NCBI GenBank assembly: GCA_943787795.1 | Contig: CALSNU010000005.1 | Coordinates: 160,001 to 224,000 of the forward strand | Reading direction: 5' to 3' | DNA: 64,000 bases | Source: an uncultured bacterium | GTDB taxonomy: Bacteria > Planctomycetota > UBA1135 > GCA-002686595 | Shown here: piece after piece, positions 1 through 64,000 of the stretch | How the letters are laid out: every line of letters begins with the position of its first letter | How positions within the stretch are numbered: the first letter of the stretch is position 1 | The notes under the pieces: model-generated | What the model saw: only the letters and a program-made list of their open reading frames with translations | Database searches by the model: none | What the model was told of the DNA's origin: nothing | Translations under genes and position numbers: made by a program

Positions 1-537
1 CACCGACGGCCGCCCGGCCGGGTTGTGCCCCGTGTGCAGCAGATAGTTCGCCGCGGTGTGCTCGGGGAACTTGTTGGTCATGGAGCGGACCACGCAGAGC
101 TTGTCCGCCTGCTTTCGGAGCTCCGGGAACAGGTCGCTGATCATCAGCCCGCTCTCCCCGCCGGGCTTGAATTCCCAGTAGGAGGGGAGGACGGTGCCGA
201 TGTTGTTGAACTGGGTCGGCGGCGTGTCGACCGGGATGGGCTTCCCCGCCCAGCGCTCGAGCTCCGGCTTGGGGTCGAACGTGTCCATCTGCGCCGGACC
301 GCCGTCCATGTAGAGGAAGATCACGTTCTTCGCGCGCGCCGGGAAGTGGGGGGCGCGTGGCGTGAAGGGGCCGCCGCCGTCCAGTGCCCTCCGGGCGTCC
401 AGGCCCACGCCCGCCGCGCTCGCGGTGGAGCCGAAGAGGGCGCCGGCCGCGAGCGCGCCGAAGCCGTTGGCGGTGCGGGTCAGGAGGGCGCGCCGGGAAA
501 GGGGCGCGCTGCACGGAAGTCGGTCGTAGGCGCTCAT
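1..537 (-). CDS. DUF1501 domain-containing protein (5' part; runs off the window)
   Basis: Not in the ORF track. Hand translation from ATG 537 gives MSAYDRLPCSAPLSRRALL...HFPARAKNVIFLYMDGGPAQMDTFDPKP, with a Tat-like RR and the typical DUF1501 N-terminus. ATGA overlap with the upstream gene. Confidence 0.88.
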   Translation of the reverse strand, partial: MSAYDRLPCSAPLSRRALLTRTANGFGALAAGALFGSTASAAGVGLDARRALDGGGPFTPRAPHFPARAKNVIFLYMDGGPAQMDTFDPKPELERWAGKPIPVDTPPTQFNNIGTVLPSYWEFKPGGESGLMISDLFPELRKQADKLCVVRSMTNKFPEHTAANYLLHTGHNPAGRPSV

Positions 538-3500
538 TCGAGGAAGAGGAACTCCTTCGTGTTGAACAGGGTGTGGGCGAGGTCCACCCACGGATCAAGG
601 GCGCCTGACGGAGCGCCGGAGACGTACGCGGTGGCCTGCTCCAGCTCCTGGGGAGAGGGGCGCCGTGCCAGCGTCTGGAGCCAGAGCGCCTCGACGGCCG
701 CCGCCGGTGCGCTCCGATCGACACCCTCGGCGAGGGCCACAGCGCGGGCCTCCACGAAGGGATCGTTCAGCATCGCCAGGGCCTGGGCCGGGACGTTGGC
801 GGAGGTCCTGCGCCCGTGGCAGGTGGAGGGGGTCGGTTGGTCAAAGACCGTGAGCAGCGGATGGGGGAAGTTGCGCCGCACCTCGATGTAGATGGACCGG
901 CGCCCGTCGCCGTCCTCGGGCCCGCTCCGGCCAGGACGGCCGCGGCCGCTCATGAACGGCGTCAGGTGGATCGGGACCGGGGCGCCGAGGGTCGCCCGAT
1001 CGAGCTCGCCGCTGGCGGCGAGGAGCGTGTCGCGGACCTCCTCGGCCTCCAGCCGCCGCACGGCCATGTGGCCGAGGAGCCGGTTACTCGGGTCGAGCTC
1101 GGCGGCCGACGCGGTCGGGCGGGTGCTGCGGCCGTAGGCGTCCGTGAGGACGAGGCGGCGCAGCAGGCGTTTGGTGGACCAGCCGTCGGCGTCAAACTCG
1201 AGGGCCAGGTGATCGAGGAGCTCGGGGTGGGTGGGCTTCGCTCCCATCGCGCCGAAGTCGTCGGTGGTCTCGACGATCCCCTTCCCGAAGAGCGCCTGCC
1301 AGGTTCGGTTCACCCAGACCCGCTGCACGATGGCGGACTCTGCGCCGAGGAGCGCCTCTGCGAAGGCGAGCCGGCCGCTCCCCTCGGCGTCCCGCGCGAG
1401 GGGGGCGTCATCGGAGCGCAGGGCGCTCGGCAGCCGTCGGGGAGCGGCCGCGAGCGGGGACTGCCAGCTCCCGCGGTCCAGGACCCGCTCATCCCGGCCC
1501 TCGAGCTCGAGGGCCGCCGGGGCGAGCCGAGACTGTAGGACGCGCCGGTGAAGGATGTAGGCGAGCGTGCCGCGCTCGGGCGCGAGGGCCGCGCGGACGC
1601 GCGCGCGCACCGAGGGGACCTCCGTGGCCATGAACTCTGCGAGGCCGTACAGGAAGCTGCGCTCCCCGTCAGAGAGCGCCCGGCCCTCCACCCCGCCCGT
1701 GCGGACGAGCTCCGCGGCGTCGCGGACGCGCTGGACCACGAAGCGAGCGCGGTCGGCGGGCGTGTCCCCCTCGAGCTCGTCGAGGGATCGGTCCTCCACC
1801 CAGTCCATGGGGAGCGGCGCGGGGAGAGCGCCGTCCCGGGCCACCTCCACCGTGGCCGCGATCTCGCAGGGCCCGCGCCCGGTGGCGGTCAGCTCCAGGT
1901 GGGCCGAGAGGCCCGCGCCCGAGGGCACGTCCTGGATCACCCAGCGCCACTCGCCTCCCGTGTCGAAGGCGCGGGTCGAGCCGCCGTGGAGCGGCCCCTG
2001 CACCAGCTTGTGGGAGGCGATCGGCATCAGCATCCGCCCCTCGCCGCGTACGAGGTGCGCGACCCGGCCGTGCTCCAGGTCGAACTCCGGGGAGACCAGG
2101 GTGCGGCCGGCCTGGACCCAGTTGAGCGACGACCCCCGCGAGGTCGAGGAGTCCACCACCTCCAGGTCTGCCCAGGTGGGGTGACCGACGGCGGCGGGGC
2201 GGGAGGTGATCCCGGCCACCTCGAGCGAGTCCTCACGGAGGTCGAGGAGCACGTCGCCCGCGCCGCGGGGGCCGGGGCCGAACCCGGGGCCGTTCGTGAT
2301 CCAGCTCGGGCCCGAGAGCGCGTCGTAACGGACGAGCTCCCTCACGCCGCGGGCGGCGATGGCGACCTCGCCGTCGATGCGATCCAGCCAGTCCATCCAC
2401 TGGCGGGCCCCGGCGTCGAAGCGCTCCGACCCCATGGCGTCGATCCAGCCGAGGAGTCGGTCGAGGTCCGCGCCATCCAGCGCGTCGCTGAACACGGCCA
2501 GGCGGGCCACGGGGAGGGCCACGTCGAGGACCTCGGGGCCCGGCTCGTCGCTCAGGACAAAGTGGTCGCCGCCGATCTGCCCCCAGCCGCCCTCGTGCTC
2601 GTCCACGAAGCGGATCCGTACCCGCCGCCCCTGGAAGGGCTCGAGATCGAAGCGGGCGGGGGTGAGGGTGTTGGTGCGGTCCGCGCTCGTGGCGATCAGC
2701 GCCTCTCCCGTCTCCGCGTCGATCAGCTCGACCCGGACCGTGGGCTCGTCCCCCCCGTTGACCAGGAAGTGGAGGTAGGACCGGATGACCGTGAAGGGCG
2801 CGCTGGTGAGGGTGCCTACGTAGGCGTCCGCGGAGCCGGGGGCGTCGGGGTGCCCCGCGTAGCTGTTGACGGCCCCTCGGCCACGGGGCTTGAAGGTCGG
2901 CTGGGACGAATGGATGTCATCGCGCCGGACCGGGTGTCCGATGAACGCCTCCCCCTCCCGGACCCAGGGGCCCAGGGAGCAGTCGTCGAGGCCCTCGCCC
3001 TCGAAGTCCTCGAGCACGATGCACGGGCGCAGCTCACCGCGGGCCTCGAAGGCGGCGTCCAGCGCCGCGGCGGCGGCGTCGGTGTAGGGCTCGGGGGGCG
3101 TCACGGTTCGGGCTGCTGCGAGCACCCCGGCGAGCCCCTCCGCCTCGGCCTCCAGCGCCTCCGCCACGGCGTCGCGCGCGGTGATCTGTTGACCGTCGAT
3201 CCAGGCGGCCAGCTCCCGCGCCACGTGCCGGTTGTGGTCATTGGACTCGTACCGGACCTGCCTGGGCGCGGTGGAGAGGGCGAAGCCCGCGAGGGCGTGG
3301 TAGTCCTCGGCGCTGATGGGGTCGAACTTGTGGTCGTGGCAGCGGGCGCAGGCGGCGCCGAGGGCCATGACGGACTTGGACAGCACCTCCACCTGGTTCG
3401 CGATGCGGTCGGTCTGATCCCCCCGCGGCTCCACGGGGGAGTGGACCTCCTCGCCGAGCTGCCAGGCGCCCGTGCCGAGGATCGACTCGTCCCAGAGTCC

Positions 3501-4406
3501 GGACGGGTCCATGCGCGGGGTCTCCACCAGGTCGCCGGCGATGAACTCGGTGATGAAGCGGTCGTAGGGGACGTCCGCGTTGAACGCGCGGATGACGTAG
3601 TCCCGGTATCGGTACGCGTTGGGGATGGGGTAGTCGAACTCGTGCGCCTTGGTCTCGGCGTAGCGGACCAGGTCGAGCCACCGTCGCGCCCAGCGCTCAC
3701 CAAACGCCGGGGACTCGAGGAGCCGATCCACGACGCGCTCCCGCGATGCTGGCGCGGGGTCGTTGAGGAACGCGTCGACCTCTTCCGGCGTGGGGGGCAG
3801 GCCCGTCAGGTCGAAGGTCACCCGGCGAAGCCAGGAGCGAGGCGAGCTGGGCGTAGAGGGCTGGACGCCACGCTCGGCGAGGGCCTCGAAGAGGAAGGCA
3901 TCCACCGGGTCCTCGTGGGACGCCAGGGTCGATGGCAAGGCCTCCACAGGCGGCTGGAAGCACCACGGCTGGGTCTCGCTCGCTTCGAAGTTCAGCGTCT
4001 GGGGGAGGTGGGCCCCCATCTCGATCCAGCGCTCGATGGCCTCGATCTCCTCGTCCGCGAGCTTCCCGTCCGGTGGCATCGCGGTGAAGGGATCCTCGTA
4101 GCGGACCGCCTCGACCATCAGGCTCGCCTCGAGGTCCCCAGGGACGAAGATCGGCTCACCCGCAGCGCCCGCGCGGAGGCCTGCGATGCTGTCCATCCGG
4201 AGGTCCCCCTTGGGCTTCTCCCCGGAGTGACAGTCGACGCAGCGCTCGGCCAGGATCGGGCGGACGCGCGCCTCGAAGTACTCCGCTGCCGCCGTCTCGT
4301 CAGGGGGCCGCTGGGCGAGGTCCTCCTGCGCGGGAGCCCCCGAGGGCTGGGGCGGTCGCGTCGGAGCCGCTGTCAGCGCGGCGAGGAGGAGAGGGCCGAG
4401 GATCAT
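534..4406 (-). CDS. Planctomycete cytochrome c / DUF1549 / DUF1553 (PSD1) protein
   Basis: Signal peptide, heme motifs CVDCH and CARCH, and motifs LRRVTFDLTGLPPT, GERWARRWLDLVRYAET, PTHPELLDHLA and PAQALAMLN. Confidence 0.92.
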   Translation of the reverse strand: MILGPLLLAALTAAPTRPPQPSGAPAQEDLAQRPPDETAAAEYFEARVRPILAERCVDCHSGEKPKGDLRMDSIAGLRAGAAGEPIFVPGDLEASLMVEAVRYEDPFTAMPPDGKLADEEIEAIERWIEMGAHLPQTLNFEASETQPWCFQPPVEALPSTLASHEDPVDAFLFEALAERGVQPSTPSSPRSWLRRVTFDLTGLPPTPEEVDAFLNDPAPASRERVVDRLLESPAFGERWARRWLDLVRYAETKAHEFDYPIPNAYRYRDYVIRAFNADVPYDRFITEFIAGDLVETPRMDPSGLWDESILGTGAWQLGEEVHSPVEPRGDQTDRIANQVEVLSKSVMALGAACARCHDHKFDPISAEDYHALAGFALSTAPRQVRYESNDHNRHVARELAAWIDGQQITARDAVAEALEAEAEGLAGVLAAARTVTPPEPYTDAAAAALDAAFEARGELRPCIVLEDFEGEGLDDCSLGPWVREGEAFIGHPVRRDDIHSSQPTFKPRGRGAVNSYAGHPDAPGSADAYVGTLTSAPFTVIRSYLHFLVNGGDEPTVRVELIDAETGEALIATSADRTNTLTPARFDLEPFQGRRVRIRFVDEHEGGWGQIGGDHFVLSDEPGPEVLDVALPVARLAVFSDALDGADLDRLLGWIDAMGSERFDAGARQWMDWLDRIDGEVAIAARGVRELVRYDALSGPSWITNGPGFGPGPRGAGDVLLDLREDSLEVAGITSRPAAVGHPTWADLEVVDSSTSRGSSLNWVQAGRTLVSPEFDLEHGRVAHLVRGEGRMLMPIASHKLVQGPLHGGSTRAFDTGGEWRWVIQDVPSGAGLSAHLELTATGRGPCEIAATVEVARDGALPAPLPMDWVEDRSLDELEGDTPADRARFVVQRVRDAAELVRTGGVEGRALSDGERSFLYGLAEFMATEVPSVRARVRAALAPERGTLAYILHRRVLQSRLAPAALELEGRDERVLDRGSWQSPLAAAPRRLPSALRSDDAPLARDAEGSGRLAFAEALLGAESAIVQRVWVNRTWQALFGKGIVETTDDFGAMGAKPTHPELLDHLALEFDADGWSTKRLLRRLVLTDAYGRSTRPTASAAELDPSNRLLGHMAVRRLEAEEVRDTLLAASGELDRATLGAPVPIHLTPFMSGRGRPGRSGPEDGDGRRSIYIEVRRNFPHPLLTVFDQPTPSTCHGRRTSANVPAQALAMLNDPFVEARAVALAEGVDRSAPAAAVEALWLQTLARRPSPQELEQATAYVSGAPSGALDPWVDLAHTLFNTKEFLFLE

Positions 4407-4421
4407 CGAGCCCCTAACGTA

Positions 4422-5618
4422 CTACGCCAGGACGGATTCGAAGCGTCCCACTGTGCACTGTGCGGCGAGCTCCGTTGGCTGACCGAGGATGGCGCTGGCG
4501 GCCGCGCGCCCCAGTCCCAGGGAGAGGGTCATCCCATGTCCCCCCAGACCGCAGCACCAGTGGAGGCCCCCGAGCCTTGGATCGGGGCCGAGAATCGGTC
4601 GATCGTCGGGGGAGAGGTCCCTGAAGCCGCTCCAGCCCCGCTCGAGGGGAAGGGCAGCGCCCGGGCGGCGGACCCAACCGGCCACCGCCTCCGTGGCCAT
4701 GCGCTCGATCTCCGGGTCCACGGGGTACAGGGGGGCCTGGGTCGAGGCCTCGAGCACGTCGCAGATGGAGATACCCCAGCGCGAGCCCTCACGGCGAATA
4801 TAGAAGGCCGCGTCGTCGTCCCAGACCACCGGGGCGGTGTTGCCCCGGCCGGAGTCGGAGTCGGAGTCGGAGCCCGAGTCGGAGCTGGAGTCGGGGGCGG
4901 AGCCAGGGTCAGGCGAGGTCATGAACATATGGCGCCGGGTGGTCCGGAGCGGCAGGTCGACACCGAGACCCCGTGCCATCGGACCGCTCCACGCCCCCGC
5001 GGCGACGACGACGTCCTCCGCGTCGAGGAGTCGGCCGTCGTGGAGCCGGACGCCCCTGACGGCTCCCCGCTCGCTCACCACCTCCGCGTCTCCCGCGTTC
5101 CGCAGGAGGGTCACCCCGGCCCGCTGGGCGCTGCTGACCAGGGAGGCCACCAGTCGTTCGCCTCGGATCCTCCCGCCGCGCTCGAACCAGTAGGCTCGGC
5201 CCTCGAGCCGAAGGGCGTCCTCCGCCTCTCGGAGGTCTGGCGCCAGTCGGCGCAGGGAGGCGGCATCGGGGCGCGTCACGATCCCGCGGCGCTCGAGGTC
5301 CGCGGTCCAGCTCGGCGCGCCCGAGTTGAGCACCAGCAGGCCGGTCCGATCCACCAGGCTCTCCGCGTCAAGCCCCGCCGCGACGGGATCCTCGAAGAGC
5401 CGATCGGTCTCCAGCGCGAGCGCGCGGGTGATCGGGTCGTTCACGGCCACGCGCAGGATCTCCGCGCTGCGACCCGTGGAGTGGACGTCGTGTCGGCGCT
5501 CCCGTTCCACGAGGGTCACCTCGACCTCGCCGGCTTGGCCCTGGGAGCGGGCCAGGGAATGGGCGGTCGAGAGCCCTGCGATGCCGCCACCGAGGACGAT
5601 GATCCGTCGACGGCTCAC
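4422..5618 (-). CDS. FAD-dependent oxidoreductase (DAO / glycine oxidase family)
   Basis: GGGIAG Rossmann motif, VVAAGAWS, DLSPDDRPILG, GLGGHG. Contains an internal SD-repeat insertion. Confidence 0.85.
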   Translation of the reverse strand: MSRRRIIVLGGGIAGLSTAHSLARSQGQAGEVEVTLVERERRHDVHSTGRSAEILRVAVNDPITRALALETDRLFEDPVAAGLDAESLVDRTGLLVLNSGAPSWTADLERRGIVTRPDAASLRRLAPDLREAEDALRLEGRAYWFERGGRIRGERLVASLVSSAQRAGVTLLRNAGDAEVVSERGAVRGVRLHDGRLLDAEDVVVAAGAWSGPMARGLGVDLPLRTTRRHMFMTSPDPGSAPDSSSDSGSDSDSDSGRGNTAPVVWDDDAAFYIRREGSRWGISICDVLEASTQAPLYPVDPEIERMATEAVAGWVRRPGAALPLERGWSGFRDLSPDDRPILGPDPRLGGLHWCCGLGGHGMTLSLGLGRAAASAILGQPTELAAQCTVGRFESVLA

Positions 5619-6229
5619 GGCCGGGCCTCCGCTCCGTCATCCTCGAGGCCGTGGGACCTCAGGTCCAGGACCCGTAGCATCGCCGTGAGGACGAGAGAGT
5701 GGTCCACGGCACCGTCGAGGATGGCCGCCCGCATCTCCTCGAGCGACATGGTCCCCACGTGGATGTCCTCGCCGGGATCCTGAAGCTGCTCCCCGGAGCG
5801 GCGGCAGCCCTCGGCCAGGAAGTGGTGGCAGCGGTTGTTGAGGAAGGCGGGGTTGGGGGCGACGGCGCCCAGGGACCTCCATCGCTCGGCCACGAAGCCG
5901 GTCTCCTCGCGGAGCTCGCGCTTGGCGGCCACCAGGGGCTGCTCGCCCGGGTCGATCATGCCGCCGGGGATCTCGATGGTGGGCGCGCCGACGCCGAAGC
6001 GGTGCTGCTTCACGACGATCACGTCCCGCTCGGCGGTGAGCCCGACGACGTTGACCCAGTCTGGAGCGTCGACGACCACGCGCTCCATACGCTGGCCAGT
6101 CCTCGGATTCTCGAGCTCTTCGAAGGTGGTGGTGAAGATCCGGTATTCGGTCCCCGCCCGGACACCGTGGCGCGGCCACGGCCTGGGGTCGGGGATCGAC
6201 CGCGCTCCGGGTCGCTCGCTCTCAGCCAT
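5615..6229 (-). CDS. NUDIX hydrolase (ADP-ribose pyrophosphatase-like)
   Basis: Intact Nudix box GMIDPGEQPLVAAKRELREETG. Confidence 0.9.
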   Translation of the reverse strand: MAESERPGARSIPDPRPWPRHGVRAGTEYRIFTTTFEELENPRTGQRMERVVVDAPDWVNVVGLTAERDVIVVKQHRFGVGAPTIEIPGGMIDPGEQPLVAAKRELREETGFVAERWRSLGAVAPNPAFLNNRCHHFLAEGCRRSGEQLQDPGEDIHVGTMSLEEMRAAILDGAVDHSLVLTAMLRVLDLRSHGLEDDGAEARP

Positions 6230-6357
6230 GGGAGCACGGTAGTCCGAGCTCGGGCGGAATGCACCGCTTGCTCGGCTGGGAACCTCATCAGATCTCTCGA
6301 CGGATCTCGAGGATGGGGGCGGGGTGGGCCGCGATCGGGTCCTATTCTCACCGCCCC

Positions 6358-7314
6358 ATGGGAAGCCGCGTCAGCTCCAGAGGCGCGCAGCCCATCTCCA
6401 CAGCACCTGCGGCGGACCACTCGGTGCGCGCGGGGCTCCTGGCCCTCACGGCCGTCCAGCTCTGCTTCGGGCTGTTTCCCGTCTTCGGCGCCCTCGCGAT
6501 GGACCCGGCCACGGGCTTCTCACCCTTCGCCGTGGCAACCTGGCGCATCGCGGTCGGAGCGATCGTCCTGATGCTCCTTGCGGCGCTGCTCTACCGGCGC
6601 CGTGCGCTCCCGGCCCTGCGGGACATGCCGACCCTGTTGGGCTTCGCGGTGCTCGGGATCGTGCTCAATCAGGGGCTCTTCCTGGAGGGCTTGCAGCGAT
6701 CGACGCCCATGAACGCAGGGCTCGTGATCTGTCTGATCCCGGTGTTCACTTACACGGTGGCGGTCGTTCTCGGCAAGGAGGTGCTGCGGGGGCTGCGCGT
6801 GCTCGGCGTCGTCGTGGCGCTCCTCGGCGCCGTCCCGCTCTTCCTCTCGAGCGGGGGAGACCTCTCCTCCGAACACGCCTTCGGGAACCTGCTGATGGCC
6901 GGGAACGCCCTCTGCTACGCGATCTATCTGGTGCTCTCCAAGCCCCTCCTGCGCCGCATGCCGCCGCTGGTGCTGGTGGCCTGGATCTACGTCCTCTCGG
7001 TCCCGTTCCTGCCGCTCTTCTTCGTGGGCGAGTCCCTGGCACCTGAAGACGCGTCGAGGGGGGCGTGGCTGTCCCTCGCCTACGTCCTGGTCTTCCCGAC
7101 GATCCTCGCGTATGCGCTGAACTCGTACGCGCTCGCGCGAGTCGAGGCCTCGACCACCGCCTTCTTCGTCTTCGCGCAGCCCATCATCACCGCCCTGGCC
7201 GCGGCGGTGCTGCTGGCCGAGCGACCGACCCCCGAGCTGGGCTTCGCGGCCCTCGGCCTGTTCACCGGGATGGCGCTCGTGGTCAAGCGCCCTGCGCCAC
7301 GGCCCGCGGCGTAG
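6358..7314 (+). CDS. DMT / EamA family transporter
   Basis: About 10 hydrophobic helices in two EamA-like halves. Start uncertain (ATG 6358 chosen; ORF is open from 6259). Confidence 0.85.
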   Translation: MGSRVSSRGAQPISTAPAADHSVRAGLLALTAVQLCFGLFPVFGALAMDPATGFSPFAVATWRIAVGAIVLMLLAALLYRRRALPALRDMPTLLGFAVLGIVLNQGLFLEGLQRSTPMNAGLVICLIPVFTYTVAVVLGKEVLRGLRVLGVVVALLGAVPLFLSSGGDLSSEHAFGNLLMAGNALCYAIYLVLSKPLLRRMPPLVLVAWIYVLSVPFLPLFFVGESLAPEDASRGAWLSLAYVLVFPTILAYALNSYALARVEASTTAFFVFAQPIITALAAAVLLAERPTPELGFAALGLFTGMALVVKRPAPRPAA

Positions 7315-7324
7315 ACTCGGTCCC

Positions 7325-7744
7325 ATGGAAGCCCCCGAGATCCCCGAGTTCCCGCAGTTCGTCCACGAGACCGTCACCCGCTGGTCCGACGACGACAGCC
7401 AGGGCGTGCTGAACAACGCCGTCTACCTGACGCTGTTCGAGGAGGCGCGCCACGGCTTCAGCCGCGCCGCCGAGGTCCTCATCGACGGGGCCTTCCCCTT
7501 CCTCCTGGCCCAGACCAACGTTCGCTTCGTGGCGCCCGGCCGCGGTGGAGAGAGCGTGCGCGTTGAGCTCTCAACGGTCCACGTGGGCACCCGCTCCTTC
7601 CGCCAGGCCTACCGCGTCCGCTCGGCCGAGGGTGAGATCTGGGCCGAGGGCGAGGCCGCGCTGGTGTGCTACGACCCGGACACCATGGAGTCGGCGGAGA
7701 TCCCGGCGGACCTCCGCGACGCCCTCGAGGCCATGAAGGGCTAA
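7325..7744 (+). CDS. Acyl-CoA thioesterase (4HBT / hotdog family)
   Basis: RWSDDDSQGVLNNAVYLTLFEEAR motif, 139 aa. Confidence 0.85.
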   Translation: MEAPEIPEFPQFVHETVTRWSDDDSQGVLNNAVYLTLFEEARHGFSRAAEVLIDGAFPFLLAQTNVRFVAPGRGGESVRVELSTVHVGTRSFRQAYRVRSAEGEIWAEGEAALVCYDPDTMESAEIPADLRDALEAMKG

Positions 7745-7766
7745 GGGGCGTCCCGGGCGACGGGGC

Positions 7767-9083
7767 TCAGTCCGCGGAGCCGCCGCCGATCCCCAGGATC
7801 GCGCCGTAGACCATGTCCTCGTAGCTGCGGTAGACCTCGTAGGCCTCCGGGTCGTCGAAGGGCAGCAGCTGACTGAAGCTGAAGACCGCGATGCCGCGCT
7901 CGGGGTCGATCGTGTAGTAGGTGTTGAAGAGGCCGGACCAGTAGCCGACCCCTTCGGGCCGCGCGCCGTCCTCGCCGCCCACCTCGATCGCCCAGGAGAG
8001 GCTGTACCCGTCGTCGTACTCCTCGAGGGAGGTGCGCTCGCGTTCCTGCTGCTGCTCTGGATCAGGGGGCAACGTCACGCGGACTCCGTCCGGGAGTTGG
8101 TCCGTCATCATCAGGGACACCATCTCCTCGCCCAGGATCCTGACGCCGTCGAGCTCCCCGCCGTTGAGGAGACAGCGCAGGAACCGAGCGTAGTCCCGCG
8201 GAGTACTGAGCAGGGAGCCCCCCCCGTAGAAGCGCTCCATGGGGACCGGGCGGACGTCGGGCATGGGGACGAGCACGCCCGTGCCCGGGATCCGGGTGTG
8301 CAGGGTGACCCGCCCATCCATGAGCGGTTCGGTGAGGTTGTAGCCCGTGGAGTCGAGCCCGAGCGGTCCGAGGATGTGCCCCTTGAAGTAGGTGTCGAGA
8401 TCCTCCCCTGAGAGGCGCTCCACGACCCTCGCCGCGACGCCCACGCCGCGGCCGTAGACCCACGCCTCGCCCGCGTCGAAGATCCGGCGAGGCTGGACAC
8501 CGAACCCCCAGTCGTACTCTCCTTCCTCGAGCTTGTCCGGCAGCGGCATGCCCGTGATGGGGTTGAGGCGGATCTCCGCGAGGATCGTCGGGCTCGTGAA
8601 GAAGTAGGCGAAGCCGGACGTGTGCCGCAGCAGATCACGGAGGGTCAGGGGGCGGGCCGGGGGACGCCGGGTCCCATCCTCCTCGAGGATCTGGATCTGT
8701 CGTAGCTCCGGCATGATCTCCTCGAGCGGATCGTCCAGCCCGATCCGTCCCTGCTCGACGAGCTGCAGCGCCGCTGTCGCGGTGATGGCCTTCGTCATCG
8801 ACTGGATCTCGAAGATGCTGTCGGGGGACATGGGCGTCGGGTCGCCGATGCCATGCACCCCGTGGGACAGGAACTCCTCCGCGCCGTCACGGGTGATCGT
8901 GCCCACCACGACGCCGGGGATCGAGGTCTGGTCGACGACAGCGCCCATGGCCTCGCCGCGGGCCAGGGACGAGGCTTCGAGGCGCTCCTGGAGCCGCGGC
9001 GCGGTGGAGGGCGCAGGGGTCGAGCAGGAGCCGGCGAGGAGGCCAAGGGCGACGGCGAGCGGCGCGGGCGAGCGGGGAGTCAT
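7767..9083 (-). CDS. Serine hydrolase, beta-lactamase class C-like lipoprotein
   Basis: Lipobox-like LAGSC, SxxK motif (SMTK), LLRHTSG and YGGGSLLST. Confidence 0.85.
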   Translation of the reverse strand: MTPRSPAPLAVALGLLAGSCSTPAPSTAPRLQERLEASSLARGEAMGAVVDQTSIPGVVVGTITRDGAEEFLSHGVHGIGDPTPMSPDSIFEIQSMTKAITATAALQLVEQGRIGLDDPLEEIMPELRQIQILEEDGTRRPPARPLTLRDLLRHTSGFAYFFTSPTILAEIRLNPITGMPLPDKLEEGEYDWGFGVQPRRIFDAGEAWVYGRGVGVAARVVERLSGEDLDTYFKGHILGPLGLDSTGYNLTEPLMDGRVTLHTRIPGTGVLVPMPDVRPVPMERFYGGGSLLSTPRDYARFLRCLLNGGELDGVRILGEEMVSLMMTDQLPDGVRVTLPPDPEQQQERERTSLEEYDDGYSLSWAIEVGGEDGARPEGVGYWSGLFNTYYTIDPERGIAVFSFSQLLPFDDPEAYEVYRSYEDMVYGAILGIGGGSAD

Positions 9084-9231
9084 GGGGGCGGTGGCGAAGG
9101 GAAGGACGCCCGGCCGTGCGAGGTGTGCCAGGGCGCGGGACAGAGCCTAGCCGGATCGACCATCGGCTCCGATAGCGCGCCGCCGCCCGGTCAGGGAACC
9201 TCCGGGTGAGAGTGTCCGGGGCGCCGGGATG

Positions 9232-9275
9232 TCCCGCGGCCCCGCCCCCGGTGAACCGGAGGCGGGGCCGCGGGA
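9232..9275 (-). terminator. GC-rich stem-loop downstream of the lectin gene
   Basis: Inverted repeat tcccgcggccccgcc...ggcggggccgcggga with a 4-nt loop, ~40 bp after the stop. No U-tract. Confidence 0.55.
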
Positions 9276-9315
9276 ATTCCTGGGGTCGGCCGTCCGCTGG
9301 ACGGCCGGCGGAGGG

Positions 9316-10605
9316 TCACTGGAAGGTGACCTCGAGCCCGTCCGTGAAGTTCGAGGTTGTTGAGCCGCCTACCGCGTCACGGTGCCAGGCCTGGAAGTTC
9401 CAGGTGTCGCCGGGAAGGACGCCCACGGTGCCGAGGGCGGGGTCGGGGAAGGCGGTGAGGTCGGCCGGGATGGTGAACTCGCCCGCTGGACCGCTGTTCA
9501 CGATCTGCTGCTGGAAGCGCCCGACGGCGCCGCCGAGACAGAGATTGCCCTGGGAGCCGCCTGGGGTCGGGGCGAAGCCCTGCTGTCGAGACGTGATGAA
9601 GAACCCGAAGCTGTTGGCGGGTAGTCCGCTGGCCGTCAGGTTGAAGTCGTTCAGTGCGACAGAGGGCGACCCATCGGCGCCCATGGAACCCGCGGCGCCC
9701 GTGGAGTTCGGGTTGGCGGCGCAGTAGTTCGAGCCGAGGCCGCCGCCCGCGTACTCCACGAGGAAGCTGGTCGTGTTGACGTGGTTCTCCTCCGCGTCGT
9801 TCCACTGGCCGCTCCCGAACATCTCCGCGTAGTCCTCGGCGCCGCCGTTGGCTGCGTTGTTGTTGGGCTCGCCGGGGAACCAGTTGGTGAAGGTCGCATC
9901 GGTCCCGTCGATCCAGACCCAGCCGCCGTCGGGCTCGGAGTACTGGGGGTGGGTGGTGTCCTGGAAGAGTCCGACCCAGGGGCGCCCGACGGGCAGGTTG
10001 TTCACGACCCAGTCGAGATCGGCCTGGTCGGAGAGGACGGCGAGGCGGCCTGGCTGACCGAGCCAGACGAGGTCAGCGGCCCTGTCACGGGCCTGGGTCC
10101 AGGAGAGATTGTCGTCGACCAGCTCGTAGTAGCGGCCGTTGTTCGGGTTCAGGGCAGGGATGTACTCGGACAGGGTGAAGGTCCCCGTGCCGGTGCTCCC
10201 CACGGATCGAGAGCCAAAGCGGATCAGGTACTGCTGGCCCGCCGCTGCGGCGAATCGCACGTTCGAACCGATGTTGCAGTCGATCGCCGAGCAGGCGAGC
10301 TGCATCAGGTTGTTGCAGTCGTTGCCGTCATAGACGGCGACGCGCGTCTCGAGGGAGGTCTGGCCGCACACCTCCACGGTGACCCGGGCGTTGTTGGGCG
10401 CCGTCCAGAGGAACCAGACGTCCTTGCGGACGGGAAGGCCGTTGCAGTCGGAGAGGCCGGGGGTGGGCGTCGCGCTCGTGTTGTCGAAGGGGTGCGGCCC
10501 AAGGCCGGAGATGGGCTGGGCGTTGGCGCAGTCGTCCGCACCCTGGGCGAAGGCTCCGGAGACGGTGAGCGTGGCGAGGGCGAGCAGGTAGATCGAGCGG
10601 CGCAT
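9316..10605 (-). CDS. Secreted protein: PPC-like beta-sandwich + C-type lectin domain + shared C-terminal domain
   Basis: Signal peptide; DDCANA..DVWF module; CTLD motifs WVGL, WFPGEPNN, EDY and WND; YC..NSTG...FQAWHRD tail. Confidence 0.85.
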   Translation of the reverse strand: MRRSIYLLALATLTVSGAFAQGADDCANAQPISGLGPHPFDNTSATPTPGLSDCNGLPVRKDVWFLWTAPNNARVTVEVCGQTSLETRVAVYDGNDCNNLMQLACSAIDCNIGSNVRFAAAAGQQYLIRFGSRSVGSTGTGTFTLSEYIPALNPNNGRYYELVDDNLSWTQARDRAADLVWLGQPGRLAVLSDQADLDWVVNNLPVGRPWVGLFQDTTHPQYSEPDGGWVWIDGTDATFTNWFPGEPNNNAANGGAEDYAEMFGSGQWNDAEENHVNTTSFLVEYAGGGLGSNYCAANPNSTGAAGSMGADGSPSVALNDFNLTASGLPANSFGFFITSRQQGFAPTPGGSQGNLCLGGAVGRFQQQIVNSGPAGEFTIPADLTAFPDPALGTVGVLPGDTWNFQAWHRDAVGGSTTSNFTDGLEVTFQ

Positions 10606-10719
10606 GGTCGGTGTGGAAGGAGGATAGAGAGGACCGTTGGACGGTAGCAGCGCCCCTTGGATCCCGCCATCCGCCCGCCCCTGGACCCTCCCGGTCCAGC
10701 CCTCAGCTAGCGCTGGCGC

Positions 10720-11592
10720 TCAGTTCGTGCAGAAGGCCCGGCTGTCGACGAACTCGCGCGTTCGCCGGACCTCCTCCTCGCAGACGCGCTGGCCGAGGTC
10801 ACGCAGGTACGCGAGGTCCTGCGGCGCGAGCTGCCGCCAGCGCCGGGGGGGGACGATGGACTCGACGTCGTCGGCGCCGAGGCTCATGGCGAGCATCACG
10901 AGCGCGAGGAAGCTCCCAGCCTGGCTCGGGTGCTCACGGTCGGCTGCGTACAGGTCGAGGTCGGGCCGCTCGCGTCGTGCGATCCCGAAGGCCTCTCCGA
11001 CCGGCACGACTTGAACGTTCTGCCCGAGCGCCACCCCTCGGTGGGCAGCGACGATCTCCTCCAACGACAGCCACCCCAGCCGCTCGTAGTCCCAGGTCAT
11101 GAAGAGGACCGGGCGGGCTCCCGCATCCCGGACCAGCTCGATGAGCTTGCCTGCGTGCTCCTCAAACGAGGCCACGGTGGACTCGGGGATGTCCGCTTGG
11201 AGGACGACGACGTCCGCCTCACCGACGTCGATCCGGTCGAGCACCTCCTCACGATGCCAGTGGGTCTCCAGGGAGGCGCCGCCCTCGACGCAGGGCTCCA
11301 CCGTGACCCCGCGATCCTCGCTGTCGAGGGCCGCGGCGAGCGGCTTCCAGAGGCCGCCGTTCCAGAAGGTGAAGCTGTTGCCCACCATGAGGACGCGGCC
11401 CGGAGGGGGGACGTCCCAGCGGTGCGCCGGGCGAGCTTGGGCGTCCTCCGCTGTCGCCTCGCCGGGCGAGCTGGGAACCGCTCGGTCGGGGGGGAGCGGG
11501 GCCGCGCTACAGGCGGCGAGGGCGGGCACCGCGGCGAGGGCAGCCGGCCCCGCCAGCGCGCGGAGAACCGCGCCCGCAGCTGCCGGTCTCAA
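10720..11592 (-). CDS. SGNH/GDSL-like hydrolase lipoprotein
   Basis: LAAC lipobox, VLMVGNSFT (block I) and DREHPS (block V). TTG 11592 overlaps the upstream stop; start uncertain. Confidence 0.72.
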   Translation of the reverse strand: MRPAAAGAVLRALAGPAALAAVPALAACSAAPLPPDRAVPSSPGEATAEDAQARPAHRWDVPPPGRVLMVGNSFTFWNGGLWKPLAAALDSEDRGVTVEPCVEGGASLETHWHREEVLDRIDVGEADVVVLQADIPESTVASFEEHAGKLIELVRDAGARPVLFMTWDYERLGWLSLEEIVAAHRGVALGQNVQVVPVGEAFGIARRERPDLDLYAADREHPSQAGSFLALVMLAMSLGADDVESIVPPRRWRQLAPQDLAYLRDLGQRVCEEEVRRTREFVDSRAFCTN

Positions 11593-14500
11593 CGGTCGGC
11601 CCCGAGCTCGACCATGGCGTGCACCCACTCGGTCTCAAGGGCCGGGGCCATGGGGACGACCCAACGATGCGCGGGTCGAGTGTTCCACTCCGCCCGCCAG
11701 GCGCGGTGCTCGGGCGTGTCGGGGAAGGACTCGGTGTCGGGGTAGGGGTACCCGCTCATGGCGTGGAACGGGAGCGGCTCGACCTCGAGGGCCTCGTACG
11801 TGTTGTGGTCCCGGTCCTTGGCCCAGCCGTCGAGGAACACCAGGTAGTCCCGCACGTGCCCCTCCGGGACCGGCGGGAGCTTGGAGGCGTCGAAGCGGAG
11901 GGTGAGCGCGTCGCCCGAGCCCATGATCACGTACTGATCGTCGACCGCGGTGAGCAGGGGGCCGACGGCCCCGTAGCGGGTGTAGTCCCCCGGGTGCTGG
12001 TCCCAGCGGGGCTCCATGGCGACCTTGTCCCAGTCGAAGAAGAGGGGGAGGTCTTGCCGGTCGGGGACCTGGCCCTCGGAGAACCCGCGGGACCACAGGC
12101 GCGTCCCGATCGGCTCCATGGAGGAGGTGATCAGGCCGGCGTCGTCGTCGCAGGTCGCGAGCTCGATGCAGTCCCAGTAGAGCTCGAGGGTCGAGCCCAG
12201 GCGCATCCGCGGGTCCTCACGGTTCAGGATCTCCGAGACGTCGATCACCATGGTCTTCGTCTTGCCCGCGGGGAAGCCCACGGGCGGCCCGGCGGGGACC
12301 CAGGTCCCGTCGGGGCCAGGGATCTCGATCACGGGCGGGATGAACTCGACGCCCGGTGTCGCGGCGGACGCCACGTTCGCGCTGGCGTCACTCCAGAAGA
12401 ACCAGCCCGTGGCGACCATGCGCAGCAGCTTCGCGTCCTTGACGTCCGCGGGGTCAAATTCCAGCTCGAGCCAGTGGGGCTCCGCGAGCCCGAGGTACTG
12501 GCCCGCGAGGCGCTCGAAGGGGACCGGGTGGACGGAGTCGCGGTCGCGGAGCTCGGCGGTCCAATCCGCGCCGTCGGAGCCGGTGGCCTTGCGCACCTTG
12601 GCGACCCGCTCCACCACGTGGGTGTGGGGCTCGGGGAAGGGCGGGAACTTGAAGCGCTCGTTGGGATAGATCGCCGTGCCCGCCGGGTGGTCCACCACGT
12701 CGAGGCGCACCCGGTCCAGGTAGGTGACCTCGCGCAGCTCCTCGGTAAACTGGAGCACCAGCTCGTCGTTCTCGTCGGGGACGAGCTGATCCCCACGCAC
12801 GAGCACGTACTCGTCGTGGTCCGGCGGCACCAGCATTCCTGGCGCCATGGGCAGGCCCAGGGGCGTGATCCCGATCACGTCGCTGATGAACTCGAACGTC
12901 TCCCCGTTCCAGGTGTAGAGGAACGGGCAGGAGCCAATGAGGCCCTCGGGCTGGACGCCGAAGTCGGAGTTGTCGAGGAAGAACTGGACGCCGGCCTCGA
13001 CGTCGAGCTCCTGCTGGACCACGCCGTTGGGCCAGGAGACTCGGACCACATCCGCATAGGGCCGGTCGCCGATGCCGACGATGGCGGCCTCGCCACGGAG
13101 GTACACGCGGCGGTAGAGGTCCTGGGCGCGTACCTCGAGGACCGCGCCGACCGCCTGCCTGTTGTCCTTCTGGCCGACAAACTTCAGCAGCAGCGCGTTC
13201 TTCGCCGCGTTGGTGGGGGAGATGGCCACCAGCCCCTCGTCGGTCAGCTGCATCACCTCGAGGGTGAGCGGCGCGTAGGGGTCCGGCCGGTCGATGTCCC
13301 TCACCAGCAGGTCGCGGCCGCCTCCAAGGGGGACCTCGAACGCCAGCGGTGCCGGCTGGGTCAGGTTGAGCAGGCCGCGGCAGCTCCCTGCCGGGTCCAT
13401 CCACACCAGGTCGACCGCCCCGTTCATGTCGAGGTCCGTGACCTCCACATGGCTCTCCTCGGCGACGTTCACGTCCAGATCCGCGGGCTCATAGGTCCCC
13501 TCGGCCGTGCGGCGGAACCAGCGCGAACCGCCGGCCCCGGGGACGAGCAGGTCCGGGCGGCCATCGGCGTCGAGGTCCGCCACGGTGGGCTCCCGGAGGA
13601 GGGTCGCTCCAGCGAGGCCGCTCGCTCTCAGGTCCTCGAAGAGCCCGCGCCGCAGGGAGTCCATGAGGTGGGTGGCCCCCGCTCCGCCAAAGAGCAGGTC
13701 AACGTCGTTGTCGCCGTCGAGGTCCTCGGCGGCGCACCAGCCGAAGTCACCGGCGGGGAGCGACGCGGCCTCGCTGGCGTCTCTCCAGGCGCCGCGCGGC
13801 TGGACATTGCCGTCCTTGTCGACCAGGGCGCCGGCGCCGTCGTTGCGGAGGAGCCGCGCTCCGAAGGCGCCGACCACAAGCAGGTCGAGGTCGCCGTCGT
13901 GGTCGAAGTCCACGGTCTCGAGGTCGCGGATCTCTCCTTCGAAGGCCGGGAGCGGGACCGGGGAGAGGGTCCAGCGGGGACCCTCATCGTCATCCGACTG
14001 CTCGAAGAGCACGAGGCGGTCACCCGCAGCTGCCAGGACGTCGAGGGTGTCGCCGCTGAGGCGTTGGTTCAGGTCGAGGGCACGGACCGGGCCGGTGATC
14101 CCGGACGCTGCCAGCTCTGTGGTCTCCAGCGAGGAGTCGTCGCTGCCGTCGCGGAGGTGAACGGCGAGGGATCCGTCGGCCACCGTGATCAGGTCGAGGG
14201 TGCGGTCTCCGTCGAGGTCGCGGATCTCCAGCGCGCTGACGTCGTCGCCGAGCGGGGCGACGGTGCTCGGGGCGATGGTGCGCGGGGCGCCAAACTCCGG
14301 CGCCACGGCGGGGCGCGTGGGGAAGGAGCCGAAGGGCGCGGGCGGCGTGACACGCGCCAGGAGCCCCTGGTCCAGCTCGACGTCATTGGTGGGCTTGAAG
14401 CCCTTCTCTCGCAGGGACGTCCAGAGGCTGTCCCAGCTGCGCAGCTCCTGTTCGTCGTCTTCGTAGGCGGCCGTGTAGCGGTAGCGCTGGTAGACGGCGG

Positions 14501-15098
14501 TCACGTACCACTGGAGGCCGAGCTCGATGCCGAGGGCAACGACCTCATCCAGCGCCCCGACGGCGCGGTCCAGGTCCTCCTCAAGGCCGAGCAGCGCCCG
14601 CGCCAGGCCCAGCTTCGACGGCGGGTCCCCTGGGGCGAGCTCGAGGACCCGATCGTAGAGCGCGGGGACCTCCTCCATGCGATCCGGATCGTAAGAGGCG
14701 AGCCTGGCCTGCAGGTAGTTGGCGCCGGGGTCGTCGGGCGCCGCCTCGAGGGCGCGGGCCACCAGGGCGATGGACCCCTCGAGGTCCTGGGTCTTCAGGG
14801 TGACCTGAGCGGCTGTGATCAGGTCGACCACCGCGGGGCTCTCGCCCTCGATCAGGGGGGAGATCTCCTCGAGCGCCGCCCTGTACTCCTCTTTCGAGAA
14901 GAGCACGGCGACGCGCTCACGGGTCAGCGTGGCCTCGACGGAGGGGCGGGCTTGGTCGGTGGAGGAGCCCGGTTCGCCGCAGCCACCAATGAGGGGTGCG
15001 AGGACGAGGGTCGCGAGGGCAGCAGCCCTCAAGATCGGGTCCTGGGCCGGAGTGTCAGTCATGGAGCGCGGGGGAGTGTGGGGCATCGGGTACGCCAC
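11589..15098 (-). CDS. TPR + FG-GAP repeat + ASPIC/UnbV (CRTAC1-like) protein
   Basis: Helical TPR-like N-terminus, several DxDGDxDL repeats, NRQAVGA..VSWPNG ASPIC motifs and an SCPFLYTWNG C-terminal domain. The start may be 15086 or 15062. Confidence 0.85.
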   Translation of the reverse strand: MAYPMPHTPPRSMTDTPAQDPILRAAALATLVLAPLIGGCGEPGSSTDQARPSVEATLTRERVAVLFSKEEYRAALEEISPLIEGESPAVVDLITAAQVTLKTQDLEGSIALVARALEAAPDDPGANYLQARLASYDPDRMEEVPALYDRVLELAPGDPPSKLGLARALLGLEEDLDRAVGALDEVVALGIELGLQWYVTAVYQRYRYTAAYEDDEQELRSWDSLWTSLREKGFKPTNDVELDQGLLARVTPPAPFGSFPTRPAVAPEFGAPRTIAPSTVAPLGDDVSALEIRDLDGDRTLDLITVADGSLAVHLRDGSDDSSLETTELAASGITGPVRALDLNQRLSGDTLDVLAAAGDRLVLFEQSDDDEGPRWTLSPVPLPAFEGEIRDLETVDFDHDGDLDLLVVGAFGARLLRNDGAGALVDKDGNVQPRGAWRDASEAASLPAGDFGWCAAEDLDGDNDVDLLFGGAGATHLMDSLRRGLFEDLRASGLAGATLLREPTVADLDADGRPDLLVPGAGGSRWFRRTAEGTYEPADLDVNVAEESHVEVTDLDMNGAVDLVWMDPAGSCRGLLNLTQPAPLAFEVPLGGGRDLLVRDIDRPDPYAPLTLEVMQLTDEGLVAISPTNAAKNALLLKFVGQKDNRQAVGAVLEVRAQDLYRRVYLRGEAAIVGIGDRPYADVVRVSWPNGVVQQELDVEAGVQFFLDNSDFGVQPEGLIGSCPFLYTWNGETFEFISDVIGITPLGLPMAPGMLVPPDHDEYVLVRGDQLVPDENDELVLQFTEELREVTYLDRVRLDVVDHPAGTAIYPNERFKFPPFPEPHTHVVERVAKVRKATGSDGADWTAELRDRDSVHPVPFERLAGQYLGLAEPHWLELEFDPADVKDAKLLRMVATGWFFWSDASANVASAATPGVEFIPPVIEIPGPDGTWVPAGPPVGFPAGKTKTMVIDVSEILNREDPRMRLGSTLELYWDCIELATCDDDAGLITSSMEPIGTRLWSRGFSEGQVPDRQDLPLFFDWDKVAMEPRWDQHPGDYTRYGAVGPLLTAVDDQYVIMGSGDALTLRFDASKLPPVPEGHVRDYLVFLDGWAKDRDHNTYEALEVEPLPFHAMSGYPYPDTESFPDTPEHRAWRAEWNTRPAHRWVVPMAPALETEWVHAMVELGADR

Positions 15099-15191
15099 GT
15101 GTCGGGAGGTGTTGGCGCGGTCAGCGGTCGGGCCTGCGTACCCGGGGACAGGCTACGGCGAGAGAGTGGGCCGTCCAATGTCCAACCTCCC

Positions 15192-15257
15192 AATGGGCGC
15201 AGCCCAGCCGGCTAATGGGCGCAGCCCAGCCGGCCGATGGGCGGATCCGCGCCGGGC
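15192..15257. repeat. 22-bp tandem repeat x3 in a divergent intergenic region
   Basis: aatgggcgcagcccagccggc(t/c) twice, plus a degenerate third copy. Confidence 0.8.
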
Positions 15258-15298
15258 CTGGGATGTGACGCGGGCGGCTGTGTGGCAGACTCCGGGGT

Positions 15299-17740
15299 AT
15301 GGACGAATTGGCAGAGGCTCCGGGCCGACTCCGCACAGACGGCTTGCGAGCGTGGGGCGCGCTCCTGATCTGGCTGACCGCTGGCGCGACAGCCGTCTGG
15401 CTCGGAGCGCCACCGCCGGCGCTGCCCGAAGATGCGCCAGCGGAGGTCGCGTCCGGAGGGCGCGCCGGCGCCCTTCTCGAACGCATCGCTCGGGAAGAGG
15501 GCGGCGCAGCACCGCAGCCGCGACCGGTGGGGACCGCCGCGAACGCGCGCTGCCGGGAGCGCATCCTCGACGAGTGGCGGCGTATCGGCTTCACCCCCGA
15601 GGTCTCCGAGCGGGTCACCGTCGTTGGAGATTGGAGCCTCGCTGGATCCACAAAGAACATTCTGACTCGCCTCCCCGGGACCGGTCGCAGCAGCGGCCCT
15701 GGCACCGCCATCCTGTGCATGGCGCACTACGACTCGGTGGGGGCCGGGCCCGGCATCGGTGATGACCTCTCCGGGGTCGCTGCCCTCCTGGAGGTCGCGC
15801 GGGCCCTCAAGGCACGGGGCGGGACGGGGCGCGACGTGATCTTCCTCATCGATGACGCAGAGGAGTCTGGCTTGCTGGGGGCGGCGGCGTTCACGCAGCA
15901 TCACCCCTGGGCCGCGGATGTCGGCGCGGTGATCAACCTGGAGGCCCGAGGGACGAGCGGGCCGAGTCGGATGTTCGAGACGGGGCCAGGCAACGCCGCC
16001 CTCGTGGAGGCCCTGGCCGATGTCGTCACGCGCCCGAGCACGAGCTCGGTCTCCGTGGAGGTGTATCGGCGGATGCCCAACGACACCGACTTCTCCGTCT
16101 GGCGCAGGCTCGGAGTCCCGGGCCTGAACTTCGCGTTCATCGGTGACGTCGCTCGATACCACACGCCCCTGGACGACCTCGAGCACCTGGATCCGCGGAG
16201 CCTTCAGCACCACGTGACCAACGCCATGGAGGCGGTGCTCGCCCTCGACCAGGCGCCCCTCCCCGCGAGACCCTCTGGCGCTCAGACCGCGGACAAGGCC
16301 AGCGCCCCGGCCTCCGCAGACGCCGTGTTTCTGGACCTCGGCGGCCGCTCAGTCGTGACCATGGGGATCCCCACGATCCGGTTCCTCGGCGGCCTCTTCT
16401 TCCTGCTCTCCCTGGTGGGCATCAGCCGGGCCTTGACCCGCGGCGCGCTCGGGCTGAGGGGAATCATGCTGGCGCTCCTGGGCGTCTCGTTGGCCACGGG
16501 TTTGGCGGTCATGGTCGCCAAGTTCCACCTCGACCTGCTGCGTATCCTCGGCGCCCCGGCTGTGACCTTCTCGGCGGCGAGCGACCTCCTTGCGGTGAGC
16601 GTCGGCGCGATCGGGCTCGGGTCCCTCCTGGCCATGGTCTTGTTCCTCACGCGGGTCGTGACCTCGGCTGAGTGCGGCGCCGCCGTCGCGCTCATGGTCA
16701 CCCTCGCGGGGATGCTCTTGACCTGGGCCGCACCCGGGGCAGCCTTCTTGCTCGTCTTCCCCTCGGCGATCCTCGCGGTGACCTGGTTCATCTTCCCCAA
16801 GAAGGGCGATCTCGGCGCGCAGGTCAGCAACGCCGCGCTCTTCGCGCTGGGCATCGCCGCCTTCCTCTGGATGCCCCTTCACCTCGGGCTCCTCGACGCC
16901 TTTGGCGCAGGCTCCGGGGCGGTGCTCCTGGGCCCGCTCCTGCTCTGCGGAGCGCTGCTCCTCGCGCCGATCTGTCGGGCCTCAGGAGGGGCCTCCCCGT
17001 GGATCACCGCGGTGCTGCTGGCTGTTGGCCTCGGGGCAGGGGCCTTGGCGACCCGGGCACGTGCGCTCACCCCCGATCAGCCGGGAAAGCTCAACCTGGT
17101 CCATGTGCAGACCGCCGGCGGCGAGGCCTGTTGGTTGGCCCGTGGCTTCGCGGCGGGGGCCTTGGATTCAGAGGTGCGTACGGAGCTTGTCAGCTCCCTC
17201 GGAGGTGCCGTCCTGAGGCCTCCCTTCGAGCGGATCCCCTGGGCGGGCAGGACGGCCTTCAGCCTGAGCACGCGCCCGGTCAACGTCCCCTTCCCCGAGC
17301 TCGAGGTGGTCGACGGTCGGCTCTCCGAGGAGGGGGGCACGGCCAGGCTCCGGATGCGCACGAACCGCGGCGGCGATGAGCTCCTCCTCAACGCGGCGGG
17401 GCTCGGCGCCATGCGGGCCGAGGGGGTCACTGTGTCGCCGCGAGGGCTGTCCTGGCTCGCCCCGGGCGACGGGTGGCTTGAGTTCGAGGTGGACCTCGCG
17501 GACGAGCTCGAGGCATCAATCACGGTCTTCGACAAGCGCTTCGGTCTGAGCCGGGTCCTGACGCAGCGTGCCGAGATGTTCCTGACGGAGCGGGAGCCTC
17601 TCCTGGTCCCGGCCCACGACGGCGACGGCTCCATCCTCAAGGCCGAATACGTGCTGCGGATCGACGCCGAGAGCGGGGAGGCCAGCCTGCGGATCAAGGG
17701 CCCGGACGCCGCAGGACCCGAGGGCGGGGGAGGCCGGTGA
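15299..17740 (+). CDS. Membrane-bound M28 family metallopeptidase
   Basis: AHYDS, GDD, DAEESGLLGA, NLEARG and YHTPLD motifs, followed by multiple TM helices. Confidence 0.88.
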   Translation: MDELAEAPGRLRTDGLRAWGALLIWLTAGATAVWLGAPPPALPEDAPAEVASGGRAGALLERIAREEGGAAPQPRPVGTAANARCRERILDEWRRIGFTPEVSERVTVVGDWSLAGSTKNILTRLPGTGRSSGPGTAILCMAHYDSVGAGPGIGDDLSGVAALLEVARALKARGGTGRDVIFLIDDAEESGLLGAAAFTQHHPWAADVGAVINLEARGTSGPSRMFETGPGNAALVEALADVVTRPSTSSVSVEVYRRMPNDTDFSVWRRLGVPGLNFAFIGDVARYHTPLDDLEHLDPRSLQHHVTNAMEAVLALDQAPLPARPSGAQTADKASAPASADAVFLDLGGRSVVTMGIPTIRFLGGLFFLLSLVGISRALTRGALGLRGIMLALLGVSLATGLAVMVAKFHLDLLRILGAPAVTFSAASDLLAVSVGAIGLGSLLAMVLFLTRVVTSAECGAAVALMVTLAGMLLTWAAPGAAFLLVFPSAILAVTWFIFPKKGDLGAQVSNAALFALGIAAFLWMPLHLGLLDAFGAGSGAVLLGPLLLCGALLLAPICRASGGASPWITAVLLAVGLGAGALATRARALTPDQPGKLNLVHVQTAGGEACWLARGFAAGALDSEVRTELVSSLGGAVLRPPFERIPWAGRTAFSLSTRPVNVPFPELEVVDGRLSEEGGTARLRMRTNRGGDELLLNAAGLGAMRAEGVTVSPRGLSWLAPGDGWLEFEVDLADELEASITVFDKRFGLSRVLTQRAEMFLTEREPLLVPAHDGDGSILKAEYVLRIDAESGEASLRIKGPDAAGPEGGGGR

Positions 17741-19101
17741 TTCGGCGCCTCTGGCGATGCGCGCTCGCCCTGGGGGCCGTGCTGGTCGCGGCCTGCGGGG
17801 GAGACAGCCCGCGACCCAGCGTGGTCATGGTGGTCGGCGACACCCTTCGTGCCGACAAGCTCAGCTGCATGGGGGGGCCCGCGGGGCTGACCCCGTACCT
17901 GGACCGCATCGCGTCGGATGGTGTGCGCTTCGATCAGGCTCGCTCCCACGCCCCCTGGACGCTGCCCTCCACCGCCTCCATGCTCACCTCGCTCCACCCC
18001 GAGGAGCACGGGGCGGGCGGTCGCCTCGGCCGCTTCACGACGCTCGACGAGGAGGTTGAGACCGTGGTGAAGGGCTTCCGTGACCAGGGGTACCGGACCC
18101 ACGCGATCGTTAACGTGCTCTTCCTCGATCCGGGCCTCTTCGGGGTCACCCGGGACTTCGAGACCGTGGATCAGCAGGTCTTCGAGACCAACGTCGACGT
18201 GCGCGCGGCCGACGCGACGACCCGGGCCGCGCTGGAGTGGATCGAGGCGAATCGTGACGACGGGCCCTTCTTCCTCCTCGTCCACTACTTCGACCCGCAC
18301 TGCGTCTACGCGCCACCGCCCGCGTTCCGCGAGCGGTGGGCTGCGCCTGCGGATCAACAGGGGGATTGGACCTTCGGGACCCGGCCGCAGATGGTCGCGA
18401 TCCGCGAGGGCGAGCTCTCACCCGCGGCGGCGACCATCGAGCGCGCTGAGGCCCTGTACAACGGCGAGGTCAGCTACCTCGACGCCCAGATTGGGCGCCT
18501 CGATGACGGCCTGGCGTCCATGGGGCAGCGGGATGAGCTGGTCCTCGTCGTGACGGCGGATCACGGTGAGGAGTTCCTGGACCACGGCGGCTTCGAGCAC
18601 GGTCACACCCTGTACGACGAGCTCGTCCGGGTGCCGCTGCTGATCCGCGCGCCGGCGAGGCTCAAGCCGGGGGTCGTGGGCGCCCCGGTCCGCCACATCG
18701 ACCTCGCCCCGACGCTCTGCGAGCTCTGCGACCTGCCGGTCCCCGGACAATTCGTCGGGCGCAGCCTCGTCCCGCTGGCGGACGGTGAGCTCGAGCTCGA
18801 GCAGCGATCGACTCTGGCCCACGGGAACATGTGGGCGCGGCCTCAGACCAGTTGGACCTCGGGGGGCTGGAAGCTGATCGTGCGAGAGGGCGCCCCGGCG
18901 CAGCTCTACGAGGTGGCGAGCGACCCCGGAGAGCTCCGGGACCTCGCGGCAGAACGACCGGAGGAGCGGGCCCGCCTGCAGGCTGAGCTCGAGGCCGTGG
19001 AGCGCGGAATGACCGCGCTACGGCGCGGGGAGGCGGCAACGCTGGACCCCCGCACACGTGAGGTGCTCAGCGGACTGGGCTACGGTGGAGAGGACGAATG
19101 A
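17737..19101 (+). CDS. Sulfatase-like hydrolase/transferase lipoprotein (APWTLPS type)
   Basis: DTLRAD, APWTLPS, HYFDPH, TADHGEEF and HGHTLYDE motifs; C-terminal LSGLGY. Confidence 0.85.
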   Translation: MIRRLWRCALALGAVLVAACGGDSPRPSVVMVVGDTLRADKLSCMGGPAGLTPYLDRIASDGVRFDQARSHAPWTLPSTASMLTSLHPEEHGAGGRLGRFTTLDEEVETVVKGFRDQGYRTHAIVNVLFLDPGLFGVTRDFETVDQQVFETNVDVRAADATTRAALEWIEANRDDGPFFLLVHYFDPHCVYAPPPAFRERWAAPADQQGDWTFGTRPQMVAIREGELSPAAATIERAEALYNGEVSYLDAQIGRLDDGLASMGQRDELVLVVTADHGEEFLDHGGFEHGHTLYDELVRVPLLIRAPARLKPGVVGAPVRHIDLAPTLCELCDLPVPGQFVGRSLVPLADGELELEQRSTLAHGNMWARPQTSWTSGGWKLIVREGAPAQLYEVASDPGELRDLAAERPEERARLQAELEAVERGMTALRRGEAATLDPRTREVLSGLGYGGEDE

Positions 19102-20663
19102 TGATCATGAAGCACAGCCACGCCCTCCTCGCCGCGCTGCTCGCGGCCTGCGCCGCGGCTCCCGACGCGAGCGTCCCCGGCGCCAGCACCGCAGGCTCCA
19201 ACGCTCTTCGTCCCGAGCGGCGGCCCAACGTGGTCCTGATCTACGGAGACGACGTGGGGTTCGGTGACCTCGGCTGCTACGGCGCCGAGAAGATCCCGAC
19301 GCCGAACCTCGATCGGCTGGCGGCCGAGGGGCTCCGGTTCACCGACGGGCACTGCGCGGCGGGCACCTGCACGCCCTCGCGCTTCGCGCTGCTCAGCGGC
19401 GTGCATGGCTTTCGAAGCGGCGTCCGGGTGCTCCCGCCCAACGCGAGGCTGACCATTGGGGTCGACGCCTGGACGCTCCCCGACACGTTCAAGGCGGCCG
19501 GCTACCGCACCGGCGTGGTGGGGAAGTGGCACCTCGGCCTGGGCGCAGAGGGAGCGCCGGTGGACTGGAACGGGGCGGTGAAGCCCGGGCCCATGGAGTT
19601 GGGTTTTGACGAGTCGTTCCTGCTCCCGTCCACGAACGACCGGGTGCCGTGCGTTTACCTCGAGGGTCACGAGGTGGTGGGGCTCGACCCTGGGGATCCG
19701 CTCTTCGTGGGCAAGCTCAAGGACCTGCCCGAGGGGAGCACGAGCTACCCGAACGGTAGGAAGGAGCCGGAGGCGATGACCTACTACCCGAGCTCCCACG
19801 GGCACAACCAGTCCGTGATCAACGGGATCGGGCGCATCGGATACATGGCGGGCGGCGCGTCGGCGCTCTGGGACGACGAGACCATGGCCGACGTGTTCGT
19901 GGAGCGGGCGACCCGGTTCATCGACGAGAACGCGGAGGAGCCCTTCTTCCTGTTCTTCTCCTCCCAGGACATTCACGTACCGCGCACGCCCCACCCGCGC
20001 TTCCACGGCAAGAGCGAGCTCGGCTACCGGGGGGACGCCATGGTGCAGCTCGACTGGGCCGCGGGCGCCGTCATGGCGGCGCTGGAGGCCCGTGGGCTCG
20101 CGGACGATACGATCGTGATCTTCTCCAGCGACAACGGCCCCGTGTATGACGACGGCTACGTGGACGGCACCACGGTGCTCACGAGCAAGGAGGAGGTGGA
20201 CCGGGGCCATGACGGCTCGGGGCCCTACCGCGGGGGCAAGTACCAGGTGTACGAGGGGGGCACGCGGGTGCCGCTGATCGTCCGCTGGCCGGGGGTCATC
20301 GAGCCCGGCGTCTCGTCTGCGCTCGTGACCCAGGTCGACCTGGTCGCCTCCTTCGCGTCCATGCTGGGCGTGCCGCTCCCAGCGGGGGAGGCCATGGACA
20401 GCCGCGACGCGATGGACGCGCTGCTGGGCCGGGACGCCGTCGGGCGCCAGTTCGTGGTGGAGGAGGCGCGGGGCCTCGCGCTGCGGGACGGGCCTTGGAA
20501 GCTCGTACAGCGGCCGAAGAAGGCGGACGAGCTGTACGACCTCTCCGTCGACGTGGGGGAGGCCTCGAACGTGGCGGCCGACCACCCCGAGCGGGCCGCG
20601 GCGATGGCGGCGCGGCTGGAGCAGGTCCGGTCGGCGGGGCTCAGACCCCTCGGCCTGCGCTGA
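19098..20663 (+). CDS. Arylsulfatase (Cys-type) lipoprotein
   Basis: RPNVVLIYGDD, CTPSR, GKWHLG and SSDNG motifs. Confidence 0.92.
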   Translation: MMIMKHSHALLAALLAACAAAPDASVPGASTAGSNALRPERRPNVVLIYGDDVGFGDLGCYGAEKIPTPNLDRLAAEGLRFTDGHCAAGTCTPSRFALLSGVHGFRSGVRVLPPNARLTIGVDAWTLPDTFKAAGYRTGVVGKWHLGLGAEGAPVDWNGAVKPGPMELGFDESFLLPSTNDRVPCVYLEGHEVVGLDPGDPLFVGKLKDLPEGSTSYPNGRKEPEAMTYYPSSHGHNQSVINGIGRIGYMAGGASALWDDETMADVFVERATRFIDENAEEPFFLFFSSQDIHVPRTPHPRFHGKSELGYRGDAMVQLDWAAGAVMAALEARGLADDTIVIFSSDNGPVYDDGYVDGTTVLTSKEEVDRGHDGSGPYRGGKYQVYEGGTRVPLIVRWPGVIEPGVSSALVTQVDLVASFASMLGVPLPAGEAMDSRDAMDALLGRDAVGRQFVVEEARGLALRDGPWKLVQRPKKADELYDLSVDVGEASNVAADHPERAAAMAARLEQVRSAGLRPLGLR

Positions 20664-20666
20664 GCG

Positions 20667-22418
20667 TCAGCGGCCGATGCAGATCACCTCGGCGCCGGTG
20701 CGGTGGTACAGCCGACCGCCCGCGTACGAGATCGAGTTCGCGGTCCAGACCTCCCCGGCGGGGCCGAGGTCGTTGACCGCGAGCAGGGCGTCTCCATCGA
20801 ATGGGCGTGCGGCGGCATCGAGGACGTACACCACGCCGCTGGCCAGGGTGAAGTACAGGCGGTCGTTCACGCGCGTCGGCGAGCCGTTGAAGACCCAGTC
20901 CCACCCGTCCCATCGAGAGCGGTCGTCGCCGGTGACCTCGAGGCCGCGGCTGTTGAGGGGGCGCGCGACCCGCGGCGTGCGCCAAAGGAAGGCCGGGCCC
21001 CCGCCGGTCATGCTCTCGGTGGCCCTGTTCCCCTCTGCGGGGCCCGAGGTCACGTCCGTCGGGACCTCCAGATACTCCACCGTCCCGGCCGTCGGGTCCA
21101 CTCGACCGAAGCTGTAGGCAGGCCCGATGCTGGGCTTGCCCCACGCCGTGGCGTAGCACTGGAACGTCACGGTCCCACCGGCGGCGATCATGGAGTATCG
21201 AGCGGGGAAGACCCCCTTCTCCAGGTCGACGTCCTCGGCGGTGATCCAGGCGCCAAGAGAGGGGTTGAAGGTCCGTCGAGTGACGCCCTCGACCAGGGAG
21301 ATGGACCGCACCTCCTCGCCCGTGGCGAGGTCGAGGACCACCAGCTCGTTGCGGGGCTCCTTGAGGATCCAGTACGCGTACCGGCCATCGTGGGCCATGG
21401 TCTGAAGGGACGCCTCGTGGTTGCCGCGCGGATCCTCGAAGCGCCAGCTCCGGGCCCCGGCGCCGTCGCCGGTCACGTCGGTGAGGGAGACGCCCACGGG
21501 GCGCTCCGGGACCGCGTGGGGACCGCCCCGGGCGTGGAGCATGCGCGGGGCGGGGCCGGCCACGAGGGTGGGCGCGTTGTACTGGGTCAGGCCGTCCTCG
21601 CTCCTCCAGAGCTCGGCGCCGGTCGCCGCGTCGAGGCCCACCAGGTAGTGCCATCGACCGTGGAGCTCCCTGTCGCCGCTCCCCGCTGGGCTGTCGCCGC
21701 TCCCCGCAGGGGCGGCGCCGCTCCCCGCAGGGCCGGGGCCGGCCCCACCCTCCGGCGCAAAGGGCTCCATGTGCACGAACACCTGCCGGTCCCCCTCGTC
21801 GATCAGTACGGGCTCGAACTGCTTGTTGAAGGGCCCATCGAAGGCGGGCGTATAGGCTCGCTCCCAACGGACCTCGCCCTCGAGGTCGAAGCACACCACG
21901 CGCCCTGCGGCGTTGGTGAAGATCACGCCGCCAGCGCACGCCACAGGAGAGGCGGCCGTGGCGTCAGAGAAGGGGTAGGTGTAGATGGCGGGGACGCTCC
22001 CCTCGATCCGCCGGGTCCAGAGCACCGCGCCGGTGTCCGCGTCGAGGCAGTGGGCGTCGATGTGCATGCCCACCACGCCCCGGCCCTCTGTGGCGTGCTT
22101 GAAGCGAGCGGCCTCCTCCGGAGCGAGGGCATTCGCCGGATCCCAAGGCGCCATGGAGGCGACGAAGGCGCGCTGGCCGGCCACGATGACGCCGCCTTGA
22201 CCCGTCTCCGGGAGCGGCGCTCGCCAGAGGACGTTCTCGCCCCGGCGGACGCTGAAGTGCAGCGGAGGTGGGGGGCCCTCGCTGCTCCAGTCTCCGTTCG
22301 GGCCCGGCCCCTGGGGCCAGTCGGCGCCGGGCGAGGCGCCGCCGCTGACGGAGGCGCAGGCGACCGCGAGCGGGAGCAAGGAGAGGGCGGCGAGCGTCGG
22401 GAGGGACAGCGGCTTCAT
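20667..22418 (-). CDS. PQQ-like beta-propeller lipoprotein
   Basis: AVAC lipobox, ADWPQ..GP, repeated LDAxTG..LW blades. Contains an internal 21-bp repeat linker. Confidence 0.8.
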   Translation of the reverse strand: MKPLSLPTLAALSLLPLAVACASVSGGASPGADWPQGPGPNGDWSSEGPPPPLHFSVRRGENVLWRAPLPETGQGGVIVAGQRAFVASMAPWDPANALAPEEAARFKHATEGRGVVGMHIDAHCLDADTGAVLWTRRIEGSVPAIYTYPFSDATAASPVACAGGVIFTNAAGRVVCFDLEGEVRWERAYTPAFDGPFNKQFEPVLIDEGDRQVFVHMEPFAPEGGAGPGPAGSGAAPAGSGDSPAGSGDRELHGRWHYLVGLDAATGAELWRSEDGLTQYNAPTLVAGPAPRMLHARGGPHAVPERPVGVSLTDVTGDGAGARSWRFEDPRGNHEASLQTMAHDGRYAYWILKEPRNELVVLDLATGEEVRSISLVEGVTRRTFNPSLGAWITAEDVDLEKGVFPARYSMIAAGGTVTFQCYATAWGKPSIGPAYSFGRVDPTAGTVEYLEVPTDVTSGPAEGNRATESMTGGGPAFLWRTPRVARPLNSRGLEVTGDDRSRWDGWDWVFNGSPTRVNDRLYFTLASGVVYVLDAAARPFDGDALLAVNDLGPAGEVWTANSISYAGGRLYHRTGAEVICIGR

Positions 22419-22524
22419 TCCCCGAGGATAGGGCGGCCGCTCGGGAACGGCGACGTCGGGGGCAGGATCGACGCCACGCCAGCGCTTCAGGGGAGGAGCA
22501 GACTCCCAAGGCGCGGGGCGCGGC

Positions 22525-24252
22525 TCACCGACACTGGAAGTCGGCGACGATCAGCTCCACCTGGGTGCGCCCGCGCCAATGGCTGAGGCGCGGCGTGAAG
22601 ACGAGGTCCACCGGTCGAGACATGCGGAGCTCGTGCTCGCGGCTCGCCATGCCGAAGGCGAGCGCCTTCAGGACGGTCGTGCCCGAGCGGACCTGCAGCA
22701 GCATGTGGGTGCGGTCCTGGCCGATGATGCGGGGCATCTCGTCGAGGCGGATGTCCTCGGCGAGGAGGACGGGCTGCGGGTTACCCTCGCCGCAGGGCTC
22801 CAGTCGTTGGATCTGGCGCATGAGGCTCTCGTCGAAGCCCTGGAGCTGGACCCGGGTGTCGATGCGGAGATCCTGGACCGCGTCCCTGGGGGGGAGCTCC
22901 TTCGCCTTCGCGACCAGCGAGGCGCGCAGGTCGTCGAGGCGGTCGCCCTGGATCTCGCACCCGGCCGCCATGGCGTGCCCGCCGAAGCGATTCATGTGGT
23001 CCGCGCCCGCGCGCATGATCTCCAGCACGCTGATGCCGGGGACGGAGCGCGCGCTCCCGCGACCGATGCCCTCGTCGTCGATGCCGATGATGAGGGCTGG
23101 CCGATGGAATCGGTCCACGATCCGCGAGGCGACGATGCCGACCACGCCGGGGTGCCAGCCCGCGCCGCCGAGGACCATGATCGGATACGCCTCGGGGTCC
23201 GCGAACTGCTCCGCTTGCTCGAGGGCCTCCTCGAGGACACCGCGCTCCACCTGGCGGCGCGCGTCATTGAGGGACTCGAGGTGCTCGGCGTGGCGGCGGC
23301 CCTCCACCGCGTCGGCGGCGAGCAGCGTCTCCACGGCGCGCGCCGCGCTGTCCATGCGTCCGCTGGCGTTGATGCGCGGACCGATCTGGAAGCCGATGTC
23401 CTCGGCGGTCAAGGCCCTCCCCGCGAGGTCGGTGCGCTCGAGGAGCGCCTGGACCCCCGGCGACGGCGACTCGTGCAGAGCGCGCAGGCCGAAGTGCGCG
23501 AGGATGCGGTTCTCGCCGATCAGGGGCACCACGTCGCAGACCGTCGCGATGGCCACGTAGCCGAGGGCCTCGAGGAGGAACTGCCGGAGGTCGGGGCGGA
23601 CCTTGTCGCCGTCGCTCATGCGCTGGCATACGGCCCAGGCCAACTTGAAGGCCACCGCGCTCCCGCAGAGTTCACGGAAGGGGTAGGTGGACGTGGGGAG
23701 CTTGGGGTTCACCAGCGCGAACGTCGGCGGCAGGTCGCCCTCGGGGGGCTCGTGGTGGTCCGTGACGATGACATCGACGCCGGCGTCGCGGAGCGCGGCG
23801 ATGGGCTCCACCGCCGAAGTGCCGTTGTCCACGGAGATGACGAGCGTCGCGCCGGTGTCCTTGGCCTTGACGACCGAGTGGTCGCCGAAGGAGTAGCCAT
23901 CCTTCGTGCGATGGGGGATGTGCCACTCGACCTTCGCGCCCAGGTGCTTCAGGAAGCGCACGAGGAGGACGGTGCCGCTGACGCCGTCCACGTCGTAGTC
24001 CCCGTGAACCAGCACGGTCTCGCCGTCCGCGACCGCCCTCTCGAGGCGCTCGGCGGCGCGCTCCATCTCGGGCAGCCCCGCCGGATCATTCAGGCCGTGC
24101 AGCGTCGGGGCCAGTTGGGCTGCGGCAGCCTGGGGCGTGCCGTGACCTCGGTTGACCAGGAGCCGCGCCAGAACGTCCGGGACCCGCTCGGAACGCACGA
24201 GCCCCTGGACCTGGTCGAGATCGGGCTCCATCAGGTTCCAGTGACCTGGCAA
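22525..24252 (-). CDS. recJ: Single-stranded-DNA-specific exonuclease RecJ
   Basis: GDYDVDG, SVDNG, TDHH, GPRINASGR and FGGHAMAAG motifs. Start uncertain (TTG 24252, ATG 24231 or TTG 24330). Confidence 0.95.
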   Translation of the reverse strand: MPGHWNLMEPDLDQVQGLVRSERVPDVLARLLVNRGHGTPQAAAAQLAPTLHGLNDPAGLPEMERAAERLERAVADGETVLVHGDYDVDGVSGTVLLVRFLKHLGAKVEWHIPHRTKDGYSFGDHSVVKAKDTGATLVISVDNGTSAVEPIAALRDAGVDVIVTDHHEPPEGDLPPTFALVNPKLPTSTYPFRELCGSAVAFKLAWAVCQRMSDGDKVRPDLRQFLLEALGYVAIATVCDVVPLIGENRILAHFGLRALHESPSPGVQALLERTDLAGRALTAEDIGFQIGPRINASGRMDSAARAVETLLAADAVEGRRHAEHLESLNDARRQVERGVLEEALEQAEQFADPEAYPIMVLGGAGWHPGVVGIVASRIVDRFHRPALIIGIDDEGIGRGSARSVPGISVLEIMRAGADHMNRFGGHAMAAGCEIQGDRLDDLRASLVAKAKELPPRDAVQDLRIDTRVQLQGFDESLMRQIQRLEPCGEGNPQPVLLAEDIRLDEMPRIIGQDRTHMLLQVRSGTTVLKALAFGMASREHELRMSRPVDLVFTPRLSHWRGRTQVELIVADFQCR

Positions 24253-24405
24253 GACGGGGAGTGCGCTGGCGCCTGAGGGGCGCGAAGCTGAGGCCGAGGC
24301 CGTGGGGGGGGGGATGCGCCATGGGCACAACCTAACAGCGGTTCGGACCGGGATCGAGCCCGGCGGCGCGACGGACGGCTCGTCGGGCGCTAATCTCGGG
24401 GCACC

Positions 24406-25914
24406 ATGAGTTCCGGTAAGCAGGCCAACAGCGAGGCAAACCCGTTCCGAGCCCTCCCGAGCGTGGACGAGGGGCGTCGGGTGCTCGACGGGATCCTGGA
24501 TGCTCCCGCAGGCGGCCCTGCCGGTGACACGACCGGTGATCAGGCGGGCGACCCGTCGGGTCATTCACTGAACGCCGACGCTCGCCTGGGCGCGATCCCG
24601 GCGGCAGTGCGCACCGAGCTCGTCCAGCAGGAGCTGGACGCCTTCCGGCGGCGCATCGGCAAGGACGGCCTGAGCGGGGCGGACGTGGAGGCGGAGCTCT
24701 CTGGCGGTGCGTTCGAGGCAGCGCTTTCCGCGCGAGCCAGGGTGGAGGCTGGCCGAGGGGTCCGCTCGGCCGTGAACGCCACCGGGGTCGTGCTGCACAC
24801 CAACCTCGGGCGGGCGCCGGTGCATCCCGAGGCGGCCGAGCGCATGCGCGCCGCCGCCGAGGGGTACTGCGTGCTCGAGATGGATCGCTTCAGCGCGCGG
24901 CGCAACGAACGCGACGCGCGCCTCGGGGTGCTTCTCTCCCGCCTCACCGGCGCAGAGGTCGGTATCGCCGTGAACAACTGCGCCGGCGCCGCCTTCCTGA
25001 TGATGCAGACATTCGCCGGCGGGCGTGAGGCGGTCGTGAGTCGAGGCGAACTCGTCGAGATCGGTGGTTCGTTTCGGGTCCCTGACGTGATGGCGCGCGC
25101 GGGGGTGCGGATGATCGAGGTCGGTACCACGAACCGCACGCGGGCCGTGGACTACGAGCGCGCGATCGGGCCGGATACGGGGCTGCTCATGAAGGTTCAC
25201 ACGAGCAACTATCGGGTCGTGGGCTTCACCGAGGAGGCGGACCCGGCGGAGCTCGCGCAGCTTGGCAAGGAGCACGGGGTGACCTCGGGCTGGGACCTCG
25301 GATCGGGGCGCATCGAGGTCGAGGGGACACGCCCCCTCGACGAGGTCGGCGACGAGACCGTGGTGCGCGACGCCGTGGCCACAGGCGTTGACGTGGTGGC
25401 CTTCTCCGGGGACAAGCTCCTCGGGGGCCCCCAGGCCGGGCTGATCGTTGGCCGTCGGGACTCGATCCGGGCCCTGCGGGCCAATCCCATCTACCGTGCG
25501 CTCCGCCTGGACAAGGTCGCGCTCGCTGGCCTCGAGGCCACCCTCGAGCTGCTGCTCGCTGGACGCGGCGGTGAGATCCCCTCACGCCGCCTCATGCATC
25601 GGCCTGAGGCCGAGCTGGCCGAGGCCGCTGGCCGTATCGCGGCGGCCATCGACGCGCTCCCCGGCTTCGCCGCCGAGGCGGTCCCCGAAAAATCGCAGCC
25701 CGGCAGCGGCAGCGCGCCGACGATCTTCCTGCCCACGACCGCGGTCCGTGTGTCGGCGGACGGGCAGTCGGCCGAGTCCCTCGCCACCGGCCTCAGGGCC
25801 GGCGAGCCGCCGGTCTTCGTTCGAATTCATGAGGACGCCGTCCTGCTGGATCCGCGCGCGCTCCTGCCCGGGGATGAGGAGCGCCTCCTGGCAGCCTTCG
25901 CGGCGATCGCCTGA
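24406..25914 (+). CDS. selA: L-seryl-tRNA(Sec) selenium transferase
   Basis: NATGVVLHTNLGRAP, SRGELVEIGGSFR, EVGTTNRT and FSGDKLLGGPQAG (PLP lysine). Confidence 0.96.
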   Translation: MSSGKQANSEANPFRALPSVDEGRRVLDGILDAPAGGPAGDTTGDQAGDPSGHSLNADARLGAIPAAVRTELVQQELDAFRRRIGKDGLSGADVEAELSGGAFEAALSARARVEAGRGVRSAVNATGVVLHTNLGRAPVHPEAAERMRAAAEGYCVLEMDRFSARRNERDARLGVLLSRLTGAEVGIAVNNCAGAAFLMMQTFAGGREAVVSRGELVEIGGSFRVPDVMARAGVRMIEVGTTNRTRAVDYERAIGPDTGLLMKVHTSNYRVVGFTEEADPAELAQLGKEHGVTSGWDLGSGRIEVEGTRPLDEVGDETVVRDAVATGVDVVAFSGDKLLGGPQAGLIVGRRDSIRALRANPIYRALRLDKVALAGLEATLELLLAGRGGEIPSRRLMHRPEAELAEAAGRIAAAIDALPGFAAEAVPEKSQPGSGSAPTIFLPTTAVRVSADGQSAESLATGLRAGEPPVFVRIHEDAVLLDPRALLPGDEERLLAAFAAIA

Positions 25915-26043
25915 GGCTCGCTGGAGGCGCGGGCCGGTGGCTTGTCCTCGGCCTGGTCCTGAATCGAGGTCCTCTGGGCGCGCGGGGCGAGCTCAACCCT
26001 GGTCGGCTGGGCGGATGCGCCGCGCGGCCGATCCCAGGGCACG

Positions 26044-26113
26044 GCCTTAGCCGCTCTGGCTCCGCTGCTTCGGCCCTGCTGCTTCGGCTCTACTGCTCCG
26101 GTGCCTCCGCTCT
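26044..26113. repeat. Degenerate 14-bp tandem repeat x5 between selA and selD
   Basis: Core units ggctccgctgcttc / ggccctgctgcttc / ggctctactgctcc. Confidence 0.65.
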
Positions 26114-26238
26114 GGCGCCCGCGCGGTCACCGGGGCGGCGTGAACTCCCCACCCGATCGGGAATCCGCTGCTCGCTTCGCTTCCAAGGGGGCGGGCGTGG
26201 GCTTAGAGTCGCGGCGGGGAAGCGCCCCGACCAACATC

Positions 26239-27306
26239 ATGTTCAAACGCAACAAGCGACTCACCGACTACGCCGCCTGCGCGGGCTGAGCGGCCAAGAT
26301 GCCCATGGGGCAGCTCACGCAGGTGCTGCGTGACCTTGATCCGTCCTCCGATCCACGACTCATCGTCGGTCCTCAGACCGTCGACGACGCGGGCGTCGTC
26401 GTGCTCGGTGAGCGCGACGGCCTCCCCTCAGGGGTCGAGGTCGCGCTCGTGCAGACCGTGGACTACTTCCCGCCGGTGCTCGACGACGCCTACCTCTACG
26501 GCGCCGTCGCCGCGGCCAACTCTCTCTCGGACGTCTACGCCATGGGGGGGCGGCCCATCAGCGCGCTCAACCTGGCCGGGTTCCCGAAGGACTTCAACGA
26601 GCAGTGGATCGCCGACATCTTCCGGGGCGGCTTCGAGAAGGTCGCCGAGGCCGGGGCGGTGGTCGCTGGCGGGCACACGGTCGAGGCGCCCGAGCCCCAG
26701 TTCGGGTTCGCGGTCACGGGGATCGTGGAAAGGGCTCACCTCGCGGACAACGCGGGGGCCCAGCCGGGGGACGTCCTCTACCTGACCAAGTCGCTCGGGA
26801 TGGGGTCGATGACCACCGCGGGCAAGTTCCGCAAGGCGCCCGAGGCCACCGTCCGAGCCGCGGCCGAGCAGATGGCCACGCTCAACAACCGCGCGGCTGA
26901 GGCGATGAACAGCGCGGGCTCACACGCCTGCACGGACATCACCGGCTTCGGCCTGAACGGGCACGCCAGCAACATCGCGCGCTCGTCGGGGGTGACCATG
27001 CGCTTTGACCTCTCCGCGGTTCCGATCTTCCCGGGCGCGCGCGACCTGGCCGCCAGGGGCATCGTCTCGGGCGGCGTCAAGCGCGGCAAGTCCGCCCTCG
27101 CCGGTCAGGTGCAGGTTGCCAAGGGGCTCGACCAGGCGCTTGTGGACATCTCCTACGACGCGGAGACCTCGGGCGGCCTGCTGATCGTCCTCCCCGAAGC
27201 CCATGCTCCCAAGCTCGAGGACGAGCTCGCCCGGCGGGACGTCGAGGTGCACCGGATCGGTGAGGTGCTCCCGAGGGAGGGTGACTCTCTCGTGCAGCTG
27301 GTCTAG
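26239..27306 (+). CDS. selD: Selenide, water dikinase (selenophosphate synthetase), selenocysteine-containing (UGA at 26287-26289)
   Basis: ATG 26239 gives MFKRNKRLTDYAACAG-TGA-AAKMPMG, in frame with ORF 26299..27306 (DDAG, QTVDYF, ANSLSDVYAMGG, TDITGFGL, ETSGGLL). U17/K20 match the catalytic Cys17/Lys20 of E. coli SelD. Confidence 0.95.
26287..26317 (+). promoter_or_regulatory. Putative bacterial SECIS hairpin
   Basis: TGAGC (26287-91) pairs with GCTCA (26313-17). Apical stem TGCCC-ATG-GGGCA (26300-12) lies directly 3' of the UGA. Confidence 0.7.
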
Positions 27307-27333
27307 GAGAGAGCCCGCCCCCGTCCTCCCATC

Positions 27334-28602
27334 ATGGAACGAATCGCTCGCCTGCTCCCTCCCGTCGCCCTGCTCCTCGCCGTCGCGGCCTGTCGGGTCG
27401 CTCCCGGCCCGGAAGTCGTACCGGAGATCGCACCTTTGGGCCCGGAGCCCCTGTCCGTTCCGGCCGTCCTCAGTGACGCCTGGGAGCTCTCCACGGTCTT
27501 CCGTGGCGACACCCGGATCAACGGCGTGGCCTGTGGAGAGCTCGACCCCTCATCGCCCGGGGACGAGATCGTCGCCGTGGATCGGCGCGGCGCCGTGCGT
27601 GCGTTCCGGCGGTCGGGCGAGGGCTTCGAGCCCATGGACTTCCGGCCCGCCGGTGGGGCCAGCATGGGGGAGCTCGTGCAGGTCATCTGCGCCGACCTCC
27701 TTCCCTCCGTGCCCGGGGACGAGATCGTCGCGGTAGGCATGTTCGAGGGTGGGGAGGACGACGGGGGCCGCGGCATCGTCCGGGTGTTCGCTCGCTTGCC
27801 CTGGGGCGATGGCGAGGGCTGGATGGGGGCCAGCCTGGTGACGCCCGGCCTCGTACACGCCGTGGCGGCGGGGGATCTCGACCCGTCGCGTCCGGGCCTG
27901 GAGGTCGTGGTCGCAGGATACTTCGGCGAGGCGCGGTTGCTCGGGGTCACGCTGACGGACCAGTGGTACGCGGTGGAGGATCTCTCGGGTGCCCATGAGC
28001 TCGGTCACGAAGGGAACGCCAAGGGGGCGTGCCTCACGGCGGGCGGGTTCGCCCTCGCCTGTGACGATGGCGGCCTCAGCGAGTTCACCCGCGGCGACGA
28101 TGGGGCCCTCTCGATCCATGGGCGACGTGACCTCGGCGCGGCCCTTGCGCGCATCGCGCCCTTCCCTGGAGACGGCGTGGTCGTGTGCGACAACGGTGGG
28201 ATGCTGCGCGTCATCGAGCGTGGCGCTGGCGGTCAACTCAACGGGGCCGTGACGGGCCTGGAGCGGGCGGACAATCGACTGCGCGGTGCCGTGGTCGCGG
28301 ACCTCGTCCCCGGGGATGAGGGCGTCGAGGTGGCCACCGCGGGCTACGACGGGGTCATCCGGGTCGTGACCCTGGAGAACGTCGAGATCCGCTCGATGGA
28401 TCACCCCAACCGGGCGGCGAGGTCGGGGCTCATGAGCTCCAAGCGCTCCGTGGCCCGTGACTCGGCCAAGCTCCACCACCTGACCACCGGGGAAATCGAC
28501 GGGCTCGGGTTGTGCCTCGTGAGCTGCGGCTACTCGGGGAGCGTGCTCGTGGTGCACCGCGTCGAGGCGCGCCGCGCTCCCATGACCTCGCAAGAGCCGT
28601 GA
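27334..28602 (+). CDS. Lipoprotein with FG-GAP-like beta-propeller repeats
   Basis: VAAC lipobox; repeated (G/A)DL.P..PG.E(I/V)V motifs. Confidence 0.7.
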   Translation: MERIARLLPPVALLLAVAACRVAPGPEVVPEIAPLGPEPLSVPAVLSDAWELSTVFRGDTRINGVACGELDPSSPGDEIVAVDRRGAVRAFRRSGEGFEPMDFRPAGGASMGELVQVICADLLPSVPGDEIVAVGMFEGGEDDGGRGIVRVFARLPWGDGEGWMGASLVTPGLVHAVAAGDLDPSRPGLEVVVAGYFGEARLLGVTLTDQWYAVEDLSGAHELGHEGNAKGACLTAGGFALACDDGGLSEFTRGDDGALSIHGRRDLGAALARIAPFPGDGVVVCDNGGMLRVIERGAGGQLNGAVTGLERADNRLRGAVVADLVPGDEGVEVATAGYDGVIRVVTLENVEIRSMDHPNRAARSGLMSSKRSVARDSAKLHHLTTGEIDGLGLCLVSCGYSGSVLVVHRVEARRAPMTSQEP

Positions 28603-30164
28603 CCGGGAGCTCGTTTCGCGGGCCCGCATCCCCGCGCCGGAACGTCTATGAGGGGCTCTCCAGCCTCGAGGTGTCGGGGGCCCACCTCACGGGCCCGCCG
28701 CTCCTCCTCGGTCACCGCGGCGCGCCGAGGGAGGCGCCGGAGAACACCCTCGCGGCGCTTCGGCGGGCGCTCGAGGCGGGCCTCGACGGGGTGGAGTACG
28801 ACGTCCGTGCGTGCGGAAGCGGCGACCTCGTGCTCTTCCACGACGCGCGGCTCGAGCGCACCACGGATCATCGCGGCGCCCTCTCGGAGCTGGACCTGCG
28901 GGACCTCTTCAGCGTGGACGCCGGCGGCTGGTTCTCGAAGCGCTTCGCCGGGGAACCGGTCCCGCTCCTCGATGAGGCGCTCGGGGTGACCGCCGAGGCG
29001 CGAGCCTCGGAGCCGCCCTTCCACATGATCGAGCTCAAGGAGGCAGGGCTGATCCCTCGGCTCACCGAGCTGCTCGCCGAGCGCCGGCCCCCGATCCCGT
29101 GCAGGGTCGCGAGCTTTCGGAGGGACGTGGTGCTCGACGCTCGAGACGCGGGTCTATCCACCATGCTGCTCGGTATCTCCGCGAACGAGGACGACCGGCG
29201 CTTCGTCAGAGACGAGCGGATCGACGCGTACTCGGTGGGCCCCCGCGGGTGGAGGGGGGAGGCCGGCGGCGCGGACTGGTCGTTCACCGAGCGCTGGGCC
29301 TGGGCGATCGACGATCCGGACGAGCTCCTCGAGCTCTGCCGGCAGCCGCTGTTCGGGCTCAACTCGAACGAGCCCCACCGTGCGCTCGCCGCCCGGGCCC
29401 TGGCGCGGATGCTCCCAGGGTCCAGCGCGCCTTACCCCGTCCGTCCCCCTGAGCTGTTCGTGGAGCCAGAGACCCTCGAGGACCGGGCCCGTGGTGAGTG
29501 GTTCGGGGACTGGACCAGCGCCGTGACCGTGGCGAACCCCTTCCCCTTTCCCGTGGAGGCGCGCGCGTCGGCGTTTGTGCCGCACGGGGCCTTCGAGATC
29601 GAGGGGCTCCCTCGGGTGCTGGAGCTCGAGGCGGAGGAGGAGCGATCGGTGGAGTTCCGTATCCGCGGTGGCGCCCGAGTGCCGGGCCCGGACCCGCTCA
29701 TCGGCGTCCTCTACAGCTGGCGGGGAGGCCTCGCCGTGGACGGAGAGATCCGGCCTGGGGGGAGCCTGCTCATTGACGCGCCCCTGACCCGGCGGCGCGC
29801 GGCCACGGCCGATGGCCTCGCCAGGCGGCTGGAGCTGCTCGCTGAGCGGCCCGGAGATCCCCCCGCTTCGATCACCGCTCGCAGAGCAGGCAAGGACATC
29901 GTCCTCAGCATCGAGAACCCCGGCGGCCTCACGGACGCCCATCTCGTGGCGCGCCTCGGGCTCGAGGTGGTCCGGGGCGGGCGGGGCCTCCGCTTGCGGC
30001 TGCCCGAGCGCTTCGACGACGTCCCCCTCGGCGTCGAGTTCTCTTGCGGCATCGAGGGGCTCAGCCCTGACGGCGAGCGTCGCCTGCGACGCTGGTCGGG
30101 TGGGCTCCCCGCAGGGCTCGGGCACGGCGCCCCTGGGCTCCTCATCCCCCTCGCCAGGGGCTAG
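28599..30164 (+). CDS. Glycerophosphodiester phosphodiesterase with C-terminal extension
   Basis: GHRGAPREAPENTLAA, VEYDV and FHDARLERTT motifs. GTG 28599 overlaps the upstream stop (GTGA). Confidence 0.85.
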   Translation: MTGSSFRGPASPRRNVYEGLSSLEVSGAHLTGPPLLLGHRGAPREAPENTLAALRRALEAGLDGVEYDVRACGSGDLVLFHDARLERTTDHRGALSELDLRDLFSVDAGGWFSKRFAGEPVPLLDEALGVTAEARASEPPFHMIELKEAGLIPRLTELLAERRPPIPCRVASFRRDVVLDARDAGLSTMLLGISANEDDRRFVRDERIDAYSVGPRGWRGEAGGADWSFTERWAWAIDDPDELLELCRQPLFGLNSNEPHRALAARALARMLPGSSAPYPVRPPELFVEPETLEDRARGEWFGDWTSAVTVANPFPFPVEARASAFVPHGAFEIEGLPRVLELEAEEERSVEFRIRGGARVPGPDPLIGVLYSWRGGLAVDGEIRPGGSLLIDAPLTRRRAATADGLARRLELLAERPGDPPASITARRAGKDIVLSIENPGGLTDAHLVARLGLEVVRGGRGLRLRLPERFDDVPLGVEFSCGIEGLSPDGERRLRRWSGGLPAGLGHGAPGLLIPLARG

Positions 30165-30383
30165 GCGGCCCCGCCGCTCGTCCCGGGCTGAGGCGCGAGG
30201 GGAGTCCATGTGCCTCGCTTCGGCGCATCAAGCCCTGGCAGCGCAGCAGAGCCGGTCTTCTGCTCCTCTTCCCGCGGGGGGCCGGTCGATGTTCGTCTCC
30301 GCACCCACGCGCTTCGGCGGGTGGTGGCGCCTGGTCGGGAGGAGACCTGACCTGCCAGCAGGATCCAGTGAGAGGGCGAAGAG

Positions 30384-30677
30384 ATGAATGAGAGTCAGCG
30401 AGCCATGCACCGGCTCATCGAGGAGGTGGTCTCCCTGTCGGAGGGGACCCGGTTCCTCGCGCGGAGCGAGGACTACCGTGCCGAAGCCCTGAGGGTCGTC
30501 CGCGGGTACGCCGGGGCCGTCCTTCAGGCGGTGGATCGCCTCGGAGGCGCGATGGACGCCGGGAGCGAGGAGGCCCTTGACCGCCCGCGTGAGAGCGCAG
30601 AGGTCGTGATCAGCGGCGGACCCGCCGCACCGGTGGGGGCCCCGGTGGACGGCCTGGGCGACCTCTTTGCAGAGTAG
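30384..30677 (+). CDS. Hypothetical protein (97 aa)
   Basis: ATG preceded by a purine-rich stretch; protein-like composition; no recognised motif. Confidence 0.45.
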   Translation: MNESQRAMHRLIEEVVSLSEGTRFLARSEDYRAEALRVVRGYAGAVLQAVDRLGGAMDAGSEEALDRPRESAEVVISGGPAAPVGAPVDGLGDLFAE

Positions 30678-30682
30678 CGCTG

Positions 30683-30732
30683 CGGGGGCGTCTCTGCGGC
30701 GGGGGGCGTCTCTGCGGCGGGGGGCGTCTCTG
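30683..30732. repeat. 18-bp tandem repeat x3 between convergent genes
   Basis: Unit ggggggcgtctctgcggc. Confidence 0.8.
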
Positions 30733-30759
30733 GCGAGCCGCCTCCCCTGACGCGCGAGG

Positions 30760-32279
<1,520 letters not shown>

Positions 32280-32283
<4 letters not shown>

Positions 32284-33680
32284 GTCGCGGATGCGAGGGC
32301 GTGCTGATTGGCCATGGCGATCCCCGACAGCATCGCGCCGACGATGCCGAGGTATCCCTGGTCGGTCCCGCAGAGGAAGAGGCCGTCCACGGCGGTCCTC
32401 CCGCTGCGCTGCTTGCGCGTGGAGCCGTAGACGGCCCCGCCGAGGTGTCCGGTGAACTTCTCGATGGTCCGTGGCGTGAACCCGTCCACGTAGACCGAGT
32501 GGGGGCGAACGTCGAAGGCGAAGGGGGCGGCGACCCCGTGGGCTTCGCCCCAGATCCGATCCTTGGCGCCGGTGTAGGCCTCCTCGTTGAGGGCCGTCCA
32601 CTCGTCATGGCGCGCCAGGAGAGTCAGGCGGAGCAGGCCCTCGGGCAGGGGCTCCTTGGAGGCGTAGTTATCGGGGCAGCAGATGACGCCGCTGCGCAGA
32701 TCCACCAGCTGCCCAGGCTCGGGCGGCCCGTAGACCAGGCGATCCTCGGTGTTGAAGAACACGATGGTGTCGTCGTGGCCGAGGTCCCTCGGGCGCTGGT
32801 CGAGGACGGTCAGGTACTCCACGAAGGAGAGCGGTCCGATGTCGGCCTCCTGGGTGGTGTCCGCCTCCTCCGTCAGCCGCATGGTCTCCACGAAGCCGGC
32901 GCTGGAGATCACGACGTCCGCCAGCAACTCGGTGCCGTCATCGAGCACCACGCCACGGACCCCGTCGTGGCCATGGAGGATTCGCTGGACGCCAGCGCGC
33001 ATGCGGAGCTCTCCGCCGAGGTCCTTGTAGCGGTTCCGGAGCAGGTCCAGCACCCGCCGGACACCGCCGTCCGGGCGCGCGAAGCCCTCCTCGTAGAGGC
33101 TCTTGAAGAGGATGATGAACGAGGACCACTCCACGTCATCCGGCGTCGGGCTGCCGTAATAGAGCAGCGGAAGGAGCAGCATCTCCACGAGCGTCTGGTC
33201 CTTCAGGTAGGGCGCGAGCTCGTCGCGCGCCATCCTCGGGGGGCCAGACTCATCCGAGAGGTCGGGGTACCCCGCGAGGTCCCGGACAAGCCGGTCGAAG
33301 CCGTCGATGTCCCCGGGGAACTTCTCGGCGACCTCGGAGCGGAGGAGCTCGAAGTCGTTGTTCCAGCGCAGCGAGACGCCCGGAAAGTCGACCCGACTGC
33401 CGCTCTGCTCGCCGAGCTCGAGGGCGTCGTAGGGGATCCGCAGCTGCCTAAGGATCCGCGTCAGGGGCCGGCCCTTCGTCCCCTTGGGGACAAAGTTCGT
33501 CAGAGCGTGGAGCCCGACGTCGAAGCGGCGCCCCTTCTGCTTGTAGAAGGAGTTGAGACCGCCCCAGAGGTAGTGGCGGTCCAGGACGATGACCCGCTGG
33601 TCAAACTGCGCCAGGCGGATACCAGCAGCGAGGCCGCTCATCCCCGCGCCGATGACGATGGTGTCGTACTTCTCGGTCAC
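32280..33680 (-). CDS. Phytoene desaturase (CrtI)-like FAD-dependent oxidoreductase (paralogue)
   Basis: YDTIVIGAGMSG, FDVGLH, FTPRT..FTG..GAVYG and GIVGAMLSG. Confidence 0.85.
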
Positions 33681-33704
33681 GGGAATGGGCGGATCGGCCT
33701 CGGA

Positions 33705-33977
<273 letters not shown>

Positions 33978-34004
33978 TGGATGAGTGGGGAAGGGGATGG
34001 GGGA

Positions 34005-35255
34005 TCAGTTGGAGTCAGGTCGCTTCACGACGAGGGCACTGTTGATGCCCAACATCCCGAAGCTGAGATTGAGGATGGTCTCGACGCCGCTGGTCTGGCG
34101 GGGCTCGTTGATGACGAGCCCTCGGACCTCACACTCGGGGTCGAGGTTGTCGACGTTGATGGTGGGGTGCACCACGCCGTCGACGAGGGAGGGCAGATTG
34201 CCCGCGAGCTCCAGGGAGCCGGCGGCGCCCATGGTGTGCCCGATGTAGCTCTTGGTGTTGTTGATGTTGGTGGAGGCCGAGTCTCCGAACACCTCGCGCA
34301 CCGCGCCCGACTCCTGGATGTCGCCCTGGGGCGTGGAGGTGGCGTGGGTGCTGACGATGTGGATGTCGTCGGGGGCCATGCCGGCGCGGTCGAGGGCGCC
34401 GCGCATGCACTGGTTCTGGCGCTCGGGCAGGGGCAGCACGAAGTCGGCTGCGTCCGAGTTCACGTGCCAGCCAGCGAGCTCGCAGATGATGTTCGCGCCG
34501 CGCTTCACCGCGTCGTCGTAGCGCTCGAGGACGTAGAGGCACCCGCCCTCGCTGACCACGATGCCGTTCCGATCGCTGTCGAAGGGGCGGCTGACCTTGG
34601 CGGGGTCGGCGTTCTCGCCGAGGGCGCCCTCCGCCTTGAAGCTCGCGAAGATGCCGAAGGTGTGGATGGACTCGGAGACGCCGCCGGCGATGGCCACATC
34701 GACCTCGCCAAGCTGCAGCATCTGGGCGCCCTGGATGATGCCCAGGTTGCCGCCGGCGCACGCCCCGCCGATGGCGTAGTGGGGGCCGGTGATGCCCATG
34801 TTGAGGGTCACCTCGCCGGCGGGGTTGTTCGCGACCGTCCGGGGGTTGTGGTGGTGTGACCAGTACGAGGTGTCGTAGTCGTACTTGCTGATCTCGTAGA
34901 TCTGCTGCTCGGTCTCCACGTTCCCGTGCTCGGTCGTGCCGACGTAGACGCCGACGTTGTGCTTCCCGACGGCGTCCAGGTCGATGCCGGCGCTTAGCAC
35001 GGCCTCGTTGGCGCAGTAGATCGCGACCGAGCCCGCGCGGGTGCCGCGGCGGAGCGTCTTGCGGCTCTGGTGGCGCTGGTTATCGAAGTCACACTGGCCG
35101 GCGACGGTCTCGCCGAAGTAGCGGATCTCGTAGGGGGAGACCCCGGAGACCCCTGCCAGGAGGTTCTTGCGATACGTCTCGAGATCGTTGCCGTTCGGGC
35201 TCGTGAGACCGACACCGGTGATCACAATGCGAGGCTTGCTGGAGTGGTCAGGCAC
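34005..35255 (-). CDS. fabF: Beta-ketoacyl-ACP synthase (KAS II / FabF-like)
   Basis: RIVITGVG; Cys-His-His triad (GACAGG, STHATST, KSYIGHTMG); SRPFD. GTG 35255 overlaps the end of the regulator gene. Confidence 0.88.
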   Translation of the reverse strand: MPDHSSKPRIVITGVGLTSPNGNDLETYRKNLLAGVSGVSPYEIRYFGETVAGQCDFDNQRHQSRKTLRRGTRAGSVAIYCANEAVLSAGIDLDAVGKHNVGVYVGTTEHGNVETEQQIYEISKYDYDTSYWSHHHNPRTVANNPAGEVTLNMGITGPHYAIGGACAGGNLGIIQGAQMLQLGEVDVAIAGGVSESIHTFGIFASFKAEGALGENADPAKVSRPFDSDRNGIVVSEGGCLYVLERYDDAVKRGANIICELAGWHVNSDAADFVLPLPERQNQCMRGALDRAGMAPDDIHIVSTHATSTPQGDIQESGAVREVFGDSASTNINNTKSYIGHTMGAAGSLELAGNLPSLVDGVVHPTINVDNLDPECEVRGLVINEPRQTSGVETILNLSFGMLGINSALVVKRPDSN

Positions 35256-36000
35256 GCTTTGCCTCCTCTTGTTCGGACGGGCCGTCCGCTGCTTGTTGCT
35301 CGGACAGTGCGTCCGCTGCTTGGTTGGCCGCCGCGCCGGCCTGAAGGAATCGCGCGGGGACGCCGACGCCCACCTTGAACGCGGTGCCGATGGCCTTCGA
35401 GAGAAGGCTCTGCGGGTCACCCAGCGCGCTGGACACGCTGGAGAAGACGAGCTGCATGACCGCGTCAGCGAGGTCGCAGGTCGCGATGATCGAGCGCAGG
35501 GTCAGGACCCGGGGGTCCTTCGCGCCGTTGCGCTGGCGGATGATCTCGAGCATTCGCTCGGCGCCCACCTTGAAGTGTTCGAAGGCGACCTGCTCGCGGC
35601 GGCGCAGGACGGTGGCCACGATCGAGAGCGTGTTGCCCACCGGCTCGTGGACGTTGCAGCGCCGCGCGGTATCGAACGTGGAGGAGACCGCGCCCCACTC
35701 CAGCAGCTCGTTGATCGTGGCGCTCGCCGCCCCCTGGCTGATGGAGAGCTCGTGGACGATCTCCTTCGCGGAGAGCGGGCACCCCGAGAGGACCAGCAGG
35801 CCCCAGACGCGGCCGTGGATGCGCTTGAAACCGAAGGTCTTGAAGAACGCCTCGAAGGTGGCCAGCTCGGCGTGGAGCTCCGGCTCGAGACCCGTGAAGC
35901 CGGCCTCGGCAAGGAGGCTGGGTTCGCTCGCCTGGGCCAGTTCCCCGCCGGTGGGCGCGGCAGCTGAGGCTTCAGTGGGCGATTGGACGGGGTCTTGCAT
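35248..36000 (-). CDS. GbsR/MarR family transcriptional regulator
   Basis: FGFKRIHGRVWGLL..PLSAKEIVHELSISQGAASATINELLEWGAV winged HTH. Confidence 0.82.
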   Translation of the reverse strand: MQDPVQSPTEASAAAPTGGELAQASEPSLLAEAGFTGLEPELHAELATFEAFFKTFGFKRIHGRVWGLLVLSGCPLSAKEIVHELSISQGAASATINELLEWGAVSSTFDTARRCNVHEPVGNTLSIVATVLRRREQVAFEHFKVGAERMLEIIRQRNGAKDPRVLTLRSIIATCDLADAVMQLVFSSVSSALGDPQSLLSKAIGTAFKVGVGVPARFLQAGAAANQAADALSEQQAADGPSEQEEAKRA

Positions 36001-36027
36001 GCGGCCTGGCTTCGTGCTCGCAACGCA

Positions 36028-36045
36028 TTTCAGATTTTCCTGAAA
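36028..36045. promoter_or_regulatory. Palindromic operator candidate TTTCAG-N6-CTGAAA
   Basis: Perfect AT-rich dyad 28-45 bp upstream of the regulator start, flanked by outer arms gctcgca/tgcgagc (36016-36054). Confidence 0.65.
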
Positions 36046-36295
36046 GCTGCGAGCGAGAGTTGTACCTGTCGCGGACTCGCGTCGACCCCGTAATCGTCAA
36101 AAACGGGACGGCTTCCGCGTGGATCGAAGGAGCACCAGGGGCGATCGCGGCGATCCAGGGGGGCCAGGCGGTTGTCCAGACGGCAGGCTTGCCCGTCGAG
36201 CGGGCAGGCACCGGGACAATGGCCCATGCCAAGGCCGTGGCAATGGCCCGGACAACAGCTCGGAGGGCCACCGCGTGACCGGGGAGGCGGTCGAG

Positions 36296-36982
36296 TCAGA
36301 GACCGAGGGTGCCCCTCAACCAGGCGCCCATGTCCGTGATCTGCTCGGGGCAGACCTGGTGAGCCATGGCGTAGGTGCGCCACTCCAGCGGGTAGCCGAG
36401 CCCCAGGAGCCGATCCCGGGCGGCCTCGCCCATGCGAGGGAGGACCATGGGGTCCTCTGTACCGTGACACTGGAGGATCGACGTCTCCCGGTTCGCCTCA
36501 GAGCGCTCCTCGTCCAGGTCTCCGTCGCACGCGAGGTAGGTGGAGAGGGCGAGGATCCCGGCGAGGGGCTCGGGGTGGCGGAGGCCCTCGTGGAGAGCGA
36601 TCGCGCCGCCCTGGCTGAAGCCCGCCAGGACGATGCGGGCGGCGGGGATCCCCGCCGCCTTCTCGCGCTCGACCAGGGCCCGTGTGTGTGCCGCGGAGCT
36701 CCGCACGCCGGCCTCATCCACGCGCCGCTCGAAGTCCATGCCGAGGATGTCGTACCAGGCGGGCATCACCATCCCGCCGTTGACGGTGACGGGGATCTGT
36801 GGCGCGTGCGGGAAGACGAACCGGACCGCGTGGTCCTCGGGCAGGCCAAGCTCGGGAACGATGGGGGGGAAGTCATGCCCGCTCGCACCCAGGCCATGGA
36901 GCCAGATCACGGAGGCTTCGGCGGGGCGGCCGGGTTCGAGGACGACGCAGTCGAGGAGGGAGTCGGGGGACATGGGGGCCAT
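36296..36982 (-). CDS. Carboxylesterase / phospholipase (alpha/beta hydrolase)
   Basis: WLHGLGA, PAWYDI, GFSQGG, HGTEDPMV and catalytic His. Start at 36982 or 36973. Confidence 0.9.
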   Translation of the reverse strand: MAPMSPDSLLDCVVLEPGRPAEASVIWLHGLGASGHDFPPIVPELGLPEDHAVRFVFPHAPQIPVTVNGGMVMPAWYDILGMDFERRVDEAGVRSSAAHTRALVEREKAAGIPAARIVLAGFSQGGAIALHEGLRHPEPLAGILALSTYLACDGDLDEERSEANRETSILQCHGTEDPMVLPRMGEAARDRLLGLGYPLEWRTYAMAHQVCPEQITDMGAWLRGTLGL

Positions 36983-36996
36983 TGCCGTCTGGGGGA

Positions 36997-38031
36997 TCAC
37001 CACTCCAGGCCGAGCATCAAGCAGTGGAGTCCGCTGCCGATGCCCTGCATGGCCACGCGGTGACCGGGTTGGATGAAGTCGTCGCGGGTTGCGAGCGCCA
37101 GTGTGGCCGGCAGGGACACGGAACCGACGTTGCCGAGGGTCTCCACCGAGGTGTAGTCGCGGGCGTGGTCGAGGCCGAGCATCTCGAACAGCGTCCGCTT
37201 GTGCTGGGCGCCGACCTGGTGCGTGACGATGCGGTCCACCTCGCCCGAGGTCCAGCCGAGCTCCTCGAGGAAGGCCGGCCACGTCCGGGCGGCGAGGGCG
37301 TTGCCGGCCTGCAGGAGGGCCTCGGAGTCGGTGTCCATGAGCGGTCCGCTCGAGCCGTTGACGCGGTCGCCGCTGCAGAGCTCGTGGTGCTCTGTTGCGG
37401 CGCGAGCGACGCCGCCGAGGAGGCGGTGGCTGGACCGGGAGATCCTGGAGCTCGTCAGCACCATGGCCGCGGCGCCGGAGCCGATGGTCAGCGAGGCGTA
37501 CGCGCGCTTGAGGTCCTGGCGGGTGACGCCCTCTCGCAGGAGCGCGGCTATGGTCTCCTCGACCAGCGGTCCGCCGTCCTCGCCGCTCACGATCAGCGCG
37601 GCTTCGAGCTCACCGCGCTCGATCCGGCTCGCAAGGAGCGACATCGCGTTGGCGAAGCCGAGGCAGGCGTTCGAGAGGTCGAAGGCCTCGCACTCAGCGC
37701 TGAGACCGAGGCGGGCGTGCACCACCGAGGCCGTCGCTGGCTCCATGAAGTCGCGGCAGACCGAGGAGTGAATGAGGCAGCCGATCTTCGCAGGATCGAC
37801 CCCGGATCGCTCGATGGCGTCCTTGCCGGCGCGGGCGGCCGCGTCGCTGGGGCGCGTCCCGGGCTTCCAGAAGCGGCGCTCCTTGATCCCGCTCATGAGC
37901 TCGAGTCGACCCACGGAGACTCCCAGGCGCCCGTACAGGGCACCTAGCCGCCCTTCGAGGTCTGTCGAGGTGACGACCTGCTGGGGCAAGGCGAGGCCCA
38001 GGGCCTCGATGTGGACATTCTCGAACCGCAT
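36997..38031 (-). CDS. oleA: OleA-type 3-oxoacyl-ACP synthase III / condensing thiolase
   Basis: EPATAS (OleA catalytic Glu), NACLGF (Cys), THQVG, GNVGS and the GIGSGL.C..LGLEW C-terminus. Confidence 0.82.
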   Translation of the reverse strand: MRFENVHIEALGLALPQQVVTSTDLEGRLGALYGRLGVSVGRLELMSGIKERRFWKPGTRPSDAAARAGKDAIERSGVDPAKIGCLIHSSVCRDFMEPATASVVHARLGLSAECEAFDLSNACLGFANAMSLLASRIERGELEAALIVSGEDGGPLVEETIAALLREGVTRQDLKRAYASLTIGSGAAAMVLTSSRISRSSHRLLGGVARAATEHHELCSGDRVNGSSGPLMDTDSEALLQAGNALAARTWPAFLEELGWTSGEVDRIVTHQVGAQHKRTLFEMLGLDHARDYTSVETLGNVGSVSLPATLALATRDDFIQPGHRVAMQGIGSGLHCLMLGLEW

Positions 38032-38144
38032 TGAGGCGGAGACCCTACCGATTCGGGGCTTCGCCCGCGACCGGTTGCGGGCGGAGAGCCCTCCGTTGAC
38101 ACTTGGGGTCCGGCCCTCGCCCCGGCTCGGCCGCTCCCCCGCCC

Positions 38145-39473
38145 ATGGCCCCTCCGCCCCCCCTGACGATCCTCCACGTGGACATGGACGCCTTTTATGC
38201 GTCGGTGGAGGTCCGTGATAATCCTTCGCTGGAGGGGTTGCCGGTATGCGTCGGCGGCCCGGCCGCGAGCCGGGGGGTGATCGCGGCGGCGAGCTACGAG
38301 GCGCGGCGCTTCGGGGTGCATTCGGCGATGGCCACGGCGGTGGCGAGGCGAATGTGCCCTGACCTGGTGCTGCTCCCGCCGGACTTCGACAAGTACACGG
38401 CGGTCAGCCGCGAGGTGATGGCGATCTTCCGTCGCTACACCCCCACGGTCGAGCCGCTGTCACTCGACGAGGCGTTCCTCGACGTCAGCGGGTCCGAGCG
38501 CCTCTTCGGCGACGCCGAGCAGATCGGCCGCAGGATCAAGGACGACATTCTGCGCGAGACGAGCCTCGTCGCCTCGGTCGGGGTGGCCCCGACCAAGTTC
38601 CTGGCCAAGCTGGCCTCCGACCTCGACAAGCCGGACGGGTTCCGCGTGATCCGGCACGGCGAGGAACGGGCGGTGCTTGACCCGCTGCCCGTGTCGAAGA
38701 TCTTCGGCGTCGGACCGCGCTCGGCGAAGCGCCTTCAGGGGATGGGGGTGAGGACCATCGGTGACCTGGCGAGCCGACCCCGCAGGGTCGTGGCTCGCCA
38801 GTTCGGCGCCTCGGCGATCTGGATCCACGACCTGGCGCACGGCATCGACCCGCGCCGTGTGACGCCACGGCGGGAGGAGAAGTCGCACGGCATGGAGCGC
38901 ACCTTCGCCGAGGACATCTCCGATCAGGAGGAGCTCCGCGCCCTGCTGATGAGCTTCTCCGAGGAGGTCGCCTTTCACCTTCGAGACAAGGGGCTCCGCG
39001 GAAAGACGGTGACCCTCAAGGCGCGCTTCAGCGACTTCAAGACCGTCACACGCACCAAGACGCTCGCCCACGCCACCAACCTGGGGCCGAGCATCTACTC
39101 CGTCGCCAGCGAGCTGCTCAACCGCATCGATGACCGCCCCCTGCGGCTCCTCGGCGTCCAGATCAGCCGCCTCGAGGATGTGCGCCAGCCCGTGCAGAAG
39201 ACCCTGTTCAACGGGGCCATGGCGGAGCCTTCCACGAGGAAGGACTACCTCGCCTCGGCGGAGAAGCTGGCCAAGGTCACCCCCAGCCTCGACAAGCTCC
39301 GGCGCAAGTTCGGGCGGGGCGTCGTCGTGCCCGCCGCGATCCTCGACAAGGGGGTTCCCCGGGGGCGCGACGGTACCGGCGCTGCGGGCCAGGCCTCGCC
39401 CGAGGACGAAGTCCAGCCGGGGCTCGACGGAGGGCGCGTGGGGGGCCCCGAAGGTCACCCGCTCGAGGACTAG
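38145..39473 (+). CDS. dinB: DNA polymerase IV
   Basis: ILHVDMDAFYASVE, ASYEARRFGVHSAM, LSLDEAFLD and LAKLASDLDKPDG. Confidence 0.95.
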   Translation: MAPPPPLTILHVDMDAFYASVEVRDNPSLEGLPVCVGGPAASRGVIAAASYEARRFGVHSAMATAVARRMCPDLVLLPPDFDKYTAVSREVMAIFRRYTPTVEPLSLDEAFLDVSGSERLFGDAEQIGRRIKDDILRETSLVASVGVAPTKFLAKLASDLDKPDGFRVIRHGEERAVLDPLPVSKIFGVGPRSAKRLQGMGVRTIGDLASRPRRVVARQFGASAIWIHDLAHGIDPRRVTPRREEKSHGMERTFAEDISDQEELRALLMSFSEEVAFHLRDKGLRGKTVTLKARFSDFKTVTRTKTLAHATNLGPSIYSVASELLNRIDDRPLRLLGVQISRLEDVRQPVQKTLFNGAMAEPSTRKDYLASAEKLAKVTPSLDKLRRKFGRGVVVPAAILDKGVPRGRDGTGAAGQASPEDEVQPGLDGGRVGGPEGHPLED

Positions 39474-39490
39474 AGGCCACCGGCGAGGAA

Positions 39491-39560
39491 CGGGGCCCAA
39501 GATCAGGGCCAAGGATTGGGGCCAGGGATCGGGGCCATGGATCGGGGCCATGGATCGGGG
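39491..39560. repeat. 13-bp tandem repeat x5 downstream of dinB
   Basis: Consensus cggggccatggat with stepwise divergence between copies. Confidence 0.8.
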
Positions 39561-39872
39561 GTCGCGCTGGGACGCAGGCAGGGCCCCGCGCCAGGAGCGG
39601 GGGCTCTGGACCTGAGCGGTGGCCCAGATGTGAGCGGTCGCCCGGTCCCGAGGCGGACCCCGGAAGAGAGGTCACGGGGGTCGGTGCGCGCGGCGCGGCG
39701 GCCCAAGGGGGTGGGGGGGCCCGCGTGAGGCTCCCCTCGCTTGCGCCCGTGGGCCGCGCCGCTCCGTGCCCGGGGATGGCACGCCGCGCATGCGTTCCAG
39801 GTCTCTGAGCGTGGCGGCGGGTCGACCCGTCAGAGCCGCCGGCTCAGCGCGCGTGGCGCGCTCGGCCGTGAC

Positions 39873-40757
39873 TCAAGCCGCCGTTCGAACCGTCGAGGGC
39901 GTCGGGGTCCGGGCAGCGTCGAGGTCGGTGTGGGTGACGAGCACGAAGGCGCCGTCCTCGAGGTTCAGGGCCGTGGCGCGCCCGCGGAACGGGCGAGCCT
40001 CGCCGCCGATGCCCACGCGAGCATCGGCCGTGAAGGTGTGGCGCTCTCCGCGCAGGACGGCCTGGAGCTCCCGGAGGAACCGGTTGGCCCGCCCGTCACC
40101 GCTCTTGGCGGCCGCGGAGCAGACGGCCAGGTAGTCCGCGCCCACGCCGGTGCGCGACGGGTCGCCTCCGGCGTCCATGGTGAAGCGTCGCCAGGCGGCG
40201 TTCACGGCCACGATCCGGCCCTCGGTGTCGAGGACCGCGGCGTGCGCGGTGCAGTGCTCCAGGGCCTCGGTCAGGCGGTCGAACCGGCTCCCGGCCGGCA
40301 CGCTGAAGCCGGCCTCGGGAATGACGGTGGGGCGGACGGCCCCCTTGGTGACCTCGGTGGTGAAGGCGACCAGGACCAGGCGCTGGTCGCGGCCCATGAC
40401 GCGCTCGATGGTGGCGACGGTCCGGACGACTCCGCCCGTGCGGAGGGGGCGGTCGAACTCGAGTCGAGCCCGGTCCGCTCCGCCGGTCTGGATCTTCCTG
40501 ATCTGCGCGTGCATGGAGCCGGCCTCGCGGTTCCCGTTCAGCGCAGCCCGGCCCATGGCAGCCATGTAGTCCGCACCCTCACGGGCGTTCTCGAGCGGGA
40601 CCACATCCGTCTGGCGTGAGCTGCGGGACCAGGCGTCGTTGGCCTGGACGATGCACCCTGCCCCGTCGAGCAGCACGCAGCGGTCCGGCGTGGAGTCCAT
40701 GGCGAAGTTGGCCTCGGACAGGGTCAGGGTCTGCGAGTTTGATTTGGGTGCGGACAT
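39873..40757 (-). CDS. Stand-alone tandem PAS-domain protein
   Basis: Two copies of (L/V)LD..G.IV..N.AW.R....GADY(M/L)A; no kinase or GGDEF output domain. ORF is open from 40790. Confidence 0.75.
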   Translation of the reverse strand: MSAPKSNSQTLTLSEANFAMDSTPDRCVLLDGAGCIVQANDAWSRSSRQTDVVPLENAREGADYMAAMGRAALNGNREAGSMHAQIRKIQTGGADRARLEFDRPLRTGGVVRTVATIERVMGRDQRLVLVAFTTEVTKGAVRPTVIPEAGFSVPAGSRFDRLTEALEHCTAHAAVLDTEGRIVAVNAAWRRFTMDAGGDPSRTGVGADYLAVCSAAAKSGDGRANRFLRELQAVLRGERHTFTADARVGIGGEARPFRGRATALNLEDGAFVLVTHTDLDAARTPTPSTVRTAA

Positions 40758-40920
40758 GGTCGATGGGTTCCTTGGGTGCGGTGTCACCATCTGGGGTATC
40801 GGACTGATCCGCGGATCCCTTGAGCGGCGAAGCGGTCCGGCGGGAGCCCTTTGGCGCAGGTCGTCCCGAACGGGGAGCCAGGTCCCATCCTTGGTCCCAG
40901 CCGGTCCCTATGGGCTCCGG

Positions 40921-41020
40921 GTGGCGCCTCGGTGTGTCTCTGCGCGCCTCAGCCTGCGCCTGTGTACCTCCGTCCGCGCCTGTGCACCTCCGTCCGCGCC
41001 AGTGCGTCTCAGTGCGCCTC
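40921..41020. repeat. 10/20-bp periodic repeat overlapping the polA stop codon
   Basis: Decamers such as agtgcgcctc / agtgcgtctc / tgtgcacctc / cgtccgcgcc, all in register. Confidence 0.65.
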
Positions 41021-43726
41021 GAGCCAGTCGGCGCCCCAGCCGAAGTCCACCACGAGGGGGACGTCGAGCTCCACAGCATTCTCCATGGCGTCCTTGACCA
41101 TGGCGATGGTGGCGTCCAGTTCTCGCTCCGGGACCTCGAGCACCAGCTCGTCATGGACCTGGAGCAGGAGCTGTGCGGCGAGCTCAGACTCATCCAGGCG
41201 CTGGTCCAGCTTGATCATTGCGCACTTGATGATGTCAGCAGCGGAGCCCTGAACGGGGGTGTTGACCGCAGCGTTCTCCGAGGCCACGCGGGCCCGTTGG
41301 TTCGACGAGTTGATGTCCGGCATCTGCCGGCGGCGGCCCATGAGGGTCTCCACATAGCCTTGCTCTCTCGCGCCGGCGAGCACGCCGTCGATCCAGCCGC
41401 GCACGCTCGGGAAGGCGGCGAAGTAGCGGTCGATGAAGTCCCGCGCCTCCGGGACGGTGAGCCCCGTCTCCCGCGCGAGGCGCTGGGGCCCCATGCCGTA
41501 GAGCAGGCCGAAGTTGATGGCCTTGGCCTGGCTGCGCATGGTCCGGTCGACCATCTCGGGGAAGACGTCGAAGATCACCGACGCCGTGGAGGCGTGGATG
41601 TCCTTCCCGTCACGGAAGGCCTGGGCGAGCTTCTCGTCGCCGCACAGGTGGGCCAGGACCCGGAGCTCGACCTGGCTGTAGTCCGCCGCGAGGAGGACCC
41701 ACTTGCCGTGCTCGTCCGGCTCGCGCGGGACGAAGGCGGAGCGCAGCCGCCGGCCGCGCTCGGTGCGCACCGGAATATTCTGGAGGTTCGGATCGCTCGA
41801 CGCGAGCCGTCCGGTGGCGGCGACGGCCTGACTAAAGGAGCAGTGGATGCGGCCTGTCTTCGGGTTCACGAAGTTAGGCAGTGCGTCCACGTATGTGCTC
41901 TTGAGCTTCGCGACCTCGCGGTACTCCAGCAGGCGGCGCACGATCTCCACGTCCCCGTAGTTCTCGTTCAGGGTCGCCTGATCCGTGGCGTAGCCAGTCT
42001 TGGTCTTCTTGACCCGCTTGACGCCGGCCTCCTCCTGGATGCGGAGCTTCTCGAAGAGGATCGTCCCGAGGGCCTTCGGGCTGTTCACCTTGAGCCCCGG
42101 CTCTCCTGCCAACCGGCGGACGTCCTGCTCGGCGGCGTCGATGTCGCGCGTCAGCTCCTTGCCCAGCTCCTGGATGGCTGGGACGTTGAGCCGGATACCG
42201 CGCCGTTCCATCTGCGTCAGCACCCGGACCAGCGGCATCTCGAGATCGTGGAACAGGGGCTCGTTGTCGGTCTCCTTGAGCTCGACGGACAGGCGCTCAA
42301 AGAGGCGGTAGGTCACCTCTGCGTCCTCGCAGGCGTACTCGCCCACCACGTCCACGGGCACCTCGGCCATGGTGATCTGCTTCTTCCCCGTGCCGATCAG
42401 GTGCGAGGTCGGGATCTTGGTCATGCCCAGCTCGACCAGGGCCAGGTGATCGAGGTTGTGGCGGCGGCTGGACCCGTGGATGGTGAAGCTCGCCACCATC
42501 GTGTCGAAGGCGGGGGGGGGCACGCTGATCCCCTGGGCGCCCATGACCAGCGCGTCGTACTTCTCGTTCTGCGCGATACGGAAGAGCTCGGGGTCCGTCA
42601 TGAGCGGCCGGAGCCGGTCAAGGAGCGCTGGGGGGCCTCCCTCGAGAACCGGAGGGTCGAGGTTGAACGGCACATAGAACGCTCGCCCGGCTTCGCAGCA
42701 GAACGACATGCCGACGAGGTCCACCTGCAGCGCTGCGAGCCCGGTGGTCTCCGTGTCCCAGGCGAAGGCGCCCGCTGAGGTGAGCTCCGCGATCATCTGG
42801 TCGAGCTCGGCCTCGGTGCGGACGAGGACGTCCTCGCGGTCGCCGGCGCCGTCCACCTGGACGTCGCTGCTCATCTCCTCGGCGAGGCTGCGGAAGTCGA
42901 GGTCCTGGAAGATGCTCCGCAGCTCCGAGACGTCCGGCGTCGCCGGGGTGATCGACTCAAGGCCGCGCTCGAGGGGGACGGCCGTGTCGATGGTCACCAA
43001 CTCCAGGGACAGGAGGAGGTTCTCCCGGTCGTCCTCGAGCTTCTCCCGAGTCTTCCCCTTCACCTCCTCGATGCGCTCGAGGATGCCCGCGACGGAGCCG
43101 AACTCAGCGATGAGCTTCTTGGCCCCTTTCTCGCCGATCCCCTTCACGCCGGGGACGTTGTCGGAGGCGTCGCCCATGATCGCGAGGACGTCGATGACGT
43201 GGTCTGGCGTGGTACCGAACTTGGCCTCCACCTCCTCCACGCCCTCGATCACGAGGTCCACGCCAGGTTTGAAGATGTTGTGCAGCTGCAGACCCGGGTC
43301 CACCAGCTGCATGAGGTCCTTGTCCCCGGTGACGATCCTGACCTCGTGTCCGGCCTCGCGGGCGCGCGTCGCCAGGGTGCCGATGACGTCGTCGGCCTCG
43401 TAGCCGGGGATCTCGAACAGCTCGACGCCGTGCGCCGCGATGATCCTGCGGATGTCCTCCAGCTGCTCGATCATCTCCTCGGGGGCCCGCTCACGGGTCG
43501 CCTTGTATTCGGCGTAGCGCTCGTGTCGGAACGTCGGTCCCTTGGCGTCCAGCGCGACGGCCACCAGGTCGGGAGCTTCCTCGCGGAGGATCCGGCGCAG
43601 CGCCATGGTGAAGCCGTAGGTTGCGCCCGTGGGGCGCCCGTCGGGCGCGGAGAGGCCCGAGCGCATCATCGCGAAGTGCGACCGATAGGCGACGGCGGTG
43701 CCGTCGAAGAGGAAGAGTCGACCCAT
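41009..43726 (-). CDS. polA: DNA polymerase I
   Basis: 5'-3' exonuclease motifs (YKATR, EADDVIGTL, GDASDNVPGVKGIG), DTETT, ADYSQVELR, KAINFGLLYG and LQVHDEL. Confidence 0.97.
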   Translation of the reverse strand: MGRLFLFDGTAVAYRSHFAMMRSGLSAPDGRPTGATYGFTMALRRILREEAPDLVAVALDAKGPTFRHERYAEYKATRERAPEEMIEQLEDIRRIIAAHGVELFEIPGYEADDVIGTLATRAREAGHEVRIVTGDKDLMQLVDPGLQLHNIFKPGVDLVIEGVEEVEAKFGTTPDHVIDVLAIMGDASDNVPGVKGIGEKGAKKLIAEFGSVAGILERIEEVKGKTREKLEDDRENLLLSLELVTIDTAVPLERGLESITPATPDVSELRSIFQDLDFRSLAEEMSSDVQVDGAGDREDVLVRTEAELDQMIAELTSAGAFAWDTETTGLAALQVDLVGMSFCCEAGRAFYVPFNLDPPVLEGGPPALLDRLRPLMTDPELFRIAQNEKYDALVMGAQGISVPPPAFDTMVASFTIHGSSRRHNLDHLALVELGMTKIPTSHLIGTGKKQITMAEVPVDVVGEYACEDAEVTYRLFERLSVELKETDNEPLFHDLEMPLVRVLTQMERRGIRLNVPAIQELGKELTRDIDAAEQDVRRLAGEPGLKVNSPKALGTILFEKLRIQEEAGVKRVKKTKTGYATDQATLNENYGDVEIVRRLLEYREVAKLKSTYVDALPNFVNPKTGRIHCSFSQAVAATGRLASSDPNLQNIPVRTERGRRLRSAFVPREPDEHGKWVLLAADYSQVELRVLAHLCGDEKLAQAFRDGKDIHASTASVIFDVFPEMVDRTMRSQAKAINFGLLYGMGPQRLARETGLTVPEARDFIDRYFAAFPSVRGWIDGVLAGAREQGYVETLMGRRRQMPDINSSNQRARVASENAAVNTPVQGSAADIIKCAMIKLDQRLDESELAAQLLLQVHDELVLEVPERELDATIAMVKDAMENAVELDVPLVVDFGWGADWLEAH

Positions 43727-43817
43727 GACCGTGAGGCTACGGGTCGGGGCTCAGCGTTGCTCGCGCCCTCGCCCGGAAACCGGAAGCCCCACCGGGGAAC
43801 GAGGGCGGCGGGGCGCC

Positions 43818-43873
43818 GCCGTGTGGGCAAGCCCGTGTGGGTAAGGCCGTGTGGACAAGGCCGTGTGGGCAAG
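43818..43873. repeat. 14-bp tandem repeat x4, each carrying a DnaA-box-like 9-mer, upstream of polA
   Basis: tgtgggcaa, tgtgggtaa, tgtggacaa and tgtgggcaa at 43822, 43836, 43850 and 43864. Confidence 0.75.
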
Positions 43874-43968
43874 GGGGGACGGCGACTCGCGGGGAGAGCC
43901 CTGCCCTGCCGTGCCGCAGCTCGCCATGGGAGAAGCCGGTCTCGGTGAGTCCCGCTCGGCGAGATGAG

Positions 43969-44048
43969 CTCACCGCCCGTTCATCTCACAGCCGGGTCGA
44001 CTCACAGCCGGGTCAACTCACTGCCGGGTCAACTCACTGCCAGGTCAC
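43969..44048. repeat. 16-bp tandem repeat x5 derived from the 3' end of the endonuclease gene
   Basis: ctcactgccaggtcac (gene end with stop), ctcactgccgggtcaa, ctcacagccgggtcaa, ctcacagccgggtcga, ctcaccgcccgttcat. Confidence 0.85.
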
Positions 44049-45347
44049 CGACCAGGCGTCGGTGAAGTTGCTGGTCACCTGGCCGGCGACGGCGTCCCGG
44101 TACCAGGCCTGGAAGTTCCAGGTCTCGCCGATCACTGCGCTCACCGGACCGGTGGGCTGGGGCAGCGAGGTGAAGTCCACCGCGACCGCAAAGCTCCCGA
44201 AGAAGCTCGAGTTGAGGATCTGGCCGCCGACGACGCGGCCGATGTTGCCACCGAGGCACAGGTTGCCCGCGCTCCCGCCCGGGTTGGTGATGAACCCCTG
44301 GGTCTGGCTGCACAGGAAGAAGCCCGCGGACTGCGTCGGCAGCTGATTCGCGAGCAGCCGGAAGTCGTCGTTGGCGATGACGGCGCTGCCGCGGCCCTCG
44401 ATCACGCCGGGTTGCCCCGTGGAGTTGGACGCGGCGGGGGAGCAGTAGGCGGCACCGGGCTCACACAGCCCGGCGAACAGGCAGTCGACCCACTCTGGGT
44501 GGTCAACGAAGGGGTTGCGGTTCCCCTGAAACGAGGCCACGACGTCGTTGCGCGTCAGCTCGAAGGCGTCGACCGGATCGGAGTAGTGCCAGTCGAGGAG
44601 CACGGCGAGCCTACCCATGTACGCGACGGGCTCGTTCTGACCGGTATTCGAGGCGGCGATCTGGCCGGTGTTGTCCGTCAGGATCAGGTTCGGCTCGGAG
44701 ACCCCGGTGACGCCGTGGGTGCCGCCCTCGTAGCGCACGTCAGCGTAGAGCTGCGCTCGGGCGATATCTCCCTGGTTGAACACGTTCACCTGGAACGTCC
44801 CGTTGGTGAAGGAGCCTGACGTCCAGTTGGACTGGCCAGGGAAGACACCGCTGCCGCCGCCCACGCCGCCGTTGGAGTCGGTGGTGAGCTCTCCGCAGCC
44901 CGCGCTGCAGGCGCCAAATGGCTTGTTACTCCGGCTGGAGTTGTAGCCGTCGTCACACAAGAAGAGCATGTGGCAGTCGGTGAAGGGCATGTTGCCCGAC
45001 CCGTTGCTGGGGAACCCGTACGAGGTCGGCCAGCTGTGCTCGCGGTTGTAGAAGGAGTTCCCTCCGGATTGCCGGACGAAGCTGCGGTTCCGGTAGACGT
45101 CCAGGATGCGCGACGAGTTCGCGGGGTCGCGCTGCGCGACCCCCAGGATGTCCCAGGTGTCGGTGGAGCTGCTCGTGTACGGATACCGCGTGTGGTCGTC
45201 GATGACGGCGTGCAGCGAGCTGCGCAGCGACGCCGCGGTGCTCGTGTCGACGCTCGAGTAGTAGCCAGGGGGCGGCCCTTGCGCGAAGCCCGAGGCGGCG
45301 AGAACGACGATGGCGATGGGGAGGCCGGTGATCTGGGTGAATCGCAT
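44034..45347 (-). CDS. Secreted endonuclease I family (Bsn-like) nuclease + shared C-terminal domain
   Basis: Signal peptide, YNREHSWP, NSSRSNKPF, GDIARA.LY.DVRYEG and QGNRNPFVDHP, followed by the YC..NSTG...FQAWYRD tail. Confidence 0.9.
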   Translation of the reverse strand: MRFTQITGLPIAIVVLAASGFAQGPPPGYYSSVDTSTAASLRSSLHAVIDDHTRYPYTSSSTDTWDILGVAQRDPANSSRILDVYRNRSFVRQSGGNSFYNREHSWPTSYGFPSNGSGNMPFTDCHMLFLCDDGYNSSRSNKPFGACSAGCGELTTDSNGGVGGGSGVFPGQSNWTSGSFTNGTFQVNVFNQGDIARAQLYADVRYEGGTHGVTGVSEPNLILTDNTGQIAASNTGQNEPVAYMGRLAVLLDWHYSDPVDAFELTRNDVVASFQGNRNPFVDHPEWVDCLFAGLCEPGAAYCSPAASNSTGQPGVIEGRGSAVIANDDFRLLANQLPTQSAGFFLCSQTQGFITNPGGSAGNLCLGGNIGRVVGGQILNSSFFGSFAVAVDFTSLPQPTGPVSAVIGETWNFQAWYRDAVAGQVTSNFTDAWSVTWQ

Positions 45348-45473
45348 GCTGGTGGACCGCAGGAGGCGGGGTCCAAGAGTAACGCGGCGGGGCCGCCTTC
45401 CCGCTGGAAGACGGCCCCGATCCTGCGCCTGCGCCCCGAGTTGAGTCGGGACGGGGCATCCTCGGTCAGCGGA

Positions 45474-46652
45474 TCAAAGGAACGCGATCTCGAGACCGTT
45501 GGTGAAGTTCGAGGTCGCGGACCCAGCGACAGCGTCGCGGTGCCAGGCCTGGAAGCGCCAGGTCTCACCAGCGGCAACGGTCACGAACCCGGTGGGCTGG
45601 GGGACCTGGGTGAGATCAAGGGCGAGCGAGAAGGCCCCGGTGGTCCCGGAGTTCTTGATCTGCCCGGCGCCGACGTAGCGCCCGATCGACCCGCCGAGGC
45701 AGAGGTTGCCGCTGCTGCCGCCGGGGTTCGCGACGAACCCGCTGTCGAGGCTGGCGAGGAAGAAGCCGAAGGAGTTGACGGGGAGGCTCGATGCCTCAAG
45801 CGTCAGGTCGTTCGAGGCTGCGAGGGGCGTGCCGCTCGCGCCCAGGGCGCTGATGCTCCCCGTGCTGTTGTTGTTCGCCGAGCAGTACGGCGTGCCGACG
45901 CTGCCGCTGCCGCCGCAGGAGCCCGCGGAGGCCGTCGTCGTGCAGCTCGTCGTCGGGTTGATGGCGTTCGGCGACGGGTCGGCGTACGGGGGGTTCGGGT
46001 TGCCGTTCGTCGAGAAGTTGACGAACACGTCCGTGCACCACTCGCCGGGGCAGCCGCCGTCGCGGATGATCCCGGAGGGGAGGAAGGAGCCGTCCGGCCC
46101 GAACTCGGGAGCGCCGTCGTAGAACACGTCGCCGGCGTCGCCGTCCCAGAAGGCCACGGCGTCGAGGAGCTCGACGTCCATGTCCGTCGCGATACGGGTG
46201 GTCAGGGAGCCGACGGGGTCGGAGATGTCGGTACCCGCCCAGGTCTGGATAATGTCCTGGCGCTTGATCGGGTCCGGCACGTTGACGAGATAGATCGTCG
46301 CGCTGCTGTTCTCGAACATGTTGTCGCCATAGGACGCGTTGTCGATGTCGCCGGGGAAGGCCGTGGCGGCCTCCGAGCTACCGAGAACGTAGAACTCGTT
46401 CGTGAAGACGTCGCCCGCCAGGTCGTAGGCGAAGTCGAGCGTGCCGACGCCGCCGGTCGCGCCGGCGGGGTCACCCTCGACGACGAGGACCATGAGCCCG
46501 TCGGTGGACTGACCAGGGAGCCCTTGGATCTCGACGTACTCCTGGTCGACGCCGGAGGTCGAGATGCGGACCTCGGTCATGACCTGGGACTGGGCGATGC
46601 TCGCGAAGGCGAGGGTGCCTGCAACGTGGACGAAGTTCTTGGAGAGTTTCAT
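45474..46652 (-). CDS. Secreted acidic protein (lamin-tail-like N-domain) + shared C-terminal domain
   Basis: ATG 46652 begins the signal peptide MKLSKNFVHVAGTLAFASIAQS; TEV....DQEYVEI motif; YC..NSTG...FQAWHRD tail. Confidence 0.78.
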   Translation of the reverse strand: MKLSKNFVHVAGTLAFASIAQSQVMTEVRISTSGVDQEYVEIQGLPGQSTDGLMVLVVEGDPAGATGGVGTLDFAYDLAGDVFTNEFYVLGSSEAATAFPGDIDNASYGDNMFENSSATIYLVNVPDPIKRQDIIQTWAGTDISDPVGSLTTRIATDMDVELLDAVAFWDGDAGDVFYDGAPEFGPDGSFLPSGIIRDGGCPGEWCTDVFVNFSTNGNPNPPYADPSPNAINPTTSCTTTASAGSCGGSGSVGTPYCSANNNSTGSISALGASGTPLAASNDLTLEASSLPVNSFGFFLASLDSGFVANPGGSSGNLCLGGSIGRYVGAGQIKNSGTTGAFSLALDLTQVPQPTGFVTVAAGETWRFQAWHRDAVAGSATSNFTNGLEIAFL

Positions 46653-47058
46653 GGGGGGAGGTCCGGGACCAGTTGGAGAGCGCGAGTCAGAAGGAAGCGT
46701 GGCGCGACGTGGAGGCCTGCCGTGCAGGGCAGAGAAGCCGTCCCGAGAAGCGTCGCGATCGGAGCCCGAGAGCCCCGGCACGACAGAATTCGCCAACGAG
46801 GATAAGGATCGCCCTGGAGCGGACGATGAAGAAAGACAACTCAATCCTGCGGGGGTGCCGCCCGTGTGTCGAGTCGGGGCGTCCCCGGATTTCCGCCTCA
46901 CGGCTGGCCGTGTCTGATCGGGAAGGGGATTGTGGGCTCGGGGCCGTACGGAAGTGTCTCCTTGCGAGACAGGTGCGCCCCTCTCCTGTCTTCCGATCGC
47001 GCCCCAAGACCCCCGCACGCGTCAGCTGGCCCCACCAAGGATCCACGCGCTCAAGCCC

Positions 47059-48105
47059 ATGATGGACGACCAGCAGCCTCCCGTACCCACCGCCCGCGCG
47101 CTCCAGGGAGGGGTCCTCATGGGCCTCGCCAATCTCGTCCCCGGGATCAGCGGCGGGACGATGATCCTCGCGATCGGCCTCTACGAGCAGTTCATCGCCG
47201 CCGTGGCCGACGTCTCGAGGCTCCGTCTCAAGCGCTCCTCTGTTCAATTCCTCACCGTCATGGCGGTGGGACTCGGGGCCGCGGTGGTGATCTTCTCGGG
47301 GGTGGCTGTGCTCCTCGTGACGGAGTACCGGCCGGTCATGTACGCGCTGTTCATCGGCATGACGCTCGGCGGCGCGCCGGAGCTCTGGCGCGAGTGCCGT
47401 CCCCTTCGACCGGGGACCGTGGCCGCCGTGGCTGTCGGCGTCGCGGCCATGGCTGCGTTCGCGTCGCTCGGAGGGAGTGCCCCATTGCAGGCGACGATCC
47501 CCGTGCTGCTCCTCGTCGGAGCCGCCGGAGCGAGCAGCATGATCCTCCCCGGGATCAGTGGTTCCTACGTCCTCCTCGTGCTCGGGATGTACGACACGGT
47601 CGTCGGATCGCTCTCGTTCAGTCGCTTGAAGGAGAGCCCCGTCGAGTCCCTCTCGATCATCGTCCCCGTGGTGCTCGGCGCCGTCCTCGGCATCGCGCTC
47701 CTCTCCAACCTCCTCAAGGCGCTGCTCCAGCGTTTCGCGGCGCCCTCCCACGGTGTGCTGCTCGGACTCCTCCTGGGATCGGTGTTGGGGCTCTACCCGT
47801 TCCAGCAGCCGGTACACCCCGAGCTCGCGACCCGAGACGTCCGCAAGGCGATCGTCTCCGTGGTCGTGGAGCAAGAGCCCGTGGAGCAGGTGGCTGCCCG
47901 CGTCGAGGCGGTCGACGCCAAGGACCTGTCGGTCTACGCCAGCAGGTGGGAGGGGCAGTCGAAGGGGGACCTCAAGCGCGCCGGGCTGGCGCTCGCACGC
48001 TTCCGTCCGGACCTCGTCCAGGTCGCCGGGGCGGCGCTGCTGTTCCTCCTGGGATTCGCCGTCACCCGACGCCTCGGGCGCGGGGGCCGGTCGGCTGCAT
48101 CCTGA
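47059..48105 (+). CDS. DUF368 family membrane protein (undecaprenyl-phosphate translocase-like)
   Basis: MGLANLVPGISGGT and MILPGISGSYVLL signature repeats. Confidence 0.9.
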   Translation: MMDDQQPPVPTARALQGGVLMGLANLVPGISGGTMILAIGLYEQFIAAVADVSRLRLKRSSVQFLTVMAVGLGAAVVIFSGVAVLLVTEYRPVMYALFIGMTLGGAPELWRECRPLRPGTVAAVAVGVAAMAAFASLGGSAPLQATIPVLLLVGAAGASSMILPGISGSYVLLVLGMYDTVVGSLSFSRLKESPVESLSIIVPVVLGAVLGIALLSNLLKALLQRFAAPSHGVLLGLLLGSVLGLYPFQQPVHPELATRDVRKAIVSVVVEQEPVEQVAARVEAVDAKDLSVYASRWEGQSKGDLKRAGLALARFRPDLVQVAGAALLFLLGFAVTRRLGRGGRSAAS

Positions 48106-48305
48106 GGCGTCCTGCTCGGCCGGGGCCTGGCCATCACCTGACTCGACGGATGGGGTACGGCGCGCAGGACTCGCCCGCATCAGGGTCGACGGGCGCACGG
48201 GATCTTCGCTCACCCGGGCCACTCGAGTCCTTCGCTGCCCTTCCAGCGAGCGGGGAATCGAAGGAACTGTCGCGTCGACGGCCGGGTCTGCCGCAAAATT
48301 CGGCC

Positions 48306-48869
48306 ATGCGACCGCTCCTCCGAATGACCCTCCGCCTTGCCCCGCTCCTGCTCCTCGGCGCCTGCTCTTCGACCGCGACCACCGTCGAGACCTTCAGCGA
48401 CCCAAGGGACGCCACGGAGGGCCTGGTTGCGGCGCTCGAGGCGGACGATGTCGCCGAGGCCAACAGGATCTTCGGGCTCTACGCCCGCTCGTCCGTGCTC
48501 CGCAACTCGGTCTTCTATGCCCTTGTCGAGGCGGCGTCCGGCGAGTTCTTCGCGGGCAATGACGCCAGCGGCCGACGCCTCGTCGAGTTCGCGCAGGCGA
48601 ACTTCCCGAGGGCGGGCTACGAGAACGCCGACGCGCTGGAGGCCGAGCTGCGCGCGGGGCTGGGCGAGGGACTCGAGGTGGTCGAATCCGCCTACGCCAA
48701 CGCCACCGCAGCGCTGAAGGCCCTGCAGGAGGTTCAGGACGCCATCGACAACGAGGAGACCCTGCTCGCCGAGGAGCGCTTCAACGCCTTCGTCCGGACC
48801 TGGAACGGGGAGCCCGCTGAGCTTCAGGCTGACGTCGACCGGATCAAGAAGTTGCTGGCGGACGACTGA
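48306..48869 (+). CDS. Hypothetical helical lipoprotein
   Basis: LLLLGAC lipobox after ATG 48306; this is the coding 3' part of ORF 46866..48869. Confidence 0.7.
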   Translation: MRPLLRMTLRLAPLLLLGACSSTATTVETFSDPRDATEGLVAALEADDVAEANRIFGLYARSSVLRNSVFYALVEAASGEFFAGNDASGRRLVEFAQANFPRAGYENADALEAELRAGLGEGLEVVESAYANATAALKALQEVQDAIDNEETLLAEERFNAFVRTWNGEPAELQADVDRIKKLLADD

Positions 48870-48870
48870 A

Positions 48871-48942
48871 GCCCTGCAGGTACGGGAGGCCCGGCTGGTA
48901 CGCGGCGCCCGGCTGGTACCTCCGACCCGGCTGGCACGCGGC
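48871..48942. repeat. 18-bp tandem repeat x4 between convergent genes
   Basis: Consensus gcccggctggtacgcggc. Confidence 0.75.
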
Positions 48943-48950
48943 GCGGTGAG

Positions 48951-50327
48951 TCAGCGGCGCTCGAACTGGCGGACGCCGAACCACCCCGCCGCATAGGTGC
49001 CCACCGCTGCGAAGGCGAGGTGGCCTCCCGAGAGGGGAGCGGTCATCCCGCCCGATAGGGCGAGCCCCGCGGCCAGGCCAGCGGCTGCGCCGAGGGCGAC
49101 TTCGAAGACGGGAACGGGGGCGATTTCCTGGGCGGCGTCCCTGCGGCTGGAGACCTCGTGGTCCGCGACGGGTCGCCCGGTGATCGCTAATCCAGCGGCT
49201 GAGCGGATACGGCGCAAGGCGCCTCCGGTCCAGCCTCCCACGGCGCCGAGCAGGCAGGCGTGAAGGACGTACATGACGGGGATGTCGAACCCGTGCTCGA
49301 CGGCGAGGGGCGCGGCCGCAGCGAGCCATGAGAACGCCGCTACGGACGCCAGGAGGGCGAGCGACGCGCGAACCTGGTGGCCCCGGGCTGCGGCCTGCCT
49401 GCGGTGGCCTTCCTCTCGCTCGGACTCCGCGGCGTCGTGTAGCGTCAGGAGGTCCTCCAGTCCCGGGGCCAACCCCGGGGTGAAGCCGCCGAGCCCGAGG
49501 CCCTGGCGCGTGGAATCGGGGAGGCTCCCCCAGAGCCGCGCGAACTCCACCCGCCGCCCGGAACTGTCGAGGGAGAAGAGGCCCGCGCGCGCCGCCCGAG
49601 CCTGGGCCCGCCGGGCTCCCTCGAGGTCACCGCGGGCCAGCCGCTGCTCCGCTCGGTGGAGCTCGAAGCGAGCGGTCTCCAGGTTCACCTCTACCCCTTC
49701 ATCAGGCGCCTCGCCAAGCGATAGGGACGTCCCGGCGGCGTCCATGTTCTCGAGTGCATCGCTGTTCTCGAGTGCGTCGCTGGCCCCGTGTCGCCCCAGG
49801 GTCCGCTCCCGGGTCAGGGAGAGGGCGGCTCGAAGCTCCCGTCGCTCCGCCGAGGCGAGGGGGCTCGGGTGCGCTCGGAGTTCTTCCGGGCCAAGGTGGG
49901 CGAGAAGATCCGCCTCGTCCTCCGACTCGAGCGACAGGCGAGCCTCCTCCACCTCCATCCAATGGACCCGGAATCCGGGGGGGGGAGCGAACGGGCTGGC
50001 CGGTTCAGGACCTGTCCATCGGCCCACTGAGGCCAACCAGAACCAGGTCAGAACCAGGCCCTCGTCTGTCGACTCGCGGGTCTCGCCGAGGGTCCTTCGT
50101 AGCCTCGTCGAGCCTCCGATGAAGACCCGCGCGGCGCGCCGAGCCGCCGTCTCCGCGCTCTCTCCGGGGCCCACCTCAGCTCGCGGCAGGCTCGCGAGCC
50201 CGCCGGACTCCATGATCGCAATCCGGGCGCCGGCCTCCGTACGGCGGATCACGATGACGCCGCCGGCGCTGATCACCGTGCTGCTCGCAGGATCAGCGCC
50301 TCGTCCCGTGTCTTCCCCCTCGCTCAT
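48951..50327 (-). CDS. Degenerate NUDIX-like domain + helical region + C-terminal ~4-TM membrane protein
   Basis: SAGGVIV...LPRAEVGPGESAETAARRAARV (Nudix box without the catalytic Glu residues); TM segments with GAVGG and YAAGW. Confidence 0.6.
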   Translation of the reverse strand: MSEGEDTGRGADPASSTVISAGGVIVIRRTEAGARIAIMESGGLASLPRAEVGPGESAETAARRAARVFIGGSTRLRRTLGETRESTDEGLVLTWFWLASVGRWTGPEPASPFAPPPGFRVHWMEVEEARLSLESEDEADLLAHLGPEELRAHPSPLASAERRELRAALSLTRERTLGRHGASDALENSDALENMDAAGTSLSLGEAPDEGVEVNLETARFELHRAEQRLARGDLEGARRAQARAARAGLFSLDSSGRRVEFARLWGSLPDSTRQGLGLGGFTPGLAPGLEDLLTLHDAAESEREEGHRRQAAARGHQVRASLALLASVAAFSWLAAAAPLAVEHGFDIPVMYVLHACLLGAVGGWTGGALRRIRSAAGLAITGRPVADHEVSSRRDAAQEIAPVPVFEVALGAAAGLAAGLALSGGMTAPLSGGHLAFAAVGTYAAGWFGVRQFERR

Positions 50328-50560
50328 GCCCCCGATCGTAAGGGGGCTCGTCCCGGATGTCGCGGCTCCGGGCAGACCCCGGGAAGACGCACATTCCAAG
50401 GGGCTGAGTGCCCGTCTCGATCCAGGACGGCCCGGCCACCCCAGGTCGGTCGTCGGACCTCGCTTTGGGGGAGGCGGGGCCCGGGACGGGTGGAGGCTGG
50501 GGCCGCGCCAGGAGCCCCTGCAACGTGAGGCCAGGGTGGTGGACCGGTCTTCCCCCGAAC

Positions 50561-50640
50561 GCCGACAGCCTCAAATGCCGATAGCCCCAAAAGCCGGGAG
50601 CCCTAATGACCGGAAGCCCTAATTGCCGGGAGCCCCCGTC
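50561..50640. repeat. 16-bp tandem repeat x5 abutting the terminator arm
   Basis: gccgacagcctcaaat / gccgatagccccaaaa / gccgggagccctaatg / accggaagccctaatt / gccgggagcccccgtc. Confidence 0.75.
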
Positions 50641-50669
50641 GCTCGTTCAACGGCGATGGGGGCTCCCGG
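50626..50669 (-). terminator. Stem-loop downstream of the small basic protein gene
   Basis: ccgggagcccccgtcgc...gcgatgggggctcccgg, a 17-bp stem with one mismatch. Confidence 0.6.
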
Positions 50670-50687
50670 AGTGGGTGGTGACTCAGG

Positions 50688-51005
50688 TCACTTCTTGCGG
50701 CGAGCTCGCGGCTTGCGGGCCTTCGGGACGCTGATGCCCTTCGATTCGTAGTACTCCGCGAGCGTGCGCTGGGCGCCGCTGAGCGCGCGCTTGAGGTCGG
50801 CGTCGGACGACTTCTTCGAGTTCTCCACGGCCTTGGTGAGGGCGCGGAACGCCGCGTTCATCTCCTTGGCTGCGGGATCGGCTTTGACCTTCTTGGCAGC
50901 TTTCCGCTGCTTGAGATCCTCGATCCGCTTCTGGAGGTCAGCGATGAGTTCCTCGTCCGTTCTCCGATAACGAGTCTTGCCAGCTTTCGGTTTGCGATCA
51001 GCCAT
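50688..51005 (-). CDS. Small basic (K/R-rich) protein, possibly nucleoid-associated
   Basis: 105 aa, ~30% K+R, amphipathic helices and basic tails; has its own AT-rich upstream region and downstream hairpin. Confidence 0.75.
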   Translation of the reverse strand: MADRKPKAGKTRYRRTDEELIADLQKRIEDLKQRKAAKKVKADPAAKEMNAAFRALTKAVENSKKSSDADLKRALSGAQRTLAEYYESKGISVPKARKPRARRKK

Positions 51006-51126
51006 TTGTAGTGTCGGTTGCTAGTGGGCCAGTGGACTGTGCTGCCATCGGGAAGATCTGTGGGTCGAGGTGGCAGATATCAAAAAACTAGCGATTAAGG
51101 ACGCATCGAGCAACCGGTAATAGGGC

Positions 51127-51158
51127 GCGGGCTATCCCTATGGAAGGGGATAGCCCGC
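51127..51158 (-). terminator. Stem-loop downstream of the coiled-coil gene
   Basis: Perfect 12-bp stem gcgggctatccc / gggatagcccgc. Confidence 0.6.
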
Positions 51159-51189
51159 TTGTTGGCGAAGTGTTATCCGCTTTGAGTGC

Positions 51190-54100
51190 TTAGGACTTAC
51201 CGGTCTTCGCCCTCTTGGCCCGCTCCTCGTCGGTCAACTGATCCTCAAGGGCGGCCAGCATGGGCTTGAGATTCGCGAGCATCGAGGCCGCGGCGGACAT
51301 GGCGGAGCCCTTCTCCTCGAGGAGGCCCGAGCGGTCCGCGAGCAGCTCGTTCGCAGCCTCCAGCGCCGCCGTCAGCTCGTCGGCCTGAGTCTCCTGGTCG
51401 TTGAGGCGAGCGCTCGCGGCCTTCAGCCTCGCGTCGAGGTCCTCCGCCCGTTGCTCTGCCTTGGCGAGTCGCGCCGCCTGCTTCTTGGCCTCGGACCGAA
51501 GGGCGGTGATCTCCTTGGACTGCACCTTCTTCTCCTTGCGAGCCTCCGCGAGGCGGCCCTCGACGGCCTCGACGGCCTTCTGGCGCTCCTCGATCTCCTT
51601 GCGGAGCCCGGCGATCTCGGCCCCGGTGGCCTGCTCGAAGCTCTCGAACCTCTCGCGCTGCCCGGCCATCTCGCTGGTCCGTCGCTCGATCTCTGCGCCA
51701 GCCTCCTCGAGCGCGCGCGCGCGCTCGTTGGACTCGGCTTCGGCGGCCTCGAGGTGGCCCGCGATGCGGTCGCGCTCTCCGCCGAGGTTCTCGAGATCCT
51801 GCGTGAGGCGGGCTTCGTTCTCCCCGAGGCCTGCCACGACCTTGGCCTGCTCGTCGCGGAACGTCGCCATCGACTGCTCCGCGGCGTCGAGGGCCGCCTC
51901 GCGTTCACCGAGCCGCGTCGAGAGGTCGGCGGCCCGCTGGTCGGCGTTCGCGGCGGTGTCGCGGGCCTCGGCGAGGGCGCTGGAGACCTCCTGGAGTTGC
52001 CCGGAGGTCTGCTCCAGCTCCTGGTTCGTGCGCTGACTGAGCGCCTGGCTCTCCGAGAGCTGGCCCTCGAGGGCCTCCTGCTCGGCTTCGAGCGCGGCGC
52101 GCTGGGTGCCGAGCGCCTCGACCCGGGCCTCAAGGCCGGCGCGCTCCTCGCTGGTCCTCTGAAGCTCCTCGTCCGCGACGTTGGCGCGCTGGACCTCGGT
52201 CTCGATCGCAGCCTGAAGCGACTCGATCCTGGAGGAGAGGTCGGCGCGCTGGGCTTCGAGCTCCGTCGTCTGTTCGTTGGACTGGCGGCGCTCTGCCCCG
52301 AGCTGGTCGTTGAGCCGTTCGACGTCCGTCTCGAGGGCCGCTCCGGCCTCGAAGAGTTCATCACGCTCCGCGGCGATCGCGACCGCCTCCGACCTGGACT
52401 GGTCGAGCTGATGGGTCAGCTTGGCGAGGTCCTTCTCGAGGCCAGCGGCGTGCTCGGCGAGCGTCTCTCTGGAGCGCTCTCCATCGAGCGCTTCCGAGAC
52501 GGCGGCGTTGAGCTGGTTCTTCAGGTCGTCGGCCTCGACCGAGAGGGCCTCGGTCTGGCTCTGGAGGGCATCGCGGCGAGCGGCGAGCTCGGCGACCTTC
52601 TCCCCGGAGGCTTCCTCGGCGGCCGCGGCGCGCGCGGTCCGATCCTCGACCTCGGCCTGGAGCTCCTCGATGGTGGAGGAGAGCTGGGCCTCGGTGGCGG
52701 ACCTCTGCTCGTCGGCGGCGCGGGCCATGGCGGCGTGGCGCTCGACCTCGGCCTGGAGCTCCTCGATGTTGGAGGAGAGCTGGGCCTCGGTGGCGGACTT
52801 CTGCTCGTCGGCGGCGCGGGCCATGGCGGCGTGGCGCTCGACCTCGGCCTGGAGCTCCTCGATGTTGGAGGAGAGCTGGGCCTCGGTGGCGGACTTCTGC
52901 TCGTCGGCGGCGCGGGCCATGGTCGGCGTGGCGCTCGACCTCGGCCTGGAGCTCCTCGATGTTGGAGGAGAGCTGGGCCTCGGTGGCGGACTTCTGCTCG
53001 TCGGCGGCGCGGGCCATGGCGGCGTGGCGCTCGACCTCGGCCTGGAGCTCCTCGATGTTGGAGGAGAGCTGGGCCTCGGTGGCGGACTTCTGCTCGTCGG
53101 CGGCGCGGGCCATGGCGGCGTGGCGCTCGACCTCGGCCTGGAGCTCCTCGATGGTGGAGGAGAGCTGGGCCTCGGTGGCGGACTTCTGCTCGTCGGCGTC
53201 GCGGGCCATGGCGGCGTGGCGCTCGACCTCGGCCTGGAGCTCCTCGATGGTGGAGGAGAGCTCCTGCGCACGCTCAGCCTCATCTCCTCGGGCCGTGTTC
53301 GCCGCTTCAGCGGCTTCGAGCGCCTCGGCGAGCTTGAACCCCTCGGCCTCGAGGGCCTCGCTGAGTGCCTTCACGTCTCCCTCCAAGGCCGCGCGCGATT
53401 CGGCGGTCGCCTCGTGGGCGGCGGTTCGTTCGGCGAGCGCCGTCTCGACCTCCGTGGCGCGGGTGGAGGCGTCCTCCAGCTGAGCCTCGAGCGAGTGGAC
53501 GAGATCATCGACCTCTCGTTCGCGGGCTTCGGCCTGTTCACGGGCGGCTTCGGCGCGTCCTTCGGAGTCTGCCGAGATCTCGGCCACCTCGTCCTGGGAG
53601 GCGGCGAGCGCCTCACGGGCTTCGGTGAGCGCACCCTTGAGGTCGTTGATGGAGCCCGCAGCGACCTCCTGATCCTCGTCGAAGGTCTCGCGGAGGGCGG
53701 CGGCCTCTTGCTGCACGGCCCGGAGCTGCGCTGCGCTCTCGCTCGCCTCTTCGCGCGAGGTCTCGAGCTCTTGCTCGAGGCCGTCGATGCCTGTGCGGGC
53801 CGCGGACAGCTGCTCCTGGAGCTCTTCTGCCTGGCGAGCGTGCGCGTCGGTGGCCTCTTCGAGCGCGGCCTCGGCAGCTCCGGAGCGCTCCTGGCTGGAC
53901 GCGAGGTCACCCTCGAGCTGCTCGCACCGGTTGCGAGTCTCGGTGAGCGCGGTCTCCAGATGGGCGGCGCGCGCCTCGTGCTCCTCGCACACGGCGGTGA
54001 GGGAGGACTCGAGGTCGGCCCGGGCGCTCCGGCTGACCTCAAGGTCACCCTCGAGCTGCTCGCAGCGACCTCTGGATTCTTCGAGCTCGCCATGGAGCGC

Positions 54101-55408
54101 GTCGCCGCGCTCCTCGGCGAGCGTGAGCTCTGCCTCGAGCCTCTCGGCCTGGCGGCCAGCCTCTTCAAGCTCCTGCCCCAGCTCATCGCAGCGGTCCTTC
54201 GACTCGGTCAGCTGCTGGCCGAGCTCTTCGGCGCGGGCGACGTGCTCTGCAGCGGCCGCAGCCATCGCCTCCTCGACCTCGGCGTGCGCGGTCCGTGCCT
54301 CGGCCAGCTGTCCGTCAAGCTGCTCGCTGCGCTGCTCGGCCGACTGCAGGTTCGACTCGAGCTCGGCAGCCTTGGCCTGATGCTCCTCGTCGCTGGCTCC
54401 CATGGACGCCTCGAGGCGTGTGCAGGCCTCCTGGGAGGCGGCCAGCTGATCGGCGAGGGCGTCGCTGCGCTCGTCAGACTGCTGGGCGGCGGTCTCGAGC
54501 GCCTCGACCTGGGCCTCGAGCGTGACACGAGCCTCGCGGGCGAATTCCTCCTGGGCGGAGAGGGCCTCGGTCTGCTCTTCGAGGGACGTTGCCAGCTGGT
54601 CGCCCTGCTGGACGGCCGCCTCGAGCTCCGCGAGGGCGGTCTCGGCGTCGGTCCGGGCCCCCTCGAGCTCCTTCTGCGCCTCATCGCGGTCGGTCCGAAG
54701 CTCGTCGTTCTGGTCCTGGAGGCCGGCGGCCTCGGCCTGGAGGGTCGCGACGCGCTCGTCCGCTGCCTCGAGGTTCGCGGTGGACGAGGTCAACGCCTCA
54801 CGGACCTCTTCCAGCTGCTGCTCGGCGCCGGAGAGCTCATCCCGGAGCCTGCGGGCCTCGTCCTGGGTCGCGTCGAGGCGGTTGGAGGTCTCCCCGAGTT
54901 GACCCTCGAGCGGGCGCAGGGACTCGATGCGCGCGGTCAACTCGTCGATCACGGTGGTCTGACGCTCGAGCTCGACCTCCTTCTCGCGGGTGGCCTCGTG
55001 GATTCGTCCGCGCCATGCGGCCACATCGTCCTGGAACTGGGCCACCTCCCGGGGCCCCGTCTCCTCGACGGGGAACTCCGGAGACTCCACGGGCGCCTTC
55101 TCGGCGAACTTGGTCGAGATCCCCTCGTGGGCATCGAGGGCCTTCTGGAGGCGCCTCATCTGCCGTGTCTGCTCGCTCAGGCGGGTGCGGAGGGCGGTCT
55201 CCGACCGATCGAACTCGCTAATCACCCGCTGCACGCGGTCCTCCATCTGCACGTATACCTCGTAGCGTTCGCGCACCTGGCGGGTCATCTCTTTGGCCAG
55301 GGAGGCGCGTTCACGGCGGTTTCGGTGCTCGGCGACGGCAAAGGCGAGGAGGGCTCCGGCGACGGCTGAGCCGAGGCTCACAAGCATGGCGATGGCGGGG
55401 ATGGACAT
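51190..55408 (-). CDS. Very long membrane-anchored coiled-coil protein (~1405 aa if repaired); +1 frameshift at 52923
   Basis: N-terminal TM helix followed by continuous E/A/L/Q/R heptads. ORFs 52361..55543 and 51190..53283 join into one frame when the extra T at 52923 is removed. Confidence 0.82.
52645..53261. repeat. 96-bp (32-aa) near-perfect coding tandem repeat, ~6.4 copies
   Basis: Unit starts at 52645, 52741, 52837, 52934, 53030, 53126 and 53222 (one spacing is 97). Encodes LSS(T/N)IEELQAEVERHAAMARAADEQKSATEAQ. Confidence 0.95.
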
Positions 55409-55747
55409 GGTCTCGATGTCGGAATCCACCGCCAGGCATCCGAAGACCGCCGTTCGAATCCACGCCAGGGGTTCCCAGGCGTCCCTGGACGAGACATTTC
55501 TCGGGGCTGCCCGATGCTCGACTGAGATCAAGGATCCATGCATCGCTTCGGGATCGCGCGGCGACTGCTTTCATGAGGAAGGAAGAGATCCAGGGGGCGC
55601 CACGGTCGGCGCCTGGTGCCCCCCGAGCGGGCGCTGCTCCTGCGGCCCTGCCCGATCCCTCCGAGCCCCCTCCCGAAGCCTCCGCAATGGTCGATCTCAG
55701 CCCCGAGACTACATCCTCATCGCACGAGGGAATGGCCGTGGGCCGCC

Positions 55748-55790
55748 CTGCGGCGGGCGCTGCGGCGGGCGCTGCGGCGGGCGCTGCGGC
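55748..55790. repeat. 12-bp tandem repeat x3.5 upstream of the sigma factor
   Basis: Unit ctgcggcgggcg. Confidence 0.8.
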
Positions 55791-55926
55791 ACCGCGACGC
55801 GCCCCTGCGGCCACTCCGGGGGAGGCAGATTCGGGGACCGATTCCCCGATCATGACCGAGTCTGGTGTCAGCGACGCTATGCTCGGCGCGACCGTTGACC
55901 GTACCGAGTGCGGCGACGCGTTCTTC

Positions 55927-56502
55927 ATGAACCCCAGATCCGTTCAGGAAACATCCCTGCTCGCCAGGGTCGCCGATGGCGACCCCTCGGCCATTCGGGA
56001 TGTCCTCTCTCGCTACTCAGCGCTCGTCTGGTCGCTGTCTTCGAGCCTCTCGAAGGACCCGCACGAGGTCGAGGATGTGGTTCAGGACATCTTCGTGGAC
56101 GTTTGGCGCAGCGCCGCTCGCTACGACCCGGCCGTCGCCTCGGAGGCGACCTTCATCGCGACGATCGCGAGACGCAGGGTCATCGACCGTCGTCGCCGTG
56201 CCGGTCGGCGCGTGGACCCCGAGCCCCTCGATGAGGAGCTGGCGCCCGGCGCAGAGGACGAGGGCCTCCGGCAGGTGGACCTCGATGATGAGGCGCTCCA
56301 GGCGAGAGAGGCCGTGGCACAGCTCTCGGGCGACCGTCGCAGGGTTCTGGAGATGTCCGTGGTCGAGGGCCTCACCCATCGCGAGATCGCGGCGGACACC
56401 GGGATCCCGCTCGGGACCGTGAAGAGCCACATCCGGCGGGGCCTCGCCGAGGTCTCCGAGAAACTGAAGGCGCGTCGCAGCGCGACGGAGGACCGAGCAT
56501 GA
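55927..56502 (+). CDS. ECF RNA polymerase sigma factor (SigK-like)
   Basis: EDVVQDIFVDVWRSAARYD and GLTHREIAADTGIPLGTVKSHIRRGL. Start at 55927 or 55879. Confidence 0.92.
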   Translation: MNPRSVQETSLLARVADGDPSAIRDVLSRYSALVWSLSSSLSKDPHEVEDVVQDIFVDVWRSAARYDPAVASEATFIATIARRRVIDRRRRAGRRVDPEPLDEELAPGAEDEGLRQVDLDDEALQAREAVAQLSGDRRRVLEMSVVEGLTHREIAADTGIPLGTVKSHIRRGLAEVSEKLKARRSATEDRA

Positions 56503-57434
56503 AGGTCGGACCTGGAATGCCTTCCCATGACGGGGAGAGCCGCGAGGAGCTCGCGGCCATCGCCGCTCTCGAGGGGCTCGGCGTCCTCTCGGACAGTCAG
56601 CGGGCCCTCGTGGACGAGGATCGAGTCCGAGAGCTCGAGCACGCCGCGGGCGCGATCTTCACCGCTCTCTCCCGCTCGCAGGCGGAGCAGGCCCCGGCCC
56701 AGATTGTGGATCGGCTTGAGGGTCTGCTCTCAACCCAGGCCGCCGCGGACGCCCAGGATGCCCGCCTTCGCGGCCACTCCCATCTGCACGACACCCTGCG
56801 GGGTGTGACACAGCGAGCCCCTCACGAGCCGTCGTTCCCCCCTTCGCAACGAGACGCCGGGACGGGGCCCGAGCTCGACTCGGACGAGCGGAAGGGTGGG
56901 TCAAGCGACCTCGCTGCTCCCGCTGCCTCGGCGCCTTCAGGGCCCCGATTCCGCCTGGTGGGTGGCTGGCTGGCCGCCGCGGCGCTCCTGGTCGCGACGA
57001 TTGCGGCCTACGGCCGTATCGCCTCGCTCGAGGCGACCTACGGCGCGGGGTCAGCCGAGGCCCGGCGCAGCGAGATGATCGCCACGGCCGCAGACGTCGA
57101 GGTGTTGCCCTGGGCCACTGAGGGCGTCTCTGGAGACGTGACGTGGAGCGACGCGCGCAACGCGGGCTTCATGAGGATCGAAGGGCTCGTCCAGAATGAC
57201 CCCTCGGTCTCCCAGTATCAGCTCTGGATCTTCCGGGGCCTGGACCCCGCGACGGAGGCTCACCCCGTCAGCGGCGGCGTCTTCGACGTGGCGGGCGACG
57301 GCGAGGTGATCATTCCCATTGACGCCCAGCTCGAGCTCGGGCGCGCGGGACTCTTCGCCGTGACGGTCGAGGAGCCGGGCGGCGTGATGGTGTCGGAGCG
57401 CGAACAGATCGTGCTCGTCGCCAGCCGCGCCTGA
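56499..57434 (+). CDS. Anti-sigma factor, RskA-like
   Basis: ATGA overlap with the sigma gene; single TM (GWLAAAALL); YQLWI and FAVTVEEPGG motifs. Confidence 0.88.
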   Translation: MKVGPGMPSHDGESREELAAIAALEGLGVLSDSQRALVDEDRVRELEHAAGAIFTALSRSQAEQAPAQIVDRLEGLLSTQAAADAQDARLRGHSHLHDTLRGVTQRAPHEPSFPPSQRDAGTGPELDSDERKGGSSDLAAPAASAPSGPRFRLVGGWLAAAALLVATIAAYGRIASLEATYGAGSAEARRSEMIATAADVEVLPWATEGVSGDVTWSDARNAGFMRIEGLVQNDPSVSQYQLWIFRGLDPATEAHPVSGGVFDVAGDGEVIIPIDAQLELGRAGLFAVTVEEPGGVMVSEREQIVLVASRA

Positions 57435-57514
57435 GCCCTGGCCGCGGACTCCGGGCCGGCGCCAAGCCGACACCGAGTCGACGCGAGGGCCCGTTTGCAG
57501 GGAGGCGTTCTCCG

Positions 57515-57592
57515 CCCCGACGCCGAGGCCCAGGCTCGGCGGCCCGGCGCCGAAGCCCGTCTCCGGAGCCCGGCGCCGAAGCCCCGCGCGGA
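57515..57592. repeat. ~26-bp tandem repeat x3 between convergent genes
   Basis: Core gcccggcgccgaagccc. Confidence 0.65.
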
Positions 57593-57882
57593 GCAGAGCG
57601 GCCTCTTCAAACGGGCGAGGTCGCTCCGGCGTGAGCGTCGCTTGCCCCGCGTGGCGGCCATCTCCGTGACGCCGCGCGGAGAGCGCATGGAGGCGCTCCG
57701 CGATCGGACGCCTGAGAGACCTCAGGGCTTCCGGTGGCTTGGGCCCGAGTCCGGGCCCTGATGGGAGCAGGCGGCGTGACCGACGGACGCTGCCGCGCGC
57801 GGTGGGGGCGGCAGGTCCTCCGTGCCCTTGCGCCCACGAGCGCCACCGGAGAGGTGGCGCGCTCGATCGCAGGGGCCGGCGC

Positions 57883-58923
57883 TCAGCTGAGGCCGACCAG
57901 CATGCGTGCGGACTGGACACCGTTGATGAGGTCCGTCGCGAACCCGTCGGCCCCGAGCTTCTTGGCGTCCTCCTCGCTCCGCAGCGCGGCGCCGCCCACA
58001 AGGACCGGGATCGTGCTGTCCCTCGAACCCAGATAGCTCGTCAGCGCATAGCGCTGGGCCACGAGCGTCGCCGACACGGCGATCACGTCGCACTCGTAGG
58101 CCGCGGCGGTCGCGTCGATCTCGTCGGCGGGGGTGTCGGCCCCGGCCAGCGCGACGCGCCATCCGTCCTGCTCGAGGAGCAGCGCGAAGGCCACCAGTCC
58201 GGTGTCGTGGGCATCGCCGGGGACGGCGGCGACCAGGACGGCCTTGCCGTTGCGCGTGGTCGCCGGGAGCGCGGCGGTGAGTCCGTGGAGGGCGCTGCGT
58301 AGCGTGGCGGTGATCACGTGCTCGGCGGCGACGCCCATCTCACCCACGTGCCAGCGACGACCGGCCTCTCGGGCTGCGGGCAGGAGGATGTCGACCACGG
58401 CTTCGTTCAGGCTGAAGGTGCCCGCTCGGACGCCTTCCAGCAGATAGTTCCGAGCGCTCGCCAGATCGCCGACGAGCGCGAGGTCGAACAGCTCCAGGGC
58501 TCGAGAGCCCTGCTGGAGGCCGGTGGACTGGGCGGCCGGCTCCTCCAGGGCCTTCGCAGCAGCGTCGAAGAACCGGTCGATGGAGGTGTCGTTCGTCCCT
58601 GGGAGCTGGGCCGTCAGCGTCTCCCGCATGCTCTCGAGCGCGACGAGGACGTCACCGGCCTCGACGTCGCGGGAGGTGATGACCGCTCGGAACCAGACCA
58701 TGTCGTCAGCGAAGAGCTTGGGGTCATCGGCCTCGAGGGCAGACGCGAGCGCCTCCAGCCGTGCGGAGAGCGCCTTGCGCCAGGAGTCAAACCCCGACTC
58801 GCCGTACCGCGTGTCCGAGGCCTCGACCTTCTCGAACAGGCGGGCCGTGGAGAGGCCGGCCAACCCGCGACTGGTGGTGCGGATGAGCTCTGCGGTGAAT
58901 TCAGCGGCTCGAGTCATGGTCAT
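57883..58923 (-). CDS. Globin-like + cobalamin-binding domain protein (photocobilin-like)
   Basis: W-x9-EH (WHVGEMGVAAEH), PGDAHDTG, VIAVSAT and VLVGG motifs; helical N-domain; no HTH. Confidence 0.82.
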   Translation of the reverse strand: MTMTRAAEFTAELIRTTSRGLAGLSTARLFEKVEASDTRYGESGFDSWRKALSARLEALASALEADDPKLFADDMVWFRAVITSRDVEAGDVLVALESMRETLTAQLPGTNDTSIDRFFDAAAKALEEPAAQSTGLQQGSRALELFDLALVGDLASARNYLLEGVRAGTFSLNEAVVDILLPAAREAGRRWHVGEMGVAAEHVITATLRSALHGLTAALPATTRNGKAVLVAAVPGDAHDTGLVAFALLLEQDGWRVALAGADTPADEIDATAAAYECDVIAVSATLVAQRYALTSYLGSRDSTIPVLVGGAALRSEEDAKKLGADGFATDLINGVQSARMLVGLS

Positions 58924-59608
58924 TCATCCCGGTGACGGTGGGAGATTCCCTGCGGTCAAGCCGCGGGGCCGTGTCCTGTGGCCTCTGTCGGGAACCCGCG
59001 CTCGCCTCTCGGAGCAGGCTCCGGGCGGCAAGCATGAGGCAGGGCACGACCACAGCGTATTCGATGGAGAGCGCCAGGTATCCCATCCAGCCGCCGGGAA
59101 CTGACGTGGCGCCGATCCTCGTGCCGGACCAGAAGGAGAAGGGGCCTCCAATAGCGCTGAGCAGGATCGCCAGGAGGTGCCGCCGGTTCAGCCAGGAGAG
59201 GGAGGAGTTGAGCAGGGAGCCGAACGCAACCCAGAGCGTGACGATCCAGGCGGGGGCCAGGAGCAGCCCACCAGCTGCCCCGCCGTCAGGAGCTCCGCCC
59301 GCGGCAGGTACCGGGAAGGCGATCCACCCTGAGGTTCGCAGGGCGGTGTCGAGGGCCAGTCCCAGCAGCCCGGCGAGGGCCCAGAGGCGCAGCTCGGCGC
59401 CCCGGTACGGTGTGAAACGGAGGTTGATCGGGAGCAAGAACGCGGCCGCCACCGGTCCGACCCACGGGACCCCTTCCGCAGCGCCGTAGACGCAGATGAA
59501 CCACACCACCTGGAAGACCGCGAAGTTGACGAGCTTCCCCGCCGTGCTCGGCGCCCAGGCTGAGGCAGCAGGCGCGGACGGGCCAGGGGGTGTGTCGTGA
59601 TCGGTCAA
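58901..59608 (-). CDS. DUF2878 family membrane protein
   Basis: NFAVFQVVWFICV, PAWIVTLWVAF and GGPFSF motifs, plus gene context. TTG 59608 overlaps the upstream stop. Confidence 0.78.
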   Translation of the reverse strand: MTDHDTPPGPSAPAASAWAPSTAGKLVNFAVFQVVWFICVYGAAEGVPWVGPVAAAFLLPINLRFTPYRGAELRLWALAGLLGLALDTALRTSGWIAFPVPAAGGAPDGGAAGGLLLAPAWIVTLWVAFGSLLNSSLSWLNRRHLLAILLSAIGGPFSFWSGTRIGATSVPGGWMGYLALSIEYAVVVPCLMLAARSLLREASAGSRQRPQDTAPRLDRRESPTVTGMNDHDSSR

Positions 59609-60990
59609 CCGAGCGGAGCGAGCGTCGCCGCCACGGGGGGAGAGAAGGAGCGGCCTGCTCTGGCGTAGACGAGGTGAGCCACCGAGATATGGCGTTCGGC
59701 AAACCCGCCTTCGCAGTAGCAAAAGTAGAAGTCGAAGAGCCGCAGGAAGTCCTCGTCGAACCCCATGGCGAGCGCCTCTTCCCGGCGCCCACGGAGCGCA
59801 TCGCGCCAGGTGCGGAGCGTGGGCACGTAGTGGGTCCCGATGTCCTCCATGTGCACCGGGCGGAGGTCGCTGGAGCGAGACGCGGCCTGGGAGAGCGCGG
59901 TCACCGACGGGATACAGCTGCCGGGGAAGATGTGGCGCTGGATGAAGTCCACCGCCTTGCGGGCGCGCTCGAAGTGAGCGTCGTGAATCGTGATGGCCTG
60001 CATGGCGAGCGCTCCGCCGGGCTCGAGGAGGCGCGCACAGGTCTCGAAGAAGGTCCCGTAGTGGCGGGCGCCCACGGCCTCGATCATCTCCACGGAGACG
60101 ATCTTGGAGTATTGCCCTTTGAGGTCTCGGTAGTCTTTCAGGAGCACCTCGACCTGGTCCTCGAGGCCAGCCGCGGAGATGCGCTCCACGGCGAACGCGT
60201 GCTGTTCCTTTGAGATCGTGGTGGTGGTGACCTGGCAGCCGAACTTGAGGGCGGCGCGCCGCGCGAAGCCGCCCCAGCCGGTGCCGATCTCCAGCAGGTG
60301 GTCGCTCGGTCCGAGGTTCAACCGCTCGCAGAGGCGGTCAATCTTCGCGATCTGCGCGTCCTCGAGCGAGGCGTCCGCCCGCTCGTAGTAGGCCGACGAG
60401 TAGGTCATCGTCGGGTCGAGGAACAGCTGGAAGAAGTCGTTGGAGAGGTCGTAGTGCGCGGAGATGTTCTTCCGCGACCCTGAGCGACTGTTGTCGCGGA
60501 GCCAGTGGAAGGCCTTGAGCATGGGGAGAGAGAGCCGGGCGAGGCCCTTCTCCATTCCCTCGAGCGCGGTGTGGTTCGCCACCAGGACCCGCACGACGTC
60601 CGATGGCTCGGGAGAGGTCCACCAGCCGTACGCGTAAGCCTCGCCGGCGCCGACGCTGCCCCGGAGGGCGAGGGCGCTCCAGAAGCGCTCATCGTGGACG
60701 ATGACGACCCCGTGGGCATCGGAGCCGGCTCGCCTCATGCTCCCGCCAGGGGAGACCACGACGTCGGCGGCGTCGGGCAGGGGCGGCCTCCCGAAGACCT
60801 CGGAGCTGGAGGGGGTCTCAACCGTGAGCGACCCGTCGGCGATCCGCTTCAGCCGCGAGCGAACGGCGCGTTCGAGCAGAGAGGAACGCTCCGTGGGCGT
60901 GGGCCTGTTGGGGCCAGGCGCGGCCCCAGGGGGCTGCGTCTTCTGGTGCTCCGGGACGGGAGGCATCGTCTTCGAGTCAGTGAGGGTCAT
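59605..60990 (-). CDS. cfa: Cyclopropane-fatty-acyl-phospholipid synthase family SAM methyltransferase (UfaM-like)
   Basis: NISAHYDLSNDFF, MTYSSA, LEIGTGWG, SVEMIEAVG and IFPG motifs. Confidence 0.9.
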   Translation of the reverse strand: MTLTDSKTMPPVPEHQKTQPPGAAPGPNRPTPTERSSLLERAVRSRLKRIADGSLTVETPSSSEVFGRPPLPDAADVVVSPGGSMRRAGSDAHGVVIVHDERFWSALALRGSVGAGEAYAYGWWTSPEPSDVVRVLVANHTALEGMEKGLARLSLPMLKAFHWLRDNSRSGSRKNISAHYDLSNDFFQLFLDPTMTYSSAYYERADASLEDAQIAKIDRLCERLNLGPSDHLLEIGTGWGGFARRAALKFGCQVTTTTISKEQHAFAVERISAAGLEDQVEVLLKDYRDLKGQYSKIVSVEMIEAVGARHYGTFFETCARLLEPGGALAMQAITIHDAHFERARKAVDFIQRHIFPGSCIPSVTALSQAASRSSDLRPVHMEDIGTHYVPTLRTWRDALRGRREEALAMGFDEDFLRLFDFYFCYCEGGFAERHISVAHLVYARAGRSFSPPVAATLAPLG

Positions 60991-61023
60991 GGTGCGGACG
61001 GGGCCGCGCGCGGGGCGCGGTGC

Positions 61024-61824
61024 TCAGACGCTCTTCGGGTGAGAGAAGAACGGCGTGCGCTTGGTCCAAAGCCGGAGCGCCTGCCAGTAGATGGCCAGGA
61101 GGATCTTAGCGCTCATCCAGGGGTGCCGGAGCAGGCTCTTGCGTAGCTGTGGCGGTGTGAGGGGGCGCCGCTCCAGTTCGAACGCCACATCAAACACGCG
61201 CTCGTCATCGGGGCCGGTTCGGTTCTCCATGGCCACCCTCAGCGGGGATCCTGGCTGGGCGCCAGGGGCTGTGAAGCGCCATTGATAGCGGTGATCCATG
61301 TCGAAGAAGGGTGAGACGTGGAAGTCCTTCTCGAACCTCCACTCGAACCATTCGCCGTCACGCTCGGCCTCGGATGCGAGCAGGACGTACTGATGACGCT
61401 CGTTCCACGGGGTGTTGGTGATCTCCGCGACGATCGAGTGGAGGGTCTCGCCGTCGGCCTCGAAGAGGTAGTAGAAGGAGACCGGATTGAAGCAATACCC
61501 CAGGAGGGCGATCTGGGTGAGGAGCCGGATCGGGCCCTCGGGGGGGAGCTCGCCGGTCTCCCGGCGGACCCTCTCCCTGACGGCCTCGCGCAGCGGGCGG
61601 TCCGTTGGGCCGAGGAAATCACGTCGCCGGAAGGACCCCAGGTTGGGCCGCTCCACGCTCCAAAGCCAGGCTCCACGGAAGGCGTCATCGAGCTCCTCGA
61701 GGTCGAGCAGGAGCTCGAACACGCGGTAGGAGAACCGGTGGGGTCGAGGCTGGTGCCGTGCGTGGACCACGCGGCCCTCGTAGACGGCCGATGCACGCGC
61801 CGATGAGACCGGGGGGGCGCTCAT
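61024..61824 (-). CDS. DUF1365 family protein (UfaO-like)
   Basis: GYCFNPVSFYY, EITNTPWNERH, KDFHVSPF and IYWQALRLW motifs. Confidence 0.9.
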   Translation of the reverse strand: MSAPPVSSARASAVYEGRVVHARHQPRPHRFSYRVFELLLDLEELDDAFRGAWLWSVERPNLGSFRRRDFLGPTDRPLREAVRERVRRETGELPPEGPIRLLTQIALLGYCFNPVSFYYLFEADGETLHSIVAEITNTPWNERHQYVLLASEAERDGEWFEWRFEKDFHVSPFFDMDHRYQWRFTAPGAQPGSPLRVAMENRTGPDDERVFDVAFELERRPLTPPQLRKSLLRHPWMSAKILLAIYWQALRLWTKRTPFFSHPKSV

Positions 61825-63173
61825 CGGAAGGCGCCGGCGGTCTCCGGCGGACGGGCCGCCGAGGTCTCCTGGAGCCCGGGTCGGAGCTCCTCGGGTCTGG
61901 CCGGGAAGCCGGGCTCCACGCCGATCGCCTCGAGGACGCGTCGCGCGCTCTGGACGCCGTCCTCATGGAAGCCGTAGTGCCAGTAGGCGCCGCAATAGTG
62001 AACGCCGCGGACCCCGTCGATCTCCGCGTGCCGCCCCTGCGCCCTGACCGAGGCGGCGTCGTAGACGGGGTGGGAGAAGACGGTCTCCCGCACCACCTTG
62101 GACGGGTCGATACGGTCCTTGCAGTTGAGCGTCACGAACAGATCGTCGGGCCCTTCGATCGACTGGAGCTCGTTCATCCAGTAGGTGACCCGGACAAGCT
62201 CCCCCTCCGTTGGTGCGTTCGCCGGGACGTGCGCGTTCCAGGCGGCCCAGGCCGCCTTGCGCTTGGGCATGAGCGAGGCATCCGTGTGGAGGATGACCGA
62301 GTTCGGCTGGAAGCGAATCGCTCCCAGCACGTCCTTCTCGACGTTCGTCGGCTCCTCGAGCATGCCGAGGGCCTGGTCTGCGTGACAGGCGAGCACCACG
62401 CGGTCGAAGCGCTCTGGCGCCTTGCCGGCCACGGTCACCTCCACATCGCCGACGCCGCGTGCGCTGACACGCTCGACCGGGGAAGAGGTGCGGACTCGAT
62501 CCCCGAGGGGCTGGAGGAGCTTGTGCGCGTAGGCGCGGCTGCCGCCGCGCACCGTGAGCCAGGGCGGACGGTCGTCGACCTGCAGGAACCCGTGGTTGGC
62601 GAAGAATCGGACGAGCGTCCGCGCGGGGAATTCGAGGATCTCACCGGGCTTGCCGGACCAGACCGCGCACGCCATCGGGATCATGTGCCACTCGATAAAG
62701 GCCTTCGAGTAGCCGCCACGGCGCAGGAACTCGCCGAGGCTCGGACCAGGCTCACCCGCGGGCAGCTTGAGGAGCTCGGGGGCCTCCCTGTAGAAGCGCA
62801 AGATCCCGCGAATCATGCTCCAGAAGCGCGGCCTGAAGAGGTTGGTCCACTGGGCGAACAGGCTCGCCGTGCTGGTGCCGTTGTACTCGACGCCAGGCCC
62901 CTCCATCCGCGCGCTGAAGCTCATGTCGCTGGTGAGCCAGGGGACGTCGAGCTCGCGCAACAGCGAGCAGAACCCGGGGTAGGTTCGCTCGTTGAACACG
63001 ATGAACCCAGTGTCCACCACGTAGTCGCGACCGTTCACTCGCACCTCGCGCGTGGCCGTGTGCCCGCCGATCCGGTCCCGCGATTCCAGGACGCAGACGT
63101 CGTGCCCTGCGTCATGGAGACGCCGGGCCGTCACCATGCCGGCGACCCCGCTACCTACGACGGCGACCTTCAA
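61821..63173 (-). CDS. FAD-dependent oxidoreductase (UfaD-like)
   Basis: GSGVAG, VDTGFIVFNERTYP, SDMSFS and YGFHEDG motifs. Confidence 0.9.
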   Translation of the reverse strand: MKVAVVGSGVAGMVTARRLHDAGHDVCVLESRDRIGGHTATREVRVNGRDYVVDTGFIVFNERTYPGFCSLLRELDVPWLTSDMSFSARMEGPGVEYNGTSTASLFAQWTNLFRPRFWSMIRGILRFYREAPELLKLPAGEPGPSLGEFLRRGGYSKAFIEWHMIPMACAVWSGKPGEILEFPARTLVRFFANHGFLQVDDRPPWLTVRGGSRAYAHKLLQPLGDRVRTSSPVERVSARGVGDVEVTVAGKAPERFDRVVLACHADQALGMLEEPTNVEKDVLGAIRFQPNSVILHTDASLMPKRKAAWAAWNAHVPANAPTEGELVRVTYWMNELQSIEGPDDLFVTLNCKDRIDPSKVVRETVFSHPVYDAASVRAQGRHAEIDGVRGVHYCGAYWHYGFHEDGVQSARRVLEAIGVEPGFPARPEELRPGLQETSAARPPETAGAFR

Positions 63174-63233
63174 GGCTGGTGGCAGGGCAGCATCCCGGGG
63201 GACGGAGGGCGGGGCGGGCGGCGCCGGAGCGCC

Positions 63234-64000
63234 TCAGCGCTCGATTCGCCGCGCCGCGAGCGCGCGCTCGGGCACCGGACGCAGGTCCCAGACGAGGCCC
63301 ACGGAGGAGAGCGCCTTCAGGATGTAGTACGACACGTCGAACTCCCACCAGTAGAAGCCCTGTCGCGCGGACGCGGGATAGTGGTGGTGGTTGTTGTGCC
63401 AGCCTTCGCCCAGGGTGATGAGCGCGATGAGGAAGCTGTTACGGCTGGTGTCCTTGGTCGCGAAGCGGCGAGTGCCAAAAACGTGCGCCAACGAGTTCAC
63501 GGTGAACGTTCCGTGGTAGAGCGCGATGGTCGAGACCACGAAGCCCCAGACGAGCATCTGCCAGCCGTTCGTCCCGAGGCCGGGGGCCCACTTCTCGAGC
63601 GCGACGCCCAGCAGGAACACGGAGACACCCAGCAAGGTGGGGGCGACAATGTCGAAGCGGTCGAGGAAGCGCAGCTCCGGGAACTTCGAGAAGTCCTTCA
63701 CCCGCTCGAGTCGCGTCGCGAAGTTACCGCGGTCGAGCACCCAGCCGACGTGGCTCCAGAAGAAGCCGCGCTGGGTCGGCGAGTGGATGTCCTCGGGCTC
63801 GTCGGAGAACTCGTGGTGGTGGCGGTGATGGGCGGCCCACCACAGCGGGCCCCGCTGCGCAGCGCTGGCCCCGATCGCCGCGAGACAAAACTGTCCGAAG
63901 CGTGAGGTGCGGAAGGCACGGTGGCTGAAGTACCGGTGGTAGCCCGCCGTGATCGCGAACATCCGCAGCACGTAGAGCCCGACCGCGACGCCGACGGCGA
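63234..64000 (-). CDS. Acyl-CoA / acyl-lipid (delta-9-type) desaturase (5' end beyond the window)
   Basis: Histidine boxes HRYFSH, HRHHH and WHNNHH. Confidence 0.92.
   Translation of the reverse strand, partial: AVGVAVGLYVLRMFAITAGYHRYFSHRAFRTSRFGQFCLAAIGASAAQRGPLWWAAHHRHHHEFSDEPEDIHSPTQRGFFWSHVGWVLDRGNFATRLERVKDFSKFPELRFLDRFDIVAPTLLGVSVFLLGVALEKWAPGLGTNGWQMLVWGFVVSTIALYHGTFTVNSLAHVFGTRRFATKDTSRNSFLIALITLGEGWHNNHHHYPASARQGFYWWEFDVSYYILKALSSVGLVWDLRPVPERALAARRIER

Follow-up and report, generated by a model that had tools for sequence, protein, structure and literature searches.

A shared C-terminal domain in the window

Why do three secreted proteins with unlike cargo, encoded within a single 64,000-nucleotide stretch of planctomycete DNA (here the window), end in the same domain? 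A first-pass annotation read this domain as a candidate sorting or surface-anchoring module. Our results support that reading, and both a sorting tag and a docking domain fit them: the domain (~138 aa, hereafter the tail) matches no characterised family, occurs in 104 copies in the source genome and is rarely internal or cytoplasmic.

Sequence and profile checks recovered all three modules on the minus strand where they had been reported (Table 1). The motifs, the YC-x4/5-NSTG spacing and the three closing strands (LEVTFQ, WSVTWQ and LEIAFL) agree with the original description. The other two copies are 59% and 55% identical to copy 3. Sec-type signal peptides are predicted on all three proteins by a home-made heuristic. 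Two of the three cargo labels held, the lectin (Lectin_C) and the nuclease (Endonuclease_1); the lamin-tail label of the third did not, as its cargo has no Pfam or NCBIfam match at E≤1. The copy-3 ORF spans 45474-47018 (-), with the ATG at 46652 as its likely start. Contigs from RNA runs give low, even cover across positions 40000-48500 of the window.

Table 1. Tail copies, their genes and the domains of those genes (window positions).
Feature	Position	Strand	Basis
Copy 1, terminal Ig-like tail, 139 aa	9319..9735	-	profile search, alignment
Copy-1 gene, 429-aa secreted protein: signal peptide, galactose-binding-like domain, C-type lectin, terminal tail	9316..10605	-	sequence, Pfam
Copy-1 gene, Sec signal peptide, 20 aa, AFA|Q	10546..10605	-	sequence, home-made heuristic
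Copy-1 gene, GBD_T9SS_assoc-like domain, PF23759, E 3.8e-5, under cut-off	10177..10536	-	Pfam
Copy-1 gene, C-type lectin domain (Lectin_C), PF00059	9778..10053	-	Pfam
Copy 2, terminal Ig-like tail, 140 aa	44037..44456	-	profile search, alignment
Copy-2 gene, secreted endonuclease I-family protein, 437 aa, terminal tail	44034..45347	-	sequence, Pfam
Copy-2 gene, Sec signal peptide, 22 aa, GFA|Q	45282..45347	-	sequence, heuristic
Copy-2 gene, Endonuclease_1 domain, PF04231, E 2.8e-29	44493..45230	-	Pfam
Copy 3, terminal Ig-like tail, 140 aa; the copy modelled, pLDDT 97.7	45477..45896	-	profile search, AlphaFold
Copy-3 gene, secreted protein, 392 aa from ATG 46652; cargo without known family	45474..46652	-	sequence, Pfam, NCBIfam
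Copy-3 gene, Sec signal peptide, 20-22 aa, Gln at +1	46587..46652	-	heuristic

The tail family in the source genome

An HMM built from the three copies matched 99 ORFs in the source genome (G000; 4.71 Mb, 8 contigs, 70% G+C, 84.9% complete), most of them at E<1e-30, so the resemblance is not due to chance. The iterated profile converged on 104 ORFs with one domain each, and a broader profile, extended with distant terminal versions of the tail, added four ORFs at E<1e-5 and one weak match. Our own gene caller predicted 3482 genes, which include 101 of the 104 tail ORFs. With 93 members, the tail is the largest shared C-terminal family in G000 (the next has 20). In an alignment of 100 copies, pairs have a median identity of 40%.

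The tail had been described as always terminal, and this is nearly so: 103 of 105 matches (E≤0.01) stop within three residues of the stop codon, and one of the two non-terminal matches is only partial, leaving a single true exception in G000, along with 3 among 269 database proteins. In the true case (G000:C6:243720-244898) a cytochrome-like CxxCH domain of 111 aa comes after the tail; the database proteins P0011 and P0038 have an extension of the same length (111 aa). The two cysteines that had been called invariant are present in 88 and 97 of 100 copies genome-wide and are often absent from distant families.

By eye, the ends of four further signal-peptide proteins (G000:C4:371546, C2:765609, C3:48985 and C4:709578) resemble more divergent tails, scoring below or near the profile thresholds. 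Several carriers that lack a signal peptide are short, frameshift-like ORFs directly behind signal-peptide genes. Five signal-peptide genes end just before such a short tail ORF (G000:C2:668818, C2:551262, C1:674820, C1:317971 and C6:8270), and these split pairs look like frameshifts, arising from assembly error or decay.

Carriers are probably exported proteins with diverse cargo

The expected co-occurrence with signal peptides was found: 78 of 101 carriers have one, versus 497 of 2129 soluble controls (Fisher p = 1.6e-28), as called at the model start by the home-made heuristic, which favours Gln at +1. Gln follows the predicted signal-peptidase site directly in 60 of the 78 carriers versus 143 of the 497 controls, a difference to be read with the heuristic's preference for Gln in mind. 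Gln at +1 recalls the Q-rule of the Bacteroidota. Anchors of their own are scarce among the 101 carriers (three lipoprotein calls, and two proteins with a TM segment).

Pfam cargo domains were found in 49 of 96 further carriers scanned, among the best five matches per protein. They comprise proteases (M12, M14, M43, S8 and trypsin), GH16, lectins, FG-GAP propellers, the nuclease, amidase, sulfatase, esterases, haloperoxidase-like, MauG-like and GBD_T9SS_assoc domains. When compared by BLAST, 90 cargos fall into 44 components. Their composition is nonetheless alike, rich in S/T/N and poor in K/R/E: S+T+N minus K+R+E exceeds 0.05 in 81 of the 90 cargos versus 42 of 496 other signal-peptide proteins and 30 of 1560 proteins without a signal peptide. 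Flagellins and porins score like the cargos, and because of this shared composition we can only infer that the carriers are located outside the cell. The MauG-like cargo of one carrier contains two CxxCH motifs, which fit export after periplasmic maturation. Another carrier (G000:C2:379081-380343) joins an Amidase_3 peptidoglycan amidase to the tail and, if exported, could be bacteriolytic.

Distribution among the Planctomycetota and in databases

The narrow profile matched 25 of 301 planctomycete genomes and the broad profile 66, of which 61 have high copy numbers (9-14 of 14 scored) and five have one or two matches; 235 genomes have none. The 61 high-copy genomes span 16 families, and among the 30 families tallied the tail is all-or-none (8/8, 6/6 and 6/6 in some; 0/16, 0/17 and 0/11 in others). 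A quick RpoB tree covered 31 genomes: Saltatorellus ferox, a single genome from each positive family, and 14 negatives. Its 17 positives group together on one side of a branch with an SH-aLRT support of 96. S. ferox Poly30, whose RpoB is close to that of G000, has the tail in 150 of 150 scored, with 431 candidates; the accessible part of the Saltatorellota preprint (10.1101/817700) places the S. ferox strain in OM190. As for the five low-copy genomes, the match in G170 and one in G201 are weak, internal and likely false; the other four matches look real but are close to contig starts, where contamination or transfer is possible.

In protein databases the broad profile matched 37,508 clusters (50% identity) at E≤0.001. 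The tail is terminal in 266 of 269 proteins fetched and tandem in none, and the named matches are planctomycete proteins, either ‘hypothetical’ or named after their cargo. Tails also occur in MAGs labelled Gemmatimonadetes (7 tails) and Paracoccaceae (at least 150 close copies, with a match in each of the 150 scored); these may be due to contamination, mislabelling or binning artefacts. The literature searched contains no description of the domain in the portions accessible to us, including those of 10.1101/817700, PMC11032199, 10.1101/2023.06.07.544157 and 10.64898/2026.10.26.761892; the protein-family tables of PMC11032199 could still include the tail as an expanded family.

A predicted Ig/Fn3-like sandwich

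The AlphaFold model of copy 3 (98-row alignment) is all-beta, with a pLDDT of 97.7 and a pTM of 0.91, and the tail is thus confidently predicted to be an Ig/Fn3-like sandwich. A distant member has the same predicted strand order (pLDDT 96.7), and the profiles of near and distant tails, which have nine rows in common, align at 99.9% probability. Structural matches of the model are generic Ig/Fn3 sandwiches (Z≤8.5). The Fn3 domain of PelI is among the top matches (Z 8.4, rmsd 2.4, 86 residues aligned), tied with the unrelated Ig folds of Nir2, PECAM-1 and CHIR (Z 8.1-8.5). The top 50 structural matches contain no T9SS CTD or FlgD chain, which excludes nothing.

As in the first-pass annotation, no named family could be assigned. 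The tail matches no Pfam or NCBIfam model at E≤1, nor any at E≤0.05 in a further search; the best hit in a sequence search of the PDB has an E of 0.26, and Foldseek returned no match at E≤0.001, with ester-bond adhesin and neocarzinostatin among the weak ones. The closest ESM Atlas clusters are nameless planctomycete proteins (0.97-0.98), and the nearest named ones are CHRD clusters (0.80-0.82). A predicted tail homodimer scored 0.00, which is uninformative either way.

Across the 16 families identity falls to ~20-30%, with conserved Q/D/N/G residues; a Gln is the single invariant residue of the broad alignment. The two main cysteines covary, both being present in 355 of 438 non-redundant copies, neither in 63 and one only in 20, and p-values for such covariation are overstated since the copies share ancestry. 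The last conserved motif lies 9-10 residues before the stop in 352 of 395 copies. The final residue varies (P, Q, L, N), and a terminal cysteine covaries with another that lies either at position 40 or immediately before the domain. The C-terminus is therefore probably tethered within the fold, whereas a classic PDZ ligand has a free end.

Exchange of tails on homologous nucleases

Among the 120 homologues most similar to the nuclease in the window, 88 end in the tail. Sorting and docking modules of known types fill the same slot in some of the 32 homologues without it: IPTL-CTERM in two above the cut-off and one just below (among the 18 scanned), and a dockerin (PF00404) in two of the 32, some dockerin bearers being named Phycisphaerae. 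Inspected by eye, about nine of the 32 appear dockerin-like, five IPTL-like and three distant tails, with other or no tails on the rest.

Tail sequence follows the genome. In 74 homologues with 60-72% cargo identity, the median tail identity to the window nuclease tail is only 29%, while 91 tails on unrelated cargo in G000 have a median of 48%; 54 of the 74 orthologue tails fall below this same-genome median. Judged by these sequence comparisons, the tail tracks genome rather than cargo and acts like an address peculiar to each genome, placed where homologues have known sorting or docking modules. Gene conversion could instead account for the likeness of tails within a genome.

Comparison with known sorting and docking systems

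Membership of the tail was rejected for the T9SS CTD (no match to the models), for PEP-CTERM (all-beta model, no TM helix) and for SLH (no match, all-beta, single copy). The closest behavioural parallel is the T9SS CTD of the Bacteroidota (Por_Secre_tail, TIGR04183), together with the FlgD-Ig tails of other FCB lineages, which likewise combine Sec export with a single terminal Ig-like domain. These also share the very high copy number on many unrelated extracellular cargos, and GBD_T9SS_assoc cargo. In contrast, the CTD model has 72 positions versus 130-140 aa for the tail, which is disulfide-bearing and has no match to the CTD HMM. T9SS components were likewise not detected in tail-rich genomes: SprA (PF14349) in S. 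ferox, G142, G032 and G098 (a Gemmatimonadetes-labelled control was positive), PorV (PF19572) in G000, S. ferox, G142 and G032 (control positive), and TIGR04183 tails in four tail-rich genomes including S. ferox (the control MAG was positive and itself has 7 tail matches). Searches of G000 for SprA (PF14349) and PorU (C25) gave no match, but no control matched either. In its behaviour the tail resembles a T9SS CTD, but on these results it falls outside the T9SS.

PEP-CTERM, IPTL-CTERM, GlyGly-CTERM and MYXO-CTERM signals are also terminal and many-to-one, and IPTL-CTERM is interchangeable with the tail on the same nuclease; they consist, however, of a short motif, a TM helix and a basic tail rather than a folded beta-sandwich without a TM helix. 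GlyGly- and MYXO-CTERM proteins get to the surface via the T2SS, according to the accessible text of 10.1101/2023.06.07.544157. Exosortase (PF09721) was not found in G000, the sole genome covered, at 85% completeness (control positive). Dockerins (PF00404; GC-type NF041540) resemble the tail in being terminal on secreted cargo and in occupying the same slot on homologous nucleases, but the tail is all-beta, with no dockerin HMM match or calcium-loop repeat. SLH domains are helical repeats, unlike the single-copy, all-beta tail, which has no SLH match.

A precedent of another kind comes from T2SS substrates. In the part of PMC12369372 available to us, the Ig-fold of VesB is a graftable, EpsC-PDZ-dependent T2SS signal, and the Fn3 domain of PelI binds the PDZ domain of OutC. 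Like these determinants, the tail is an Ig/Fn3-type sandwich on Sec-exported proteins, and G000 has a T2SS and GspC-like PDZ proteins. There is no sequence similarity, and VesB- and PelI-type determinants serve one or few substrates whereas one homologous domain is found here on ~100 proteins per genome.

Secretion machinery in tail-bearing genomes

The T2SS cluster of G000 (G000:C3:436321-444281) encodes GspD, E, F, G (GspG above the cut-off) and minor pseudopilins; the genome also encodes a second secretin and a prepilin peptidase. For two TM-HR-PDZ proteins GspC is the best NCBIfam match, far below the cut-offs; no GspL/M gene was identified in G000. A GspC-like profile matched 60 of 61 high-copy genomes; of the 240 without high-copy tails, 109 matched as well, and GspG-family matches occur in 52 of 52 panel genomes, so T2SS co-occurrence is uninformative. 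Phylogenetic profiling is in any case confounded, because the tail-bearing genomes form one clade. On sequence evidence, almost all tail-rich genomes have a T2SS route at their disposal, yet profiling does not single it out. In many loci the GspC-like genes adjoin a PilT/PilU-type ATPase, and their products may serve type IV pili.

A clade-linked pilus/secretion locus (G000:C4:4739-26979) contains PilC, PilB, PilT, an OmpA-domain protein, a prepilin peptidase, a 444-aa protein without family, two giant Ig-like lipoproteins (1168 and 1087 aa), a tandem GspC-like PDZ pair and a second PilT-type ATPase. The TraF_2 barrel, considered as a PorV-like partner, was rejected since it shows no co-distribution (3/28 tail-rich versus 9/23 other genomes). 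Genes recurring beside tail genes reflect only orthologous synteny, at most 7 loci, and a search for an internal-repeat scaffold gave one row and is uninformative.

A barrel and giant-protein screen of G000 (85% complete) found no large unknown or SprA-sized barrel; the barrels present are BamA, TamA-like, porins, TonB-dependent, DUF481, DUF3187, TraF_2 and a few small family-less ones. Two large proteins have no Pfam or NCBIfam match and no terminal barrel strand: a 2155-aa signal-peptide protein (G000:C1:2891-9358) and a 1909-aa protein with a hydrophobic N-terminus (G000:C2:595368-601097).

What the tail may do

We tentatively propose, with somewhat less than even confidence, that the tail is a lineage-wide, portable, folded C-terminal export tag and that the T2SS is its reader. 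Cargo that is folded and disulfide-bonded, and that in one carrier binds haem, would need a route from the periplasm to the outside, and the T2SS is the sole such route found; this, with the precedent of VesB and PelI, is why we suggest the T2SS. Cargo would enter the periplasm through Sec, with removal of the signal peptide, and the T2SS would pick up the folded protein, the tail putatively being recognised by GspC and afterwards kept or removed. A new cargo that gained the tail would join the secretome. Possible but rather doubtful is non-covalent surface docking, dockerin- or SLH-like, in which the cargo is exported otherwise and then kept on the cell through binding of its tail to a scaffold protein or glycan at the surface. 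The dockerin-like tails in the same slot of the nuclease fit docking as well as export, the near absence of lipid and TM anchors on carriers is consistent with it, the C-terminus, apparently tethered within the fold, hints at a stable domain that is retained, and Ig repeats of adhesins are similar in fold (6xi3, Z 8.2). The 1168-aa Ig-like lipoprotein, detected with a single query in 18 of 28 tail-rich versus 1 of 23 other genomes, could be the scaffold, though the same query missed it in 10 of the 28. Binding modules are usually also found in tandem or at either end of proteins; the tail is never tandem and almost never internal, which argues against docking, as does the lack of cohesin (PF00963) in five tail-rich genomes, with positive controls. 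Export and docking are compatible roles rather than exclusive ones.

An undescribed, clade-specific outer-membrane translocon or sorting machine analogous to the T9SS is an unlikely reader of the tail, even with the CTD-like combination of Sec export, a single terminal Ig-like domain, 100 to several hundred copies per genome and all-or-none presence by family. GBD_T9SS_assoc domains in cargo of genomes without detected SprA, PorV or T9SS tails would fit such a machine, and the portion of PMC11032199 available to us reports, from gene-flux work, 417 families unique to the Saltatorellus clade. The familiar or small barrels of the G000 screen, the distribution of TraF_2 and the lack of recurrent neighbours beyond synteny argue against it. 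We consider it very unlikely that the tail has a purely passive part, in folding, in stability or as a spacer, without a dedicated partner, and was spread by intragenomic recombination. Gene conversion alone could suffice to make tails within a genome more alike than those of orthologues, and fragments and frameshifted carriers exist, but 16 families keep the tail at a fixed terminal position with conserved residues despite their low identity, it takes the place of known sorting and docking tails, and homologous nucleases exist without it. Setting the reader aside, there is about an even chance that the OM190/Saltatorellus clade sends most of its secretome via one homologous, portable, folded tag, which would be either the first universal modular T2SS signal or the signal of an undescribed T9SS-analogous system.

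Most extracellular-type proteins of a widespread and poorly understood clade, which has cultured strains and an unusual cell biology, appear to be marked by a very large, nameless family. For annotation, the tail serves to predict the secretome of OM190 genomes. If the T2SS reads it, the old question of how that system chooses its substrates could be approached with hundreds of naturally occurring versions of a single signal, and the tail could be grafted onto other proteins for export; otherwise it is a sign of some export or anchoring system not yet known.

Other features of the source genome

Although the T9SS was not found, a secreted sortilin-like/PDZ protein (G000:C4:422692-426534) has a FlgD_ig domain near its end. 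Two genes for 365-aa porins (G000:C2:285430-286527 and C2:287458-288555) lie 2 kb apart with identical start and end sequences, and a close paralogue is found at G000:C6:405313-406443; the Porin_O_P match of these porins is weak.
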